From a virus: DNA of 43,946 nt. Below, piece after piece: positions 1 to 43,946 of the stretch. A program made the translations under genes and the position numbers. Below the pieces are notes generated by a model. The model had not been told where the DNA came from. It searched no databases and saw only the letters and a list, made by a program, of their open reading frames with translations. How positions within the stretch are numbered: position 1 is the stretch's first letter; every line of letters starts with the position of its first letter. The stretch spans positions 1-43,946 of IMG/VR virus record IMGVR_UViG_3300013102_000016. The stretch is one strand, 5' to 3'.

Positions 1-123
1 AACCTCCAGCCCCAGCAAGGTCACAGTGTTCCGCTGGTTGAGCTGAAGCGTGAACCCCGTAGTTGCGCTGGCCACAAGCGTCCACACCTGGCTGGACAAT
101 GCTGGTGGCGGCGGCTGAACATT
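1..123. repeat. Terminal direct repeat, copy 1 (circular closure / assembly overlap)
   Basis: Bases 1-123 (aacctccagccccagcaagg...gcggctgaacatt) are identical to 43824-43946. A minus-strand ORF is continuous across the join. Confidence 0.95.
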
Positions 124-876
124 CGGCACCTGAGAGAACGCCGTTGAATAAGTCACGGCGATCTGCCCTGCCGCGCTTGTGGTGCCGGTATAAGTCTCCA
201 GTCGCTTGCTGATGCCCGATGGCCCTTGCGGTCCCGTTGCGCCTGCTGGCCCCTGGATCCCTTGAATACCTTGGGCGCCAGTCGCACCGGTTAATCCCTG
301 CGGCCCGGTAGCACCAGTTAATCCGGTAGCGCCCTGGATCCCCTGCGCGCCCGTATCACCCTTTGCACCTTGCGGACCTGTCGCACCGGTAAGACCAATC
401 GGGCCTTGAGGGCCTGGAACCGTACTCGCCGCGCCAGTTGCTCCCGTTGCGCCTGTTAACCCTTGGATGCCTTGTGGCCCCTGAGATCCAGTCGCGCCAG
501 TATTTCCGGTATCACCTTTGACGCCTTGGATCCCTTGAGGCCCTGCGGCGCCCGTTAGTCCTGTGTCACCCTTGTCGCCTTTTGCACCGACAGGGCCAGC
601 TTCTCCCTGCACCCCTTGAGGGCCTTGAGGACCAGCGGGAACAGTCGAGCTGAGAATGCCAGAGCTGATCTGCAATCCCTGGCCAACAGTGAAGAACTGC
701 GGCAGAACCGTTACGCCGTTGAATCCGAGGATGCCATTGGCGCCACCAGCAGGAATGGTGAGGGTGCGACTCAGCGTTCCGGTATCAGTGGCATTACGCT
801 GATTCATCAGCAGATCGTTGGCGGCACCCAGCGCGAGGCCCGGCAGCAGTAGTGCGAGAGCAATCAGCTTTTTCAT
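1..876 (-). CDS. Collagen-like repeat protein (fibre or secreted protein), N-terminal 292 codons; the gene continues across the circular join to 43761
   Basis: ATG at 876 forms an ATGA overlap with the stop of 873..1247. The ORF is missing from the track because it runs off the window edge. My translation starts MKKLIALALLLPGLALGAAN (signal-peptide-like). Two runs of about 22 G-X-Y triplets follow (GPQGPQGVQGEAGPVGAKGDKGDTG... and GPQGPIGLTGATGPQGAKGDTG...), roughly nt 633-214, separated by AASTVP. A ~90-aa non-collagen C-terminal domain comes last. Confidence 0.85.
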   Translation of the reverse strand, partial: MKKLIALALLLPGLALGAANDLLMNQRNATDTGTLSRTLTIPAGGANGILGFNGVTVLPQFFTVGQGLQISSGILSSTVPAGPQGPQGVQGEAGPVGAKGDKGDTGLTGAAGPQGIQGVKGDTGNTGATGSQGPQGIQGLTGATGATGAASTVPGPQGPIGLTGATGPQGAKGDTGAQGIQGATGLTGATGPQGLTGATGAQGIQGIQGPAGATGPQGPSGISKRLETYTGTTSAAGQIAVTYSTAFSQVPNVQPPPPALSSQVWTLVASATTGFTLQLNQRNTVTLLGLEV

Positions 877-1247
877 GAGGTGGCAACCCTTGCAATGATC
901 TTGTCGGTAGTCGAGACCGTGTTGAATACCACGAGGTCATTGACGTTGAGCGATACGACGTTGTTGGCAACTTCTACGCCGACATCCGATGAAGTGACGG
1001 TGAGTTGGGTGATGGCCTGAATCGCGAAGATGAAGAAGCGCTGGCCCGCCTTGATCCCTGGCGAAAGGATGAGCTGCAAGTCGGCAATAGTCGCAGCTGG
1101 TGACAGCACCACATTGACCACAAGCGCATCGGTCTCGGGGATTTGGATGGCCTCCCCCGAGGCCGGAGAGAACTTGAATTCGGCAGGAGGCGAAGAGTTT
1201 GAGCCTCCACCGAACATTGACCAAGGCCAAGCAAATGGGAGAATCAT
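873..1247 (-). CDS. Hypothetical protein (124 aa), co-translated upstream of the collagen-like gene
   Basis: ORF in the track. Its stop overlaps the collagen-gene ATG (ATGA) and it overlaps the upstream ORF by 4 nt. No motif recognised. Confidence 0.6.
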   Translation of the reverse strand: MILPFAWPWSMFGGGSNSSPPAEFKFSPASGEAIQIPETDALVVNVVLSPAATIADLQLILSPGIKAGQRFFIFAIQAITQLTVTSSDVGVEVANNVVSLNVNDLVVFNTVSTTDKIIARVATS

Positions 1248-1510
1248 TCCGTGAACTCCTGAATGCCGCCGATGAGAATAGTGGCGCCGGCCTTAATCCA
1301 TGCCGAATCAGCCTTGATGCGCCCCCATTCAGAGTTTGGGATCTCGGCGCCCTGGAATGCGCCTGCGGCCGGCTGTGCGCCTTCGAAGGCGACAATGCGC
1401 GTCCCACTACGATTGCAGAAGATGACATCCGTGCCAGGCGCATAACCCGTCACATCGTAAAAATCATGCCAAACCCCGCCAGCAAGCTGAACATCCGGCT
1501 TCATGACCAT
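1244..1510 (-). CDS. Hypothetical protein (88 aa)
   Basis: Track ORF is 1244..1540. The preferred start is ATG 1510 (MVMKPD...), 7 nt after GACAAGGAG. No motif recognised. Confidence 0.55.
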   Translation of the reverse strand: MVMKPDVQLAGGVWHDFYDVTGYAPGTDVIFCNRSGTRIVAFEGAQPAAGAFQGAEIPNSEWGRIKADSAWIKAGATILIGGIQEFTE

Positions 1511-1545
1511 TTGCAAACTCCTTGTCGCTTCCGGCGACATAATCC

Positions 1546-2613
1546 TTATTCATCATCAACCGTTTCCGGAATGATCATGGTGTACGTGCAGCGGCAATTG
1601 TAGTCGGTGCCAGGCAAGAGGTATAGGCCGTCAACGTCAGAATAGAGGCCTTCAGCGAGATCGAACTCCTTGCCTTCGCGATCCTCATGCGACGGTCGCA
1701 CCCGCTCATCACCAGCGGTCTCCCATATGGCCTTGGTGATCCCGAGGTTTTGGGCCCGGATCTTGGTCGTGATCGAGTTGTAGTTCTGCACCTGATTGCG
1801 GGCCAAAAACTTGGCATGATTCTTTCGCTCGGCCGCGATACCGTCAAACTGGCTGACGATGGTGTCGAGTGATTCACCTTGGCTCATAGCGAACAAGGTG
1901 TTGTTCGTGAACTTCTGGAAGGTGTCATCACGCAGGGTTTTGATCCACTGCGCGGTTTCGGCGACCAGTGCGTTGGTGGTCGACTTCATACCCTCCTTGG
2001 CGATCAGGTCTGTGACGCTAATGCCGGTCTTGGCGGCAACCCGCTTGTAGAATTCTTCCTTGGACTTCTTGTCGAGTTTGCCGAGCGCCTTCTGACTGAT
2101 CGCGTCAATGCGGTCATCGCTGAATTGCTTGAGGATCGACTTGGCCGCAGCCTTCGACAGGCGCAGGAGGATCGCGGCGAAGTTTCCTGTTTGGGCGTCG
2201 GCAAATTCAAGCACGCGGTCGGTGTCGTAACGAATGACATCCGAAAGCCCTCGCATCTCATAGCGCTCAGTTCGGTACACGGGGATTTTCACATCCTCCC
2301 ATGCCCCCTCAGTTCGCGACCATGCGACGCCATCGGCATCAGTGAATGACATATCGCGCTCAACATACTTCTTGCTGTCGCGGTAGTGGTCGACGACCTT
2401 TCTTTCCCTGGACAGACGAACCACGATAGGCGAAAGATCCGCAAACTTCTCCACCGTCCTAACCTGTAGCTGGCCAAGCACCTGATTCTGAAATCGCTTG
2501 GCCATCGTATCGACCATGAACTCGATCATGTCGGCCAACTCGTTCTCGATGCTGCGCGGCGACTTTGGCGCCTTGATTGGCGTCGGCTTTGCGGCGGTCA
2601 GTTGGCGCTTCAT
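1546..2613 (-). CDS. Head morphogenesis protein, Mu F / SPP1 gp7-like
   Basis: 355 aa. The C-terminal segment GDERVRPSHEDREGKEFDL...LLPGTDYNCRCTY matches the Phage_Mu_F signature. It overlaps the portal gene by 4 nt. Confidence 0.85.
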   Translation of the reverse strand: MKRQLTAAKPTPIKAPKSPRSIENELADMIEFMVDTMAKRFQNQVLGQLQVRTVEKFADLSPIVVRLSRERKVVDHYRDSKKYVERDMSFTDADGVAWSRTEGAWEDVKIPVYRTERYEMRGLSDVIRYDTDRVLEFADAQTGNFAAILLRLSKAAAKSILKQFSDDRIDAISQKALGKLDKKSKEEFYKRVAAKTGISVTDLIAKEGMKSTTNALVAETAQWIKTLRDDTFQKFTNNTLFAMSQGESLDTIVSQFDGIAAERKNHAKFLARNQVQNYNSITTKIRAQNLGITKAIWETAGDERVRPSHEDREGKEFDLAEGLYSDVDGLYLLPGTDYNCRCTYTMIIPETVDDE

Positions 2614-3863
2614 GGTTGCAGTCCGGCAGTCAGATCATCCGCCGCAGACTCTTCCTCTTCAGGCTTGAACAGATCAGCCCATGCATCCTTCTTGATCACG
2701 TCATGCTCTATCAGATAGGCGCGATAGTCCTCGCCAAGGTCGTTCAGTTTGACAGCGTTATCAATTACCTTGGTTTCGAAATCCATCCGCTCGGCAGCAG
2801 TGCCGCCCTGGTTCTCTTTGAAGCACACGCCATCAATGCCGTAGGCGTGACAAAGCTCAGTGATTGGGTCGAGCAGATAATCGAACTGCAGTCCCTCAAC
2901 CATGTCCTGGAACGATTGCCGCTCCTGGTTACCCGTGCTGTTCAGACCCTGTACAGACTCGCCAACGAGCATCGGAACAGGAATAGAAGTCACCAACGCA
3001 AGCCGGCGGATCGTGATGTTGTCCACGGCGTCCAGGTTGGTCAGAGTCTGGGCGATGGATATCACATCGTCTTCGCCGTCGATAAGACCATCGCCGTAGA
3101 TCCCGCGAATCTCCGCAAGCCTGGCGTAATACTGGATCAGGTAGTTGTCATCTCCACAGCGCACGGCATCGGCGAAACCCTTGATCTTGTGAAAAAGCGT
3201 CGAGTTCTTTTCGAGGATGGTTCCGGACGCGCGCTCGACAATGCCGTCGTTGATGAGCTGCGTATGGATCATTTCGAATTCGGAAATGCCGCCGTACTTG
3301 TAGTTGGGCAGGTCAAGCTCTGGTGGCAGGTAGTACGTGAAGTCGATCACCCGCGACCAGTGGAACGACTTGCCGCGCACGTTGTAATACTTCGGCTTCT
3401 GGTAACGCTCGTCACTGAGGTCAATACTGACTTCCATGGCTGTAACCATGTCGCCGCTGAACACGTCGAGCTTTGTCTTGGACGGATCTACCGGTTCAGT
3501 GCGCGGCTTGGACAGATCAGCGCCGCGCTCATTCAGCAGGATGATGCCGCGACCAAATCCGATCATGAACTTGGCGGCCTTCTTGACGGCGCGCTGAAGC
3601 CTCAGATCGTACTTGTCCTTATCCTTGTCGCTTTTGAACTGCAGAGTCTCGTTGAGCGCGTAGCCGGTCTTGATTGTGACGATCTTGGCGCCGAGACCAG
3701 TCTTGAAGATGGCGCGGAGCTGTGTGTCGTCAAGCCGCGTGGAAGTGATGACGTTCGTCGCCACAGCAGACCGGCGATTTGCCAGGCCATTGACGATGTT
3801 CGCCATGCCATCACGAAACCCGCGTTGCTTGCCACGACCGCCGCCGCGCTTCTTGTTGCTCAT
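2610..3863 (-). CDS. Portal protein (DUF1073-type, assigned by position and size)
   Basis: 417 aa, located between terL and the MuF-like gene with 4-nt overlaps. Basic N-terminus MSNKKRGGGRGKQRG. The family name comes from memory and was not searched. Confidence 0.7.
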   Translation of the reverse strand: MSNKKRGGGRGKQRGFRDGMANIVNGLANRRSAVATNVITSTRLDDTQLRAIFKTGLGAKIVTIKTGYALNETLQFKSDKDKDKYDLRLQRAVKKAAKFMIGFGRGIILLNERGADLSKPRTEPVDPSKTKLDVFSGDMVTAMEVSIDLSDERYQKPKYYNVRGKSFHWSRVIDFTYYLPPELDLPNYKYGGISEFEMIHTQLINDGIVERASGTILEKNSTLFHKIKGFADAVRCGDDNYLIQYYARLAEIRGIYGDGLIDGEDDVISIAQTLTNLDAVDNITIRRLALVTSIPVPMLVGESVQGLNSTGNQERQSFQDMVEGLQFDYLLDPITELCHAYGIDGVCFKENQGGTAAERMDFETKVIDNAVKLNDLGEDYRAYLIEHDVIKKDAWADLFKPEEEESAADDLTAGLQP

Positions 3864-5290
3864 AGCATGCTTCTCCAGTCTCGCTTGACAGGGCTGAGGA
3901 TCGCGCCGATGGCGTCCATCGTTGGGTCAATTTGGTCGTCGTGCGCGCCTTTCGGAAATGCTGCGAACTCTGACAGGTAATCTGATAGCCACGGCGCATC
4001 TTCTGGCAGCAGCACATTGCCTGATTGTATCAGCGGAATGGCATCCATGGCTCGCGTGATTTTGTCAACGGTTCTCGGGATGCCGATGACAGGGATGCCG
4101 ATCATCGACTGGATCAGACCGGTGCCGCTCGCCTTGTCCTCGACGTTAAATGCACGCAGTACGCCATCACCGCTGGACTTGTGCTTAGCCCAGAACGCCT
4201 TGGCCTGGCTCAGCAACTCTGGGGCCTCCCACTTGCCACGAATCTGATCGAGCATAACAGCCTGCCCGTCCCATGATTCGCCCCAGCACTGGAAGACGGA
4301 ATAGTCGTTATGCTCTTTGGTTTTCTGCGCCGTATCCGCGTACACGGCTCGCCATTTGAGTTTTGGCGGTACACCCTTCCAAAACTTGAAGCCGTCCGTC
4401 TTGAACATGTTGCCGCCCAGCGCGACGGGTGACTGCTGATACATCGCCGACCAGAAGTAGTCGGACATAATCGCTTTGGTTTCGAGCAGCTTGTCGAGCG
4501 GGTGCAGATCAGGCACCAGCGCGCCTTCACGGCGGCTCGGGTCATAACCTTTCTCGCCTGGCAGGTTGACCGCGACGAACTTCAGGTGCTTGGCCTTGGC
4601 GTTGATCTTCAGGATGCGGCCTGACAAGTCGTCGGTTGCCCAGCTTGTTGCCATGATGATCTGCCCACTGTTCTTACTGAGGCGCGTCAGGAAGGTGGTG
4701 ATGTACCAGTTCCAGATGCCGTCCTTGATCGTCTCGCTCAATGCCTCTTGGGCGTTCTTGATTGGGTCGTCGATGATGCCGATGTCCAGACGCTTACCAG
4801 TCAGCGGGCCGCCGACACCTTGACCAACGTATCGACCTTTACGCCCGACGATCTCAAACACGTCGCTGTTGCGCTTGGCCTCCACGTCAACGGTTACGGC
4901 ACGCTTGGCACTCAGGGATGCGCCAGGAAACAACCGATGATACTCAGGGCTGAGCATGATCCGCTGAACGTCGCGGTTCATATCCGTCGCCAGGTCTTTC
5001 GAGTAGGACAGGCCGCCGATGGACAGATCTGGGGCCTGGCCAAACAGGAAGGCAGGCGCGTACCGGCTGACGATATCCGACTTGCCATGTTGCGGTGGCG
5101 CCTGGACAACCAGAACCGGACGCAACCCAGCCTGCTGATCAAGGAAGAACTGATCGAGCGCCGCGCACAACTCCTGCGCAAACTCGCTGACGATGTATTC
5201 GGGGTTGATGTACAGGATGAAGTCGAGAAGGCCCCTGCGAGCCTTTCTGCGCTTAAGCAGCTCTTGGGCTGCCAGTTGCACTGGTGTCAT
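3860..5290 (-). CDS. terL: Terminase large subunit
   Basis: 476 aa. Walker-A-like VVQAPPQHGKSD, Walker-B-like RLDIGIIDDP, and a C-terminal acidic nuclease-type segment (GAHDDQIDP). Follows terS with a 4-nt overlap. Confidence 0.85.
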   Translation of the reverse strand: MTPVQLAAQELLKRRKARRGLLDFILYINPEYIVSEFAQELCAALDQFFLDQQAGLRPVLVVQAPPQHGKSDIVSRYAPAFLFGQAPDLSIGGLSYSKDLATDMNRDVQRIMLSPEYHRLFPGASLSAKRAVTVDVEAKRNSDVFEIVGRKGRYVGQGVGGPLTGKRLDIGIIDDPIKNAQEALSETIKDGIWNWYITTFLTRLSKNSGQIIMATSWATDDLSGRILKINAKAKHLKFVAVNLPGEKGYDPSRREGALVPDLHPLDKLLETKAIMSDYFWSAMYQQSPVALGGNMFKTDGFKFWKGVPPKLKWRAVYADTAQKTKEHNDYSVFQCWGESWDGQAVMLDQIRGKWEAPELLSQAKAFWAKHKSSGDGVLRAFNVEDKASGTGLIQSMIGIPVIGIPRTVDKITRAMDAIPLIQSGNVLLPEDAPWLSDYLSEFAAFPKGAHDDQIDPTMDAIGAILSPVKRDWRSML

Positions 5291-5910
5291 TCGTCTTTCG
5301 CCGCAGTGCCTGCAATCAGCGCCAGCAACTGCTCATCAGAAAGCTCGGTGACATCCTTGGTCAGAATCGGGCCGCCACCAGGGCCGGCGTGTTCGAATTT
5401 CTGCGCGGCTTCCCATCCACCCATCTTGGCGAGCTGAGCGATGGCGGCCACCTTGGAATGCTGCTTGATCTTCGGGCCGTTCTTGCCCACCTCCAGCTCC
5501 GAGATAATCATTAACTTGTCAGGGTCATTCGCCTGAAGGTCTTCATCAATCGTCCAGGCGGTCTGATGCACGTCATCGCCCGTCTCGGCATTCTGGCCGA
5601 CGTGGACGGTTTTGAATTTGACGATGTCAGTTAGGTTTCCGCGACCGAGTTGAGTGAGGATTTTCATGGCCTCTTCGCGACTCATGATTGCATCAGAAAT
5701 AGCTTGCGTCTTCATGGAATCCATGAACGCTTTCACCTTCGGATTATTCATGATCTCCGAGGCTGAGGTATCCGCAGCAGTATCACTCTTGGCTGATCCC
5801 TCGGCAGCGTAATAAGCCTGACGCTGAGTCATGCCAGCCAGGACGTTGGTAGCGATCCTCTGCTGTAGCGATGTCAGGTTATCGAAAAGAATCAGCTGCT
5901 CAGGAGTCAT
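5287..5910 (-). CDS. terS: Terminase small subunit
   Basis: Track ORF is 5287..5961. The preferred ATG is 5910 (MTPEQLILFDNLTSLQQRIATNVLAGMTQRQAYYAAEGS...), which is HTH-like as in Terminase_2 small subunits. It is preceded by GTGACAGGCGAAACCCC. Confidence 0.7.
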   Translation of the reverse strand: MTPEQLILFDNLTSLQQRIATNVLAGMTQRQAYYAAEGSAKSDTAADTSASEIMNNPKVKAFMDSMKTQAISDAIMSREEAMKILTQLGRGNLTDIVKFKTVHVGQNAETGDDVHQTAWTIDEDLQANDPDKLMIISELEVGKNGPKIKQHSKVAAIAQLAKMGGWEAAQKFEHAGPGGGPILTKDVTELSDEQLLALIAGTAAKDE

Positions 5911-5939
5911 GGGGTTTCGCCTGTCACGAAAGTGGATAG

Positions 5940-5957
5940 ATGCCAGAACTATATCAC
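5940..5957 (-). promoter_or_regulatory. Extended -10 type promoter candidate upstream of terS (GTGATATAGTT variant of the genome-wide motif)
   Basis: The minus strand reads gcGTGATATAGTTCTGGC, i.e. TGnTATAGT. It lies between the terminator at 5975-6000 and the terS ATG at 5910. Confidence 0.4.
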
Positions 5958-5974
5958 GCATCCAGAAATGAAAA

Positions 5975-6000
5975 AGCCCGCTTCCTTGAGGTTGCGGGCT
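5975..6000 (-). terminator. Rho-independent terminator (minus strand)
   Basis: The minus strand reads AAAGCCCGC-AACCTCAAGGAA-GCGGGCTTTTTCATTTC: a 7-bp GC-rich stem followed by a T-run. It lies between the 48-aa ORF and terS. Confidence 0.75.
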
Positions 6001-6014
6001 TTAGGATCGCCAGA

Positions 6015-6161
6015 TCATTTTTCGGCAGACAGGCTCCAATGTCCTGCGCCGACCTTAGTCGCCAAAACATCAGGCGATTGAGAGTTGATCGGACCACTCT
6101 CAATATCGAAGTCCTCTGGCAAAGACTTCGCGACACAAAGGATAATCATCAGTAACAGCAT
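6015..6161 (-). CDS. Small hydrophobic-N-terminus peptide (48 aa)
   Basis: Below the track cutoff. AAAGGAGGATGACC precedes the ATG at 6161. Translation is MLLLMIILCVAKSLPEDFDIESGPINSQSPDVLATKVGAGHWSLSAEK. A terminator follows directly. Confidence 0.45.
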   Translation of the reverse strand: MLLLMIILCVAKSLPEDFDIESGPINSQSPDVLATKVGAGHWSLSAEK

Positions 6162-6421
6162 GGTCATCCTCCTTTTGAATTAATTCCGCATCTGCGGGCA
6201 TGTCGAAGTTGACGTAATACTACGCTACCTCTCGACCAATCTTCTATCGCTCTTTCGCCATCAGCGCGACTACTGACACAGCGGGCGAACTAACCCTGGC
6301 TAACACATTTTCTGCATCGCGCTATCCGTTAGAGATCCGGAGTAACAGCAAACTTTGCAGGTTTTACCGATGTGCTGACGGTTACAGCGGCGGCGTTGGT
6401 TATTCAATTGAAAGTTAAAGT

Positions 6422-6500
6422 TGGTGGGGATCACAGGAATCGAACCTGTACGACATACTGTCAGCCTTCGAAGCCGCGTCTACCATTCCGCCATCTCCCC
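6422..6500 (-). tRNA. tRNA, class-II-like; anticodon probably CGA (Ser); non-canonical anticodon arm
   Basis: Minus strand: GGGGAGAUGGCGGAAUGGUAGACGCGGCUUCGAAGGCUGACAGUAUGUCGUACAGGUUCGAUUCCUGUGAUCCCCACCA. It has a canonical T arm (ACAGG-UUCGAUU-CCUGU), a GG-containing D loop, an encoded CCA and a ~12-nt variable region. However, the helix closing UUCGAAG is only 3-4 bp, and positions 6:67 and 7:66 are G.A/A.G mismatches. Confidence 0.6.
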
Positions 6501-6525
6501 ATATTCGGTGTAATTGCTATTCACC

Positions 6526-6600
6526 TGCCATCGTGGATGGAATCGAACCATCCGTTGCCTCTACGCGAGGTGGTATTGCCACTATACGAACTTGATGGCA
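6526..6600 (-). tRNA. tRNA-like gene, non-canonical (possible pseudo-tRNA or decoy)
   Basis: Minus strand: UGCCAUCAAGUUCGUAUAGUGGCAAUACCACCUCGCGUAGAGGCAACGGAUGGUUCGAUUCCAUCCACGAUGGCA. The T arm (GAUGG-UUCGAUU-CCAUC) and D arm (GUAU-AGUGGCA-AUAC) are good. The only anticodon-region helix is CCUC-GCGUA-GAGG, with a 5-nt loop. The acceptor pairs only as CAUCAAG/CACGAUG (5 of 7), or as a 10-bp extended stem. No CCA is encoded. Confidence 0.4.
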
Positions 6601-6639
6601 TGCGAATAACAACTTCAGATTTAAAGAGCGTTTGAAACT

Positions 6640-6716
6640 TGGCGCGAATGAAGGGTTTCGAACCCTCGGCCTCTTGCGTGACAGGCAAGCGCTCTAACCA
6701 TCTGAGCTACATCCGC
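6640..6716 (-). tRNA. tRNA-Asp (anticodon GUC)
   Basis: The minus strand folds by hand into a full cloverleaf: GCGGAUG UA GCUC AGAUGGUUA GAGC G CUUGC CUGUCAC GCAAG AGGCC GAGGG UUCGAAA CCCUU CAUUCGC G CCA. Confidence 0.92.
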
Positions 6717-6779
6717 GTTTGTTGTGGTCGATCTCACCAAAGGATCCGGAAGAGCATCGCTTTCCATGACCACACCCCA

Positions 6780-6808
6780 ATAATCACCCATCACCAAAAC
6801 TATGTCAA
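6780..6808 (-). promoter_or_regulatory. Sigma70-type promoter for the tRNA cluster (TTGACATAGTT family)
   Basis: The minus strand reads TTGACA-tagttttggtgatgggt(17)-GATTAT, about 60 nt upstream of the tRNA-Asp 5' end. Confidence 0.6.
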
Positions 6809-6890
6809 CACCCTGTCGAAAATGATTTCGCATAACCAGTATGCAGATCTATGCCATTTTGCAAATCCTGACTTTTGGGTAAGGAAATAC

Positions 6891-7241
6891 TGTGCTCTCC
6901 TGTGCTCCTGCTGTGCTCGTCAAAAGAGCACAGCTTCAGACCATGTACTACGTGGCATCCAGGGCATTTGGAGAGAATTGTGCTCCTGTGCTCGTCACTC
7001 GCACCTGAAAAAATCAATTCTTATTAAGATTAATAATCATTCATAGAGAAAAAGGGTGTTTTTTAAAAAAAAGGAGCACAGGAGCACAGAATCGCTACAG
7101 CCCTTATTCTACGCGGGCTAGACCTGTGCTCTTTTTGAGAGCACAAGGGGAGACCTAAGACAACTAAGATGCCATGGGGATCTAAGGGAGCAGAGAGATC
7201 TAAGGCTTGACTTGCGCGTCTTTCGTAGCCAAACTGTGCTC
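6891..7241. repeat. Cluster of 11 TGTGCTC/GAGCACA heptamers around an AT-rich core (putative origin, centromere or operator hub)
   Basis: TGTGCTC occurs at 6891, 6901, 6912, 6979, 6987, 7125 and 7235. GAGCACA occurs at 6926, 7074, 7082 and 7139. There are two TGTGCTC-N7-GAGCACA palindromes (6912-6932, 7125-7145). A 15-bp perfect inverted repeat, TGTGCTCCTGTGCTC (6979-6993) / GAGCACAGGAGCACA (7074-7088), flanks an 80-bp spacer that includes an A/T-rich stretch (~7010-7070). Confidence 0.85.
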
Positions 7242-7258
7242 ACCGCAAGAAACCTAAG
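7155..7258 (+). repeat. Five direct YCTAAGR repeats (two as GATCTAAGG)
   Basis: CTAAG occurs at 7155, 7164, 7182, 7200 and 7254. The spacings are 9, 18, 18 and 54 bp, all multiples of 9. GATCTAAGG occurs at 7179-7187 and 7197-7205. Confidence 0.8.
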
Positions 7259-7276
7259 ACTGTGGAGATTTTGACG

Positions 7277-7498
7277 ATGGCTGAAGCGATTGACGTACAA
7301 GAAGGGATTCCGATCCCAAAGGTGAACCGATACAAATTTGATGAATGGCCTGTCGGTGGCAGCCGGTTTTTCGATGAGCTTTCTCAGGTAGAGGCGTGCG
7401 CCAGTGCCGCCTATTCCTATGCCAAGCATCACGGTAACGGCTTCCGCATGACCCGCCGCAAAGAGGGTGACGGTTATCGCATTTGGCGGATTGCATAA
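7277..7498 (+). CDS. Hypothetical early protein (73 aa)
   Basis: Track ORF is 7262..7498. The preferred ATG is 7277 (MAEAIDVQEGIPIPKVNRYKFDEWPVGGSRFF...YRIWRIA), 9 nt after GGAG. First gene of the plus arm. Confidence 0.65.
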   Translation: MAEAIDVQEGIPIPKVNRYKFDEWPVGGSRFFDELSQVEACASAAYSYAKHHGNGFRMTRRKEGDGYRIWRIA

Positions 7499-9063
7499 TG
7501 GATATCGATATCAGCAATCCGCCCGAAATAGATGTTCCACCGGTCGAGCTGTATTCGACAGTAATGCCTGATGAAGATGGTTTTGAGTTGTCGGCGTTTG
7601 ATATCGGCGTCATTGAAGTTGCGCCGGTAAAAGATATTCCAGTGCCGGAAGATATCCGCCCGCGCAGAGAATATAAGCCGCGAGTCAAAAAGGAAGTTGT
7701 TGATGATTCGGAGTTTGTTCCGGTTCTTTTGCAGCTCAGCGATCGCCTGGCCTCGACAACTGTCGGCAAGCTGGCAAAAGTTGTTCACGAAAAGATCGAA
7801 TTCCCGGAAGTTAGTTCGTTCTTCGCGTTGCTGGCATCTGCTAGTTGCTCGGTGTCTACGGCGTTTGCAACTCAGTATTCGACTGACTCCTGCGTTTCAT
7901 TGGGCATGTACACCATCATCGAGCAGCCGCCTGCCATGATGAAAAGCTACCTGCTTGATGTGGGTATGAAGCCTTATCGTCTTGGTGTAGCCGAGCACAA
8001 CAAGAAGGTTGGCGGAATCAATCGGGAACTGAAGGAAAAGGATATCCCGGTAGAGAACCACCTGAAGCGCACGTTCAGCGAGACATCTGACGGTACATCG
8101 GCATCTATCGATGGCTTCCTGTCTGGCTGCTCTGAAGGTCGATTCGTTGTATCCAGCGCCGAGCAGTCAGGTCTTCAATCGTTGTTCCCTGAATCTGGAT
8201 CGTTCTCCAGCACCAACGAGCTGATCCTCAAGGGCTACGCGAGCGAGTACGTCTCAGGCATGCGCGCAGGCCGGAAGGCTTTCACGGGCATGGTGCAGGG
8301 CTGCGTGCTCATCATTGCCCAGCCTGGCAGCAGCAAGCGCGTCCTGGCAGCATCTGGCGGATCGGGCATGGCTGAGCGATTCATCTATTTGGCCGAACCT
8401 GACCCGATTGGATTCCGCCGCAACGAAGGACACTTCCCCACTCGAAAGGAAAAGGAGGCTTTTGAGCGGGCGTGTGCTGAGTGCGTATCAATCTATTCGG
8501 ATAGCGTGCTAAAGCAATATGCAGCCGACGATGACAGTCGTGTGGTTATGGATCCTGAAAACCTGATTCGGATCCGCGCATCCGATGACGGTTATCGCAT
8601 TCTGCGCGAGGCAAAGAACTCGACAGAAAGCTATCTGTATGATCTGAAGATGGCTGGCGAGATGGTCATGATGGGCTGGCTGGCCAAGATCGAAACGCAC
8701 GTCATGAAGATCGCCGGCAATATCTATGTGATCGAGTGCCTATCAAACGACTGTAAGGTCTCAGAGGTGATCCCGACCTGGATCATTGAGGAGTCGATTG
8801 ATCTGGTGTTGGGGCTGGCTGACCACATCAAGGGGATACTGAACAATGCTGGCGAGTCTGGCGCTCAGGCAGAAGAAGAAACCATTATCGAGGTATTGAC
8901 CCGCTCCCCGATGGAGAAACGTGCGGCGGCGCTCCAGGCGAAGAACCGTAAACCATTTAAGTCGATGCCGTCCTCATTCAAGATGGCGAGCGCCCGTATC
9001 GACTCGATGCTGCTCAACGGCCAACTGATCTTAAACGCCGCAGGCAAGGTAGCCATTGCATGA
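7498..9063 (+). CDS. DUF3987-like protein (521 aa), candidate replication initiator or helicase-associated protein
   Basis: The start ATG at 7498 overlaps the upstream stop (TAATG). The segments ...LILKGYASEYVSGMRAGRKAFTG... and ...CVLIIAQPGSSKRVLAASGGSGMAERFIYLAEP... resemble the conserved core of DUF3987/YfjI-type proteins. This is recalled from memory, not searched. It is the largest early ORF and lies next to the repeat hub. Confidence 0.5.
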   Translation: MDIDISNPPEIDVPPVELYSTVMPDEDGFELSAFDIGVIEVAPVKDIPVPEDIRPRREYKPRVKKEVVDDSEFVPVLLQLSDRLASTTVGKLAKVVHEKIEFPEVSSFFALLASASCSVSTAFATQYSTDSCVSLGMYTIIEQPPAMMKSYLLDVGMKPYRLGVAEHNKKVGGINRELKEKDIPVENHLKRTFSETSDGTSASIDGFLSGCSEGRFVVSSAEQSGLQSLFPESGSFSSTNELILKGYASEYVSGMRAGRKAFTGMVQGCVLIIAQPGSSKRVLAASGGSGMAERFIYLAEPDPIGFRRNEGHFPTRKEKEAFERACAECVSIYSDSVLKQYAADDDSRVVMDPENLIRIRASDDGYRILREAKNSTESYLYDLKMAGEMVMMGWLAKIETHVMKIAGNIYVIECLSNDCKVSEVIPTWIIEESIDLVLGLADHIKGILNNAGESGAQAEEETIIEVLTRSPMEKRAAALQAKNRKPFKSMPSSFKMASARIDSMLLNGQLILNAAGKVAIA

Positions 9064-9404
9064 CATTCGAAGAAGCCATTCGCGCCCAGTACGGTATCCG
9101 GGTTCCGATTACCGCCGAAGATATGAAGTTGCGCAAGTTTCGGATCGATGAGCTGCGCAATGGTTTTTTGATGAAAATGCAGAAATGTGGTGTTTTTGGG
9201 TCATTTATCGATGGCGAGACCTTCATTTGGACTGAAAATGGGGTGACTTTTCATCCGCAGGAGCACAAAGAGAACAAAGAAATACGCCACGAATGGCTCA
9301 TCTGGGAAGGCGCCAGATCAGCATTGGAGCGTGGGGATAGATTGAGTCGGGTAGATAGTGAGCGATTGGCGCTTGCTGTGCAGCGGCTTGAAGCTTGGTT
9401 GTGA
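9060..9404 (+). CDS. Hypothetical protein (114 aa)
   Basis: ORF with an ATGA overlap to the upstream gene. No motif recognised. Confidence 0.6.
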   Translation: MTFEEAIRAQYGIRVPITAEDMKLRKFRIDELRNGFLMKMQKCGVFGSFIDGETFIWTENGVTFHPQEHKENKEIRHEWLIWEGARSALERGDRLSRVDSERLALAVQRLEAWL

Positions 9405-9417
9405 CAGGAGAGAGATA

Positions 9418-9702
9418 ATGAGTATCGACAAGATGCGGGAAGAATTTGAGGAAAGAAACGGCCATCGCGCATGGTTCGTTGCTGGCGGCAGGAAAGATAC
9501 TGGACCTGAAGGTTACGTTTACGACGACTTCACAACAGATATGTGCTGGACATGCTGGGTTGACTCCCGCGAATCGCTGGTGATTGAGTTGCCAGAACGC
9601 GACGCTCACGAACTCAGCGTAAACGCAATGTTCGGTTACGGCCTCGCAAGAAAGGATGCGACGCGAGCCATCGAGGCCGCCGGCCTGAAGGTGAAGCCAT
9701 GA
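9418..9702 (+). CDS. Hypothetical protein (94 aa)
   Basis: Track ORF is 9358..9702. The preferred ATG is 9418 (MSIDKMREEFEE...), preceded by GACAGGAGAG at 9403-9412. Confidence 0.6.
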   Translation: MSIDKMREEFEERNGHRAWFVAGGRKDTGPEGYVYDDFTTDMCWTCWVDSRESLVIELPERDAHELSVNAMFGYGLARKDATRAIEAAGLKVKP

Positions 9703-9896
9703 GCAAAATTACAAGCATCCGTTACAGCTCATCGACTGAGCGCAAGAAGCCGCAGGCAGGGGATCGACGCTTTCTCAAAGGCCGGCAGGTGTGGCAGGTT
9801 CGGGAACCGCTCCGCGTACCTGAAGGCATGCCATACGCTGGTGCGTACATCATCAGCAATGGGCGCCAGCTCTACAAATGGGTTGACGAGGTTTAG
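9699..9896 (+). CDS. Hypothetical protein (65 aa)
   Basis: ORF with an ATGA overlap to the upstream gene. Confidence 0.55.
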   Translation: MSKITSIRYSSSTERKKPQAGDRRFLKGRQVWQVREPLRVPEGMPYAGAYIISNGRQLYKWVDEV

Positions 9897-9898
9897 CT

Positions 9899-10234
9899 AT
9901 GCTCATCTTCGATCTCGAATTTACAGATGGAAAACGCTGTCGCTACCTATGCCCAGACCCATACGCAACAGTGGAATCCGAGCGCGCAGACCTGGAGGCG
10001 ATGTTCTGCGGTCGACTTGCATCAATGGTCAGAATCATCGCGCCACCGCCTGAGAAGCTGCCATGGGAGGTTGCCGGGTACGGAGAATGGCGACTTGGGT
10101 TGTTCAAACTAAAAAGATCTGGCCTGGGTAGCGAGAAGGAATTTAAGTTGGAATGGCCTGGCGGATCCATATCCAGCAATAACAAAGACGAAATTTCCGC
10201 CGCCGTTCGCCTGAATTGGCATCTTGGTTGTTGA
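9899..10234 (+). CDS. Hypothetical protein (111 aa)
   Basis: The ORF starts 2 nt after the previous stop. Its own stop TGA lies inside the TTGACA of the next promoter. Confidence 0.6.
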   Translation: MLIFDLEFTDGKRCRYLCPDPYATVESERADLEAMFCGRLASMVRIIAPPPEKLPWEVAGYGEWRLGLFKLKRSGLGSEKEFKLEWPGGSISSNNKDEISAAVRLNWHLGC

Positions 10235-10259
10235 CATAGTTATTATGCAGGTCTAGCAT
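10231..10259 (+). promoter_or_regulatory. Sigma70-type promoter, TTGACATAGTTATTAT family
   Basis: TTGACA-tagttattatgcaggtc(17)-TAGCAT. The conserved leader GACAGGAGCAA (10284-10294) precedes the ATG at 10299. Confidence 0.65.
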
Positions 10260-10298
10260 CTACCACGTAGAAACAAATTCCCCGACAGGAGCAAAGCA

Positions 10299-10547
10299 AT
10301 GAACACTCAAGCATTCGATGACGGCAGACGTGTTGATCGCCGCCAGCAATCCAAGGAGTTGGTCGCACCGCAACTGACCATTGCGCAATCCATCCGCCGC
10401 TCCAGCAATCCGCACCACGCAGCGCTCACTTCGTTTACTCGACGTGATTGCCCTCACGGCCAGAACAAGCATATTTATTACTTCGAAGACGGCAGCTTTC
10501 TCACCTTCGAAGTCAGCTATATGGCTGTGGAAGATGGTGGCCGTTGA
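10299..10547 (+). CDS. Hypothetical protein (82 aa)
   Basis: ORF directly behind the promoter and conserved leader. Confidence 0.65.
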   Translation: MNTQAFDDGRRVDRRQQSKELVAPQLTIAQSIRRSSNPHHAALTSFTRRDCPHGQNKHIYYFEDGSFLTFEVSYMAVEDGGR

Positions 10548-10615
10548 TGCGCAGCAATCTGGATTTGATTCTTATCTTGGCCTGCATCGTCGCTATTGCG
10601 TTGCTGGGGGTTTGA
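10547..10615 (+). CDS. Possible 22-aa hydrophobic micro-ORF
   Basis: TGATG coupling at 10545-10549. Translation MRSNLDLILILACIVAIALLGV. The next ATG follows the stop immediately. Confidence 0.3.
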   Translation: MRSNLDLILILACIVAIALLGV

Positions 10616-10795
10616 ATGAAGCCACACAACGCGATTTACATCGGTGGCCCGCCACTGGATCCGCCTGATGAAGACCAAGTCATTCGGTGTACAAAATGCT
10701 GGAGACATTCAGTCAAAAGCGAATGGGTACACAACCACTGGCACTGCCCAGGCTGTCACGAAGAAGACGCGGCCGGGATTACTGAAGAGGATTGA
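10616..10795 (+). CDS. Zinc-ribbon mini-protein (59 aa)
   Basis: Just below the track cutoff. Translation MKPHNAIYIGGPPLDPPDEDQVIRCTKCWRHSVKSEWVHNHWHCPGCHEED..., with paired CxxC motifs. Confidence 0.5.
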   Translation: MKPHNAIYIGGPPLDPPDEDQVIRCTKCWRHSVKSEWVHNHWHCPGCHEEDAAGITEED

Positions 10796-10798
10796 GTG

Positions 10799-11233
10799 AT
10801 GGAAGCAATTCAACAAAAGATTACGTTCGTCAACAACGCGCCGGCCAAGTGCGGCTGCACAATGGAATTCAGTTCCGGTGGCGGACACTACTCGGACGTT
10901 CTTTACGTCACTCCATGCGATGCTCACAGCGGCAGCAAGCCGTTCGGGCCGGTAGAAGTGAAGCGCGATGCGGACGGCTGGTGGTATCACCCCAACATCC
11001 CGAGCTTCGGTGAAGGCGAAGACCCGGCCCCCTACATTGCCTGGGTCAAGGAACAGGGTCTGGAACTGAAAGGCTGGCACTCTGGCGACGAACTCGAGGA
11101 TCTTCCTGAAGAGGATGCTGCGTGCACCGCTTGGAATCCCGAATCGCCAGGCCCTGAGTGGTTCTTGATGGGAATCTTCGATACGGATGACGGCCCCTAT
11201 GTGCAGTGGGCACGCCGCGAGGTGACGCCATGA
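10799..11233 (+). CDS. Hypothetical protein (144 aa)
   Basis: Track ORF starts at GTG 10796; an ATG follows at 10799. The protein is acidic and Trp-rich, with no motif recognised. Confidence 0.6.
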   Translation: MEAIQQKITFVNNAPAKCGCTMEFSSGGGHYSDVLYVTPCDAHSGSKPFGPVEVKRDADGWWYHPNIPSFGEGEDPAPYIAWVKEQGLELKGWHSGDELEDLPEEDAACTAWNPESPGPEWFLMGIFDTDDGPYVQWARREVTP

Positions 11234-11376
11234 TCCTGGCCGTCCTCTCCGCCGCCCTAACCTGGCTGGCAATCATCACCATCGCCGTGATCGGCATCAG
11301 ACTTTACGGCGCACACCTGGCCAAGCTTCGCGATCAGCGGGCGAAGGACGGGGTTAACTGGAGTATTGAGGTATGA
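11230..11376 (+). CDS. Small single-pass membrane protein (48 aa)
   Basis: ATGA overlaps at both ends. Translation MILAVLSAALTWLAIITIAVIGIRLYGAHLAKLRDQRAKDGVNWSIEV. Confidence 0.45.
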   Translation: MILAVLSAALTWLAIITIAVIGIRLYGAHLAKLRDQRAKDGVNWSIEV

Positions 11377-11606
11377 ATGACGAATGCGCCCACAGCTACG
11401 CAAACAAAATCGGCTGTCCAGAATGTGGTGAACTGATGCGGAAACCCTGCGCCTGTCCTGGATGCGAAAAACCACGGAAAAGCGTGACTATCTTTTGCTC
11501 AGCTCACCAGCATTCGGACAGTCGCCTGCGCTTCATCGCAAAGACGCCAAGCCCAACCAATGAGCAGCTTGCCTACATGATGCAGCTTGACGGGGAGCAG
11601 CAATGA
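11373..11606 (+). CDS. Cys-rich (zinc-finger-like) protein (77 aa)
   Basis: Translation MNDECAHSYANKIGCPECGELMRKPCACPGCEKPRK... Confidence 0.6.
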   Translation: MNDECAHSYANKIGCPECGELMRKPCACPGCEKPRKSVTIFCSAHQHSDSRLRFIAKTPSPTNEQLAYMMQLDGEQQ

Positions 11607-11680
11607 CCACCTACGCTCCCTACCTTATCGCCCTGGCCTGCCACGGCCTTCCGCAATTTATTCAATGGTGCATGTCATGA
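11603..11680 (+). CDS. Possible 25-aa micro-ORF
   Basis: ATGA-coupled at both ends. Translation MTTYAPYLIALACHGLPQFIQWCMS. Confidence 0.25.
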   Translation: MTTYAPYLIALACHGLPQFIQWCMS

Positions 11681-12123
11681 GTGAAACAAAACTTACGCCA
11701 TTTGGCGCCAGTGCAAGTGGGCCTGTATCCGTGGGCGCCAGTGGAATCGGAGGTACTGGAGTTCCGTTTCTTTCGGCTTCGACCGAGCAGAGACTCATGA
11801 ATGTCGAGGGCCGCTTACGGGTGCTTGAGCAATCTCTCCAAGGCCAACGCCTGCGCGCCGATACGGCTGAGGCTGAGCTGGCCAAGGCTAACAAGTCAGC
11901 AGATACCTACTTAGCCGCTTGGGAAAAATGCGCGGAGTTTCGTGACGCATCGGAAGACAAGGTTAAAGCCGCCGAGCGGCGCATTGCGGAGCTGTCTGCC
12001 AATAACCAGCAGCTGAGCAAACTTCTAGGGCAGGCCTTGGCAGCTCTCAACCCGACCGCCCGGCTCGCAAAAGAAATCAAAGCCGCCCTCAACCCCAAAC
12101 CCGAGGCAGGAAGTCATGAGTAA
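11677..12123 (+). CDS. Coiled-coil protein (148 aa)
   Basis: Track ORF is 11587..12123. The preferred ATG is 11677 (MSETKLTPFG...). It has a long heptad-like region, LRVLEQSLQGQRLRADTAEAELAKANKS...AERRIAELSANNQQLSKLL. Confidence 0.6.
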   Translation: MSETKLTPFGASASGPVSVGASGIGGTGVPFLSASTEQRLMNVEGRLRVLEQSLQGQRLRADTAEAELAKANKSADTYLAAWEKCAEFRDASEDKVKAAERRIAELSANNQQLSKLLGQALAALNPTARLAKEIKAALNPKPEAGSHE

Positions 12124-12292
12124 TTTAGATGAGCGCATGACCATTCATGCCTGCTGGTCTTGCCACAAGGAATTTTCGCTAGGGGAGTTCCGAGATAACG
12201 ATGGTTACTGCCCAGCATGCAATGCTGAGCAAGATGACGGATCAGATGACGAACTCGGCGAACCTGATGGATACCAAGGGGAGAACTGGTGA
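12116..12292 (+). CDS. Zinc-ribbon mini-protein (58 aa)
   Basis: Below the track cutoff. Translation MSNLDERMTIHACWSCHKEFSLGEFRDNDGYCPACNAEQDD..., with an acidic tail. Confidence 0.5.
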   Translation: MSNLDERMTIHACWSCHKEFSLGEFRDNDGYCPACNAEQDDGSDDELGEPDGYQGENW

Positions 12293-12945
12293 TGACCAAT
12301 AACCCAACGATTGACGGCGTGTCGCGGGAGTTGCTGACGAACCTTCTCCACTGCGGGAATTCATCAAGCTTTATTCCACTGAGCATTACCAAGCAGTTGC
12401 GGGCCTTGATTACTGCCCCTGTCGTCGAGCGCCAGCCATCCAGAAGCGTAAAACGGTTTGACTTTGACACTGACGAAGCCTGTACTCGCGTTCGCTTCGG
12501 TGAGCAAACAGACGGTGCTTACGTCCTGTATGAAGAACTATCTAACCTGCAATCCACCATCACCCAGCTACAGGCGCGCATCGCTGAGTTGGAGAGTGCG
12601 AGGGGTGAGCCGGTTGGGTGGATAGACGAACCATACGCCGGATGGTTGAAAGATAAATCGTCGGGCTGGGTGACTGTTTGGGGCACAGACGGGACTGACA
12701 ATCCCTCTAGGCGAAAACCTTCGGTTGCGGTATTCACCGCCCCGCCAGCGCCGGTCGCGGTAGTTCCGAGCCTATGGGAAATTCGAGTTCCTGACGAACC
12801 ACAAAACCCGGAGTCACCAGCTGAATACCTCTACGCCCAAGGGGTCGCGAATCGGGATCTGTTGTTGTTACGTGAGGGCGCAACTGTAGTCGCTGAATAC
12901 GCCTGCCTCGCCGCCACCGCTGCGCTGAATGGGGTGCGGAAATGA
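12292..12945 (+). CDS. Hypothetical protein (217 aa)
   Basis: TGATG coupling at 12290-12294. Contains a short coiled segment, LSNLQSTITQLQARIAELESARG. Confidence 0.65.
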   Translation: MTNNPTIDGVSRELLTNLLHCGNSSSFIPLSITKQLRALITAPVVERQPSRSVKRFDFDTDEACTRVRFGEQTDGAYVLYEELSNLQSTITQLQARIAELESARGEPVGWIDEPYAGWLKDKSSGWVTVWGTDGTDNPSRRKPSVAVFTAPPAPVAVVPSLWEIRVPDEPQNPESPAEYLYAQGVANRDLLLLREGATVVAEYACLAATAALNGVRK

Positions 12946-13160
12946 GATCGAAATACGGCCAGGTGTGCGCCAAGCACCCAGAGCTTCACGGTCGCCGTTA
13001 TATACCGAGTAACGGTTGCATCAAATGTCACAATGAGTTGACCAAGGCGAACTATCACAAACGTAAGGAATTACTTGCCGAACTCATCGCCGCCGCAATT
13101 GAGGTTCGCGGATACAGTGGAAGACTTAATAGCGCTCTGGCGGAAATGGGTCATGAGTAG
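12942..13160 (+). CDS. Cys/His-rich protein (72 aa)
   Basis: CAKHPELHGRRYIPSNGCIKCHN is a zinc-ribbon-like module. It resembles the N-terminus of the HNH protein at 17030. Confidence 0.55.
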   Translation: MRSKYGQVCAKHPELHGRRYIPSNGCIKCHNELTKANYHKRKELLAELIAAAIEVRGYSGRLNSALAEMGHE

Positions 13161-13299
13161 GCCATCTATACCTTTAGCAGACCTGGCATTCGCTTATGAA
13201 TTGCGCTGCGCAGGAATGAAGTGGAAAGCCATAGAAAAACAAATATCTTGGGAGAGAACCGCTTTGATCAGGGGTATTTGTAGGCGCTTAAATCGATGA
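13153..13299 (+). CDS. Small HTH-like protein (48 aa)
   Basis: In frame with track ORF 13075..13299. The preferred ATG is 13153. Translation MSRPSIPLADLAFAYELRCAGMKWKAIEKQISWERTALIRGICRRLNR. Confidence 0.4.
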   Translation: MSRPSIPLADLAFAYELRCAGMKWKAIEKQISWERTALIRGICRRLNR

Positions 13300-13613
13300 T
13301 TGCTCCACAATCCGAACTCCGTTTCCATGTGCTGCGCCTTGGGTCGCGCAAGAATGCCGCCAAACTGTACGGCGTCAGCGAGTGGAGTTACTACCGTGAT
13401 CTGCCATCTGACCACGTCGATCACTACCGGCGCGGCCAGATGGTGATTATTGGCGGCGTGTTGGCCAAGAAATGCAAGGTTTGCGAAACGGCAAGAGAGC
13501 TTCAGTACTTTATGGATCACTCGCAATCAAAGTCTGGATGCCGAGAGACTTGCGAGTTTTGCAGGATAAAGCAGTCTGAAGCGGCATATCTTAATCCAAT
13601 CAAATCCCCTTAA
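13296..13613 (+). CDS. HTH plus zinc-ribbon protein (105 aa)
   Basis: ATGA overlap. N-terminal RKNAAKLYGVSEWSYYR is HTH-like. C-terminal KKCKVCETARELQYF...CRETCEFC is zinc-ribbon-like. Confidence 0.55.
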   Translation: MIAPQSELRFHVLRLGSRKNAAKLYGVSEWSYYRDLPSDHVDHYRRGQMVIIGGVLAKKCKVCETARELQYFMDHSQSKSGCRETCEFCRIKQSEAAYLNPIKSP

Positions 13614-13623
13614 TTGGGGATTT
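13602..13623 (+). terminator. Hairpin at the end of the plus-strand block (weak terminator candidate)
   Basis: AAATCCCC-ttaatt-GGGGATTT followed by CTTCT. It overlaps the stop codon of 13296..13613. Confidence 0.35.
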
Positions 13624-13643
13624 CTTCTGCCTGAAATTTCAGC

Positions 13644-13670
13644 AATAAAAAACCCATCCGAAGATGGGTT
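13644..13670 (-). terminator. Rho-independent terminator for the leftward HTH-primase unit
   Basis: The minus strand reads AACCCATC-TTCG-GATGGGTTTTTTATT: an 8-bp stem, a tetraloop and a T-run, about 45 nt after the primase stop. Confidence 0.8.
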
Positions 13671-13712
13671 GCCTGGCGGGGCTTTGACAGGAGCTTGCCG
13701 AGGATCTTCAGA

Positions 13713-14603
13713 CTAAGCGCAACACTGGCGCCTGTCAAACTTTTCGTATGGATCGAGCGGCAGGGCGATGATTGCACGGCCTTCATCGGCATGGTGATCG
13801 GCCTCGGATGGATCGCAGCCAATGTGCGTGAATCGTTCTTTGCAGCTGGCAAGCATCCAGTTGAAGTTGTCGAATTCCATGGCGCACAGGACTCTGGACT
13901 TGCCCATCTGCGACCACCAGATGCGCCAGGCGTGCGCGTAGTCGATGCAGATAATTGTTTTGCCGTCGTGTTCGCCTTCCGGTTCAAGGATGGCGGTCGA
14001 GCCGAACGAGGGGTTGCCGGCTGCGTAGGTGATTGGCGCCAATTGCTTGCCGATAGGGTTGATCGCGGCGACGTTAGTCGTCTCGCCGATATTGTTGATC
14101 AGCGGCACGATCAGCGAGCCTTTCAGGTTGAGGCACTGGACATTGGAAGCGGTGTTGTTTTGCATTAGGTATTTGTGCTGTTCGGTTGGTTGGCAGGTCG
14201 AGAGGATGGTCGCGGACTTTTCGCGGTCTTCTGCATGGCCAGGGAGAGAGCATTGAACGGCCCTGATGACTGTTTTGCGGGAAGTTACAGCTGATCGCTC
14301 AAGCTTAACTTCGCCAAGAATAGACTTGATGGCTTCTCGCATGCCGATGCCGCCGTTGATGGCGCGCACGAAGCCGATGGCATCATTGCCAAACCTCTTC
14401 CCTGCTCCGCAGCCATAGCACCAGAAGAAACCTTTAGACTCGCTGACAGTAAAGCTTGGCGAATTTTCATCATGGAATGGGCAGCATGCCTTCCAATCCT
14501 TGCCGGATTTTTTCAGGTCTGGCACGTATCCGCGAATTACATCCACGATATCTCTGTTGGCATCGTCGATTACATCTTGAGGAACTCGCTCTTCGCCGCT
14601 CAC
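13713..14603 (-). CDS. DNA primase (DnaG-type CHC2 zinc finger plus Toprim-like region)
   Basis: Track ORF is 13713..14702. KACCPFHDENSPSFTVSESKGFFWCYGCGAGK is the CHC2 primase zinc finger. The start is uncertain. GTG 14603 overlaps the upstream stop (GTGA). ATG 14702 would overlap the upstream gene by ~100 nt. Confidence 0.8.
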   Translation of the reverse strand: MSGEERVPQDVIDDANRDIVDVIRGYVPDLKKSGKDWKACCPFHDENSPSFTVSESKGFFWCYGCGAGKRFGNDAIGFVRAINGGIGMREAIKSILGEVKLERSAVTSRKTVIRAVQCSLPGHAEDREKSATILSTCQPTEQHKYLMQNNTASNVQCLNLKGSLIVPLINNIGETTNVAAINPIGKQLAPITYAAGNPSFGSTAILEPEGEHDGKTIICIDYAHAWRIWWSQMGKSRVLCAMEFDNFNWMLASCKERFTHIGCDPSEADHHADEGRAIIALPLDPYEKFDRRQCCA

Positions 14604-15058
14604 TTCTGCAACCCCAAAAACGTAGGCAGCTTGATCGCCGGAATGCGTCCGCGAGTTTTCCAGGTGTGGTAGTCGCCGACAGTGACGCATGCGGCCGAGC
14701 ACAATTCTTTCACACTGCCGTATTGCTGAGCCAGCTTCACCAGAAGCTTGGCATCAGGGGTTCGCGCCACTGCTGGCTTGCCAAGCACTGGGCCTTGTTG
14801 CTTGGTATCCCAGTCGGTGATATCCAGATCGGGGCGGAACTCCAGGCGACTGCGGCCAGTCACCTCTTCCATCCTGAGCGCGCCCAGCTTGGACATGCGG
14901 GCGTTGTAAATCCACTGGCGCACATGCTGCTCATCAAAACCCAGCTTTTCAGCCAGTTTGATTGGCGTCTCATATTCATCGACCAGCTTCAGAAGTGCGG
15001 CACCTCTTGGCGTCGCATTGAGGCGATCCCGAGTCTTCTGCATTACCTTTAGGGTCAT
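14600..15058 (-). CDS. Tandem HTH DNA-binding regulator (Cro/YdaS-like, 152 aa)
   Basis: There are two HTH-like halves: TPIKLAEKLGFDEQHVRQWIYNARMS and SVKELCSAACVTVGDYHTWKTRGRIP. It is the first gene of the leftward unit behind the divergent promoter region. Confidence 0.6.
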   Translation of the reverse strand: MTLKVMQKTRDRLNATPRGAALLKLVDEYETPIKLAEKLGFDEQHVRQWIYNARMSKLGALRMEEVTGRSRLEFRPDLDITDWDTKQQGPVLGKPAVARTPDAKLLVKLAQQYGSVKELCSAACVTVGDYHTWKTRGRIPAIKLPTFLGLQK

Positions 15059-15070
15059 ATCAATTACCGT

Positions 15071-15124
15071 TTGACATAGTGATTATGTTTCGCGGATGAT
15101 AACGCTACGGGGTAATTATTGCAA
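15071..15124. promoter_or_regulatory. Overlapping divergent promoter pair
   Basis: Rightward: TTGACATAGTGATTAT (15071-15086) with GATGAT at 15095-15100. Leftward: TTGCAA (15124-15119), 17 bp, TATCAT (15101-15096). The two -10 hexamers occupy the same base pairs. Confidence 0.55.
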
Positions 15125-15137
15125 TGAGGATATAGAT

Positions 15138-15428
15138 ATGGAAGATCGGGAATTGTTGGAGTTGGCGGCGAAAGCAAGCGGTAACACCGTATTTAGCTCT
15201 GCCGGACTTGGCGTCAGAAGTGTTATGCATTGGAATCCGCTCGAGCGCGACGATGATGCTTTTCGGCTTGCTTGCAAGATGGGTATGTGCGTGGACGCCG
15301 GCGCAGGAATCATCATCTATGATGGCGACGTGGGCAACGAGATGGAATTCGAAAAGCCGTCAGAAATCGCCAATGTTCGCCGAGCCATCGTCCGGGCAGC
15401 CGCCGAAATCGGCAAAGCAATGCCATGA
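15138..15428 (+). CDS. Hypothetical protein (96 aa)
   Basis: Track ORF is 15096..15428. The preferred ATG is 15138 (MEDRELLELAAKASG...), 8 nt after GAGGA. Confidence 0.6.
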   Translation: MEDRELLELAAKASGNTVFSSAGLGVRSVMHWNPLERDDDAFRLACKMGMCVDAGAGIIIYDGDVGNEMEFEKPSEIANVRRAIVRAAAEIGKAMP

Positions 15429-15694
15429 AAACCCACTCCCGCTGCCGCCACTGCGGATCCAGGCGCAAACTCGCCAAACATCCAATTGAACACCACGTTC
15501 AGCCCAAATGCCTATGCGGCGCCCGAGACTGGCGCAAGGACGAATATCGGCACCGAGTTGAGTTGCCGCAGATGCGCTTGAAACAAGGCCGGTATGCGGT
15601 CTGCCACTCCTGCTTTCACTACCCTCACCGCATCGGCTCCGAAGGCTGCATCTTCCACGCTGACGGCAGCTATCGCGATTTCTTCGCGTCTTGA
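15425..15694 (+). CDS. Cys/His-rich protein (89 aa)
   Basis: ATGA overlap. Translation MKTHSRCRHCGSRRKL...PKCLCGARDW...CHSCFHYPHR. Confidence 0.6.
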   Translation: MKTHSRCRHCGSRRKLAKHPIEHHVQPKCLCGARDWRKDEYRHRVELPQMRLKQGRYAVCHSCFHYPHRIGSEGCIFHADGSYRDFFAS

Positions 15695-15707
15695 TTGCTA
15701 TCGAAGC

Positions 15708-15737
15708 TTGATATAGTTATTATTTGTTTTCTACTGA
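15708..15737 (+). promoter_or_regulatory. Promoter, TTGATATAGTTATTAT variant (reads as extended -10 TGaTATAGT)
   Basis: cTTGATATAGTTATTAT at 15708-15723. The leader GACAGGAGCAA at 15736-15746 precedes the ATG at 15751. Confidence 0.5.
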
Positions 15738-15750
15738 CAGGAGCAACAAA

Positions 15751-15939
15751 ATGGATTCGATTCCGCTGAAAGTCGCGGCAACAGGTTTGCTTTTTTTGAT
15801 TATTGGTTTCGGCGCCGTTTGGAGCCAGGTGATCACCAGAACTAACCCCGGCGAAGGTTTTAAAATATTTTTTGGTCTTTGCCTGTGCGGCGGCGCAGCA
15901 GCGCTGCTGATCGGCATCCTCTCTTACATTTGGTTCTGA
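15751..15939 (+). CDS. Small two-TM membrane protein (62 aa)
   Basis: Track ORF is 15724..15939. The preferred ATG is 15751. Translation MDSIPLKVAATGLLFLIIGFGAVW...GLCLCGGAAALLIGILSYIWF. Confidence 0.6.
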   Translation: MDSIPLKVAATGLLFLIIGFGAVWSQVITRTNPGEGFKIFFGLCLCGGAAALLIGILSYIWF

Positions 15940-15954
15940 CAGGAGCAATATAAA

Positions 15955-16857
15955 TTGGCCTATACCCTTCACAACATCGCCACCGACAAAGAAAACACCA
16001 CCGCCAAGCGCGCCGACTCGATCAAAGCGCAGCTCAGCAAAATCAAGATCGTCAACGGCTTCAACGAGCGCGATTTCCAACGTGAAGACGTGCGCCTGCA
16101 TATCGCGTCAATCATTTCGTCACTGATCGCTGGCGAGCCGATTCCTGCGCTGGTTGTCTGGACGAATCCAGAAACCGGCGATATCGAGCTGGTTGATGGT
16201 GAGTGCCGCTACTGGGCCTACACCGATTTCGCAGCGGAATATCCCGATAAGTTCGACGGCTATGTCAGCGTTGTTCCGTACCAGGGCACTCCGGCTCAGC
16301 GCAAGGCCATGGTGGCCAAGAGCAACAGCCAATTGCCGCTGGATCCCGTTCAGCGCGGTCGCGTCTATCTGTCTCTGCGTGACGAATACGGCATGAGCCG
16401 GCAGGACATCGCGTCCGAGATGGGCAAGTCGCTGGCTCACGTTGATCAGCATCTGTTGCTGGCCAGCGGGGGTGAAGAAGTTCACGCAGCTGTTGGCGCT
16501 GGCGTTATCTCCGCAACCGAAGCCGTCAAGCTGGTACGCGATCATGGGGCTGATGCGCCTGCTGAGCTGGAGCGCCGCAAGGAGGCAGCCAAGGAGATTG
16601 GCAAGGGCAAGGTGACTGCGAAGGTTGCGGCGCCGAAAGCTCCGAGTCGGCCGAAAGTGGATATGGTTGTTTCGAATGCGGTTGTGCTGGTCAGTCGGCT
16701 GACTGCCGAAACTTTGCGCGACATTGATCGCCCCGAGGATACTCAAGTCCGCGTCAGTTCGCACGCCCTCGCCGACCTCATCATGGCCGTTCGCGAAATG
16801 CAGCAAGCCGGCAAACCGCTGGATGCTGACCGCCAGGTTGAATTGCCAATCGAGTGA
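15955..16857 (+). CDS. ParB/KorB-like DNA-binding protein (300 aa)
   Basis: The TTG start at 15955 follows GACAGGAGCAA (15938-15948). The ParB N-domain motif is IELVDGECRYWAY. A central HTH-like segment is GMSRQDIASEMGKSLAHVDQHL. No ParA partner is present. Confidence 0.7.
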   Translation: MAYTLHNIATDKENTTAKRADSIKAQLSKIKIVNGFNERDFQREDVRLHIASIISSLIAGEPIPALVVWTNPETGDIELVDGECRYWAYTDFAAEYPDKFDGYVSVVPYQGTPAQRKAMVAKSNSQLPLDPVQRGRVYLSLRDEYGMSRQDIASEMGKSLAHVDQHLLLASGGEEVHAAVGAGVISATEAVKLVRDHGADAPAELERRKEAAKEIGKGKVTAKVAAPKAPSRPKVDMVVSNAVVLVSRLTAETLRDIDRPEDTQVRVSSHALADLIMAVREMQQAGKPLDADRQVELPIE

Positions 16858-16881
16858 GGGCATAATTGTTTTGCGGATGGC

Positions 16882-17016
16882 GTGAGACCCAGAAGCAAAA
16901 CTTTGGACTGAGGCTATAGACCGCTTCGATGTATGCCGTTCCCTGACTTGATTGAGTAGCCTCAGTCCAAGTCATTTCAGGGAGTCTCACCGGCATACAG
17001 TCAAAGCGGTTTTTTT
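16882..17016 (+). promoter_or_regulatory. Structured intergenic RNA element: alternative antiterminator and terminator folds
   Basis: Fold A pairs 16903-16916 (TTGGACTGAGGCTA) with 16957-16970 (14 bp, perfect) and GTGAGAC 16882-88 with GTCTCAC 16984-90. Fold B pairs 16920-26 with 17004-10, 16930-38 with 16991-99, 16940-46 with 16977-83 and 16950-56 with 16961-67, and is followed by T7 (17010-17016). The two folds share 16957-16970. Confidence 0.55.
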
Positions 17017-17029
17017 GTGGGCTTGATTT

Positions 17030-17722
17030 ATGGCTTTAAGAAACTGCTCGATGTGCAGGGAGGACAAGGATAACTCTGCATTCAACAAAATGAAGAATGG
17101 ATATCTTGGGCTTCAGAAATATTGCAGGGCATGCCAGTCAATTACCTTTAAGGCTTATCACGAAAAGAACAGAGAGAAGTTAATAGCCGCTCAGAATAAT
17201 AGATATCACAAAAACAAGGAATCGATCAGCAAGGCCAGGAAGCACGCCTACTGGAATGATCCAATCCAAAACCAAAAGGTTAAAGCAAGGGCGGCAGCTT
17301 GGGCTAAAGCCAACAAGGAGAGAGTGCTAGCCAGGGCAAAAGCTTACACGAAAGAAAATTTCGCCAAGGTTTCGGCTAGGAAGAAAATACACAGAAGAGA
17401 AAATGCCGAAGCGATAGCTGATTACGACAGAAAATATCGCCGGTTAAACAGGCCGAAGATATTGAGAATAGGGGCAAAAAGGCGCGCTGCAAAAGCTGGA
17501 GCTACGGTGGCCTGGGCCAACATGGAGAATATAGAGGGCTTTTATGTTGAGGCTCAGCGGCTCACCAAAGAGACCGGAATTGCTTACCACGTTGACCATA
17601 TTGTCCCTCTGATATCAAAGCTAGTATGCGGCCTTCATTGCGAGGCAAATCTTCAAGTAATAACCGCATTTGAAAACATTTCAAAACTAAACAGGTATTG
17701 GCCTGATATGCCGGAGGATTGA
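17030..17722 (+). CDS. HNH homing-type endonuclease (230 aa)
   Basis: HNH core AYHVDHIVPLISKLVCGLHCEANLQVITAFENISK. N-terminal zinc ribbon CSMCRED...CRACQ. Basic repeats (KAYHEKNREK, RYHKNKES, KAYTKENF). Noticeably A/T-richer and AGA/AGG/ATA-rich relative to its neighbours. Confidence 0.85.
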   Translation: MALRNCSMCREDKDNSAFNKMKNGYLGLQKYCRACQSITFKAYHEKNREKLIAAQNNRYHKNKESISKARKHAYWNDPIQNQKVKARAAAWAKANKERVLARAKAYTKENFAKVSARKKIHRRENAEAIADYDRKYRRLNRPKILRIGAKRRAAKAGATVAWANMENIEGFYVEAQRLTKETGIAYHVDHIVPLISKLVCGLHCEANLQVITAFENISKLNRYWPDMPED

Positions 17723-17723
17723 T

Positions 17724-19682
17724 ATGCCCCTATTATCGTTTCAAAAACCAGCAGTAACCGCCCTATGCCGCCACTTCAGATCACGAGAAACCACGAAGTT
17801 TCTTGACCGTGATGTGCACCCGCCGATCATTGTCAGCGCCTCGGTATCCTCGGGGAAGAGCGTGATGTTAGCCGAGTGCGCAAAGGCCGTTCAAGATGCA
17901 AAGGCTGAGCGTGATGCCGCCGCTGGCAAGGATCATGCACCGATATGCATCCTCGTGATTCAGCGGCAGTCGCTACTTTGCTCCCAAAACAGTGATGCAG
18001 CCTGGCAAGCAAGCGTAAAGAACTCAGTTTTCAGTGCGGCGCTCAACAGGAAATCAACAGCTTTCAAGGTTGTATATGCAACTGAAGGCAGTATCGCTCG
18101 CGCCTTGACCCAATATCGGTTCAGCCCATGGACTGAAGAAGAGAAGCTTCGCCACCCGAATTGGAAGGCCGCCGCTGGAAAATTCCATCCTGATCTTATC
18201 TTGATCGACGAGGTGCACCAGGTTCCTTTCGAAGCGGAGGATTCGCAGTATATGAAGACTCTGCTGCATTTTTACGACATCAAGCCGCACCTGCGATTAG
18301 CTGGCATGACCGGATCTCCGTTTCGTGGCATCAGCTCGATAGTCGGGAATACTCCGCAGCACCTGTGGAAAAAGGTCGCCAGCATTGAGCCAGGCGATCC
18401 TGACTATCCAGAGGGCGGCGTCGGGAACGGCATTATAAGCACGGAATTTATGGTAGATCAGGGGTGGGTCGTAGCTCCGCAGTTCGGATTCCCTGACGAT
18501 CAAGATACTCATTATGATTTCAGTCACCTATCTACCGAGACTTGGGATTATCCTGAGCACGAGTTGGATGCCGCTGTTAGCGATAAAGAGCTTTGCCTTG
18601 CGATATGCGCCGACTTCATCCGCAAATCAAAGGATCGCGGCGGCGTAGTCATCTTTGCCGCCACTCAGCGTCATACTCGGCAGATTGCCGCCGCCATGAA
18701 ATTGCTCGGCGTCGATCCTGAACAGATTGGCGTGATCATCGACAAGACTACGCAGAAGGAACAGACCCGCATCCTTACCGCTGCCAAGGACGGCAAACTG
18801 AAATACGTCATCAACGTCGCCGTTCTGACGACTGGGGTCAATGTCCAGTGGTGGGATACCGAAGTTCTTATGCGGCCAATCGCCGCTATTGTTTTGCTGA
18901 TCCAGGCTATCGGTAGAATCTTGCGCCTACTGATCGAAGATGGCGAAATGGGCATGGTGGAGCGTGACGCCCTGACAGCAGAACTTCGCAAGATGCTAAT
19001 CGCTGCCAGTAGTAAGCCAGACGCATTGGTTCTGGATTATGCGGGGGTCATGGACACCCTTGGGGCGCTTTACGAAAATCCAGTTCTTGAGATGGCCGAG
19101 CTTGAGAAGGCTAAGAAGGAAGGCAAAGATCTCATAGAATGTCAAAAGTGCCTGACTATGAATAGCCCCAATGCTAGGCGATGCATTGGTCGAGATGCTT
19201 CCGGCGAACGTTGCGAGCACTTCTGGCACTTCAGGTTGTGCCCTGGCTGCATGACGCAGAACGATCAAGTCGCCCGCGAGTGCCGATCCTGCAAGCGCAT
19301 GCTCATCGACCCGAATGCTGCGCTGAACAATAAGCATTATGTAGATGGTGAATCCATCCCGGTCCGCTCCATGAAAGCCGGTCACGGATCTGGCGGCAAG
19401 CTCTGGTTTCGCTACGAACTGTCTACCGGTGACACGCCCATGGAGATCTTCTATCCGCATGCTGGCGAGAATAAGAAGGTCAACAACATCATCTGGGGCA
19501 AGTTCGTTGATGCGCTGCCGATTGATCAGCGGTCACGTCTGCGGCTTCGGGCAATGAAGGCTGAAACCGTTATGGAAAATATTGATCTGATCCCGGTTCC
19601 GGCTGAGTTATCGGCGCGGAAGAAGGGGAGTCGCTGGACGATTGGGCGTCGGCGTTATCAGGAACAGGAGGTTGCATTGTGA
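17724..19682 (+). CDS. SF2 (DEAD/DEVH-box) DNA helicase with C-terminal zinc ribbons (652 aa)
   Basis: Walker A SASVSSGKSV, DEVH box LILIDEVHQ, motif V VAVLTTGVNV, motif VI QAIGRILR. C-terminal CQKC...C...CPGC...CRSC. Confidence 0.85.
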   Translation: MPLLSFQKPAVTALCRHFRSRETTKFLDRDVHPPIIVSASVSSGKSVMLAECAKAVQDAKAERDAAAGKDHAPICILVIQRQSLLCSQNSDAAWQASVKNSVFSAALNRKSTAFKVVYATEGSIARALTQYRFSPWTEEEKLRHPNWKAAAGKFHPDLILIDEVHQVPFEAEDSQYMKTLLHFYDIKPHLRLAGMTGSPFRGISSIVGNTPQHLWKKVASIEPGDPDYPEGGVGNGIISTEFMVDQGWVVAPQFGFPDDQDTHYDFSHLSTETWDYPEHELDAAVSDKELCLAICADFIRKSKDRGGVVIFAATQRHTRQIAAAMKLLGVDPEQIGVIIDKTTQKEQTRILTAAKDGKLKYVINVAVLTTGVNVQWWDTEVLMRPIAAIVLLIQAIGRILRLLIEDGEMGMVERDALTAELRKMLIAASSKPDALVLDYAGVMDTLGALYENPVLEMAELEKAKKEGKDLIECQKCLTMNSPNARRCIGRDASGERCEHFWHFRLCPGCMTQNDQVARECRSCKRMLIDPNAALNNKHYVDGESIPVRSMKAGHGSGGKLWFRYELSTGDTPMEIFYPHAGENKKVNNIIWGKFVDALPIDQRSRLRLRAMKAETVMENIDLIPVPAELSARKKGSRWTIGRRRYQEQEVAL

Positions 19683-19864
19683 GCGAATGGATTAAGTTGG
19701 AAGATCGTCAGCCTCCGGAAGAAAAAGGCAATGAATATCTGATCATTGTCGAAGGTGGCGGCATGCAGGTTAGCGAGTGGGTTCTTGATGACACTGAAGG
19801 CTGGTGTTTTTGGTGGGGAGATCCAACCCACTGGATGCATTTACCTGCCGGTCTGCTAGTATGA
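19679..19864 (+). CDS. DUF551-like protein (61 aa)
   Basis: Translation MSEWIKLEDRQPPEEKGNEYLIIVEGGG...WWGDPTHWMHLP, which is the typical DUF551 pattern. Confidence 0.6.
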   Translation: MSEWIKLEDRQPPEEKGNEYLIIVEGGGMQVSEWVLDDTEGWCFWWGDPTHWMHLPAGLLV

Positions 19865-20262
19865 TCCGTATCTACGACAGCGGCTATCGGGGTGATTGCC
19901 GCGTCGAAACCATCGAGCAGATTGATTGCGCCGGATGGCTCGAATTCAACCACCCTGAGCGCTGGCCTCTGATATGGCACACGCCAAATGAGGCTAGGGC
20001 GACCGCCAGCTACATGCAGAAGCGGCAGAAAATGGGTGTAAAATCCGGCGTATCAGACATCATCGACTTCGGCCTGGTGCGCGGTGCTTTCGAGCTGAAG
20101 CGGCTGGATAAGTCGAAGTGCTCGGTCAGCAAGGAGCAACGAGTGTTCCTCCAGGCTGTCGACGATTCAGGCGGATTCGCCGCCATCGTCTACGGCTTCT
20201 CGGAGTTTAAGAAGGCCTACGCCGATTATCTGTCATTCATCACAGAGAAACGATTGACATAG
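19861..20262 (+). CDS. VRR-NUC domain nuclease (133 aa)
   Basis: Track ORF is 19804..20262. The preferred ATG is 19861 (ATGA overlap). GVSDIIDF...GAFELKRL is a PD-(D/E)XK-type D...ExK motif, and the size fits VRR-NUC. The TAG stop lies inside TTGACATAG of the next promoter. Confidence 0.6.
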   Translation: MIRIYDSGYRGDCRVETIEQIDCAGWLEFNHPERWPLIWHTPNEARATASYMQKRQKMGVKSGVSDIIDFGLVRGAFELKRLDKSKCSVSKEQRVFLQAVDDSGGFAAIVYGFSEFKKAYADYLSFITEKRLT

Positions 20263-20282
20263 TTATTATACGCGGATAATCT
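20254..20282 (+). promoter_or_regulatory. Sigma70-type promoter, TTGACATAGTTATTAT family
   Basis: TTGACA-tagttattatacgcgga(17)-TAATCT. The leader GACAGGAGCAT at 20308-20318 precedes the ATG at 20322. Confidence 0.65.
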
Positions 20283-20321
20283 CTCGCTACCGAAACAGAC
20301 ATTCCCTGACAGGAGCATCAC

Positions 20322-21503
20322 ATGCAAATCGTCTTCCGCAACAAAGGCAGCATCGACCCGCGCAGCATCACCACATTCGGCGTCAGCTCCAAGGACAGCG
20401 ACACAGCTATTGGCTATTTTGGCACCGGCCTTAAGTATGCAATCGCTATTTTGTTGCGCGAAGGCTGCCAGGTCGATATCTACACTGGCGGTCAGCGCCT
20501 GTCGTTCGGCACTTCCGAGCAGCGCATCCGCGTCGATGACTTCACGTTCGTGACCATGAATGGCAATCCGCTGTCGTTCACTACCGAGCTGGGCAAGAAC
20601 TGGGAAACCTGGCAGGCAATCCGCGAGTTGTGGTGCAACTGCCTGGACGAACAGGGCGAGGCATTTTCATCCGAGTATTTTGATGACGCGCCGAGCGAAC
20701 ATGAGACCGTGATCTTGGTTTCTGGCCGCGCCGCCGCCGAAGCATGGTCAATGCGCGACACGATCATGATCAGCGGCACGCCGATCTATCAAACCGAGCA
20801 CGTCGATATCTATCAGGGTCGTTCGAATCACGTCTACTACAAAGGTGTGCGCGTCTACGATCTGCCAAATCCGTCGATGTACACCTACAACCTGAAAAGC
20901 CATGTCGAGCTGACCGAAGACAGGACAATGAAGCATGTTGTTCTGGCTGGATGGTACGCAGCCAAAGGCATTGCCACTCTTTCTGATCGCGGCTTTCTGG
21001 AGCGCACACTTACCGCCAGCAAGGAATGGTTCGAACATCGCCTGGACTTCGGCAGCGTTGCCGCCTCCGATGACTTCACTGGCATCGTCAAGCAGATGGC
21101 TCGCCTGCAAACTCCAGGGCTGAACCAGTCCGCGACCAACTGCGCTCGATTCGATAGCAACGAATTGCTTGATGATCTGCCTCGCATGACAATCAGCCAG
21201 GTCGATAACCTGCGGCTGAGGAAGGCTATCAGCTTCGCCAAGTCCATCGGCTTCGCTGTCGACGAATACGAAATAGTCGTTATCGAGCATATGGGCGAAG
21301 GCGTGCTTGGACGCGCCGCTAACGACAAGATCTATCTGTCGAAAATCGTGTTCATGCAGGGAACCAAGATGGTGGCCGGTACGCTGATCGAAGAGTTCAT
21401 CCATCTGCGACACAAACTGGCCGACGAGACGCGCAGCATGCAGAACTTCCTTTTCGATTCGCTGGTATCGCTTGGTGAGCAGTTGTCTGGCGAACCACTC
21501 TAA
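20322..21503 (+). CDS. Unknown-function protein (393 aa) with weak GHKL/rIIA-like motifs
   Basis: It has its own promoter and leader. IGYFGTGLKYA (GxxGxG-like), IRELWCNCLDE (N-box-like) and YYKGVRVYDL...YNLKSHVELTEDR are reminiscent of T4 rIIA-type ATPase-fold proteins, but the motif order differs. Not searched. Confidence 0.6.
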   Translation: MQIVFRNKGSIDPRSITTFGVSSKDSDTAIGYFGTGLKYAIAILLREGCQVDIYTGGQRLSFGTSEQRIRVDDFTFVTMNGNPLSFTTELGKNWETWQAIRELWCNCLDEQGEAFSSEYFDDAPSEHETVILVSGRAAAEAWSMRDTIMISGTPIYQTEHVDIYQGRSNHVYYKGVRVYDLPNPSMYTYNLKSHVELTEDRTMKHVVLAGWYAAKGIATLSDRGFLERTLTASKEWFEHRLDFGSVAASDDFTGIVKQMARLQTPGLNQSATNCARFDSNELLDDLPRMTISQVDNLRLRKAISFAKSIGFAVDEYEIVVIEHMGEGVLGRAANDKIYLSKIVFMQGTKMVAGTLIEEFIHLRHKLADETRSMQNFLFDSLVSLGEQLSGEPL

Positions 21504-21507
21504 ATTA

Positions 21508-21540
21508 GTGATATAATTATTATCCAATGACAGGAGCAAC
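21508..21540 (+). promoter_or_regulatory. Extended -10 promoter (GTGATATAATTATTAT variant) plus conserved leader
   Basis: TGaTATAAT at 21509-21517. GACAGGAGCAAC at 21529-21540 precedes the ATG at 21545. Confidence 0.55.
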
Positions 21541-21544
21541 ACGC

Positions 21545-22357
21545 ATGATTTACGAAGATCTCCCCGCTGACGATTACTTTGCAATCGAAGCGGCCAGCAA
21601 CTCAGGTCTGAAGCTGATACGCCGCAGTCCTGCGCATTTCAAGTACAAGGAAGAAAAGGAACCTACGCCAGCAATGGCGATGGGCACACACCTACACATG
21701 GCGCTGCTGGAGCCAGAGCGTTTCGAAAAACATTACGTAGTCGCGACCGAGGCTCTGGACAAGCGCAGCGCTTACTACAAGGGGCTCGTAAAAGACGTTG
21801 GCGCCGACCGCGTATTGACCATGACCGACCATCGCAAGCTGGTCGGCATGCAGGATGCGGCCTATCGCAACAAGCGCTTTGCCGCCTACATGAAAGCTCC
21901 GGGTCGTAACGAGCTGTCTGTCGTCGCCACCGACCCAGAAACCGGCGTGCAAGTGAAGTGCCGCTTTGACCGGATGGGCGATTCGATCTTCGCGCTCGAC
22001 GTGAAGAAGTGCCAGGATGCTCGCGGCGTTGAATTCACCAAGCCGATCACGAACTACGGCTACTACCAGCAAGTCGCCTTCTACAGCGACGTGTGGTTTT
22101 GGGCGACTGGCGAGCGACTGAAGGAATTCCCGCTGTTCGCAATCGAAGAGGATTCTCCACACGGGACGATGTTTCACGACCTCGACGAGATCGCGCTAGA
22201 GCTGGGGCGTATTCATTATCGTGAGGCGCTCAACACTTATGCGCGCTGCCTAGAATCTGGAATCTGGCCGGCGTACGAACACGAATCTGAATTCACCAGC
22301 GTTACATCGTGGGCAGCCAATGAGATGCTGTCAGATGATGCCTTTGGAGGCGTGTAA
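21545..22357 (+). CDS. PD-(D/E)XK (RecB/Cas4/YqaJ-like) exonuclease (270 aa)
   Basis: Track ORF is 21527..22357. The preferred ATG is 21545 (MIYEDLPADDYF...). The motifs GTHLHMALLEP, CRFDRMGDSIFALDVKKCQDA and YYQQVAFY fit a phage PD-(D/E)XK exonuclease. Confidence 0.7.
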   Translation: MIYEDLPADDYFAIEAASNSGLKLIRRSPAHFKYKEEKEPTPAMAMGTHLHMALLEPERFEKHYVVATEALDKRSAYYKGLVKDVGADRVLTMTDHRKLVGMQDAAYRNKRFAAYMKAPGRNELSVVATDPETGVQVKCRFDRMGDSIFALDVKKCQDARGVEFTKPITNYGYYQQVAFYSDVWFWATGERLKEFPLFAIEEDSPHGTMFHDLDEIALELGRIHYREALNTYARCLESGIWPAYEHESEFTSVTSWAANEMLSDDAFGGV

Positions 22358-23025
22358 TGAGTATTTCTCGCGAAGACTTTGCCAGCACTACGCAGGCAAA
22401 AAGCGATCAGATGAACGCCGTTGACCTTGTTGGCGGTCCGGTCGCTTATCGGATCACAGGAATCAAGATGACTGGAGCGCCAGACCAACCGGTATCGATC
22501 AGCGTAGACGGCCATCGGCAGCCCTGGAAGCCATCAAAGACCTTTCGGCGCGTCCTTCTGCTGCTTTGGCCAGAGACAAGCCCTGATGAGTGGGTTGGCC
22601 GCGACGTGGTTCTGTGGTGCGATCCGGAAATCAAGTGGGCCGGTGAAAAGGTCGGCGGCATCGCGATAAGTCATGCCAGTCACATCAACGAGCGCAAAGT
22701 GTTTGCGCTTGCAGAAAGCAAGAGCAAGCGCAAGACAATCGTCGTCGATCCATTCCAGCCTGTTGACGCTCCCGCTCAATCATCGACGCCAGTCTTCTGG
22801 CCCGACGAATCCTTCGCCAAGCGCCTTGCTGCAGCGCAACCAAAGATCGATTCGGGTGAACTGTCTGCCGAGGCATTTATCGCCACGCTGGAGAAGAAGG
22901 CGCCGATGACTGCCGGTCAGAAGGCGCGGGTTAAGCCGACGCCAATCGTTGAGCCTGATGATCTCGGCGAGCCTCCGCAAATGGAGGACGGCGATCCGTT
23001 CGGTATGGATCAGCCGCCCGAGTAA
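22357..23025 (+). CDS. Putative ssDNA-binding or recombination-associated protein (222 aa)
   Basis: TAATG coupling to the exonuclease gene. The acidic C-terminal tip ...EPPQMEDGDPFGMDQPPE resembles SSB/gp2.5-type tails. The assignment rests only on inference. Confidence 0.4.
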   Translation: MSISREDFASTTQAKSDQMNAVDLVGGPVAYRITGIKMTGAPDQPVSISVDGHRQPWKPSKTFRRVLLLLWPETSPDEWVGRDVVLWCDPEIKWAGEKVGGIAISHASHINERKVFALAESKSKRKTIVVDPFQPVDAPAQSSTPVFWPDESFAKRLAAAQPKIDSGELSAEAFIATLEKKAPMTAGQKARVKPTPIVEPDDLGEPPQMEDGDPFGMDQPPE

Positions 23026-23040
23026 CGCGCAACCCAATCA

Positions 23041-23066
23041 GCCTGCATTCGTGTGGGCTTTTTGTT
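23041..23066 (+). terminator. Rho-independent terminator
   Basis: GCCTGCA-TTCG-TGTGGGC followed by TTTTTG. The stem is 7 bp with two G.U pairs. It sits 15 nt after the stop at 23025. Confidence 0.6.
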
Positions 23067-23074
23067 ATCTGGTA

Positions 23075-23103
23075 TTGACATAGTTATTATGCGGATCTAT
23101 AGT
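23075..23103 (+). promoter_or_regulatory. Sigma70-type promoter, TTGACATAGTTATTAT family (best match in the genome)
   Basis: TTGACA-tagttattatgcggatc(17)-TATAGT. The leader GACAGGAGCAA at 23117-23127 precedes the ATG at 23132. Confidence 0.7.
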
Positions 23104-23131
23104 CAGTTCACACCTCGACAGGAGCAACAAA

Positions 23132-23287
23132 ATGAAAAGTTTTAGCGGGAAAGAATATTTCAGATGGGTCGGCTTTCAGAACGGAATGCGCAAAGTTTTC
23201 CGCTCTCCGCCAAAAAACCTTCCGATGTGGGCGCAAGATGCCTACGGGCGCGGCTGGATCAACGGCTTTCACAGTGTTTCACTTTAA
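23132..23287 (+). CDS. Small basic, Trp-rich protein (51 aa)
   Basis: Below the track cutoff. Translation MKSFSGKEYFRWVGFQNGMRKVFRSPPKNLPMWAQDAYGRGWINGFHSVSL. Directly behind the promoter and leader. Preferred over the out-of-frame track ORF 23164..23448. Confidence 0.5.
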   Translation: MKSFSGKEYFRWVGFQNGMRKVFRSPPKNLPMWAQDAYGRGWINGFHSVSL

Positions 23288-23299
23288 GGGGTTGCCACC

Positions 23300-23656
23300 A
23301 TGCCACTCTTAACCGCCGCAATCATTGTCTGCGGAGCACTGCCGGCCGCAAATTCTCCGCTAGTCTGCCGCGCCCAGGTCTACCACGGGATCGAAGGCCG
23401 GCAACACGAATGTTCGGTAGCCGCTATCCGAAAGGCGCGCATTACTGAATTCAACTTCGTCAAAGTCGGCGCACTGGTTCGCACTCGATCCCACGCCGAA
23501 TGCTTCTACGCTGACGACGAAGGATCCGTAATTTTCTACCTGCCAGAATTCATGGCGGTTCAACTCGGCGCCGACAGTTCAACGGTTGTCGAATATGATG
23601 TTGTTGATGGTGCGCCGGTTATGCGTGCGCCTGATGCTTTTGCAAAGGAGCTTTGA
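23300..23656 (+). CDS. Hypothetical protein (118 aa) with a hydrophobic N-terminus
   Basis: ATG 8 nt after AAGGGG. The N-terminus MPLLTAAIIVCGALPAANS is signal-like. Confidence 0.55.
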   Translation: MPLLTAAIIVCGALPAANSPLVCRAQVYHGIEGRQHECSVAAIRKARITEFNFVKVGALVRTRSHAECFYADDEGSVIFYLPEFMAVQLGADSSTVVEYDVVDGAPVMRAPDAFAKEL

Positions 23657-23657
23657 G

Positions 23658-23843
23658 ATGGCGATCACCGAAATACTCCGCGAACACGAAGACGGCACCG
23701 GCTTCACGCTGACCACCAAGGATGCCCGTTCGGCGTTCTCGATGGCTGAAAAGATGGCTTTCAGCGGCAAGAAGTATTCGATCAAGCTTGGCAAGCAGCC
23801 TGGTCAGGATTGGGTTTTGGTTGTGGATGAGGTGGCGGAATGA
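23658..23843 (+). CDS. Hypothetical protein (61 aa)
   Basis: Track ORF is 23586..23843. The preferred ATG is 23658, after AAGGAG. Confidence 0.5.
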   Translation: MAITEILREHEDGTGFTLTTKDARSAFSMAEKMAFSGKKYSIKLGKQPGQDWVLVVDEVAE

Positions 23844-24103
23844 ATGGTATCCAGAATGACCCACAGGCAGGGGCAGGGATGTCCGTACAGGAAACGGTTG
23901 ATTGGCTGAAAGCAGTAATGGATAAGAACGGAGCCAAGACCATCATTATCAGCCGAGAATGGGCACGCCGCCTTGAGCTGGAAGGATTTGATATGGATCT
24001 GATAACGGTGGCGGAACCTTTCAGTTATCCTCAGCCCAAGCGCGTTGATAGATTCGCGGAAAACCATAAAGGCCCAAGAGGGCGATGGGGTGCGCTAAAA
24101 TGA
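23840..24103 (+). CDS. Hypothetical protein (87 aa)
   Basis: ORF with an ATGA overlap. Confidence 0.55.
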   Translation: MNGIQNDPQAGAGMSVQETVDWLKAVMDKNGAKTIIISREWARRLELEGFDMDLITVAEPFSYPQPKRVDRFAENHKGPRGRWGALK

Positions 24104-24267
24104 AAAACATGACCACGACGGCTCTTTATCAAAACTACCCATGGATGCCTTCAGCGTGGGTTGGCAGCGGCAGGGTAATCGAACTGGAAATGCTTTCCGA
24201 TGCCAGCAGGAAGAAATACGCAGCGGTCAAAGCGACCTCGGCAATCATGCGGGCTATGCGGGAATAG
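24100..24267 (+). CDS. Hypothetical protein (55 aa), last gene of the plus arm
   Basis: Track ORF is 24085..24267. The preferred ATG is 24100 (ATGA overlap). Confidence 0.45.
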   Translation: MKNMTTTALYQNYPWMPSAWVGSGRVIELEMLSDASRKKYAAVKATSAIMRAMRE

Positions 24268-24270
24268 CTA

Positions 24271-24720
24271 TTATGGAGCGCTACGGCTTTTCAGCTCGGC
24301 GCGGCAGAAATTCAGCAACCTCAATTGCTCTGCTGCGCCGGATCGAAGATTGGAAAGAGTTCGTTGATAAGCGGGATCAAGCTCGACGGTTCCGCTCTTA
24401 GCTCCGCCGGCATTGGCTTCGGTGCCGGACACTGCGGGGCAAGTTGCGCGGACGTGCACGCGCTTAGTGCCAGCGCTGATAGAAGCATCGCGCAAGGCCT
24501 CGATCTGCTTGAATTGATCAAACTCATTCTGGATTGCCTCTTTCTGATTCTCGGCTGCAAGCGTTTTTCTTTCTCCATCAGCCCAAGATTCGATAAGCTT
24601 GCTGGACTGATCTTGCCGAAGATCTGCAACATCTTTATCCCATCGCAGAGCCTGAACATTCCAGGCGACTCCAAAGCCGACTACGAGCGCCAGACCTGAA
24701 GCGGCCAGCGTCATATTCAT
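24271..24720 (-). CDS. i-spanin (Rz-like, 149 aa)
   Basis: Track ORF is 24271..24810. The preferred ATG is 24720 (ATGA overlap with the lysin stop). N-terminal TM MNMTLAASGLALVVGFGVAW is followed by a coiled, charged periplasmic region. Confidence 0.7.
   Translation of the reverse strand: MNMTLAASGLALVVGFGVAWNVQALRWDKDVADLRQDQSSKLIESWADGERKTLAAENQKEAIQNEFDQFKQIEALRDASISAGTKRVHVRATCPAVSGTEANAGGAKSGTVELDPAYQRTLSNLRSGAAEQLRLLNFCRAELKSRSAP
24321..24527 (-). CDS. o-spanin (Rz1-like lipoprotein) embedded in the i-spanin gene
   Basis: Lies in a different frame, entirely inside 24271..24720. Translation MSLINSSRSRPCAMLLSALALSAC-TSAQ..., with lipobox LSAC and a Pro-rich mature part. The start could alternatively be 24488. 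Confidence 0.65.
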   Translation of the reverse strand: MSLINSSRSRPCAMLLSALALSACTSAQLAPQCPAPKPMPAELRAEPSSLIPLINELFPIFDPAQQSN

Positions 24721-25190
24721 TGCCCATACTCCAATCCGAATGCCCAAGCCTCGCGCCATGTCTGCGGATGCGGTTTGCCAGGACGCCAGACACGCATGTA
24801 GAGCGCCCATCCCTCTTCCTGAGTGTCCGGCATCGCGAACGGATCGGTGTACATCAGCAGGCGAGCAAATGCCGCGCCAAGCACGTCATCGGTATCCATG
24901 GCGCGCCAAACCTTTTCGCGCTCGAATGGGACTCCGCAAGCATCGCACACGTGTCGGGCTAGCGAGGCGATCTTGCCGCCGTCAGCTTTGAACTCCATGA
25001 CGCCCTTGACCCCGCCGCCTTTCTCAAACTGCCAATAGCTGCGAGCCGGGCCATTGCCGTACTGAATGCGGGTCAGGTATTTGGTCTCCTGATAGCCGAA
25101 AGCCGCCAGGTTAACCCGAGCTGGCCGCGTATCCATCTTCGCTGGCAGCAACTGGAATGCCGTCTCGATTGCCGCCTTTGGATAAGTCAT
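24717..25190 (-). CDS. Endolysin (lysozyme or lytic-transglycosylase-like, 157 aa)
   Basis: Located between the holin-like genes and the spanins. GYQETKY...YWQFEKGGG is suggestive of a lysozyme-like fold. Not searched. Confidence 0.6.
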   Translation of the reverse strand: MTYPKAAIETAFQLLPAKMDTRPARVNLAAFGYQETKYLTRIQYGNGPARSYWQFEKGGGVKGVMEFKADGGKIASLARHVCDACGVPFEREKVWRAMDTDDVLGAAFARLLMYTDPFAMPDTQEEGWALYMRVWRPGKPHPQTWREAWAFGLEYGQ

Positions 25191-25546
25191 TTCGCCTCAC
25201 CATTCTGAAAATAAAACATCTTCGACACATTGCCCTGCGCCCTGCTGAGCAGCACGAACAGGATGGCAAAGGTCAACGTATTGTAGAATGACACGACGGG
25301 CCAGTTGCCGTACATCACGACGCGACCAACGATGCTCAGCCATTGCTGCGCACACAGAGAGGCGAGGCCGAATGCACATGCGCTGGGCAATAATCGATAT
25401 GCAGCATCGCCGCGGCGAAACTTGAATGCAATCTGGTAAGCGCATCCGCCGCAGAACATGGCCTGCATCGTGGCAACTATCTGAATCCAATATAAATCCA
25501 CTGTATAAATGATCAGCCAGTAGACTTGAATTGCTGTATCGATCAT
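25187..25546 (-). CDS. Membrane protein, holin/antiholin candidate (119 aa)
   Basis: Has 3-4 hydrophobic helices. 4-nt overlaps with both neighbours in the lysis cassette. Confidence 0.6.
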   Translation of the reverse strand: MIDTAIQVYWLIIYTVDLYWIQIVATMQAMFCGGCAYQIAFKFRRGDAAYRLLPSACAFGLASLCAQQWLSIVGRVVMYGNWPVVSFYNTLTFAILFVLLSRAQGNVSKMFYFQNGEAK

Positions 25547-25944
25547 TCAGTTTTCCCCTTGCCGAAGAACCTTGCGATCAGCGATTGAAGCCACGCTGGC
25601 CAGGTTCCGGTTTGGAATGCCTCAATGACACTGATGCAGACAACGATACACACCAGACCAGCGATAAAGGACGAGAAACCAGATGTCCGCGTCCATGCCA
25701 AAGAGAGGAGTTCGGCGGCGCCAAAATAGCCGCCTATCCATCCGACAATCAAATAGCCGGCGCGTTGCCAGTTGTTGATGTCTTTTGCGAACAGGATAAA
25801 AAAGAAGGCGCCTCCAAAGGCGCCAATAACCGCAGATAAATCCAGGCCAGGAAACATGCTCGCCAACCCCACGCCAGCCGTTCCTACGGCAAGCTGCGTT
25901 CCTGCTACTGTGAGGCTGTCTGCCATATTGCCCTCGCCTACCAT
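25543..25944 (-). CDS. Membrane protein, holin candidate (133 aa; alternative start 25926)
   Basis: Gly-rich hydrophobic helices (AGVGLASMFPGLDLSAVIGAFGGAFFFILF..., LIVGWIGGYFGAA...). Confidence 0.6.
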   Translation of the reverse strand: MVGEGNMADSLTVAGTQLAVGTAGVGLASMFPGLDLSAVIGAFGGAFFFILFAKDINNWQRAGYLIVGWIGGYFGAAELLSLAWTRTSGFSSFIAGLVCIVVCISVIEAFQTGTWPAWLQSLIARFFGKGKTE

Positions 25945-26201
25945 GATTTAGGATGCCGCCACTCGGCGCCGGTAAAAAAGCCGTGACCGGCAAAAAGGCA
26001 AATTGCCATACCTAGGATTATACACAGTAGAGAGACATGATCCCATTGCCTGGATGGCTGCTCATCTGGTATGTAGCGAACGCCCTGAATGATCAGGAAC
26101 GCCGCCACGAACATGTTCGCGCTGATATCGCGATGCTGGACGAAATTCCAGATCGCTACGGACAGGCAAAGAAAGCTTATACAGTTTGGGCGGCTCAACA
26201 T
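25938..26201 (-). CDS. Small membrane protein (87 aa)
   Basis: Track ORF is 25938..26339. The preferred ATG is 26201 (MLSRPNCISFLCLSVAIWNF...), abutting the stop of the fibre-assembly gene. Confidence 0.5.
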   Translation of the reverse strand: MLSRPNCISFLCLSVAIWNFVQHRDISANMFVAAFLIIQGVRYIPDEQPSRQWDHVSLLCIILGMAICLFAGHGFFTGAEWRHPKSW

Positions 26202-26782
26202 CACACCGAAGCCTGCGTAGGCCTTGCTGCCGAAATACTCAGATCCATTCCCTCTGATGGCTGATCCGGCCAGATGACATCTGGCGGCCAACCTTCCTGA
26301 GTAGTTACCCTGCCGAGCAATACAGCATAGCGTTTCCATGCTGTAAGTTGCGCCTGCCGAATTGGTAGTTCGGAAATCTCTTCCGGAGTCGCCTCTTCAA
26401 ATTCAATGGCGTCGTTGATAACGCCTATTCGGTTACTAAGGGCAGCCTTTTGAGCTGCCGCTAGCTGATTTAGCTGCTGAAGTTTTGCGCTCTGGCTGGC
26501 AAGAACCTGTGCGGCTGTCGGCGGCGGGGCAACATACGGCTGCAAAAGCCATTTGCCATCTACAAGATCGGCAGTCCAGCCCTGCACCGGCTGAGGATCC
26601 ATGTCAGTTATATCCACCATGGTGGCTACCAGTTCTGCCGGGTATCGCACTTCAATCGGGCGCTCAGTCCCAATCCTGCTTTCATCGCCTTCCTGCCAAT
26701 CCGGGGCTTCAGTATCATAAGGGGGCGCGGGAGGGATAATCTCCACCACAAAACCGCCGTCAATCCTCGCATAAACTTTCAT
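26201..26782 (-). CDS. Tail fibre assembly chaperone (193 aa)
   Basis: The C-terminal ...EATPEEISELPIRQAQLTAWKRYAVLLGRVTTQEGWPPDVIWPDQP matches the tail-fibre-assembly (Caudo_TAP) pattern. Lies immediately after the fibre gene. Confidence 0.7.
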   Translation of the reverse strand: MKVYARIDGGFVVEIIPPAPPYDTEAPDWQEGDESRIGTERPIEVRYPAELVATMVDITDMDPQPVQGWTADLVDGKWLLQPYVAPPPTAAQVLASQSAKLQQLNQLAAAQKAALSNRIGVINDAIEFEEATPEEISELPIRQAQLTAWKRYAVLLGRVTTQEGWPPDVIWPDQPSEGMDLSISAARPTQASV

Positions 26783-26783
26783 G

Positions 26784-27854
26784 TTATGAATACTCCGTAA
26801 TGCGGATCATACCACCTGCTCCGGCGCCGCCAGATGCGCCTCCGGCGATGTTTGCAAGCAAAGAGGAGCCACCACCTCCGCCACCATAGCTTGTTGCTGC
26901 TACCCCGTTGGAGGTGCCACTAACAAACATCCCGCCAGCACCCAGTAAGGAACTGCCCCCTGCTCCGCTGATAGGAGAGGCGGCGAGCGCCCCATAGTTA
27001 CCATGTCCGCCTTGAGCGTTTACAATATTTCCGTTCGTGCCAATGCCGCCAACTGCGCCACCAGCGAGCAGCGTGCCTGTAGGCACTGCCAGCGCCGCAC
27101 CGGCAGTACCGCCAGACCCTCCCGTAGCGCTAAGTAGTGCACCAACAGAGGTTGTAGATCCCGCTGCGCCAGCGCTATTGGCGGCGCTGCTGCCACCAGG
27201 CCCGACAGAAAGAGTTACCCCGCTTAGTGCAGAGATGGTGAGCCAGCTAGCTGAATAACCCCCAGCACCACCTCCACTTGCAGCAGCGATCTGCCCAGAT
27301 CCCGTACCAAAGCATCCACCACCACCACCACCGCCACCAACAGCCTCCACCATTGCGTTTACAGCGCCAGCAATAGGGGTAAATGTAGTGGCAGCAGTAA
27401 CAAATGGGGCCCCATCTACAGATACTTGCAATGTGCTACCGTTGATCCTGTATGTGGATCTACGAAGGATTCGCCCTGAAGTCGGCGACCTCCAGAATGT
27501 AGGAGATGTTGACGGGTTGTTATTGACGTTAGTGTTTGCAAGCGAAATATAGATGATCCCGCCAAGCACCGTGACGCTTCCTAGATGGTATTCCTGACTG
27601 GCGTTATATTCAGCAATCCCCACCTGATGAAGGTAAGCCAGAAGCTGACCGTGCGTGTACATTGCCCCGTTGAAGTCCTCAAGAGAAGGCTGATCAGAAG
27701 GGCCGACAATCCCCCACCCCCTGAGGAAACTTGCAGTAACCTGGCTGGTCAGGTCGTTGGACTGGGTAACGGATCCGAATATCGTTCTTTCGGTTCCTGG
27801 TGCCGCCGATGCAAAGGCTTTTAGGTCACCGTTGTATCTGACAATTTTAGCCAT
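26784..27854 (-). CDS. Tail fibre protein with a glycine-rich C-terminal half (356 aa)
   Basis: N-terminal conserved fibre region (DFNGAMYTHGQLLAYLHQVGIAEYN...). Long Gly/Ala/Ser-rich region including GGGGGGGC and GGGAGG runs. Confidence 0.75.
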   Translation of the reverse strand: MAKIVRYNGDLKAFASAAPGTERTIFGSVTQSNDLTSQVTASFLRGWGIVGPSDQPSLEDFNGAMYTHGQLLAYLHQVGIAEYNASQEYHLGSVTVLGGIIYISLANTNVNNNPSTSPTFWRSPTSGRILRRSTYRINGSTLQVSVDGAPFVTAATTFTPIAGAVNAMVEAVGGGGGGGGCFGTGSGQIAAASGGGAGGYSASWLTISALSGVTLSVGPGGSSAANSAGAAGSTTSVGALLSATGGSGGTAGAALAVPTGTLLAGGAVGGIGTNGNIVNAQGGHGNYGALAASPISGAGGSSLLGAGGMFVSGTSNGVAATSYGGGGGGSSLLANIAGGASGGAGAGGMIRITEYS

Positions 27855-27855
27855 C

Positions 27856-28572
27856 TTAAATCACCTTTCTTGCAAAGAAGCCGCCGACACGTGTCGGATC
27901 AAATTTACTCGCAAAACCTTGCGAAAGAGCATTATTTGAGAAGCCAAAAGTTAGTCCTGGCTCTGCTTGAATGATAACTTTGTAGCGAACGCCTTGAGGC
28001 TTCGGCAACAAGTTAAGGCTTTGTATCAAGCGCAACCTATCTAGACTGACCACCGACGAAACGTAAAGCGTAAGGGTCATATCAAGATTGTCTATTACGT
28101 ATGCTCGACCATCAAAAGCAGAGAGTACAACGTCTTGTATGCTGATATATTGGTCACTGGATACGTATCCAGCAGCTCTATTCAGCGCGGCTTTCACTCT
28201 AATGAAAAACCGATAATCACTATCTCCTAACTGGAGGTCGGTAAAGGCTGAAGAGAATTTGCTGTAGAATGGCCCGCCTATTCGCATTGGGTCAAATTTG
28301 CTTGAGAACCCCTTATCAATCGGATTTATATCAAATCCGAAATAAACCTTGGGGATGATTCCCGGAACCGATCTGCCTATGCCGACGATCCTGCCAAGCA
28401 CGTCGAGCTGCGCACCAATGGCATTATCCAAATCGAATGCCGCATCAAGCGAATCGATGAACCCGCGCGCAACCTCCCAGGTGGAGGCTTGCAGTTCAAT
28501 TTCCGCTTTAGCCTTTGTCTTTTCCCAATACTGCTTTATGAGCAGGTTCGAGGTCTCATCGATAAGCGACAT
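27856..28572 (-). CDS. Baseplate wedge or fibre-attachment protein (DUF2612 / P2 gpI-like, 238 aa)
   Basis: Positioned after the baseplate J gene. N-terminal ...LDNAIGAQLDVLGRIVGIGRS pattern. Confidence 0.55.
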   Translation of the reverse strand: MSLIDETSNLLIKQYWEKTKAKAEIELQASTWEVARGFIDSLDAAFDLDNAIGAQLDVLGRIVGIGRSVPGIIPKVYFGFDINPIDKGFSSKFDPMRIGGPFYSKFSSAFTDLQLGDSDYRFFIRVKAALNRAAGYVSSDQYISIQDVVLSAFDGRAYVIDNLDMTLTLYVSSVVSLDRLRLIQSLNLLPKPQGVRYKVIIQAEPGLTFGFSNNALSQGFASKFDPTRVGGFFARKVI

Positions 28573-29762
28573 CAGATCACCTCGGTGATGTTGATATTCG
28601 CCACGTCTATTTCAAATTTAGCACCAGCGCCAGGGGAAAGGCTGCCGTCGGTAAACGTGATGTTATCTTTGCTGATTTTCATCAATGTCAGAATGAAATC
28701 ATCGCCTGCAGTGTAGGCGGGGCAGTACAGAGTCGAGGCCTCAAGTGAGTCACCGATATAAAACTTATAGGCAGCAATCTTCTGCTTGATTAGCGCCAAA
28801 TCAATTGGAACCAGAGGTGCTTTGCGCTTGGCGGTAAGCGTAATGTATAGCGGCACTGGCAGCGGGCGATCAAAGCGGCGCACTTGGCTAACGCTGAAGG
28901 TACTTCCATCCGGCCTTGTGAGCGTCTCCGGAATGGCTGCCACGATACTTCCCTTAATGCCCGTACCGCCAGTTTTCTGGTAAAGCAAGACCTGCATGAT
29001 GTCATCAATTGTTCCACCCTCCACAACAGGCCAGATGCTATGGGCATCCAAATTCCAATCTGGATTAGATGGTGGCCCAAAGCTATCGGTGTCGTTATCG
29101 TAAACTCGGGCATCAGTCACGCCGGCAGTATTAAGAAGGCGGGCGGCTAAAGAATTAGTCGTGGAAAAAGCCGGATTCTCAAGGCTAAGGTTTCGCTTCT
29201 GAACGAACTCTTCGTCAGTCTCTTCATCCTTACCTGGCTCGGCGTCAGTCGCAGCCGAGAATCCTGTAACGCCAAGCACAACGGTAACGGGCGTAAAGAC
29301 AGCGCCAGCCAGCCCGGTTACCGAACCAAAGTCAGCAGCCTGGAAAGTGATTGGAGATGTGCCAATCGGCAGAATAACCGGCGCTGGCAACTCCCATAGC
29401 TGGCCGAGATCATCGGATATTTGATACCCGGTCGGCAGTGTCAAAATGCGAGTTGTGACGACTGACATATCCCAGAATGAGCGAGTTGCAGGGCGGGGGA
29501 ATATTCCGGACAGTTTGGCGATTTTCGCCTGGAAGATGCCGCGAGCGAAGTCTGGGTCGAAGTTATTGGCGATCCACAGGCCAAACGCCTGCATGTCAGC
29601 CCGAGATTTGGCCTCAATTGCCACACGCTGGCCATCAGGACTTTCTTGATCGAGGTTGATGTCGACACCGTAGATCGCTTGATAGCCCGCCACAAGCTCA
29701 GCAAAGATCTCATCAAAGCTCTGGATCGTGATGCCGCTGGCGTCAATCGTCGGGCCTGCCAT
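28572..29762 (-). CDS. Baseplate J-like protein (396 aa)
   Basis: Size and position between the gp25/W-like and gpI-like genes. ATGA overlaps at both ends. Confidence 0.65.
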   Translation of the reverse strand: MAGPTIDASGITIQSFDEIFAELVAGYQAIYGVDINLDQESPDGQRVAIEAKSRADMQAFGLWIANNFDPDFARGIFQAKIAKLSGIFPRPATRSFWDMSVVTTRILTLPTGYQISDDLGQLWELPAPVILPIGTSPITFQAADFGSVTGLAGAVFTPVTVVLGVTGFSAATDAEPGKDEETDEEFVQKRNLSLENPAFSTTNSLAARLLNTAGVTDARVYDNDTDSFGPPSNPDWNLDAHSIWPVVEGGTIDDIMQVLLYQKTGGTGIKGSIVAAIPETLTRPDGSTFSVSQVRRFDRPLPVPLYITLTAKRKAPLVPIDLALIKQKIAAYKFYIGDSLEASTLYCPAYTAGDDFILTLMKISKDNITFTDGSLSPGAGAKFEIDVANINITEVI

Positions 29763-30115
29763 CAGATGATAATCTCTTCGTTGAATTCTTCGTCAAAAAT
29801 CGTGCCAAACGCAAGCATTATAGTGGCATTGCGGGTGCTTGTCTTGACTTCGATTTCAAGCTTGGTGATGGTCGTAACACCATCGGTTGACAGGGTTACG
29901 CGTTCGACGGCGCGCAGGATCTCTTCTTTGGTATCTCGGCGGCCGAGCAGGTCGATCCAGTCGATATTGGCATCAACGTCAAGGAAGAAATCGGTTCGGA
30001 AGGATTTCAGACGAGTGACCACATTCTGACGCACGGCATCGCCGCGAGAAACGTAGACGGCCAGTCCTCGGCCAAACCGCCAATCACCGTCCTCATCAAG
30101 TCCTGATACGCGCAT
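29762..30115 (-). CDS. Small baseplate protein (gp25/W- or XkdS-like, 117 aa)
   Basis: Position is between the spike and baseplate J genes. Typical size. Confidence 0.5.
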   Translation of the reverse strand: MRVSGLDEDGDWRFGRGLAVYVSRGDAVRQNVVTRLKSFRTDFFLDVDANIDWIDLLGRRDTKEEILRAVERVTLSTDGVTTITKLEIEVKTSTRNATIMLAFGTIFDEEFNEEIII

Positions 30116-30153
30116 GTCATCACCTGCAAGAGCTATGCCAGCATCTTACATCA

Positions 30154-30759
30154 TCACGCGACGTTTGTGATTATGCCGTGAACAACGGTTACGTTCCGGC
30201 TATCACCGGTTCGAAATACACCAGTCCAGCCTGGAACACCGCCTACAGAGTAGGTTGTGGAATCCGTGTTCAGGCTCACGTCGAGATTTCCAGTCAGCGT
30301 GTAGTTGCCGGTATGGATGTAGTTGCCGGTCACCGTTGAGTCACCAAACCGCTCGATGGTCGCAGGGATGGTTTTCGCCATGGAAGCAGGGGATACGCCG
30401 ACCAGGGCGAAACAGTCGCTATAATCATGCATGCGCTGTTCGATTGGCGGGACGTTGTCTGCGCCGCCATACCAGCGGTCGAAAGATCGCTCGCTGACCA
30501 GCAGGAGGCAGTAGTCGCCAACAGCCAGAGGGTGCGCATCGTAGCTGGTGCCGCCACTGAGGAACACTGGCGGCACAGAGGGGAACACTGGGAGCTGAAT
30601 GGCTGCGCCGTCGACCACGCGCTGGATAACCGGCTGACAGTCGATGGTGATTGAGCCGACGGCGGTGATCTTGGCGACGACGATGGTGTGGGTATTCGCA
30701 AGCGCCGTGATGATACCGTCGTTCATTACATCAGTGAGTTCTTCTTTCTTGGCGGTCAT
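30154..30759 (-). CDS. Baseplate central spike / gpV-like protein (201 aa)
   Basis: GDYCLLLVSERSFDRWY...RMHDYSDCFALVG resembles the phage baseplate assembly protein V / Mu gp45 OB-fold region. Confidence 0.6.
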   Translation of the reverse strand: MTAKKEELTDVMNDGIITALANTHTIVVAKITAVGSITIDCQPVIQRVVDGAAIQLPVFPSVPPVFLSGGTSYDAHPLAVGDYCLLLVSERSFDRWYGGADNVPPIEQRMHDYSDCFALVGVSPASMAKTIPATIERFGDSTVTGNYIHTGNYTLTGNLDVSLNTDSTTYSVGGVPGWTGVFRTGDSRNVTVVHGIITNVA

Positions 30760-31640
30760 CGTGGCACCACATAGTTTTCGGCAATTTCACCGGTTACGCG
30801 CTGGAACCAGTCGCTACCGTCGAAGTCGCCACTGTACGTTATCAGGGTACACTTGTAGATGCCATTGCGGTGCGGTGCGGTGACTGAGATCAACTGGTAA
30901 AGGCCCCCGACCTTGATCGAAGGATTCAGGAAGGTCGTGATCGTCACCTCCTTTTTGTCGGCCTCTGGCGTGTTGATCAGGCCGGTTTCAGCGCTGACCA
31001 CTGGAGTATATCCAGACACAACCTCATTGCCGCCAAGAATATTCAAGCGCTCGTCGTCGATGAACCAGCGCTGATCGGGGTCGAGCATGTCCTGAATGGT
31101 CTGCATTGAGTTGCCGACCAGCACCTTGGGTCGGCTGATATCAGCCTGGGCGCCGATCTTGCCCTTCTTGGTGTTCGGCATGGTGCCCAGCACCGCATCG
31201 ACGGCAGCGGCCTTGCTGGTCACTGAGGTGGACACAAAGCCGCGCAGGAAGTCTTCGCCGCCATCCATAGCTGAAATAGTCGTGACGAACTGGCCGTCAT
31301 TCTCGCGAACGCTGCCAGCTTCGTCGATGGATCCGCGAAAGATGGTTTCCAGCCGGCCTTCATAGCCGATCTCCAGCAGCACAGGGAAATAACCCTTATT
31401 CTGATTGGAGGTCGGTTTGTCTTTGCCGTCCTTGTCCTTCTCAGGCTTTTCGTCTGGATCGCGCACAAGTCGACGCCGCTTGTCCTCGTTCAGGCCGTCA
31501 ACTTTGATCGTGGCCTTGTTGAGATCGGCCTTGTCCGACTTGTCCACGCTGAAGCGAATACGGAATGGCGGCAGGATGGTGACAGCCTGCGAGCCAATCC
31601 CGATTGTTAGGCGATAGTCTCGCAGGAATCTGTCGACCAT
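30756..31640 (-). CDS. Baseplate hub-like tail protein (294 aa)
   Basis: Positioned immediately upstream of the spike gene with a 4-nt overlap. No firm motif recognised. Confidence 0.5.
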   Translation of the reverse strand: MVDRFLRDYRLTIGIGSQAVTILPPFRIRFSVDKSDKADLNKATIKVDGLNEDKRRRLVRDPDEKPEKDKDGKDKPTSNQNKGYFPVLLEIGYEGRLETIFRGSIDEAGSVRENDGQFVTTISAMDGGEDFLRGFVSTSVTSKAAAVDAVLGTMPNTKKGKIGAQADISRPKVLVGNSMQTIQDMLDPDQRWFIDDERLNILGGNEVVSGYTPVVSAETGLINTPEADKKEVTITTFLNPSIKVGGLYQLISVTAPHRNGIYKCTLITYSGDFDGSDWFQRVTGEIAENYVVPR

Positions 31641-31691
31641 TTCAGCGTTTCCCGAGGTTTCGCAGGTGGAGGAGCATGTAGATGGTGGCGA

Positions 31692-32330
31692 TCATTCCTC
31701 ACCCTCCACGATTTCGAATTTGCGGTAGCCGGCGTCGTATGCAGCTGCGAAGATTGGTGGCAGACAAGTCGTATTCGTCTCACTTCTCCACCAATCGCCG
31801 CAGTCGTAGGCCATTTGCAGAATGGCCTTTTCTCGTTCTTCCGCCGCGATCTGCTCGGGCGTGCGAACCGGCCCGCACATATCAGCACGGAAGCACATAC
31901 AGGCACCGGCAGCATCCTCGACAGCAACCATTTCATAGCCGTTCACGTTGACGAAGGTGGACAGAACTTTACAGTTCGTGCCGATAAAGCTTTCTGCGCC
32001 TTCTACCACGCCGCGACAGGTTTTGTTGTGGATCTGGACGTAGATGCCAATAGGCGGCTGGCCTTCGCCGTGCCATTCTGCTTGGATAGCCAGCGGGGGG
32101 TATAGCGCATCAACTGCGTCCCGCCATTCTTCGCGGGTGACGACCGGGTAAGGGTCACGCTCAGCGTGATGGGTTTTAAGCTCAACTTTTGGCGCAAGCG
32201 AATGCGCCCCCATCGGATGATCTTCAGGAAAGCTTTGGTACAGCTCGTTATCAACCTGCGATTGAGTCAGCTGCTCAACACCTTCCGGCCACTCCTTCAG
32301 CTCCATCGCCAAAATATCAACCAGTTTCAT
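31692..32330 (-). CDS. Accessory (moron) protein, 212 aa, unknown function
   Basis: Third gene of the promoter-driven cassette. WHGEGQPPIGIYV...FRADMCGPVRTPEQIAAEEREKAI...AYDAGYRK is a pattern I associate with non-structural prophage accessory proteins. Confidence 0.65.
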   Translation of the reverse strand: MKLVDILAMELKEWPEGVEQLTQSQVDNELYQSFPEDHPMGAHSLAPKVELKTHHAERDPYPVVTREEWRDAVDALYPPLAIQAEWHGEGQPPIGIYVQIHNKTCRGVVEGAESFIGTNCKVLSTFVNVNGYEMVAVEDAAGACMCFRADMCGPVRTPEQIAAEEREKAILQMAYDCGDWWRSETNTTCLPPIFAAAYDAGYRKFEIVEGEE

Positions 32331-32875
32331 GCTGCACCGCCTTGCGACTTCAATCGAGCAATGAATTGATCGCGACTCTCATCGTCGCGCTGCCAAAGGC
32401 CGCGCATGCGGGCCATTGCATCCAATGCATCCCCCTCCGCAACGGTCATCGCAAATCGAATTTCCGGGTGACATGCATTATCAACCGCCCGCCGAAACGT
32501 CAACGGATCACGCACACCTTTCATCACCGCATTATTCCCCCCGCTGCCCGAGATAATCACGTCGCCATAACCAAAGATGCGACCCAACATCCCCTGCTTG
32601 ACCGATACCGATTCAACCTTGGCCAGCCGGATTTCAGCAGTATCGCGCATGATCACGCCGGACTTGCGGATGACGCGCTTGCTGGTAATGCCCATCTCGG
32701 TCGACCGGATCTTCAGCCAGGCGTACAGCAACAGCATCGCGCTGATCGGCAGGCAGATGATCGACACGCCGAAGATGACGGCTGCGCAGTAGATGTGGAA
32801 CAGCGACCACTTGGAGATTTTGCCTTCGGCCAGCAGGGTTTCGCCGGCGGCCAAGGTTTGGGTGATGTAGGTCAT
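32327..32875 (-). CDS. Membrane protein with bacterial PH (bPH_2, YdbS/YdbT-like) domain (182 aa)
   Basis: Track ORF is 32327..33031. The preferred ATG is 32875 (ATGA overlap, AGGAGA SD). GETLLAEGKISKWSLFHIYCAAVIFGVSIICLPISAMLLLYAWL (two TM helices) is followed by STEMGITSKRVIRKSGVIMRDTAEIRLAKVESVSVKQGMLGRIFGYGDVII. Confidence 0.7.
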   Translation of the reverse strand: MTYITQTLAAGETLLAEGKISKWSLFHIYCAAVIFGVSIICLPISAMLLLYAWLKIRSTEMGITSKRVIRKSGVIMRDTAEIRLAKVESVSVKQGMLGRIFGYGDVIISGSGGNNAVMKGVRDPLTFRRAVDNACHPEIRFAMTVAEGDALDAMARMRGLWQRDDESRDQFIARLKSQGGAA

Positions 32876-33177
32876 TTCGATTCTCCTGTTATGGCTTTGG
32901 CGATTGCGGCTCGGGCTGGCGCGGTATTGATGATCGGAATCGGTTGAGAAAAAGCGGCAACCAGATTCCGGAGCGCCTCCAGCAGATCCGGAGCGGCAGC
33001 GATTAGTTTGGCATCCTGTGGCGACATGCAAACAGAAGTGCCGTTGATTGCGCTGGTGTCTTTGTTGAAAATCGGGTGCGGCATTCCAGATCCTGAGCGA
33101 ACCTCAAACCGCTGAACAGCAAAGTTGCTGCCGGAAACGTGCTTCAGAACCCAAGGGCCTGGAGTGTGGCTTTTCAT
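32872..33177 (-). CDS. Accessory protein, 101 aa (PGPW...AKLIAAAPDLLEAL type)
   Basis: First gene behind the 33243 promoter. HTPGPW and AKLIAAAPDLLEAL are hallmarks of a widespread small phage protein of unknown function. Confidence 0.65.
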   Translation of the reverse strand: MKSHTPGPWVLKHVSGSNFAVQRFEVRSGSGMPHPIFNKDTSAINGTSVCMSPQDAKLIAAAPDLLEALRNLVAAFSQPIPIINTAPARAAIAKAITGESK

Positions 33178-33214
33178 AATTCGTATCCCTATAAGCGCCT
33201 CATTGCGCCAGCGA

Positions 33215-33243
33215 ACTATCGTACAGGATAATCATTATGTCAA
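33215..33243 (-). promoter_or_regulatory. Sigma70-type promoter of the TTGACATA family inside the tail module
   Basis: The minus strand reads TTGACA-taatgattatcctgtac(17)-GATAGT. The -35 contains the TGA stop of 33240..33581. Confidence 0.6.
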
Positions 33244-33581
33244 GTCGGAACTTCCAATCCTCTGCGCTCCTGCATCTCTTCGGCGGTCACGAAATACAGC
33301 TCGCACCGGCCCTCGCTGAAGTCACCGATTCGAAACGGTGCCAACCCTGAGCTATCAGTGGTCACGCAAAAGAAATCAAACGGCCAGTTCAGCGCCTGGA
33401 TATGCAAGCAGCCCAGGCTCAGCATGAAGCCGTTGTAGGTCACGTTGCGCCAGCTCACATTGAACGCCCAGAACTGCGAAACCTGATAGAAGTTCAGGGT
33501 CAGCACGATCTCTTCATCATCGACAAGCAGCACATGGCGCTGGCTTGGTTCGTCCGTGATATTGATTATCTGATAAGCCAT
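33240..33581 (-). CDS. Tail/baseplate-associated hypothetical protein (113 aa)
   Basis: ORF in the tail module downstream of the TMP-distal gene. Confidence 0.55.
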   Translation of the reverse strand: MAYQIINITDEPSQRHVLLVDDEEIVLTLNFYQVSQFWAFNVSWRNVTYNGFMLSLGCLHIQALNWPFDFFCVTTDSSGLAPFRIGDFSEGRCELYFVTAEEMQERRGLEVPT

Positions 33582-33584
33582 CCG

Positions 33585-34361
33585 TTATCTCCCGAGAACA
33601 GCAGTAAGCACGGATTTCTGTTTCTTGGCTCCCGCCCCATCACCAGACTTCGGCGACTGCACGCCCTTGTCTTTCGTTCCCTGGGTCTGGCTCTTCACGG
33701 CGGGGGCGGGTTTCTTGTAGAAGCGCCCTGCATCCGTGTAGATCGTCTTGGCAATCCGAAATTTCTGCGCCGTCAACGAGAATGTCAGGGCCTTGCGCTG
33801 GTTGTCACGCGTGATCGTCACATCATTTATCGCCATGCTTTCGTGATTGCGGTACGGCATCGAAATTGTTGTGAGTTGCTTGCCGTAATGCAGCGACTCG
33901 ATGAAGTCCACGAACTGTTCGCGAATCGGCTTCGACCCCGACTTGTTGCCGGTGAAGTCGCCAGGATTTTTACCGAGCGAAATCTGCTCGTTGATGCCCC
34001 TGCGACGATCTCCGGCGCTATCCTCGACCTTGGCCGCACGCTGATCTTGCGACGGAGTGCGCTTGGGTAGGAAAGAGTTCGTCAGTCCAACAGTTGGCAG
34101 TCTCTTATCGGACTTGCTCGGCGTTGGCGCGTTAAAGAACACGTCGGCCACGTCACCGTTGATCGTGATCTTGATCGGCGCGTTGATCAGGTGGTCGCCG
34201 ATATAGCTGCCATCCTCGACGACCGACGTCGGCGAAGCTGTGCTGTATTGCGTCTGGTCACTGACCCTGGCGAACAGGGTGAAACCACCTATGCCAACCT
34301 CTTCCAGTGAAGACGACGATAGCGCCTGATCTTCGCCGGCTTTCAGATCCTGAATGCTCAT
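33585..34361 (-). CDS. Tail protein distal to the tape measure (258 aa)
   Basis: ATGA overlap with the TMP stop. Assigned by position only. Confidence 0.55.
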   Translation of the reverse strand: MSIQDLKAGEDQALSSSSLEEVGIGGFTLFARVSDQTQYSTASPTSVVEDGSYIGDHLINAPIKITINGDVADVFFNAPTPSKSDKRLPTVGLTNSFLPKRTPSQDQRAAKVEDSAGDRRRGINEQISLGKNPGDFTGNKSGSKPIREQFVDFIESLHYGKQLTTISMPYRNHESMAINDVTITRDNQRKALTFSLTAQKFRIAKTIYTDAGRFYKKPAPAVKSQTQGTKDKGVQSPKSGDGAGAKKQKSVLTAVLGR

Positions 34362-35959
34362 CGGCCACCTCGGTTAACCTGGGTCTTGGCGGTCTTCAAT
34401 TGATCCTGCAAAGCGTTATCCACGGCGGCGCCTGCGGCTTTCGGATCGCTGCTGGCGATATCTATTTTGATGTCTTGCTTGATCTGACTGTTATTGACCG
34501 ACGTGTTGCCGGCTGGCGTCATCGCCACGGCATCGTTCGGACTCATGCCTGGCACATCCCAAGGGTCTTGCCCGCTGCCGCTTGGCAGGGGAGCTGCGTT
34601 GGCGGCCATCTCTGTTGATGGAGAGCCACCAGTGCTGATCAGGTCAACCGCCCAGTCTGGCAGAATCTTTGTCGCCGCAGATTTGATACCGCCAAGGATC
34701 TGGCTGAAGGCGGCGCCGATGAAGTCGAATAGCCCAAGGAAGATGTTTTTGATGCCCTCGCCTACTGACCCGAATGCCGCCAACAGGGAATCAAGTGCGT
34801 CACTCCAGTTGCCCTTGAACAGGGAAATAACCGCATCAAAAAGATGGACGAATGCATCAAAGAACGGTTCGCCAAAGGTCAGGATCTGCGCGAACATGGC
34901 CTTGAATGCATCAACGATACCCTGAAGTACCGGCACGATGTCCCAGCCGAAGAACTCCATGAAGAAATCTGCGATCACGGACTGGCCACCGTCGAGAGCG
35001 GTCAGCAGGTCATCAACAATCAGTAGCAGCGCGACGATAGCGGCGGTGATCAGCACGACAGGAGACAGAAGGAAAGCCATAACCGTGGCTAAACCGCCCG
35101 TCGCAAGCTGGGCTATTACGAACGCACCGGCCAACGCCAGGGCAATCGGCGTCATGCGCACAAAGAAGCCGGCAACCGACTGGATGACCTCCCCTAACCA
35201 CTGGAGGCCGCCCTTGATCAGGTCTTGGTTGGCGGTCAGGAATTCAACAAAGCCGTCCGTGATCTTCTGCGTGGCTGGCGCCAGATTGATTGCGATCTGC
35301 TGGCTGAGTGCCGCCGCCGCAAATTTGGCAACGCCGAGCGAATCCTGGAAGTCTGCCGCTGCTTGGGCCTGCTCAGTGGTGACAATGCCAAGCTGGCGAG
35401 CGGTTCCAATCAGTCCGTCGATCTCTTCGGTGGTAGCGTTGAGCAATTGAAGCGTCGACGGATCCAAGCCTAGCGCCGCAATGATGGATTTCTGTGTGCT
35501 TTTATCAGTGCCCAGCCTTGCAAATGATTCGCGTAACTCGTTGAACAGAACGTCGGCAGTCTTCACGTTGCCGCTGGCATCCTTGACGCTGATGCCAAGC
35601 TCTTCGAAAGCCTTCTTGCCCTTGCCGAGGCCGCGAGCAGCGTCACCCGACACCTTCGAAAGACCGGCAAGACTTGCGCTCATTGCCTCAGCGCTGGAAC
35701 CAGAAAGCTCAGCGGCGAACCCCAGTTCCTGAATGCTCTCGACCGTGATGCCGGTTTCGGTGCTCATGTCCAGCAGCGAGTCGGCGGCCTGAGTGTTCGC
35801 GGAGACGAACGCAACCAGGCCGCCAGCAGCGCCAATCACAGCAGCTCCGAAGCCGGTAAGCAACGCCAGGGACAGTTTCAGGTTCTCGTTGAACTCACGC
35901 TGCGGCGCAAGATCCCCGACAAAGCTGAATTTTGTGACCAGCTCGTTAACGACCGCCAT
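34358..35959 (-). CDS. Tape measure protein (533 aa)
   Basis: Located after the chaperone genes. Ala/Gly/Leu-rich with central hydrophobic segments (ALALAGAFVIAQLATGGLATVMAFLLSPVVLITAAIVALLLIV) and helical repeats. Confidence 0.8.
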   Translation of the reverse strand: MAVVNELVTKFSFVGDLAPQREFNENLKLSLALLTGFGAAVIGAAGGLVAFVSANTQAADSLLDMSTETGITVESIQELGFAAELSGSSAEAMSASLAGLSKVSGDAARGLGKGKKAFEELGISVKDASGNVKTADVLFNELRESFARLGTDKSTQKSIIAALGLDPSTLQLLNATTEEIDGLIGTARQLGIVTTEQAQAAADFQDSLGVAKFAAAALSQQIAINLAPATQKITDGFVEFLTANQDLIKGGLQWLGEVIQSVAGFFVRMTPIALALAGAFVIAQLATGGLATVMAFLLSPVVLITAAIVALLLIVDDLLTALDGGQSVIADFFMEFFGWDIVPVLQGIVDAFKAMFAQILTFGEPFFDAFVHLFDAVISLFKGNWSDALDSLLAAFGSVGEGIKNIFLGLFDFIGAAFSQILGGIKSAATKILPDWAVDLISTGGSPSTEMAANAAPLPSGSGQDPWDVPGMSPNDAVAMTPAGNTSVNNSQIKQDIKIDIASSDPKAAGAAVDNALQDQLKTAKTQVNRGGR

Positions 35960-36526
35960 CAGGATTCCTCGACTTGTACGCCTGAATATCGGCGGTGATT
36001 TGTTCGAACTCGATAGCGTCCAAAAACTCTGGTGTATCCATCGCCTCTATTTCGGCCAAGCTGCCATACCCGGCCTTTACCAAGGCGAACATCGCCATGC
36101 GCTCGCCGCTTACATTGGTTTCTCGGATGAGGTCTTCGCTTGATCCCCTGCTTGGGACGCTGAGGCGATACCTGCGGCGCGAGTAAAAGGGTAGGAGATC
36201 ACCCCCAGCGACGTAGCCACAAGCTGTACATAGTCCTCCGGGAATTCATCCCAGTGATCACGCGCCTTATTCAGCGCCACGCCATCAAACGAGATGTTCG
36301 ACCACATGACCTCTTCAACTGCCGCATACTGCGGGGTATCGAGGAATTCCATGTTGTCGGCGCGCAGTTGAGGTGCGATGGACGTGTAGAACGCGAACAC
36401 CTTGCGGCGCTGAACATGCGTCATCTTGTGGAAGCGATACTTGCGGCCATTGATTTCGGCTTCGCCGTCCTCATAGACGGCGCGAACCATTGCGACAGCT
36501 TTTTCCCGTTGCTCCTGCATTCCCAT
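35946..36526 (-). CDS. Tail assembly chaperone, predicted -1 frameshift fusion product (G-T type)
   Basis: Slippery heptamer C_CCU_UUU on the minus strand at 36191-36185, in the 0 frame (uac ccu uuu). From that point the -1 frame is open down to the TAA at 35948-35946, which overlaps the TMP start. Confidence 0.45.
36110..36526 (-). CDS. Tail assembly chaperone (138 aa, 0-frame product)
   Basis: Located between the tube and TMP genes. Typical size. Confidence 0.65.
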   Translation of the reverse strand: MGMQEQREKAVAMVRAVYEDGEAEINGRKYRFHKMTHVQRRKVFAFYTSIAPQLRADNMEFLDTPQYAAVEEVMWSNISFDGVALNKARDHWDEFPEDYVQLVATSLGVISYPFTRAAGIASASQAGDQAKTSSEKPM

Positions 36527-36529
36527 AAC

Positions 36530-36961
36530 TCAAAGACTCCGTTTGGCGGTGCGGAATTGGATGGTGTACTGCATCATCGCATTACCATCTTGGTTGTTTC
36601 TGGTTTGCGTCGGCAGCGTAGTGACGCTGCCGCCGTCCAGGTTCCAGCTTTCAACGCCGGCCTGGCCGTCCTTGCTGTAGGATTCCTTGGCGGATCCGGC
36701 GAACAGCGTTGCGCCTGGCGTGTTGATCTGGCTGAGCATGAACACGTCATCATCGCTGTACTTCTGGACGCTGAACTCCAGATCGTAAACATCCTTGTCC
36801 ATACGTTCGCCGATGGTCACGCCACCAACAGCGGAGTTCACCCGTGACGTATGCGCGTTGACGGGAGTGATCGTCAGATAATCACCCTCGCCAAAGCTCT
36901 TGAACGTGTAGTCATTCAGGATCAGCGAGCCGCTGTCCATCGAGATGGTAATAACACTCAT
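36530..36961 (-). CDS. Tail tube protein (143 aa, DUF3277-like)
   Basis: Immediately downstream of the sheath gene. Assigned by size and position. Confidence 0.7.
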   Translation of the reverse strand: MSVITISMDSGSLILNDYTFKSFGEGDYLTITPVNAHTSRVNSAVGGVTIGERMDKDVYDLEFSVQKYSDDDVFMLSQINTPGATLFAGSAKESYSKDGQAGVESWNLDGGSVTTLPTQTRNNQDGNAMMQYTIQFRTAKRSL

Positions 36962-36972
36962 TGGTCAGCCCC

Positions 36973-38475
36973 TTACAGGTTGAAATTGATGATGATGTCG
37001 ACCGAATGGATCGCGCCAGCATTCTTCACGGCTCCCTGCAGAACAGGGGACTTGCGAGCCTGGCGATCTGCTTGCGGCTGATCGCGAAGGAGGCCGGCCA
37101 GCCAGTAGAAGCCAAACTGCTCGATGTTGCGGTTAAAGGTATTGATGTTGCCGAATGTGTCAGGACTCGACCAGGTGCCTGGGCCAAATACGTTGGCGCG
37201 CACGAAGCCGCGAGAGGTTTTTTCGGCAGTGGCCACCAGCTTGTTCACGTCGCGAGTGATCTGCGCCAGTTTGGTTCCGGTCGCTTTCAGCACGTTGAAC
37301 ATGTCGGTCTGAATGGCGTCGATGAAGCCGATCAGGTTATACACGTTGTCGACGAAATCATTGGCGCCACTGGTCAGGACAACCGGCGTATCCTTGATCG
37401 TGGTGTAAACGTCGAGACCGACACGCCTGGCCGCGTCGGTCTCGGTCTGGCTGTATGATTCAGCTGGCACACTCAGCTCTTTCAGGTTCATCGTCATCGC
37501 CGAATCTTCAGCGTTGAAGTTGACCGTGTGGGTGCGCGCCATGTATGAAGCGGCCATCAACCGGTTGCCTGCCTTGCTGTACAGCATGCGGAAGTTCGAA
37601 CCGCCAGCCAGTACGACCGCCCAAACCGGGTTGGCAGTCGCTACGGCCAAATAAGTTGAACCGGTAAACACGTTGTAGATGATCGTCTGATTGGCCTGCG
37701 CCCACGCTCGGATCGTTGGAACTTCGGCATCCAGAACCAGATCAGTGAAGACGCCGCCTTTGAAATTCACCAACGCCTTCAGCGCGGACAGCGACTGAAC
37801 CTTGGTTTCGATTGGCAGAACGACCGATGCGGCTCCCTGGGTTAGGGTGCCGCCGGTGCCATTGGACATGGTGAGCAATCCGCCAATAAACGTGCCGGAA
37901 GCGCCAGGCGTCATATAGGTCAAAAGGCTGGTCACGCCAGTAGTGGAGCTGGTCACGGTCAGATAACCGTTATTGTGCGATACTACCGCGCCAGTGATGG
38001 CCGTATCGAGGATCGCGGCAACCGCGTCCAAAGTAGTGGCGGCGCTGAAATTCAGCGATGCAGCGACAACCGGGGTGGAGTCAACGGTGATATTGAAACT
38101 GCCGTCGGTGATGGTCTGAAGCTGCGAGATGATTGTGGCTTCGACGAGCTGGGTACTCTTCAGTGTTGCAGCGGTCGCCGGCACGGTTTCGGCGGTTGCT
38201 CGATGCAGGCCGATGATCAGCTCGCCGCCGAAGTTGATCGGGTTTGGCTTGGTGCCGAATACTGTTTGCGCGTACTGAGTGGTCAGCGATGCGGTTCCGA
38301 AGTCCGCCTCCACGGCAGCCGCATCGCGATAGCTGCGGAAACGCTCCGCACTGGTGATCACGCCGGTTTCGCTGGTCAGTACCGCGACGGTGTTCATGTT
38401 GTCGCGTTGAGCTTGACGCCCTTCGGGAATCAGCGCGACGTTGATCACGTTCGTGATGCTTGCGTTATTGCTCAT
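36973..38475 (-). CDS. Tail sheath protein (500 aa, DUF3383-like)
   Basis: Large ORF upstream of the tube gene. Its presence implies a contractile tail. Confidence 0.75.
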   Translation of the reverse strand: MSNNASITNVINVALIPEGRQAQRDNMNTVAVLTSETGVITSAERFRSYRDAAAVEADFGTASLTTQYAQTVFGTKPNPINFGGELIIGLHRATAETVPATAATLKSTQLVEATIISQLQTITDGSFNITVDSTPVVAASLNFSAATTLDAVAAILDTAITGAVVSHNNGYLTVTSSTTGVTSLLTYMTPGASGTFIGGLLTMSNGTGGTLTQGAASVVLPIETKVQSLSALKALVNFKGGVFTDLVLDAEVPTIRAWAQANQTIIYNVFTGSTYLAVATANPVWAVVLAGGSNFRMLYSKAGNRLMAASYMARTHTVNFNAEDSAMTMNLKELSVPAESYSQTETDAARRVGLDVYTTIKDTPVVLTSGANDFVDNVYNLIGFIDAIQTDMFNVLKATGTKLAQITRDVNKLVATAEKTSRGFVRANVFGPGTWSSPDTFGNINTFNRNIEQFGFYWLAGLLRDQPQADRQARKSPVLQGAVKNAGAIHSVDIIINFNL

Positions 38476-38971
38476 AGATCAAACCTCGTTCGCCGATTAT
38501 GCGAAGTTGTGCGATGTCGATACGCAGTATATCAACAATCACCGAAGGGCTGTAGTGGACTTGGCATTCAAGTTGCATGCGTTCGCCATACTGCTGGCCG
38601 GTCAGTTGCTTGACGTTGGTCGCTGCGCCTGGATGGTAAACGGTTATATTCAGTTCGCTTTGCAGATCAAGCGATAGCTCGGATCTGGCCAGTAGCCGGA
38701 AGTTGCTGCAAAGCGTTGCGGCGGTCGGGCCGTAGAAGTCGAACGTGAAGGCTCGCGACACAAGCTCGACGTAGCGCATTCGCTCGGTGTCGCCATCGTA
38801 GTTTGCCGAGCTGGCCAGCGGTACGTCACCAGACAACGAATCGACCACGATGTAAGGCAGCTCGAATTGCTGCCTGTCAAAGTTCACGCGTCCAGCTTTT
38901 ACGTACTGCTCTGGATGATTCATCAGGTCGCGCACAAAGCGCTGAAGCTGGATCAGGATTGGCTCAATCAT
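38465..38971 (-). CDS. Neck or tail-terminator-region protein (168 aa)
   Basis: Positioned between the head-completion genes and the sheath gene. Confidence 0.5.
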   Translation of the reverse strand: MIEPILIQLQRFVRDLMNHPEQYVKAGRVNFDRQQFELPYIVVDSLSGDVPLASSANYDGDTERMRYVELVSRAFTFDFYGPTAATLCSNFRLLARSELSLDLQSELNITVYHPGAATNVKQLTGQQYGERMQLECQVHYSPSVIVDILRIDIAQLRIIGERGLIYEQ

Positions 38972-39315
38972 GGCGTGGCCACCAGCAGCGGAAGCTTCGT
39001 TTCTTCACCATACGCCTCAGCGTATCCGTATTGACCATAGCCCTTGCGGAATGGAACCAGTTTGAAGTCACGGCCGTCCCACTCGACGTATTGGCCGATA
39101 GCCATGGGCGACACGCTGTGAATCCAGATGTATTCCAGGCTGTAATCGATCTGATCGACCACCAGCTTTTCTTTATCGGCAGGCTGCACGACACCCATGA
39201 TGTCGACGACGGTAACTGTGTTGGCCGGAATAAAGTCGATGGTTGTTTCCGTGACCGTTTTCAGCTTGATGGGCTGCGACCATTCGGTCAGGACTTCGGA
39301 CATGTCAGGGAGCAT
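38968..39315 (-). CDS. Neck / head-tail joining protein (115 aa)
   Basis: Assigned by position. 4-nt overlap. Confidence 0.5.
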   Translation of the reverse strand: MLPDMSEVLTEWSQPIKLKTVTETTIDFIPANTVTVVDIMGVVQPADKEKLVVDQIDYSLEYIWIHSVSPMAIGQYVEWDGRDFKLVPFRKGYGQYGYAEAYGEETKLPLLVATP

Positions 39316-39794
39316 TATTCAACCACCCAAGTAATGGAGTTCCGCAGAAGTCCGGTATCAATGAGGATACCAGAAGAACCCTTTGCTTTCTTGGTCGATG
39401 CCTTGATATCCGGCCATTCGCCAAAGCCCTGGGTTTTAAAAGCTTCTCGGGAGAAATTGACGCCGGCAACTCCGACTCGACCAAGCGCGATTTCGACGTC
39501 GAGCCCCTTCTCAAGCACAAGGCGAAATTGACCGTCGATGATCTTCTTCATCTCGGCTTGCTTCTCAATGAATGGTGCGCGAATGAATGAGCGCATCGGA
39601 ACGAATTGAGTCCCGTACTCATGCCAGATTCCAACCTCAAGCACGGTCGGCGCAGTTTTGTCGCCATCGGACTTGTAGGCTTTGCTGGTGGCGGTCTCGC
39701 CTTCAGGAAGGCCAACCTTCACAACAGCATTCTTCGCCCGCTCCATAGCCTTGAGCTGATTTTGCGCCAGCTCCAAGACCTGTTTCGGGGTCAT
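39315..39794 (-). CDS. HK97 gp10-like head-tail joining protein (159 aa)
   Basis: Track ORF is 39315..39869. The preferred ATG is 39794 (ATGA overlap). The C-terminal ILIDTGLLRNSITWVV matches the gp10-family motif. Confidence 0.6.
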   Translation of the reverse strand: MTPKQVLELAQNQLKAMERAKNAVVKVGLPEGETATSKAYKSDGDKTAPTVLEVGIWHEYGTQFVPMRSFIRAPFIEKQAEMKKIIDGQFRLVLEKGLDVEIALGRVGVAGVNFSREAFKTQGFGEWPDIKASTKKAKGSSGILIDTGLLRNSITWVVE

Positions 39795-40147
39795 ACAAAT
39801 ACAGCCCCAACGCGGCGACCGCCACTGAGGATCCAGTAGGTCTGGCCGTAGCGATTGGTGTTGAACCACGACGCGAGGTTACTGCCCTGGCTGGCCGAAG
39901 CCTCATAAGAGACCGAGACGCTGCCAACAGTTTTGCTGGCCACGTTACGAGCTGATCCCGCACCGCCTGGGGCCGCCGCATTGGTGAGCAGAAACGCAAT
40001 CAGGTTAAGAATCGCCTCCCTGTTCTTCGGGTTGTCGTCGTATTGGAGGCAGGTATAAGCAGGCCAGGTCGACGCGATGGCTTCAACCCACACAATCGGC
40101 GGAACCGCTGTTGCGAATCGGGCTTCGAAGTCGTCCTGGATACTCAT
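39791..40147 (-). CDS. Head-tail connector / head completion protein (118 aa)
   Basis: Assigned by its position after the capsid genes. Confidence 0.5.
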   Translation of the reverse strand: MSIQDDFEARFATAVPPIVWVEAIASTWPAYTCLQYDDNPKNREAILNLIAFLLTNAAAPGGAGSARNVASKTVGSVSVSYEASASQGSNLASWFNTNRYGQTYWILSGGRRVGAVFV

Positions 40148-40605
40148 TATTTGCCCTCGATCTTCACCAGCCCGAGCAGCTCGGCGCGCTCAAGCTTTTT
40201 GACCAGTTGCGGGTCGCGGGCGAGATCGCCCTGCGTGAAAGTGACTTCACCATAGCTTGCCAGACCCAGAGCTTTCATTGGGCTGGCCTGCAAGTTGGTG
40301 ACGACAACAGCACCTTCTTCTTGGGCAACGTCGAAACGAGCCTGGATTTCGTCCTGGATTTCGGCATCGGCGGCAGCCTTTACTTCTGGACTGAATTCAG
40401 ATTCTGGTTCAATAGGATCAGTCACGGATTCGGGTTCCACGACAGGTTCCAGCTCAACCGCTTCTGGCGCGATTTCCGGTTGCTCCACAGCAGGCTCCGG
40501 AGTTTCAGCCAGCTTCTCGTCGATCTCAGCCTGAAGGCGTTGGTCGCTCCAGCGCTTGTCAACCTTGATACCCAATTCTTCCGCTTGCTTCTTTAGATCG
40601 TCCAC
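40147..40605 (-). CDS. Acidic protein with Rho-N/HeH-like N-terminal motif (152 aa)
   Basis: GTG start at 40605, 6 nt after GGAGGG. DDLKKQAEELGIKVDKRWSDQRLQAEIDEKL is followed by an acidic Pro/Glu-rich linker. Lies directly after the capsid gene. Confidence 0.6.
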   Translation of the reverse strand: MDDLKKQAEELGIKVDKRWSDQRLQAEIDEKLAETPEPAVEQPEIAPEAVELEPVVEPESVTDPIEPESEFSPEVKAAADAEIQDEIQARFDVAQEEGAVVVTNLQASPMKALGLASYGEVTFTQGDLARDPQLVKKLERAELLGLVKIEGK

Positions 40606-40616
40606 GACGAACCCTC

Positions 40617-40642
40617 CAAAATAGGTGGCGCATCCTTGCGCC
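40617..40642 (-). terminator. Hairpin after the major capsid gene (attenuator or partial terminator candidate)
   Basis: The minus strand reads GGCGCA-AGGA-TGCGCC followed by ACCTATTTT. Confidence 0.4.
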
Positions 40643-40651
40643 TAGGGAAAA

Positions 40652-41641
40652 TCAGAGAGCGGTCAAGGTGGCGGCGGCGCCATCTTCGATCACGTCCAGG
40701 CCGGCGATGGAGAAGTAGCTCTCCATGTAATACTTGAAGCCGCGCTGGTCGATGCTGGAGATTTCCAGCGGCACCGGCAGGCGGAACTGCATGGCGCGAC
40801 GGTTGCGCGAGAAAGCCACGGTCACCGAAGGGCGAGCGCCCGCACCCACCACGGCTTCAGCTTCGTTGGTCATGCCGAAAGACACGCCTGCGAAGTTGTC
40901 TTGCAGTGCGCGCATCACGGTAGCCGAACCGGCAGCGGTGTTCAGGATCTTGGTGGTGGCGATGTTGTACACGCTCCACGGCATGACCACGCGATCAGCC
41001 ATGAAGGCTGGCACGTTGAACACGTTCGACCATTGGCGAGTGATGAGACCGGCGATGGCCGCATACAGCTCTTCGGAAGTCATCAGCGCCGCAGTGGTCG
41101 CAGCGACATCAGTGTCCCATCCGGCGTAGTTCAACAAACCGGTGGTTTTCTGAGTGCCGTTGGTGCGCACCTGGCCGCGATAACCGATGCGGTCGATCTT
41201 GCGGTTGTAGACTTCGTTGTGCGCTTCCAGGAAGCGGCTCGGCAGGTTGATGCCGGCCAACTCAGCTTTCTTCAGCTCGATTTCAGACCAGTCGGACTCA
41301 GCGTCCATCGACATGGTAGGGATGAAATCGTCTTCACCTTCCAAGGTGATCTTGCCGGTGGTGTTGGTATTGGTGCCCGCCTCTCGGAAGTCGCCAGCAA
41401 TCGCCAGCTTGATCTTCTTGATGGTGTCGGCGTAACCGCCCTCGTTGTTGACGGTGATACCTTGCGCCAGGAACGTCAGCTCAGGGTATTCCTGAGTGAA
41501 AATCTCGGTGCTGAGGTATTCCAGGTTGCGAGCCAGGATAATGCCGCCCGCATCGGTGAAGGTTCGCTTGGCGTGCGCAGCCTTATCTTCGAACGACTTG
41601 ACGTTATACAGCTTGAATGGATCTTTTTTCATGGCGCTCAT
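40652..41641 (-). CDS. Major capsid protein (329 aa, DUF2184-type)
   Basis: Follows the scaffold and small head-protein genes. Size and position fit the DUF1073/DUF2213/DUF2184 head module. Not searched. Confidence 0.75.
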   Translation of the reverse strand: MSAMKKDPFKLYNVKSFEDKAAHAKRTFTDAGGIILARNLEYLSTEIFTQEYPELTFLAQGITVNNEGGYADTIKKIKLAIAGDFREAGTNTNTTGKITLEGEDDFIPTMSMDAESDWSEIELKKAELAGINLPSRFLEAHNEVYNRKIDRIGYRGQVRTNGTQKTTGLLNYAGWDTDVAATTAALMTSEELYAAIAGLITRQWSNVFNVPAFMADRVVMPWSVYNIATTKILNTAAGSATVMRALQDNFAGVSFGMTNEAEAVVGAGARPSVTVAFSRNRRAMQFRLPVPLEISSIDQRGFKYYMESYFSIAGLDVIEDGAAATLTAL

Positions 41642-41644
41642 GTC

Positions 41645-42130
41645 TTAAACCCCGGTCAGGTATTTTGGAATCAGAACAAGCCATGTGCCAGGGCGCTTGG
41701 CTTCCCAGAACACGCAGCCAGGGACTGCAACGTTGGATGCGGAGACGGTGGTCGCTTTGCCTGCGTTGGCGCCGGTAGCGTTCACCGCGTAAACCTGGCC
41801 GAACTTGGCAGGGGTCACGCCGGTTGGAACGTCGACGGTCACGAAACCAAAGTTGACGATCTCGGCTACCTGATCAGGCGCGATGCCGAGTTTGGTGTAG
41901 GTCGCGTTCTCCAGCGCGCTGGCGATCTTGCGGCGGACAACTCCGGCAATCACCGGAGTGGCCGAGGCGTCGAGCAGATCGATGGAGCCGGCGTCGTATT
42001 TGACGAAGCGGCCAGGCACCAAACCTTCTTCCCAGACTTCGAAAGCCGAGCAGTTGTATGGCGATGCGGCGATGAATTCGCCAGACATCAGATCCGGGAT
42101 GATATCCAGGACAGTCGAGTTAAAGGCCAT
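41645..42130 (-). CDS. Head protein (decoration or structural, 161 aa)
   Basis: Located between the scaffold/protease and capsid genes. Confidence 0.5.
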   Translation of the reverse strand: MAFNSTVLDIIPDLMSGEFIAASPYNCSAFEVWEEGLVPGRFVKYDAGSIDLLDASATPVIAGVVRRKIASALENATYTKLGIAPDQVAEIVNFGFVTVDVPTGVTPAKFGQVYAVNATGANAGKATTVSASNVAVPGCVFWEAKRPGTWLVLIPKYLTGV

Positions 42131-42132
42131 GA

Positions 42133-43266
42133 TTATTTGTCCCCCATTTCTTTTTTGAGGCGGGCGGTCAGGCTACCATCAGCAGCGCTGTCGCCGAACG
42201 TTTGGTACTCGCCGCCGGATTTCTTCAGCAGCTTGAAGGCTACCGACAGCTCGGAGTCGCTGAACTTCTGCGAGCCATGCTCGATGGCCAGCGCATCGCG
42301 CATTACCTGCGCGGTGGACTTGTCGGCGAAGCTGTAGGTTTCCGGCAGAATGCCGCGAGCCTTGTCGATGACCGAGGTGTGGGTCTTGACTGCAGAGTCA
42401 ACGGCCTTGCGAGTGGCATCGCTGAACTTCTGCGCGAGCACCTTGCGCATCGAGTCGGTGACCTTGACCGGATCGCCTGTTACGGCGCCAGCGCTTTCGT
42501 CGACCAGCTTCGCAGCTTCTTCGTCGGTCATGACCGGCACTTCTTCGACCACTGGATCAGTCGGTGCGGACTCGACACCGGCAGCCTCAGCAGCAGCCAT
42601 GATTTCTTGAAGTGCTGGCAGCAGCTCAGAAAGCTTGTCAGCAGGTACGTTTTTGATCGCTTCCGGCAGGCCAGCCGCCAGTTCAACGATCTGTGCAAGG
42701 CTGAGAGCCCCTTCGGCGTCACAGAACGCCTTATGCAACTTCTTCGGCATGGTAGCCTCCGGGTTTGGTTTTCGGTCGATGAAGCGGCAGCCAGAACCGC
42801 AGCGGCCAGAGTCAACAGTAGCAAGATGGGTCGGCACAAGGTCGCGCTGTTCGAAGTCCCACTTGTCATGGGGGATCAGACGGCCTTCATAGCCAAGAGA
42901 TAATTCGTTTTTGCCGCTCTGGATCTCGGCCAACATGGCGTCGTCGAGGAACAGTTTGTTTTGAATGGCCAGCGTTGAATTAGTCGACTCATCGAACGCA
43001 TCGATAAAGGACGCTGACTCAACGCGGCTTGGAATGTCGGCAGGCTCGGTGCCTGGCTCGATGTGCTCGCCGATGACAGGGATGCCTGGCATCTGCGAAA
43101 CAAGGCTGGCAATGGTGGCTGGCGAGCGGTACACGGTGAACAGCTTTTCAGGCGGCTCCATACCGATCTCGCTGCCCAGATACTCAAGCACGCCATCGCG
43201 CACCGAGATAGCGGTTTTCATCCCGTCATCATAGGTTGCGGCGTCGCTGAACTTGAGCTTATCCAT
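42133..43266 (-). CDS. Scaffold / prohead protease-like protein (DUF2213-type, 377 aa)
   Basis: Track ORF is 42133..43413. The preferred ATG is 43266 (MDKLKFSDAATYDDG...), 5 nt after AGGTGA and downstream of a terminator. GVLEYLGSEIG...NELSLGYEG...DFEQRDLVPTHLATVDSGRCGSGCRFID fits DUF2213. The C-terminal half is helical and Ala/Glu-rich. Confidence 0.7.
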   Translation of the reverse strand: MDKLKFSDAATYDDGMKTAISVRDGVLEYLGSEIGMEPPEKLFTVYRSPATIASLVSQMPGIPVIGEHIEPGTEPADIPSRVESASFIDAFDESTNSTLAIQNKLFLDDAMLAEIQSGKNELSLGYEGRLIPHDKWDFEQRDLVPTHLATVDSGRCGSGCRFIDRKPNPEATMPKKLHKAFCDAEGALSLAQIVELAAGLPEAIKNVPADKLSELLPALQEIMAAAEAAGVESAPTDPVVEEVPVMTDEEAAKLVDESAGAVTGDPVKVTDSMRKVLAQKFSDATRKAVDSAVKTHTSVIDKARGILPETYSFADKSTAQVMRDALAIEHGSQKFSDSELSVAFKLLKKSGGEYQTFGDSAADGSLTARLKKEMGDK

Positions 43267-43321
43267 TACTTCACCTGGCACGAATCTTGCCGAATTGTAA
43301 ACCCTGATTGATGGCAAAGCA

Positions 43322-43350
43322 AATATTGTGCTGAAGGGAATTGCTGGCAA
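43322..43350 (-). promoter_or_regulatory. Candidate sigma70-type promoter for the head-tail structural block
   Basis: The minus strand reads TTGCCA-gcaattcccttcagcac(17)-AATATT, directly after the terminator and ~50 nt before the ATG at 43266. Confidence 0.35.
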
Positions 43351-43376
43351 GAAAAAGCCCGCGCATTGGCGGGCTT
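43351..43376 (-). terminator. Rho-independent terminator
   Basis: The minus strand reads AAGCCCGC-CAATGC-GCGGGCTTTTTCTT: an 8-bp stem followed by a T-run. Confidence 0.75.
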
Positions 43377-43530
43377 CAGTTCCATCGGTGCCGGTTTTGG
43401 CCGGCGGAGTCATGGCAATTACTCCTCTTCAGATTGAGCAGCGGCCACTCATATGGGTCGGCTGTGTGACAAAACAATGTCTTTGCACTGACTCAGCCCC
43501 AATGAAGGGGCTTGAGGTGGGTGGGGTTGG

Positions 43531-43701
43531 TTAGCGGTCACGCGACTCGACTATGAATTGGACTACCGGTATTCCAGGGTTTTGAGCCTTTGCAAACTCG
43601 TACCCGCTCTTAACCGCAAATTCCATGTCTGGCGCCTCATAGCTGAATTTGTGGTAGGCCGCACCGCCTGCGTACTTGACCCGCAAACTGTATTTATTCA
43701 T
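43531..43701 (-). CDS. Small protein (56 aa) in its own promoter-terminator unit
   Basis: Below the track cutoff. ACGGAGCAAGACGAG precedes the ATG at 43701. Translation MNKYSLRVKYAGGAAYHKFSYEAPDMEFAVKSGYEFAKAQNPGIPVVQFIVESRDR. Confidence 0.5.
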   Translation of the reverse strand: MNKYSLRVKYAGGAAYHKFSYEAPDMEFAVKSGYEFAKAQNPGIPVVQFIVESRDR

Positions 43702-43735
43702 CTCGTCTTGCTCCGTTGTTCGTTTCGGTTGAGCA

Positions 43736-43764
43736 AGATTATGCCGAGATAATAACTATGTCAA
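43736..43764 (-). promoter_or_regulatory. Sigma70-type promoter, exact TTGACATAGTTATTAT copy on the minus strand
   Basis: The minus strand reads TTGACA-tagttattatctcggca(17)-TAATCT. The -35 contains the TGA stop of the collagen-like gene. Confidence 0.65.
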
Positions 43765-43946
43765 CGCTCAATAACGATTATTTGCGCAGCCGAGCCGACT
43801 ACAGGAACCGTAGCGCCCAGCACAACCTCCAGCCCCAGCAAGGTCACAGTGTTCCGCTGGTTGAGCTGAAGCGTGAACCCCGTAGTTGCGCTGGCCACAA
43901 GCGTCCACACCTGGCTGGACAATGCTGGTGGCGGCGGCTGAACATT
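43761..43946 (-). CDS. C-terminal end of the collagen-like protein gene (43824-43946 duplicates 1-123; the unique tail is 43761-43823)
   Basis: Reading on from base 1 into 43823 gives ...TLLGLEVVLGATVPVVGSAAQIIVIER, with stop TGA at 43763-43761. The whole protein is about 312 aa. The stop codon lies inside the TTGACA of the next promoter. Confidence 0.8.
   Translation of the reverse strand, partial: NVQPPPPALSSQVWTLVASATTGFTLQLNQRNTVTLLGLEVVLGATVPVVGSAAQIIVIER
43824..43946. repeat. Terminal direct repeat, copy 2
   Basis: Exact copy of bases 1-123. Confidence 0.95.

Follow-up and report, generated by a model that had tools for sequence, protein, structure and literature searches.

Genetic context of the element

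The window, by which we mean the whole 43,946-nt stretch of IMG/VR virus record IMGVR_UViG_3300013102_000016 analysed here, carries on its + strand a ParB-like gene followed by genes for an endonuclease VII/HNH-like protein and an SF2 helicase. The element described below occupies the spacer between the first two of these genes (16858-17029), and its features are listed in Table 1. No Pfam match was found for the HNH-like protein, which was assigned by its phrog matches.

On its 5' side, the element is preceded by a sigma70-like promoter that, judged by its sequence, is probably active, with a predicted transcription start at ~16873-75, some 8 nt 5' of helix P1. The -35 hexamer forms the left edge of the conserved cassette, and the promoter-like site is unchanged in all window-type relatives regardless of the gene lying upstream, be it ParB, a truncated small protein (contig L002) or a methylase-like gene (L016). 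A -10-like hexamer is found 15-17 nt 5' of P1 in four of the five lineage groups, and analogous promoter-like sites are present in three unrelated flanks (TAGACC-17-TATTGT in L091/L093, TATAAT in L083 and TTGCAA-17-GATAAT in Pantoea phage PdC23). In the Erwinia phages, we found no clear -10 equivalent and no good sigma70 promoter upstream of the element. The string at 16861-16878, originally described as a degenerate copy of a promoter motif, is real, and it has one relative with three mismatches at 23079, but in another register than the promoter at 23075. It was rejected as the same promoter: it lies between the -35 and the -10 at 23075 but across the -10 here.

On its 3' side, the element ends in a predicted terminator followed by a start codon, which is co-oriented and placed 13-15 nt past the U-run in every lineage (18/18 records). 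The interval from the U-run (17016) to the HNH start (17030) holds no promoter-like site, and the next strong terminator and promoter beyond the element are located at 23040 and 23075, respectively. Since the helicase gene abuts the HNH stop codon (17722/17724), its transcription should depend on read-through of the terminator, and the same reasoning extends to ~6 kb of replication and recombination genes.

Table 1. Features of the ParB-HNH spacer and its neighbouring genes in the window
Feature	Position	Strand	Remark
ParB-like gene	15955-16857	+	Last codons (VELPIE, stop) overlap the -35 hexamer and the promoter spacer
Sigma70-like promoter, TTGAAT (16838-43)-17 nt-CATAAT (16861-66)	16838-16866	+	Predicted; 9/12 match
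P1 5' strand, GTGAGAC	16882-16888	+	Pairs with GTCTCAC 16984-90
P1 extension, CC / GG	16889-90 / 16981-82	+	Spans bulged A16983
Joining segment J1, CCAGAAGCAAAACT	16889-16902	+	GAAG can pair with UUUC 16974-77 in fold A
P2 5' strand, TTGGACTGAGGCTA	16903-16916	+	Pairs with 16957-70; perfect 14 bp
Terminator helix T1, ACCGCTT / AAGCGGT	16920-26 / 17004-10	+	
Terminator helix T2, TGTATGCCG / CGGCATACA	16930-38 / 16991-99	+	
Terminator helix T3, TCCCTGA / TCAGGGA	16940-46 / 16977-83	+	
Apical helix 5' strand region, TGACTTG / GATTGAG	16944-16956	+	Rivals P2 for 16957-74
Apical terminator helix, GATTGAG / CTCAGTC	16950-56 / 16961-67	+	One G.U pair
Shared strand, TAGCCTCAGTCCAA	16957-16970	+	P2 3' strand in fold A
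P1 3' strand, GTCTCAC	16984-16990	+	7-nt bulge facing single U16939 in fold B
U7 tract	17010-17016	+	Closes the terminator hairpin
GTGGG-N5-TTT-ATG	17017-17032	+	Weak Shine-Dalgarno-like stretch and HNH start codon; right cassette edge
Endonuclease VII/HNH-like gene	17030-17722	+	230 aa; phrog_1035 (1.8e-16), phrog_26577 (3.8e-26)
SF2 helicase gene	17724-19682	+	Abuts the HNH stop codon

The spacer can adopt two incompatible folds

All the helices that the original prediction placed in the spacer were recovered by sequence and inverted-repeat checks at the positions given in Table 1. In fold A, helices P1 and P2 together with the P1 extension form a rod of ~30 bp, in which the T1 and T2 5' strands lie in the terminal loop and their 3' partners at the base, joined to P1. 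P2 is one of only two perfect inverted repeats of at least 14 nt, with arms at most 120 nt apart, in the 44-kb window. Within J1, the stretch GAAGCAAA is kept in four of the seven lineages. A further hairpin 5' of the rod, P0 (GTTTTGC/GCAAAAC, 16868-74/16895-901), was considered and left outside the core because it is well formed only in window-type lineages and is probably cut by the transcription start.

Fold B is the minimum free energy (MFE) structure of 16858-17029 on the + strand, with -65.6 kcal/mol (z = -4.15; none of 200 shuffles folded as well), and the same spacer on the - strand folds less stably (-57.7 kcal/mol). Its base is the T1 stem (ACCGCUU/AAGCGGU), which runs straight into the U7 tract at 17010-16, so that fold B has the intrinsic-terminator form ascribed to it from the sequence. 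A simple terminator scanner missed this hairpin because it is long and interrupted.

As had been proposed, 16957-16970 is needed by both folds: in fold A it serves as the 3' strand of P2, and in fold B it makes up the apical loop together with the 3' half of the apical helix. The conflict extends to 16981-90, so that the two segments are used by P2 and P1 on the one hand and by the apical helix, T3 and the bulge on the other. The GGGA of the T3 3' strand, which is nearly invariant family-wide, also serves the P1 extension. Folds A and B are thus incompatible at the secondary-structure level, and both are kept by compensatory substitutions across phages of different hosts (see below). Fold A gives no direct sequestration of the lower terminator stem.

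The element belongs to a family found in phages of different hosts

The family was extended by pattern scans and BLAST, which added viral and metagenome contigs, and now comprises 16 distinct copies in 18 phage records. Counted from the first P1 base through the last U of the U-run, every copy is 133-139 nt long, and all 16 carry a U6-7 tract. Its carriers are uncultured relatives of the window phage, one divergent metagenome contig (L083) and four isolates (Pantoea phage PdC23 and Erwinia phages Pavtok, Stean and PEp14), where it lies in intergenic sequence that carries no annotation. Among the uncultured relatives found via the helicase, one carrier is 99% identical and five are 75-78% identical. 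Between contigs whose downstream HNH genes are 61-66% identical in DNA (39-52% in protein) and whose upstream 255 nt are 58-80% identical, the element itself is 94-99% identical, and with neighbouring genes at ~60% it therefore stands out as an island of extreme conservation. Judged from this comparative record, the predicted ~135-nt phage RNA is evolutionarily conserved, previously uncatalogued, and a new RNA family.

Different genes lie downstream of the element in different carriers: the endonuclease VII/HNH-like gene in the window and its near-twin, a member of an unrelated HNH family (phrog_953) in the other Pseudomonas-type contigs, a Rha/KilAC (Rha/Ant) antirepressor gene in PdC23 and L083, and a gene for a small protein of unknown function in the Erwinia phages. 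A scan of 56 IMG/VR loci with relatives of the window HNH gene gave no copy save in the near-identical contig; therefore, the element is not tied to the window's HNH family. In relatives that lack the element, ParB abuts the helicase gene (L010) or other small genes occupy the slot, indicating that the slot is a hot spot and the cassette an accessory control unit. As these relatives do without the element, the cassette amounts to an extra control point in an operon that would otherwise be continuous.

The spacer is absent from the closest isolate, Pseudomonas phage Amjad_SA (65% identity at the helicase protein level). A megablast search against phage records gave no match, nor did a search of E. 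coli genomes with the L083 copy. Of two pattern scans of GTDB genomes, the first returned nothing and the second six matches, all due to chance (coding regions or a tRNA-like 3' end), and none of nine additional IMG/VR matches to a relaxed P1 pattern was genuine. Elsewhere in the window, the 11-mer ATAATTGTTTT recurs at 13951 and at the corresponding place in relatives. This copy was rejected as a linked element: it falls in conserved sequence that overlaps a long ORF on the - strand (13713-14702), and it is probably unrelated.

Both folds are maintained by covariation

Pairs were counted on an unsupervised MAFFT alignment of 13 sequences, and compared with 500 shuffles and with controls in which the pairing partners were slid. 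For the terminator helices T1-T3, 91.6% of the cells were paired and 13 of 23 pairs showed double-sided changes (0/500 shuffles; 36-51% in the slid controls). For P1 and P2, the corresponding values were 94.1% and 9 of 17 pairs (0/500 shuffles; 25-44%). Both alternative structures are thus evolutionarily maintained. T2 alone was paired in 100% of the cells, with double-sided changes in 7/9 pairs. In a hand-registered comparison, double-sided columns amounted to 10/11 for P2 (eight representative sequences), 7/8 for T2, 4/5 for T1 and 2/7 for P1. The RNAalifold consensus corresponds to the terminator, with 21/30 pairs compensated.

P2 illustrates the extent of the changes, its 5' strand being TTGGACTGAGGCTA in the window, GGATCGACGGC in the L011 type, TGATCAGCGGCAGG in L083 and TATCGACA in PEp14, each with a matching partner. 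Within window-type lineages, the shared strand has changed from TCAGTC to TCGATC opposite a fixed apical partner, GATTGA, and pairing is kept by a moved G.U pair. G.U pairs occur on the + strand only, indicating that the functional form is the + strand transcript. P1 is canonical in all 56 cells and has only two variants among seven lineages: GTGAGAC/GTCTCAC everywhere except in PdC23 and Stean, which have GTGGAAC/GTTCCAC, a difference of two compensatory pairs. As Stean is 90% identical to Pavtok, this difference represents a recent compensated switch. Between the same two phages, a single TT-to-CA change lengthens T3 and the P1 extension alike. The covariation of P1 is no proof of exclusivity, because P1 is topologically compatible with T1 and T2.

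Invariant positions are mostly in helix strands (P1, GGGA), and the joining regions differ between lineages. P1 and the GGGA next to it far exceed the remaining helices in conservation, which hints at a partner that recognizes their sequence.

Energetics and folding during synthesis

At full length, the terminator was the MFE structure in all copies (-50 to -62 kcal/mol), and the P1-enforced fold was less stable than the terminator by 2-17 kcal/mol. Folding during transcription was approximated by length-by-length MFE predictions and direct-path barriers. In L011, L083 and PdC23, fold A was the MFE from the emergence of the P2 3' strand to 16-18 nt beyond P1. When the window RNA was begun at P1, P2 entered the MFE once its 3' strand emerged, and fold A was the MFE to ~+8 nt. 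When the same RNA was begun 8 nt upstream (16874), fold A was the MFE only ~1 nt before P1 was complete; with this predicted 5' end, a competing 5' structure holds back P2 until P1 can form. In the three lineages named, and in the window RNA begun at P1, P1 joins once its own 3' strand is out, and another 11-19 nt are needed before the terminator takes over as the MFE, by which point the polymerase is already in or past the U-tract. The direct-path barriers were ~10-12 kcal/mol from the local hairpin path to fold A and 15-34 kcal/mol out of fold A, indicating that the choice between folds is kinetic and finely balanced, as expected of a regulated attenuator.

P2 is 11-14 bp long in five of the seven lineages; in the three Erwinia phages it has only 8 bp and is missing from the constrained MFE. 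In no lineage can P2 coexist with the upper terminator helices, either because nucleotides are shared or because the linkers are only 2-6 nt long, so that at least part of the structure must switch. P1 on T1/T2 could exist as a pseudoknot between the bulge and the 5' tail, stacked on T2, with three-way junction linkers of 0/0/1 nt.

The element does not match known RNA classes

Rfam 15 was scanned with both gathering and E-value thresholds (E up to 10 in the window, and up to 1-10 in the related loci L083, PdC23, Pavtok and PEp14), and no match to the element was obtained; C4/isrK was found in the positive controls N15 and P4 with 61-79 bits. The C4 and isrK covariance models (RF01695, RF01394) likewise gave no match in the window or in the four related loci. 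ARAGORN and the Rfam models detected no tRNA or tmRNA in the element, the only tRNAs of the window being at 6422-6716. A leader-peptide attenuator was rejected: the mini-ORF ATG-GCG-TGA (16877-85) is missing from L011-type and enteric copies, and inspection of the copies revealed no conserved leader ORF or Shine-Dalgarno sequence. A type III toxin-antitoxin system was also rejected, as a repeat search of 16700-17200 revealed only chance-level direct repeats of 7-9 nt and no tandem array. No antisense promoter was found, and no LexA box was seen by inspection at the L083 and PdC23 promoters. Hfq (ARN) and CsrA (GGA) motifs were noted by eye and are not universal.

The original prediction had spoken of the logic of an attenuator or riboswitch. 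The two-fold structure on which it was built is borne out by the covariation of both folds, and the riboswitch part is not supported because the element has no aptamer-like conserved core.

A transcription attenuator as the favoured interpretation

On balance, we lean towards the view that the spacer is a self-contained cassette, consisting of a promoter, a leader of ~135 nt, a terminator, a ribosome binding site and a start codon, and that the leader is a transcription attenuator. The original suggestion, that an attenuator governs polymerase passage into the HNH and helicase genes, is plausible and fits the context. On synthesis, the first ~35 nt (the P1 and P2 5' strands) would pair with 16957-16990. 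The resulting long irregular rod of P1, its extension and P2 would loop out the 5' half of the terminator and also tie up two parts of its hairpin, namely the upper 3' strand and the 7-nt bulge; we infer that this geometry would keep the terminator from completion. If the rod persisted, the terminator would stay incomplete and the polymerase would pass into the HNH gene, the helicase gene and the ~6-kb replication/recombination block. If the 5' segment were unavailable or the rod displaced, the more stable T1-T2-T3 hairpin with its U7 tract would form and transcription would stop at ~17016. Candidate effectors are the speed or pausing of the polymerase, an RNA-binding protein of host or phage origin, and the terminated RNA acting on nascent transcripts. 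The two sets of pairings, their conservation and covariation and the edges of the cassette are observed, and promoter activity, termination, folding order and a regulated balance are predictions of this scheme. Several observations speak against it: the greater stability of the full-length terminator, the delay of P2 in the window RNA with the predicted 5' end, the short P2 and the poor promoter of the Erwinia phages, the compatibility of P1 with T1 and T2, and the lower terminator stem left free by fold A.

The element could instead be a stand-alone small RNA gene of ~140 nt with a single compact pseudoknotted fold, acting as a trans regulator, decoy or sponge, read-through being a leak. The terminator would then always be formed, P1 would join the 5' tail to the bulge as a tertiary pairing and create a three-way junction with T2 and T3, and P2 would be a loop-tail pairing or a folding intermediate. 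We consider this unlikely, with evidence on both sides. The P1 3' strand does coincide with the unpaired bulge of the terminator and its short linkers are ideal for a three-way junction, P1 is unusually conserved, as is the whole nucleotide sequence relative to the flanks, and promoter-like signals at a fixed distance in four unrelated flanks come with a strong terminator in each copy. Moreover, an unrelated 'type 2' leader occupies the same slot in L004/L006, and there too the 5' tail complements an unpaired segment within a covarying terminator; the N15 and P4 leaders show that promoter-proximal terminated phage RNAs can function. However, P2 is sterically barred beside the upper terminator helices in every lineage (L3 linkers of 2-6 nt), and yet P2 and these helices are both kept, by three-way covariation in the window type. 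The co-oriented start codon at a near-constant distance from the U-run points to a leader, and the conserved GAAGCAAAAC has no convincing target in the window (four one-mismatch matches, with 3.4 expected). A variant that retains the attenuator, and that we regard as quite unlikely, is autoregulatory: the terminated RNA would capture the 5' segment of nascent leaders in trans by its exposed bulge (the P1 3' strand) and apical loop (part of the P2 3' strand), force termination, and so hold the nuclease or antirepressor encoded behind it at a low level whatever the gene dosage, as described for the P4 CI and N15 CA RNAs. Fold B does leave two segments exposed whose complements lie in the 5' region of the nascent RNA, and folding by length predicts read-through as the default in several lineages, so that an active inducer of termination would make sense. 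Two lineages have a Rha/KilAC antirepressor downstream, and in N15, P1 and P4 small RNAs derived from the leader are described as controlling antirepressors of this class (Ravin et al. 1999, as cited in PMC4488713); N15 and P4 are also the phages with Rfam C4/isrK matches. Against it, homology to C4/isrK is absent from the element, the RNA's own 5' tail is nearer to the bulge than any nascent transcript and competes for it, and the idea is purely inferential.

Explanations that dispense with switching fare worse. Fold B, a long hairpin with interruptions and an asymmetric internal loop, has the general shape of phage RNase III sites; being the thermodynamic ground state of all copies, the terminator could also be a constitutive insulator before a selfish endonuclease gene, alone or combined with RNase III processing, the P1/P2 complementarity being a folding aid or incidental. 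T4-type free-standing endonuclease genes commonly have terminators and highly stable hairpins on their flanks, which limit their expression (PMC2988022). We nevertheless hold this to be very unlikely, since P1/P2 pairing at 94%, with double-sided changes in 9/17 pairs, is not incidental, and a constitutive strong terminator would starve the helicase gene and five further promoterless genes. A DNA-level element, such as inverted repeats bound by a protein (e.g. ParB-like), a replication origin or single-strand initiation site, or an endonuclease recognition site, is in our opinion scarcely credible. The adjoining ParB-like gene in the window, the near-identity of the element among phages with divergent flanks and the repeated operator-like hexamers that the window does hold at 6900-7150 would agree with it. 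However, the helix arms covary to wholly different sequences across lineages, G.U pairs are confined to the + strand, the U-run, promoter-like signal and gene co-orientation are all conserved, and copies also occur away from ParB beside unrelated genes. As to a homing site, the element is missing from endonuclease-free relatives, indicating that it is not a naive one.

Significance

Returning to the attenuator, a bolder version is that of a portable class of bistable riboregulator, moving as a promoter-to-start-codon cassette between phages of Pseudomonas-type and enterobacterial hosts and gating nucleases and antirepressors by a trigger new to attenuators. We put this forward tentatively, as a doubtful extension of the favoured reading; the trigger could be the cassette's own terminated product, or a conserved host factor binding the nearly invariant P1/GGGAGUCUCACC core. 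The near-invariance of P1 and of the RNA as a whole, against neighbours at ~60%, points to an interacting factor.

If confirmed, the element would join the small number of covariation-supported structured RNA families known from phages and would be among the few for which sequence comparison reveals both switch states. It would further illustrate how an essential operon can take in selfish endonuclease or antirepressor genes and still express the genes that follow: the inserted genes would arrive with, or land behind, a ready-made promoter-attenuator unit. Being short, modular and found upstream of unrelated genes, the cassette could be tested with reporters and is a potential synthetic control part.

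Comparison with known systems

By sequence and structure, the element is outside the known terminator/antiterminator leaders, the P4/N15/P1 leader RNAs and the T4-like endonuclease hairpins. Its logic is that of terminator/antiterminator attenuators such as the pT181 and pIP501 leaders and riboswitch platforms: a promoter-proximal leader with a terminator just before the gene, an upstream segment competing for part of the terminator, and an alternative fold that is predicted to form first and a terminator that is more stable. Unlike in those attenuators, the 5' segment of the element spares the 5' strand of the terminator base and takes the upper 3' strand and the 7-nt bulge, so that exclusion of the lower stem would be geometric; in addition, the element has no leader peptide, no recognizable aptamer and no detected antisense promoter.

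With the P4 CI, N15 CA and P1 C4 RNAs, the element shares being phage-encoded and promoter-proximal, with multi-segment complementarity within one transcript, and, in PdC23 and L083, a short RNA with an intrinsic terminator before an antirepressor-type gene. In contrast, there is no homology of sequence or structure with these RNAs, and most copies of the element precede an HNH endonuclease gene followed by replication genes. Regulatory hairpins and terminators are also known from the T4-like free-standing homing endonuclease genes mobE, segB, segF and seg43(25), where they either sequester the ribosome binding site or are simple terminators, and are gene-specific (PMC2988022). There, as here, a very stable structure or terminator lies upstream of or inside an endonuclease gene amid a conserved operon, with the presumed purpose of limiting the nuclease and sparing an essential neighbour. 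The element differs in being one two-state RNA with its own promoter-like site, common to two HNH families, antirepressors and a gene of unknown function.

The order promoter, non-coding RNA, leaky terminator and gene for a potentially toxic protein recalls the ToxIN type III toxin-antitoxin system, in which the terminator sets the RNA-to-protein ratio. In contrast to ToxIN, the element has no tandem repeats, and the downstream proteins are mutually unrelated, which makes a specific RNA-protein antitoxin pairing unlikely. Finally, put of phage HK022 is, like the proposed leader, a cis-acting, promoter-proximal structured phage RNA that lets the polymerase pass terminators; put is ~70 nt long and consists of two stem-loops that have no strands in common with the terminator.

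Conservation and possible mobility of the RNA element

Window 16837-17032, with the two-fold leader lying between the ParB-like gene and the HNH gene, was compared with contigs L002, L016, L091 and L093. Identity across contigs is 94-99% for the RNA element, versus about 60% at the DNA level for the flanking genes; the boundaries of the element fall on the -35 hexamer and on the start codon. In L002, a 'VEL' microhomology is shared at the junction of the cassette with a truncated small gene. The contrast in identity, the position of the edges and this junction together suggest, from sequence comparison, that the RNA cassette is mobile by recombination. Within the element, the P1 helix and the adjoining GGGA...C (window 16882-16888 / 16980-16991) are near-invariant in all family members. 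Across seven lineages, P1 occurs in two variants, while the terminator helix T2 and the helix P2 of the alternative fold occur in five or six. The near-invariance of P1 and GGGA...C is not accounted for by secondary structure alone.

A second leader type at the same junction

In the window (15955-19682) and in loci L002-L016, the site where the ParB-like gene meets the helicase gene is an accessory-gene hot spot whose content differs among relatives: it is empty in L010, and elsewhere holds small unknown genes, a methylase-like gene or a member of one of two unrelated HNH endonuclease families. In L004 and L006, the site harbors a structured leader, called type 2, whose 17-bp terminator stem is followed by a U-run and covaries between the two loci. 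Two internal hairpins, capped by the GNRA loops GAAA and GCAA, likewise have covarying stems, and the leader's 5' TTGGCGG is complementary to its junction segment TCCGCCAA. The type 2 leader is unrelated to the RNA element of the window; both have the same promoter-like start.

Positions of leaders and associated features
Feature	Location	Strand	Remarks
tRNA-Ser (CGA)	window 6422-6500	-	
tRNA-Asp (GTC)	window 6640-6716	-	
Perfect 15-nt inverted repeat	window 6979-93 / 7074-88		
Terminator AGCCTGCATTCGTGTGGGCT + T5, then promoter TTGACA-17-TATAGT	window 23040-23103		clean terminator; near-consensus promoter
Type 2 leader	L004:3272-3398; L006:~3250-3385		slot equivalent to window 16858-17029, upstream of phrog_953 HNH gene
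isrK- then C4-family RNA	N15 (L101) 28301-28489; P4 (L102) 8420-8692		

Other candidate regulatory regions

The hexamer GTGCTC/GAGCAC recurs in both orientations, at least eight times in all, within the non-coding region 6900-7150 that separates the tRNA genes from the first + strand genes. Among these copies are the perfect 15-nt inverted repeat and a terminator-like CCTGTGCTCTTTTT. The hexamers resemble operators for a phage regulator; alternatively, the region is possibly a second alternative-pairing leader. Further downstream, the terminator/promoter pair, kept in L006, L008 and L016, is an end marker of the replication/recombination block.

Comparison with the leaders of N15 and P4

The classic leaders of phages N15 and P4 served as positive control for the Rfam scans, which recovered both RNA families in each phage; in both leaders, the isrK-family RNA ends at a terminator.

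What the first reader, a model, noticed from the sequence alone, without database searches (positions are those of the whole stretch)
31692..33243. Three-gene accessory cassette with its own TTGACATA-type promoter, wedged into the tail/baseplate operon
The minus-strand tail module is otherwise contiguous and tightly overlapped. Between the tail gene ending at 33240 and the baseplate-hub gene (31640) sits a copy of the genome-wide promoter motif. It reads TTGACATAATGATTAT, arranged as TTGACA-17 bp-GATAGT, at 33243-33215, and its -35 overlaps the upstream stop codon. Three ATGA-coupled genes with no structural signature follow. The first encodes a 101-aa PGPW/AKLIAAAPDLLEAL-type protein. The second encodes a 182-aa protein with two TM helices and a bacterial PH domain (YdbS/YdbT-like). 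The third encodes a 212-aa protein. No terminator follows, so the cassette reads into the baseplate genes. The same promoter type otherwise sits in front of replication and early genes. These genes could therefore be expressed on a different schedule from the virion genes around them. This is the classic position and architecture of a moron. A membrane bPH protein with two soluble partners is a reasonable candidate for superinfection exclusion, anti-defence or host manipulation, and I know of no described function for it.
Basis: partly seen in the sequence, partly recalled or inferred. Interest (0 to 1): 0.72.

Follow-up and report, generated by a model that had tools for sequence, protein, structure and literature searches.

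The report
Promoter-led accessory cassette in tail operon
A small phage carries, wedged between two baseplate genes, a block of non-structural genes with its own promoter; its constant core is a membrane protein and a partner of unknown function, an ordinary kind of phage add-on that is well defined enough to test.

Summary
On the minus strand, a TTGACA-17-GATAGT promoter (33243-33215) overlaps the stop codon of the plug gene. It is followed by three ATGA-coupled genes of 101, 182 and 212 aa. No terminator lies before the hub gene at 31640.

The promoter 16-mer belongs to a repeated class in this genome: 9 matches against 0.21 expected by chance.

Comparison of about 60 related tail modules shows a clade-specific insertion. 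Every relative with a hub at least 69% identical has the promoter, a conserved leader, the bPH membrane protein (B) and the SH3-like protein (C) at this junction. Relatives with a hub at most 63% identical, including Yersinia phage fEV-1, have the plug gene overlapping the hub gene. The one exception is L122/L123, which carry an unrelated insert there.

The first gene (A, PF27050) is a swappable passenger. B tracks the structural genes in identity, while C diverges much faster.

The cassette is only partly a classic moron. It has no terminator and no GC shift, no lysogeny genes were found, and it is conserved in all close relatives. The same promoter class also precedes the scaffold and capsid genes.

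Function is unproven. The best guess is an early-expressed, inner-membrane accessory module acting in exclusion or membrane protection. It is a new member of a known kind, of moderate interest.

The parts
33215..33243 (-). Sigma-70-type promoter, TTGACA-17-GATAGT. Its first 16 nt (TTGACATAATGATTAT) belong to the phage's repeated promoter class. The spacer contains the 11-bp palindrome ATAATGATTAT.
   Evidence: The consensus scan scored 10 of 12. The motif is enriched 9 against 0.21 expected. It is invariant or nearly so at the head of the cassette in 12 relatives. That includes L098, where the upstream context is entirely different.
33195..33208 (-). Conserved leader element GCGCAATGAGGCGC, which could form a 4-5 bp hairpin near the predicted 5' end. 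It is followed by a conserved AGGGA ribosome-binding region.
   Evidence: It is invariant in all 12 aligned relatives except for the central loop base. It is unique in the window. The predicted fold of -9.9 kcal/mol is not significant against shuffles, z = -1.4.
32872..33177 (-). Gene A, 101 aa. It is a PF27050 (Phage_P22_Y8K6) / phrog_1273 small phage protein with the HTPGPW and LIAAAPDLLEAL motifs. It occupies the variable first slot of the cassette.
   Evidence: phrog_1273 matches at E 1.7e-13. Homologues, and the 100%-identical 70-aa public gene call, carry a precomputed PF27050 assignment. In relatives the slot holds a different gene or is empty. The AF2 model is weak (pLDDT 68) and has no fold match.
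32327..32875 (-). Gene B, 182 aa. It is a YdbS-like membrane protein with an N-terminal hydrophobic hairpin (about residues 23-54), a bPH_2 domain (57-128) and a variable C-terminal tail. It is the constant core of the cassette.
   Evidence: Pfam bPH_2 matches at E 3.8e-14 and phrog_3707 at E 5.8e-32. The hydropathy peak covers residues 28-52. It is present in all relatives with a hub at least 69% identical, at 66-90% identity. More than 100 close homologues lie on contigs of about 40-44 kb.
31692..32330 (-). Gene C, 212 aa. It is translationally coupled to B. It has a conserved N-terminus (MKLVDILA..WPEG), a central SH3/KOW-like barrel and C-terminal helices (RTPEQIAAEER...YDAGYRK). It is the second constant component and evolves fast.
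   Evidence: It matches phrog_3483, phrog_7798 and phrog_24216. There are 343 unnamed homologues. The AF2 model has pLDDT 87.5. Foldseek finds only generic SH3-like folds and uncharacterised phage proteins. A 4-nt ATGA overlap with B is seen in every relative where both ORFs were read out in full. Identity is 31-62% where the hub is 69-98%.
31642..31695 (-). Candidate micro-ORF of 17 codons (MIATIYMLLHLRNLGKR). It is ATGA-coupled to the stop codon of C and ends 1 nt before the hub start codon.
   Evidence: The translation is. The same 17-codon frame occurs in L003, L089 (same contig as L095) and L091 (same contig as L097), with hydrophobic-for-hydrophobic substitutions. It is absent from other relatives. 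The substitution pattern is not decisive for coding.

Best explanation
This is a clade-specific, non-structural accessory cassette. It sits exactly at the plug|hub junction of the tail operon of a roughly 44-kb fEV-1-like dwarf myovirus.

The conserved unit has four parts.
1. A sigma-70-type promoter of the phage's own class.
2. A conserved leader and ribosome-binding site.
3. B, a YdbS-like membrane-anchored bPH protein.
4. C, a translationally coupled SH3-like-domain protein.

The first coding slot, occupied here by A (PF27050), is exchanged between relatives by recombination right at the start codon. Small hydrophobic ORFs sometimes follow C.

There is no terminator on either side. The cassette is therefore transcribed both by read-through of the late operon and from its own promoter. 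That promoter also feeds the hub, baseplate and fibre genes downstream.

The inferred mechanism is as follows. B inserts into the inner membrane with its bPH domain and tail in the cytoplasm (positive-inside rule). There it is joined by C. C's conserved C-terminal half would be the constant interaction module, and its swappable N-terminal half the specificity module. Together they would alter the infected cell's inner membrane. The most likely effect is to block entry of superinfecting phage DNA, or to protect the membrane against premature permeabilisation.

The anatomy, the insertion history and the conservation pattern are shown by the data. Expression timing, membrane topology, the B-C interaction and the phenotype are inferred. 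I put about 0.85 on the architectural part and about 0.3 on the specific exclusion/membrane-protection function.
For: Anatomy and promoter.

Insertion history:
- The plug gene overlaps the hub gene in fEV-1 and Vibrio PP270.
- The same holds in about 40 metagenomic relatives with a hub at most 63% identical.
- All loci with a hub at least 69% identical carry B and C at the junction.

The promoter and leader travel with B. They are conserved in 12 relatives even when the first gene differs or is absent (L103, L104). They are also conserved when a 691-aa gene separates them from the plug gene (L098).

B identity (66-90%) tracks the structural proteins. C identity (31-62%) does not, and C's N-terminus switches between two types.

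The B-C ATGA coupling is seen in every relative where both ORFs were read out in full.

None of A, B or C matches a structural family, and PHROGs files B's family under 'moron, auxiliary metabolic gene and host takeover'.

In Ackermannviridae, the homologous bPH gene ends an early nucleotide-metabolism operon (DexA, dCMP deaminase).

Precedents exist. HK97 gp15 is an inner-membrane exclusion protein encoded by a moron inside a tail operon (PMC3594210). YdbS/YdbT-type bPH proteins act in export of and tolerance to membrane-active peptides (PMC8657885).
Against: There are no expression, localisation or phenotype data.

There is no sequence or fold similarity to any known exclusion, defence or anti-defence protein. 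PADLOC gave nothing, PDB sequence searches gave nothing, and Foldseek gave only generic SH3-like folds.

The same promoter class precedes the scaffold and capsid genes. Early expression is therefore not guaranteed.

Conservation at a fixed baseplate position in all close relatives would also fit an assembly-linked role.

The B-C interaction could not be modelled with the tools available. The tight 30-residue hydrophobic hairpin makes the predicted topology uncertain.
Confidence: 0.6

Rival explanations
1. The promoter is mainly an internal booster or re-initiation promoter for the distal late genes (hub, spike, wedge, fibre, lysis). The cassette genes simply ride on it, with no separate schedule and no coordinated function.
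For: No terminator lies between C and the hub gene. The same promoter class sits at 43764-43749(-), just ahead of the protease/scaffold and capsid genes. All the promoters share the same spacer element, which suggests common regulation.
Against: Relatives without the cassette have no room for a promoter at this junction, because the plug gene overlaps the hub gene, and they manage without one. In L098 the promoter stays with B rather than with the plug gene or the extra 691-aa gene. B is under purifying selection across the clade. This reading is not exclusive of the best explanation.
Confidence: 0.25
2. B acts like its YdbS/DdE relatives and handles small membrane-active peptides or proteins. 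It could work as an antiholin-like lysis-timing regulator. It could also confer immunity to a phage-encoded hydrophobic peptide, such as the 17-aa micro-ORF or the 62-66-aa two-TM ORFs that follow C in relatives.
For: B has the YdbS architecture (2 TM plus one bPH) and a Pfam bPH_2 match. DdE/DdF, LnqC/D and aureocin Orf7/8 are experimentally linked to export of and tolerance to leaderless bacteriocins (PMC8657885). Small hydrophobic ORFs follow C in the window, L003, L089, L091, L088 and L103. The phage encodes two holin-family proteins.
Against: There is no YdbT-like partner. The micro-ORF and the small TM ORFs are absent from many relatives that keep B-C. The lysis genes lie about 6 kb away. 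Coding of the micro-ORF is not established.
Confidence: 0.2
3. The cassette is an anti-defence module, with C's fast-evolving N-terminal domain targeting host immune proteins.
For: C diverges far faster than its neighbours and swaps N-terminal domains. C and PF27050 family members occur in accessory-gene arrays of many unrelated phages.
Against: There is no similarity to known anti-defence proteins. A membrane anchor is unusual, though not unknown, for such inhibitors. Nothing links the cassette to any particular defence system.
Confidence: 0.12
4. B and C are clade-specific tail or baseplate assembly factors, or minor virion proteins. On this reading the cassette is not accessory at all.
For: B and C hold a fixed position between the plug and hub genes in every close relative. 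B's identity tracks the structural proteins. Read-through from the late operon is possible.
Against: Sister lineages with the same baseplate gene set lack them. L105 is one example, with wedge proteins 71-76% identical. There is no structural-family match. B is a membrane protein. The cassette has a dedicated promoter, C diverges strongly, and the first gene is interchangeable.
Confidence: 0.08

Closest known systems
HK97 gp15 moron (Juhala et al. 2000; Cumby et al. 2012; reviewed in PMC3594210)
   Same: It is extra DNA inside a tail operon that is absent from related phages. It has its own promoter. It encodes a small inner-membrane protein with no structural role, and gp15 blocks DNA entry by superinfecting phages.
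   Different: There is no sequence relationship: gp15 is YebO-like with a single TM, and B is bPH_2. HK97 is temperate and the moron is expressed from the prophage. Here no lysogeny genes were found, and there is no terminator and no GC shift. The cassette has several genes with a conserved two-gene core, and it is fixed across a whole clade.
YdbS/YdbT-type bPH membrane proteins (B. subtilis YdbS/T; DdE/DdF of enterocin DD14; LnqC/D; aureocin A53 Orf7/8; PMC8657885)
   Same: B has the YdbS layout: an N-terminal TM hairpin plus one PF03703 bPH domain. Its shortest relatives are about 140 aa, close to the 141-159 aa of that group.
   Different: There is no adjacent YdbT-like 3xbPH partner and no ABC transporter or bacteriocin gene. 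The host is probably Gram-negative. B is paired instead with an SH3-like soluble protein. Identity to the characterised members was not measurable here.
Ackermannviridae 'membrane-flanked domain' protein (Vi01 gp11; phrog_3707)
   Same: It belongs to the same PHROG family. It is 33-37% identical to B over residues 1-139. It is phage-encoded, and its function is likewise unknown.
   Different: It is encoded at the end of an early nucleotide-metabolism operon in 155-160-kb phages. It is followed by a 66-aa ORF rather than a C homologue, and it lacks the variable tail.
T4 Imm/Sp and P22 SieA superinfection exclusion proteins
   Same: They are phage-encoded membrane proteins that block DNA entry by superinfecting phages. 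T4 shows that virulent phages use them too (own knowledge; SieA in PMC10883804).
   Different: There is no homology, and the resemblance is functional analogy only. None of them is paired with an SH3-like partner.
PF27050 (Phage_P22_Y8K6) / phrog_1273 small phage proteins
   Same: A carries the family's HTPGPW...LIAAAPDLLEAL...ARAAIAKA signature.
   Different: The family has no known function, so membership adds no mechanism.

Membership tests
Moron (as defined in PMC3594210, after Juhala et al. 2000) | Extra DNA at a position where related phages have none | tested here: met
   The plug gene overlaps the hub gene in fEV-1, Vibrio PP270 and about 40 loci with a hub at most 63% identical. However, the insert is present in all roughly 12 close relatives with a hub at least 69% identical.
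Moron (as defined in PMC3594210, after Juhala et al. 2000) | Own promoter | tested here: met
   This is met at sequence level only. The evidence is TTGACA-17-GATAGT, membership of a motif class enriched 9 against 0.21 expected, and conservation across relatives independent of context. No transcription start site data exist.
Moron (as defined in PMC3594210, after Juhala et al. 2000) | Own terminator | tested here: not met
   There is no terminator-like site on the minus strand in the 51 nt between C and the hub gene.
Moron (as defined in PMC3594210, after Juhala et al. 2000) | GC content different from surrounding genes | tested here: not met
   Cassette GC is 0.545-0.585, against 0.52-0.58 in the flanks.
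Moron (as defined in PMC3594210, after Juhala et al. 2000) | Expression from a repressed prophage | not testable with these tools
   No integrase or repressor family was found among the ORFs scanned. The nearest cultured relative, fEV-1, was isolated as a lytic dwarf myovirus (PMC8309999).
Pfam PF03703 bPH_2 / YdbS-like | HMM score above the gathering threshold | tested here: met
   The score is 53.1 bits against a cut-off of 22, E 3.8e-14, over residues 57-128.
Pfam PF03703 bPH_2 / YdbS-like | Two transmembrane helices preceding the bPH domain | tested here: inconclusive
   There is one continuous hydrophobic stretch at about residues 23-54, with Leu-Pro at 42-43. The Kyte-Doolittle peak is 2.1-2.4. 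This fits a tight hairpin, but no topology predictor or structure was run.
Pfam PF03703 bPH_2 / YdbS-like | Adjacent YdbT-like (3xbPH, 6 TM) partner gene | tested here: not met
   The neighbours are A (PF27050) and C (SH3-like). There is no second bPH protein in the window's cassette or in the relatives' cassettes.
PHROG 3707 'membrane-flanked domain' | Profile match | tested here: met
   E 5.8e-32, covering residues 1-135 of B against positions 1-133 of the 142-position profile.
Pfam PF27050 Phage_P22_Y8K6 (gene A) | Profile match | tested here: inconclusive
   The local Pfam copy gave no hit for A and seems to lack the model. The precomputed annotation assigns PF27050 to the 100%-identical 70-aa public call P0122 and to nearly all of the listed homologues.
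Known superinfection-exclusion proteins (HK97 gp15/YebO, T4 Imm, P22 SieA) | Sequence or fold homology | tested here: not met
   Pfam, PHROGs, NCBIfam, PADLOC, PDB sequence and Foldseek searches gave no such hit.
Known superinfection-exclusion proteins (HK97 gp15/YebO, T4 Imm, P22 SieA) | Blocks DNA entry by incoming phage when expressed | not testable with these tools
   This needs expression in the host and a phage challenge.
Virion structural protein | Match to structural families, or presence in particles | tested here: not met
   No structural family matches A, B or C. Presence in particles cannot be tested here.

The most novel reading that the evidence does not exclude
B and C form a previously unrecognised two-component phage membrane system. 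A YdbS-like bPH anchor would recruit a modular SH3-domain adaptor. The adaptor's interchangeable N-terminal domain (MKLVDILA type or IDWSKAPEGA type) would set target specificity. The system would be switched on from an operator-bearing promoter, and would either exclude related dwarf myoviruses or neutralise membrane-acting host immunity. This would give the first function to phage bPH_2 proteins (phrog_3707), which are also conserved in Ackermannviridae, and to the large C family.
Probability: 0.15. Interest if true: 0.7.

Novelty: new member of a known kind. Interest (0 to 1): 0.35.

Why it matters
If the inferred role is right, it would assign a function to three widespread 'dark matter' phage families:
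- bPH_2 / phrog_3707;
- the C family, with more than 340 clusters;
- PF27050.

It would also show how a virulent dwarf myovirus keeps a promoter-led swap slot for accessory genes inside its baseplate operon.

In practical terms the comparative series gives a ready-made experiment. Natural variants exist with no first gene, with different first genes, and with different C N-termini, and a sister lineage lacks the cassette entirely. Otherwise this is an ordinary example of phage mosaicism.

Tried and rejected
- **Megablast.** A search of 30000-35000 against 50,697 phage records found no match. Comparison therefore had to go through proteins.
- **PADLOC and NCBIfam.** They gave nothing, apart from a sub-threshold PuhB hit for B (27.9 bits against a cut-off of 110). 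That hit only reflects the bPH domain.
- **PDB sequence searches.** Single sequences and profiles of A, B and C gave nothing credible.
- **Foldseek on the C model.** Against the PDB the best E-value was 2e-3, to generic SH3/KOW-like barrels (PetP, YorP, eS4, nitrile hydratase beta). I rejected this as functional evidence. Against BFVD it found only uncharacterised phage proteins.
- **AF2 model of A.** It was too weak (pLDDT 68, pTM 0.44), and Foldseek gave nothing below E = 2.
- **Leader hairpin.** The fold is not significant against shuffles. Rfam finds nothing in the cassette.
- **SHOCT-like tail on B.** I considered this because SHOCT co-occurs with bPH_2 (PMC3581485), but there was no Pfam support, so I dropped it.
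- **B-tail / C-type pairing.** I considered that the type of B's tail might co-vary with the N-terminal type of C. By inspection it does not: the window and L003 pair a similar tail with a different C type than L104 and L097 do.
- **Failed look-ups.** Two encoding-contig requests (P0006, P0008) failed because the queue was full. They were replaced by scans of viral contigs.
- **Weak motif sites.** The 19330(-) site (3 mismatches, inside a helicase gene on the other strand) and the 21508(+) site (too close to the start codon) were judged doubtful as promoters.
Full report
**Observation**

Three genes lie on the minus strand: A (33177..32872, 101 aa), B (32875..32327, 182 aa) and C (32330..31692, 212 aa). 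Both junctions are ATGA overlaps.

Upstream are the tape measure gene, a Dit-like gene and a gene for a 113-aa Pam3_gp18 plug-like protein. Downstream are an E217_gp41-like hub, the spike, the sheath initiator, the wedge and the fibre genes.

The consensus scan finds TTGACA-17-GATAGT at 33243..33215. The plug stop codon lies inside the -35 hexamer. No terminator-like site lies on the minus strand between C and the hub gene.

The 16-mer TTGACATAATGATTAT has 9 matches with up to 3 mismatches in the window, against 0.21 expected, and no shuffle reached 9. Six sites have 2 mismatches or fewer and a plausible -10 element: 10231+, 15071+, 20254+, 23075+, 33228- and 43749-. Each also has a start codon 41-52 nt downstream of the motif.

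**What kind of genome this is**

The window is almost the whole of a 43,964-bp metagenomic contig.

- The minus strand carries terS, terL, portal and a MuF-like gene. Continuing across the window ends, it carries protease/scaffold, decoration, major capsid, sheath, tube, tape measure, baseplate, fibre, two holin-family genes and an Rz-like spanin.
- The plus strand carries helicases, an endonuclease VII-like gene, an exonuclease VIII-like gene and a ParB/KorB-like HTH protein. A primase-like gene lies on the minus strand within that region.
- No integrase or repressor family was found among the ORFs scanned.

The nearest named phage is Yersinia phage fEV-1, with a hub 48% identical. It is described as a lytic dwarf myovirus (PMC8309999). 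Homologues of A in Pseudomonas chlororaphis and P. koreensis genomes suggest a Pseudomonas host. That is inference only.

**Is the promoter class 'early'?**

Mostly, but not exclusively. Four of the six good copies face plus-strand replication-region genes. The copy at 43764..43749(-) lies inside the late operon, in front of a 56-aa ORF and the protease/scaffold and capsid genes.

All copies share a conserved spacer, TAGTTATTAT. In the cassette copy it reads as the perfect 5+1+5 palindrome ATAATGATTAT, which looks like an operator. The timing of the class is therefore unknown.

The plug stop codon overlaps the -35 and there is no terminator on either side. The cassette can thus be transcribed by late read-through as well as from its own promoter. 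That promoter necessarily also feeds the hub-to-lysis genes.

**Comparative test (the key result)**

I collected tail modules related through the hub protein, using a single-sequence scan and then a profile scan of viral contigs. I added contigs found through C.

- **Hub at least 69% identical.** Every locus that reaches the junction carries B and C between the plug and hub genes. There are about 12 distinct genomes: L003, L006, L092, L094-L098, L100, L103 and L104. The gaps are 1.2-3.4 kb.
- **Hub at most 63% identical.** In almost every locus the plug gene abuts or overlaps the hub gene. These are L105, fEV-1, the Vibrio phages and about 40 metagenomic loci. A few loci have small apparent gaps because the plug hit is fragmented.
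- **The clear exception.** L122/L123 carry an unrelated 1.2-kb insert at the same junction.

The cassette is therefore an insertion that is fixed within one roughly genus-level clade. It is not a recent singleton. The junction itself appears to be a permissive site.

**Anatomy of the conserved unit**

Across the clade the following are invariant or nearly so:

- the promoter;
- a -10-like GAT(A/T)(G/T)T;
- the leader element GCGCAATGA-N-GCGC;
- a purine-rich ribosome-binding region (AGGGA in the window);
- the ATG.

The first coding slot differs between relatives.

| First slot | Loci |
|---|---|
| PF27050-type gene | window, L006, L092, L094, L100 |
| 'LRDYFAAKAM'-type gene | L003, L095, L096, L100 |
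| Both types | L100 |
| Unrelated 67-aa ORF ahead of a PF27050-type gene | L006 |
| 108-aa ORF of neither type | L097 |
| Nothing (the promoter leads straight into B) | L103, L104 |

In L098 a 691-aa tailspike-like gene follows the plug gene. The promoter and leader sit after it, directly before B. The promoter, the leader, B and C therefore form one unit, and A is a passenger.

The B-C overlap is ATGA in every relative where both ORFs were read out in full. B's first roughly 135 residues are 66-90% identical to the window's B, similar to the structural proteins. Its C-terminal tail varies, giving total lengths of 138-190 aa.

C is only 31-62% identical where the hub is 69-98%. Its N-terminus switches between an MKLVDILA..WPEG type and an IDWSKAPEGA type. 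The central barrel and the RTPEQIAAEER...YDAGYRK end are retained.

After C, some relatives have a 17-codon hydrophobic/basic micro-ORF; in the window it lies at 31695..31642. Others have 62-66-aa two-TM ORFs.

**What the proteins are**

- **B** is a YdbS-like bPH_2 protein (Pfam E 3.8e-14; phrog_3707 E 5.8e-32). It has one hydrophobic hairpin of about 30 residues, followed by a strongly basic stretch. By the positive-inside rule this puts the bPH domain in the cytoplasm. More than 100 close homologues lie on contigs of about 40-44 kb, after which identity drops to about 35%. The homologues at 33-37% identity in Ackermannviridae end an early nucleotide-metabolism operon.
- **C** belongs to a large unnamed phage family of 343 clusters, covered by phrog_3483, phrog_7798 and phrog_24216. 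A confident AF2 model (pLDDT 87.5) shows a small N-terminal alpha/beta domain, an SH3/KOW-like barrel and C-terminal helices. Foldseek finds only generic barrels in the PDB (best E 2e-3) and uncharacterised proteins in BFVD. Outside this clade, C homologues sit in other accessory slots, for example after the capsid gene of an E217-like phage, and often next to PF27050 genes. They are never next to a bPH gene.
- **A** is a PF27050 / phrog_1273 protein. Its model is weak and gives no fold match.

None of the three proteins hits PADLOC, NCBIfam or PDB sequences in a meaningful way.

**Mechanism**

The data show a promoter-led, clade-fixed, non-structural cassette. Its core is a membrane-anchored bPH protein plus a translationally coupled, fast-evolving SH3-domain partner.

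I infer that B sits in the inner membrane and C binds it on the cytoplasmic side. C's variable N-terminal module would act as the specificity element. The pair would modify the infected cell's membrane.

The most likely purpose is exclusion of superinfecting phage DNA, or protection against premature membrane permeabilisation. HK97 gp15 provides a precedent: an inner-membrane exclusion protein encoded by a moron inside a tail operon (PMC3594210). T4 Imm/Sp shows that virulent phages use such proteins too (own knowledge).

The only experimental biology for YdbS/YdbT-type proteins is export of and tolerance to leaderless, membrane-active peptides (PMC8657885). That keeps a holin-timing or peptide-immunity rival alive, particularly given the small hydrophobic ORFs downstream of C. 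Anti-defence and assembly roles are less likely but not excluded.

**Comparison with the moron concept**

Two criteria are met: extra DNA relative to relatives, and an own promoter (sequence level only). Two are not met: an own terminator and a deviating GC content. Prophage expression cannot be tested and is unlikely here.

The cassette works like a moron-type accessory unit but is an atypical member of the category. I rate it a new member of a known kind, with moderate interest. Its main value is the clean natural series of variants for experiments, and the chance to assign a function to phage bPH_2 proteins and the C family.

Noticed in passing
window 2613..1 and 43946..43413, minus strand (across the window ends): This looks like a second accessory island in the late operon. 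About 2.1 kb lies between the MuF-like head-morphogenesis gene and the protease/scaffold gene. It holds ORFs of 168, 48, 44, 49 and 56 aa, none of those tested matching a family, and a copy of the same promoter class at 43764..43749(-). In fEV-1 the two flanking genes are only 57 nt apart.
   Followed up: partly
window 6422..6500 and 6640..6716, minus strand; promoter 6808..6780(-): tRNA-Ser(cga) and tRNA-Asp(gtc) genes lie upstream of terS. They are preceded by a TTGACATAGTTTTGG...GATTAT promoter that shares the first half of the class motif. The stretch between them (about 6540-6600) also looks tRNA-like, but ARAGORN did not call it.
   Followed up: partly
window 16090..16857, plus strand: A 255-aa protein carries ParB/KorB-type HTH domains (PF17762, E 2.6e-6). 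It is a candidate regulator for the near-palindromic ATA(A/G)TNATTAT element shared by the promoter class. It competes with an overlapping 247-aa minus-strand ORF that matches no family.
   Followed up: no
window 31642..31695, minus strand; also L003, L089/L095, L091/L097: A 17-codon hydrophobic/basic micro-ORF (MIATIYMLLHLRNLGKR) lies between C and the hub gene. Frame and length are kept in four relatives, and it is absent from the others. Coding is not proven.
   Followed up: partly
L098:577-2652: One relative has a 691-aa tailspike/pectate-lyase-like gene inserted between the plug gene and the cassette promoter. The same junction therefore also accepts a structural or receptor-binding gene.
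   Followed up: no
L122:1654-2806 (identical insert in L123): A distant relative (hub 43% identical) has an unrelated 1.2-kb insert at the same plug|hub junction. It has several TTGACAAAA / CAACATCGTTGAC repeats and a 219-aa ORF. This looks like an independent use of the junction.
   Followed up: no
L001:11813-12772 (fEV-1 g29): Yersinia phage fEV-1 has an annotated reverse transcriptase gene just after its tail fibre gene, which may indicate a diversity-generating retroelement. I found no counterpart in the window.
   Followed up: no
window 40628..40641, minus strand: GCGCAAGGATGCGC lies immediately after the major capsid gene stop codon. It differs by one base from the cassette leader element GCGCAATGAGGCGC. 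It may be a small stabilising hairpin or a chance match, since about 3.7 matches with up to 2 mismatches are expected by chance.
   Followed up: no
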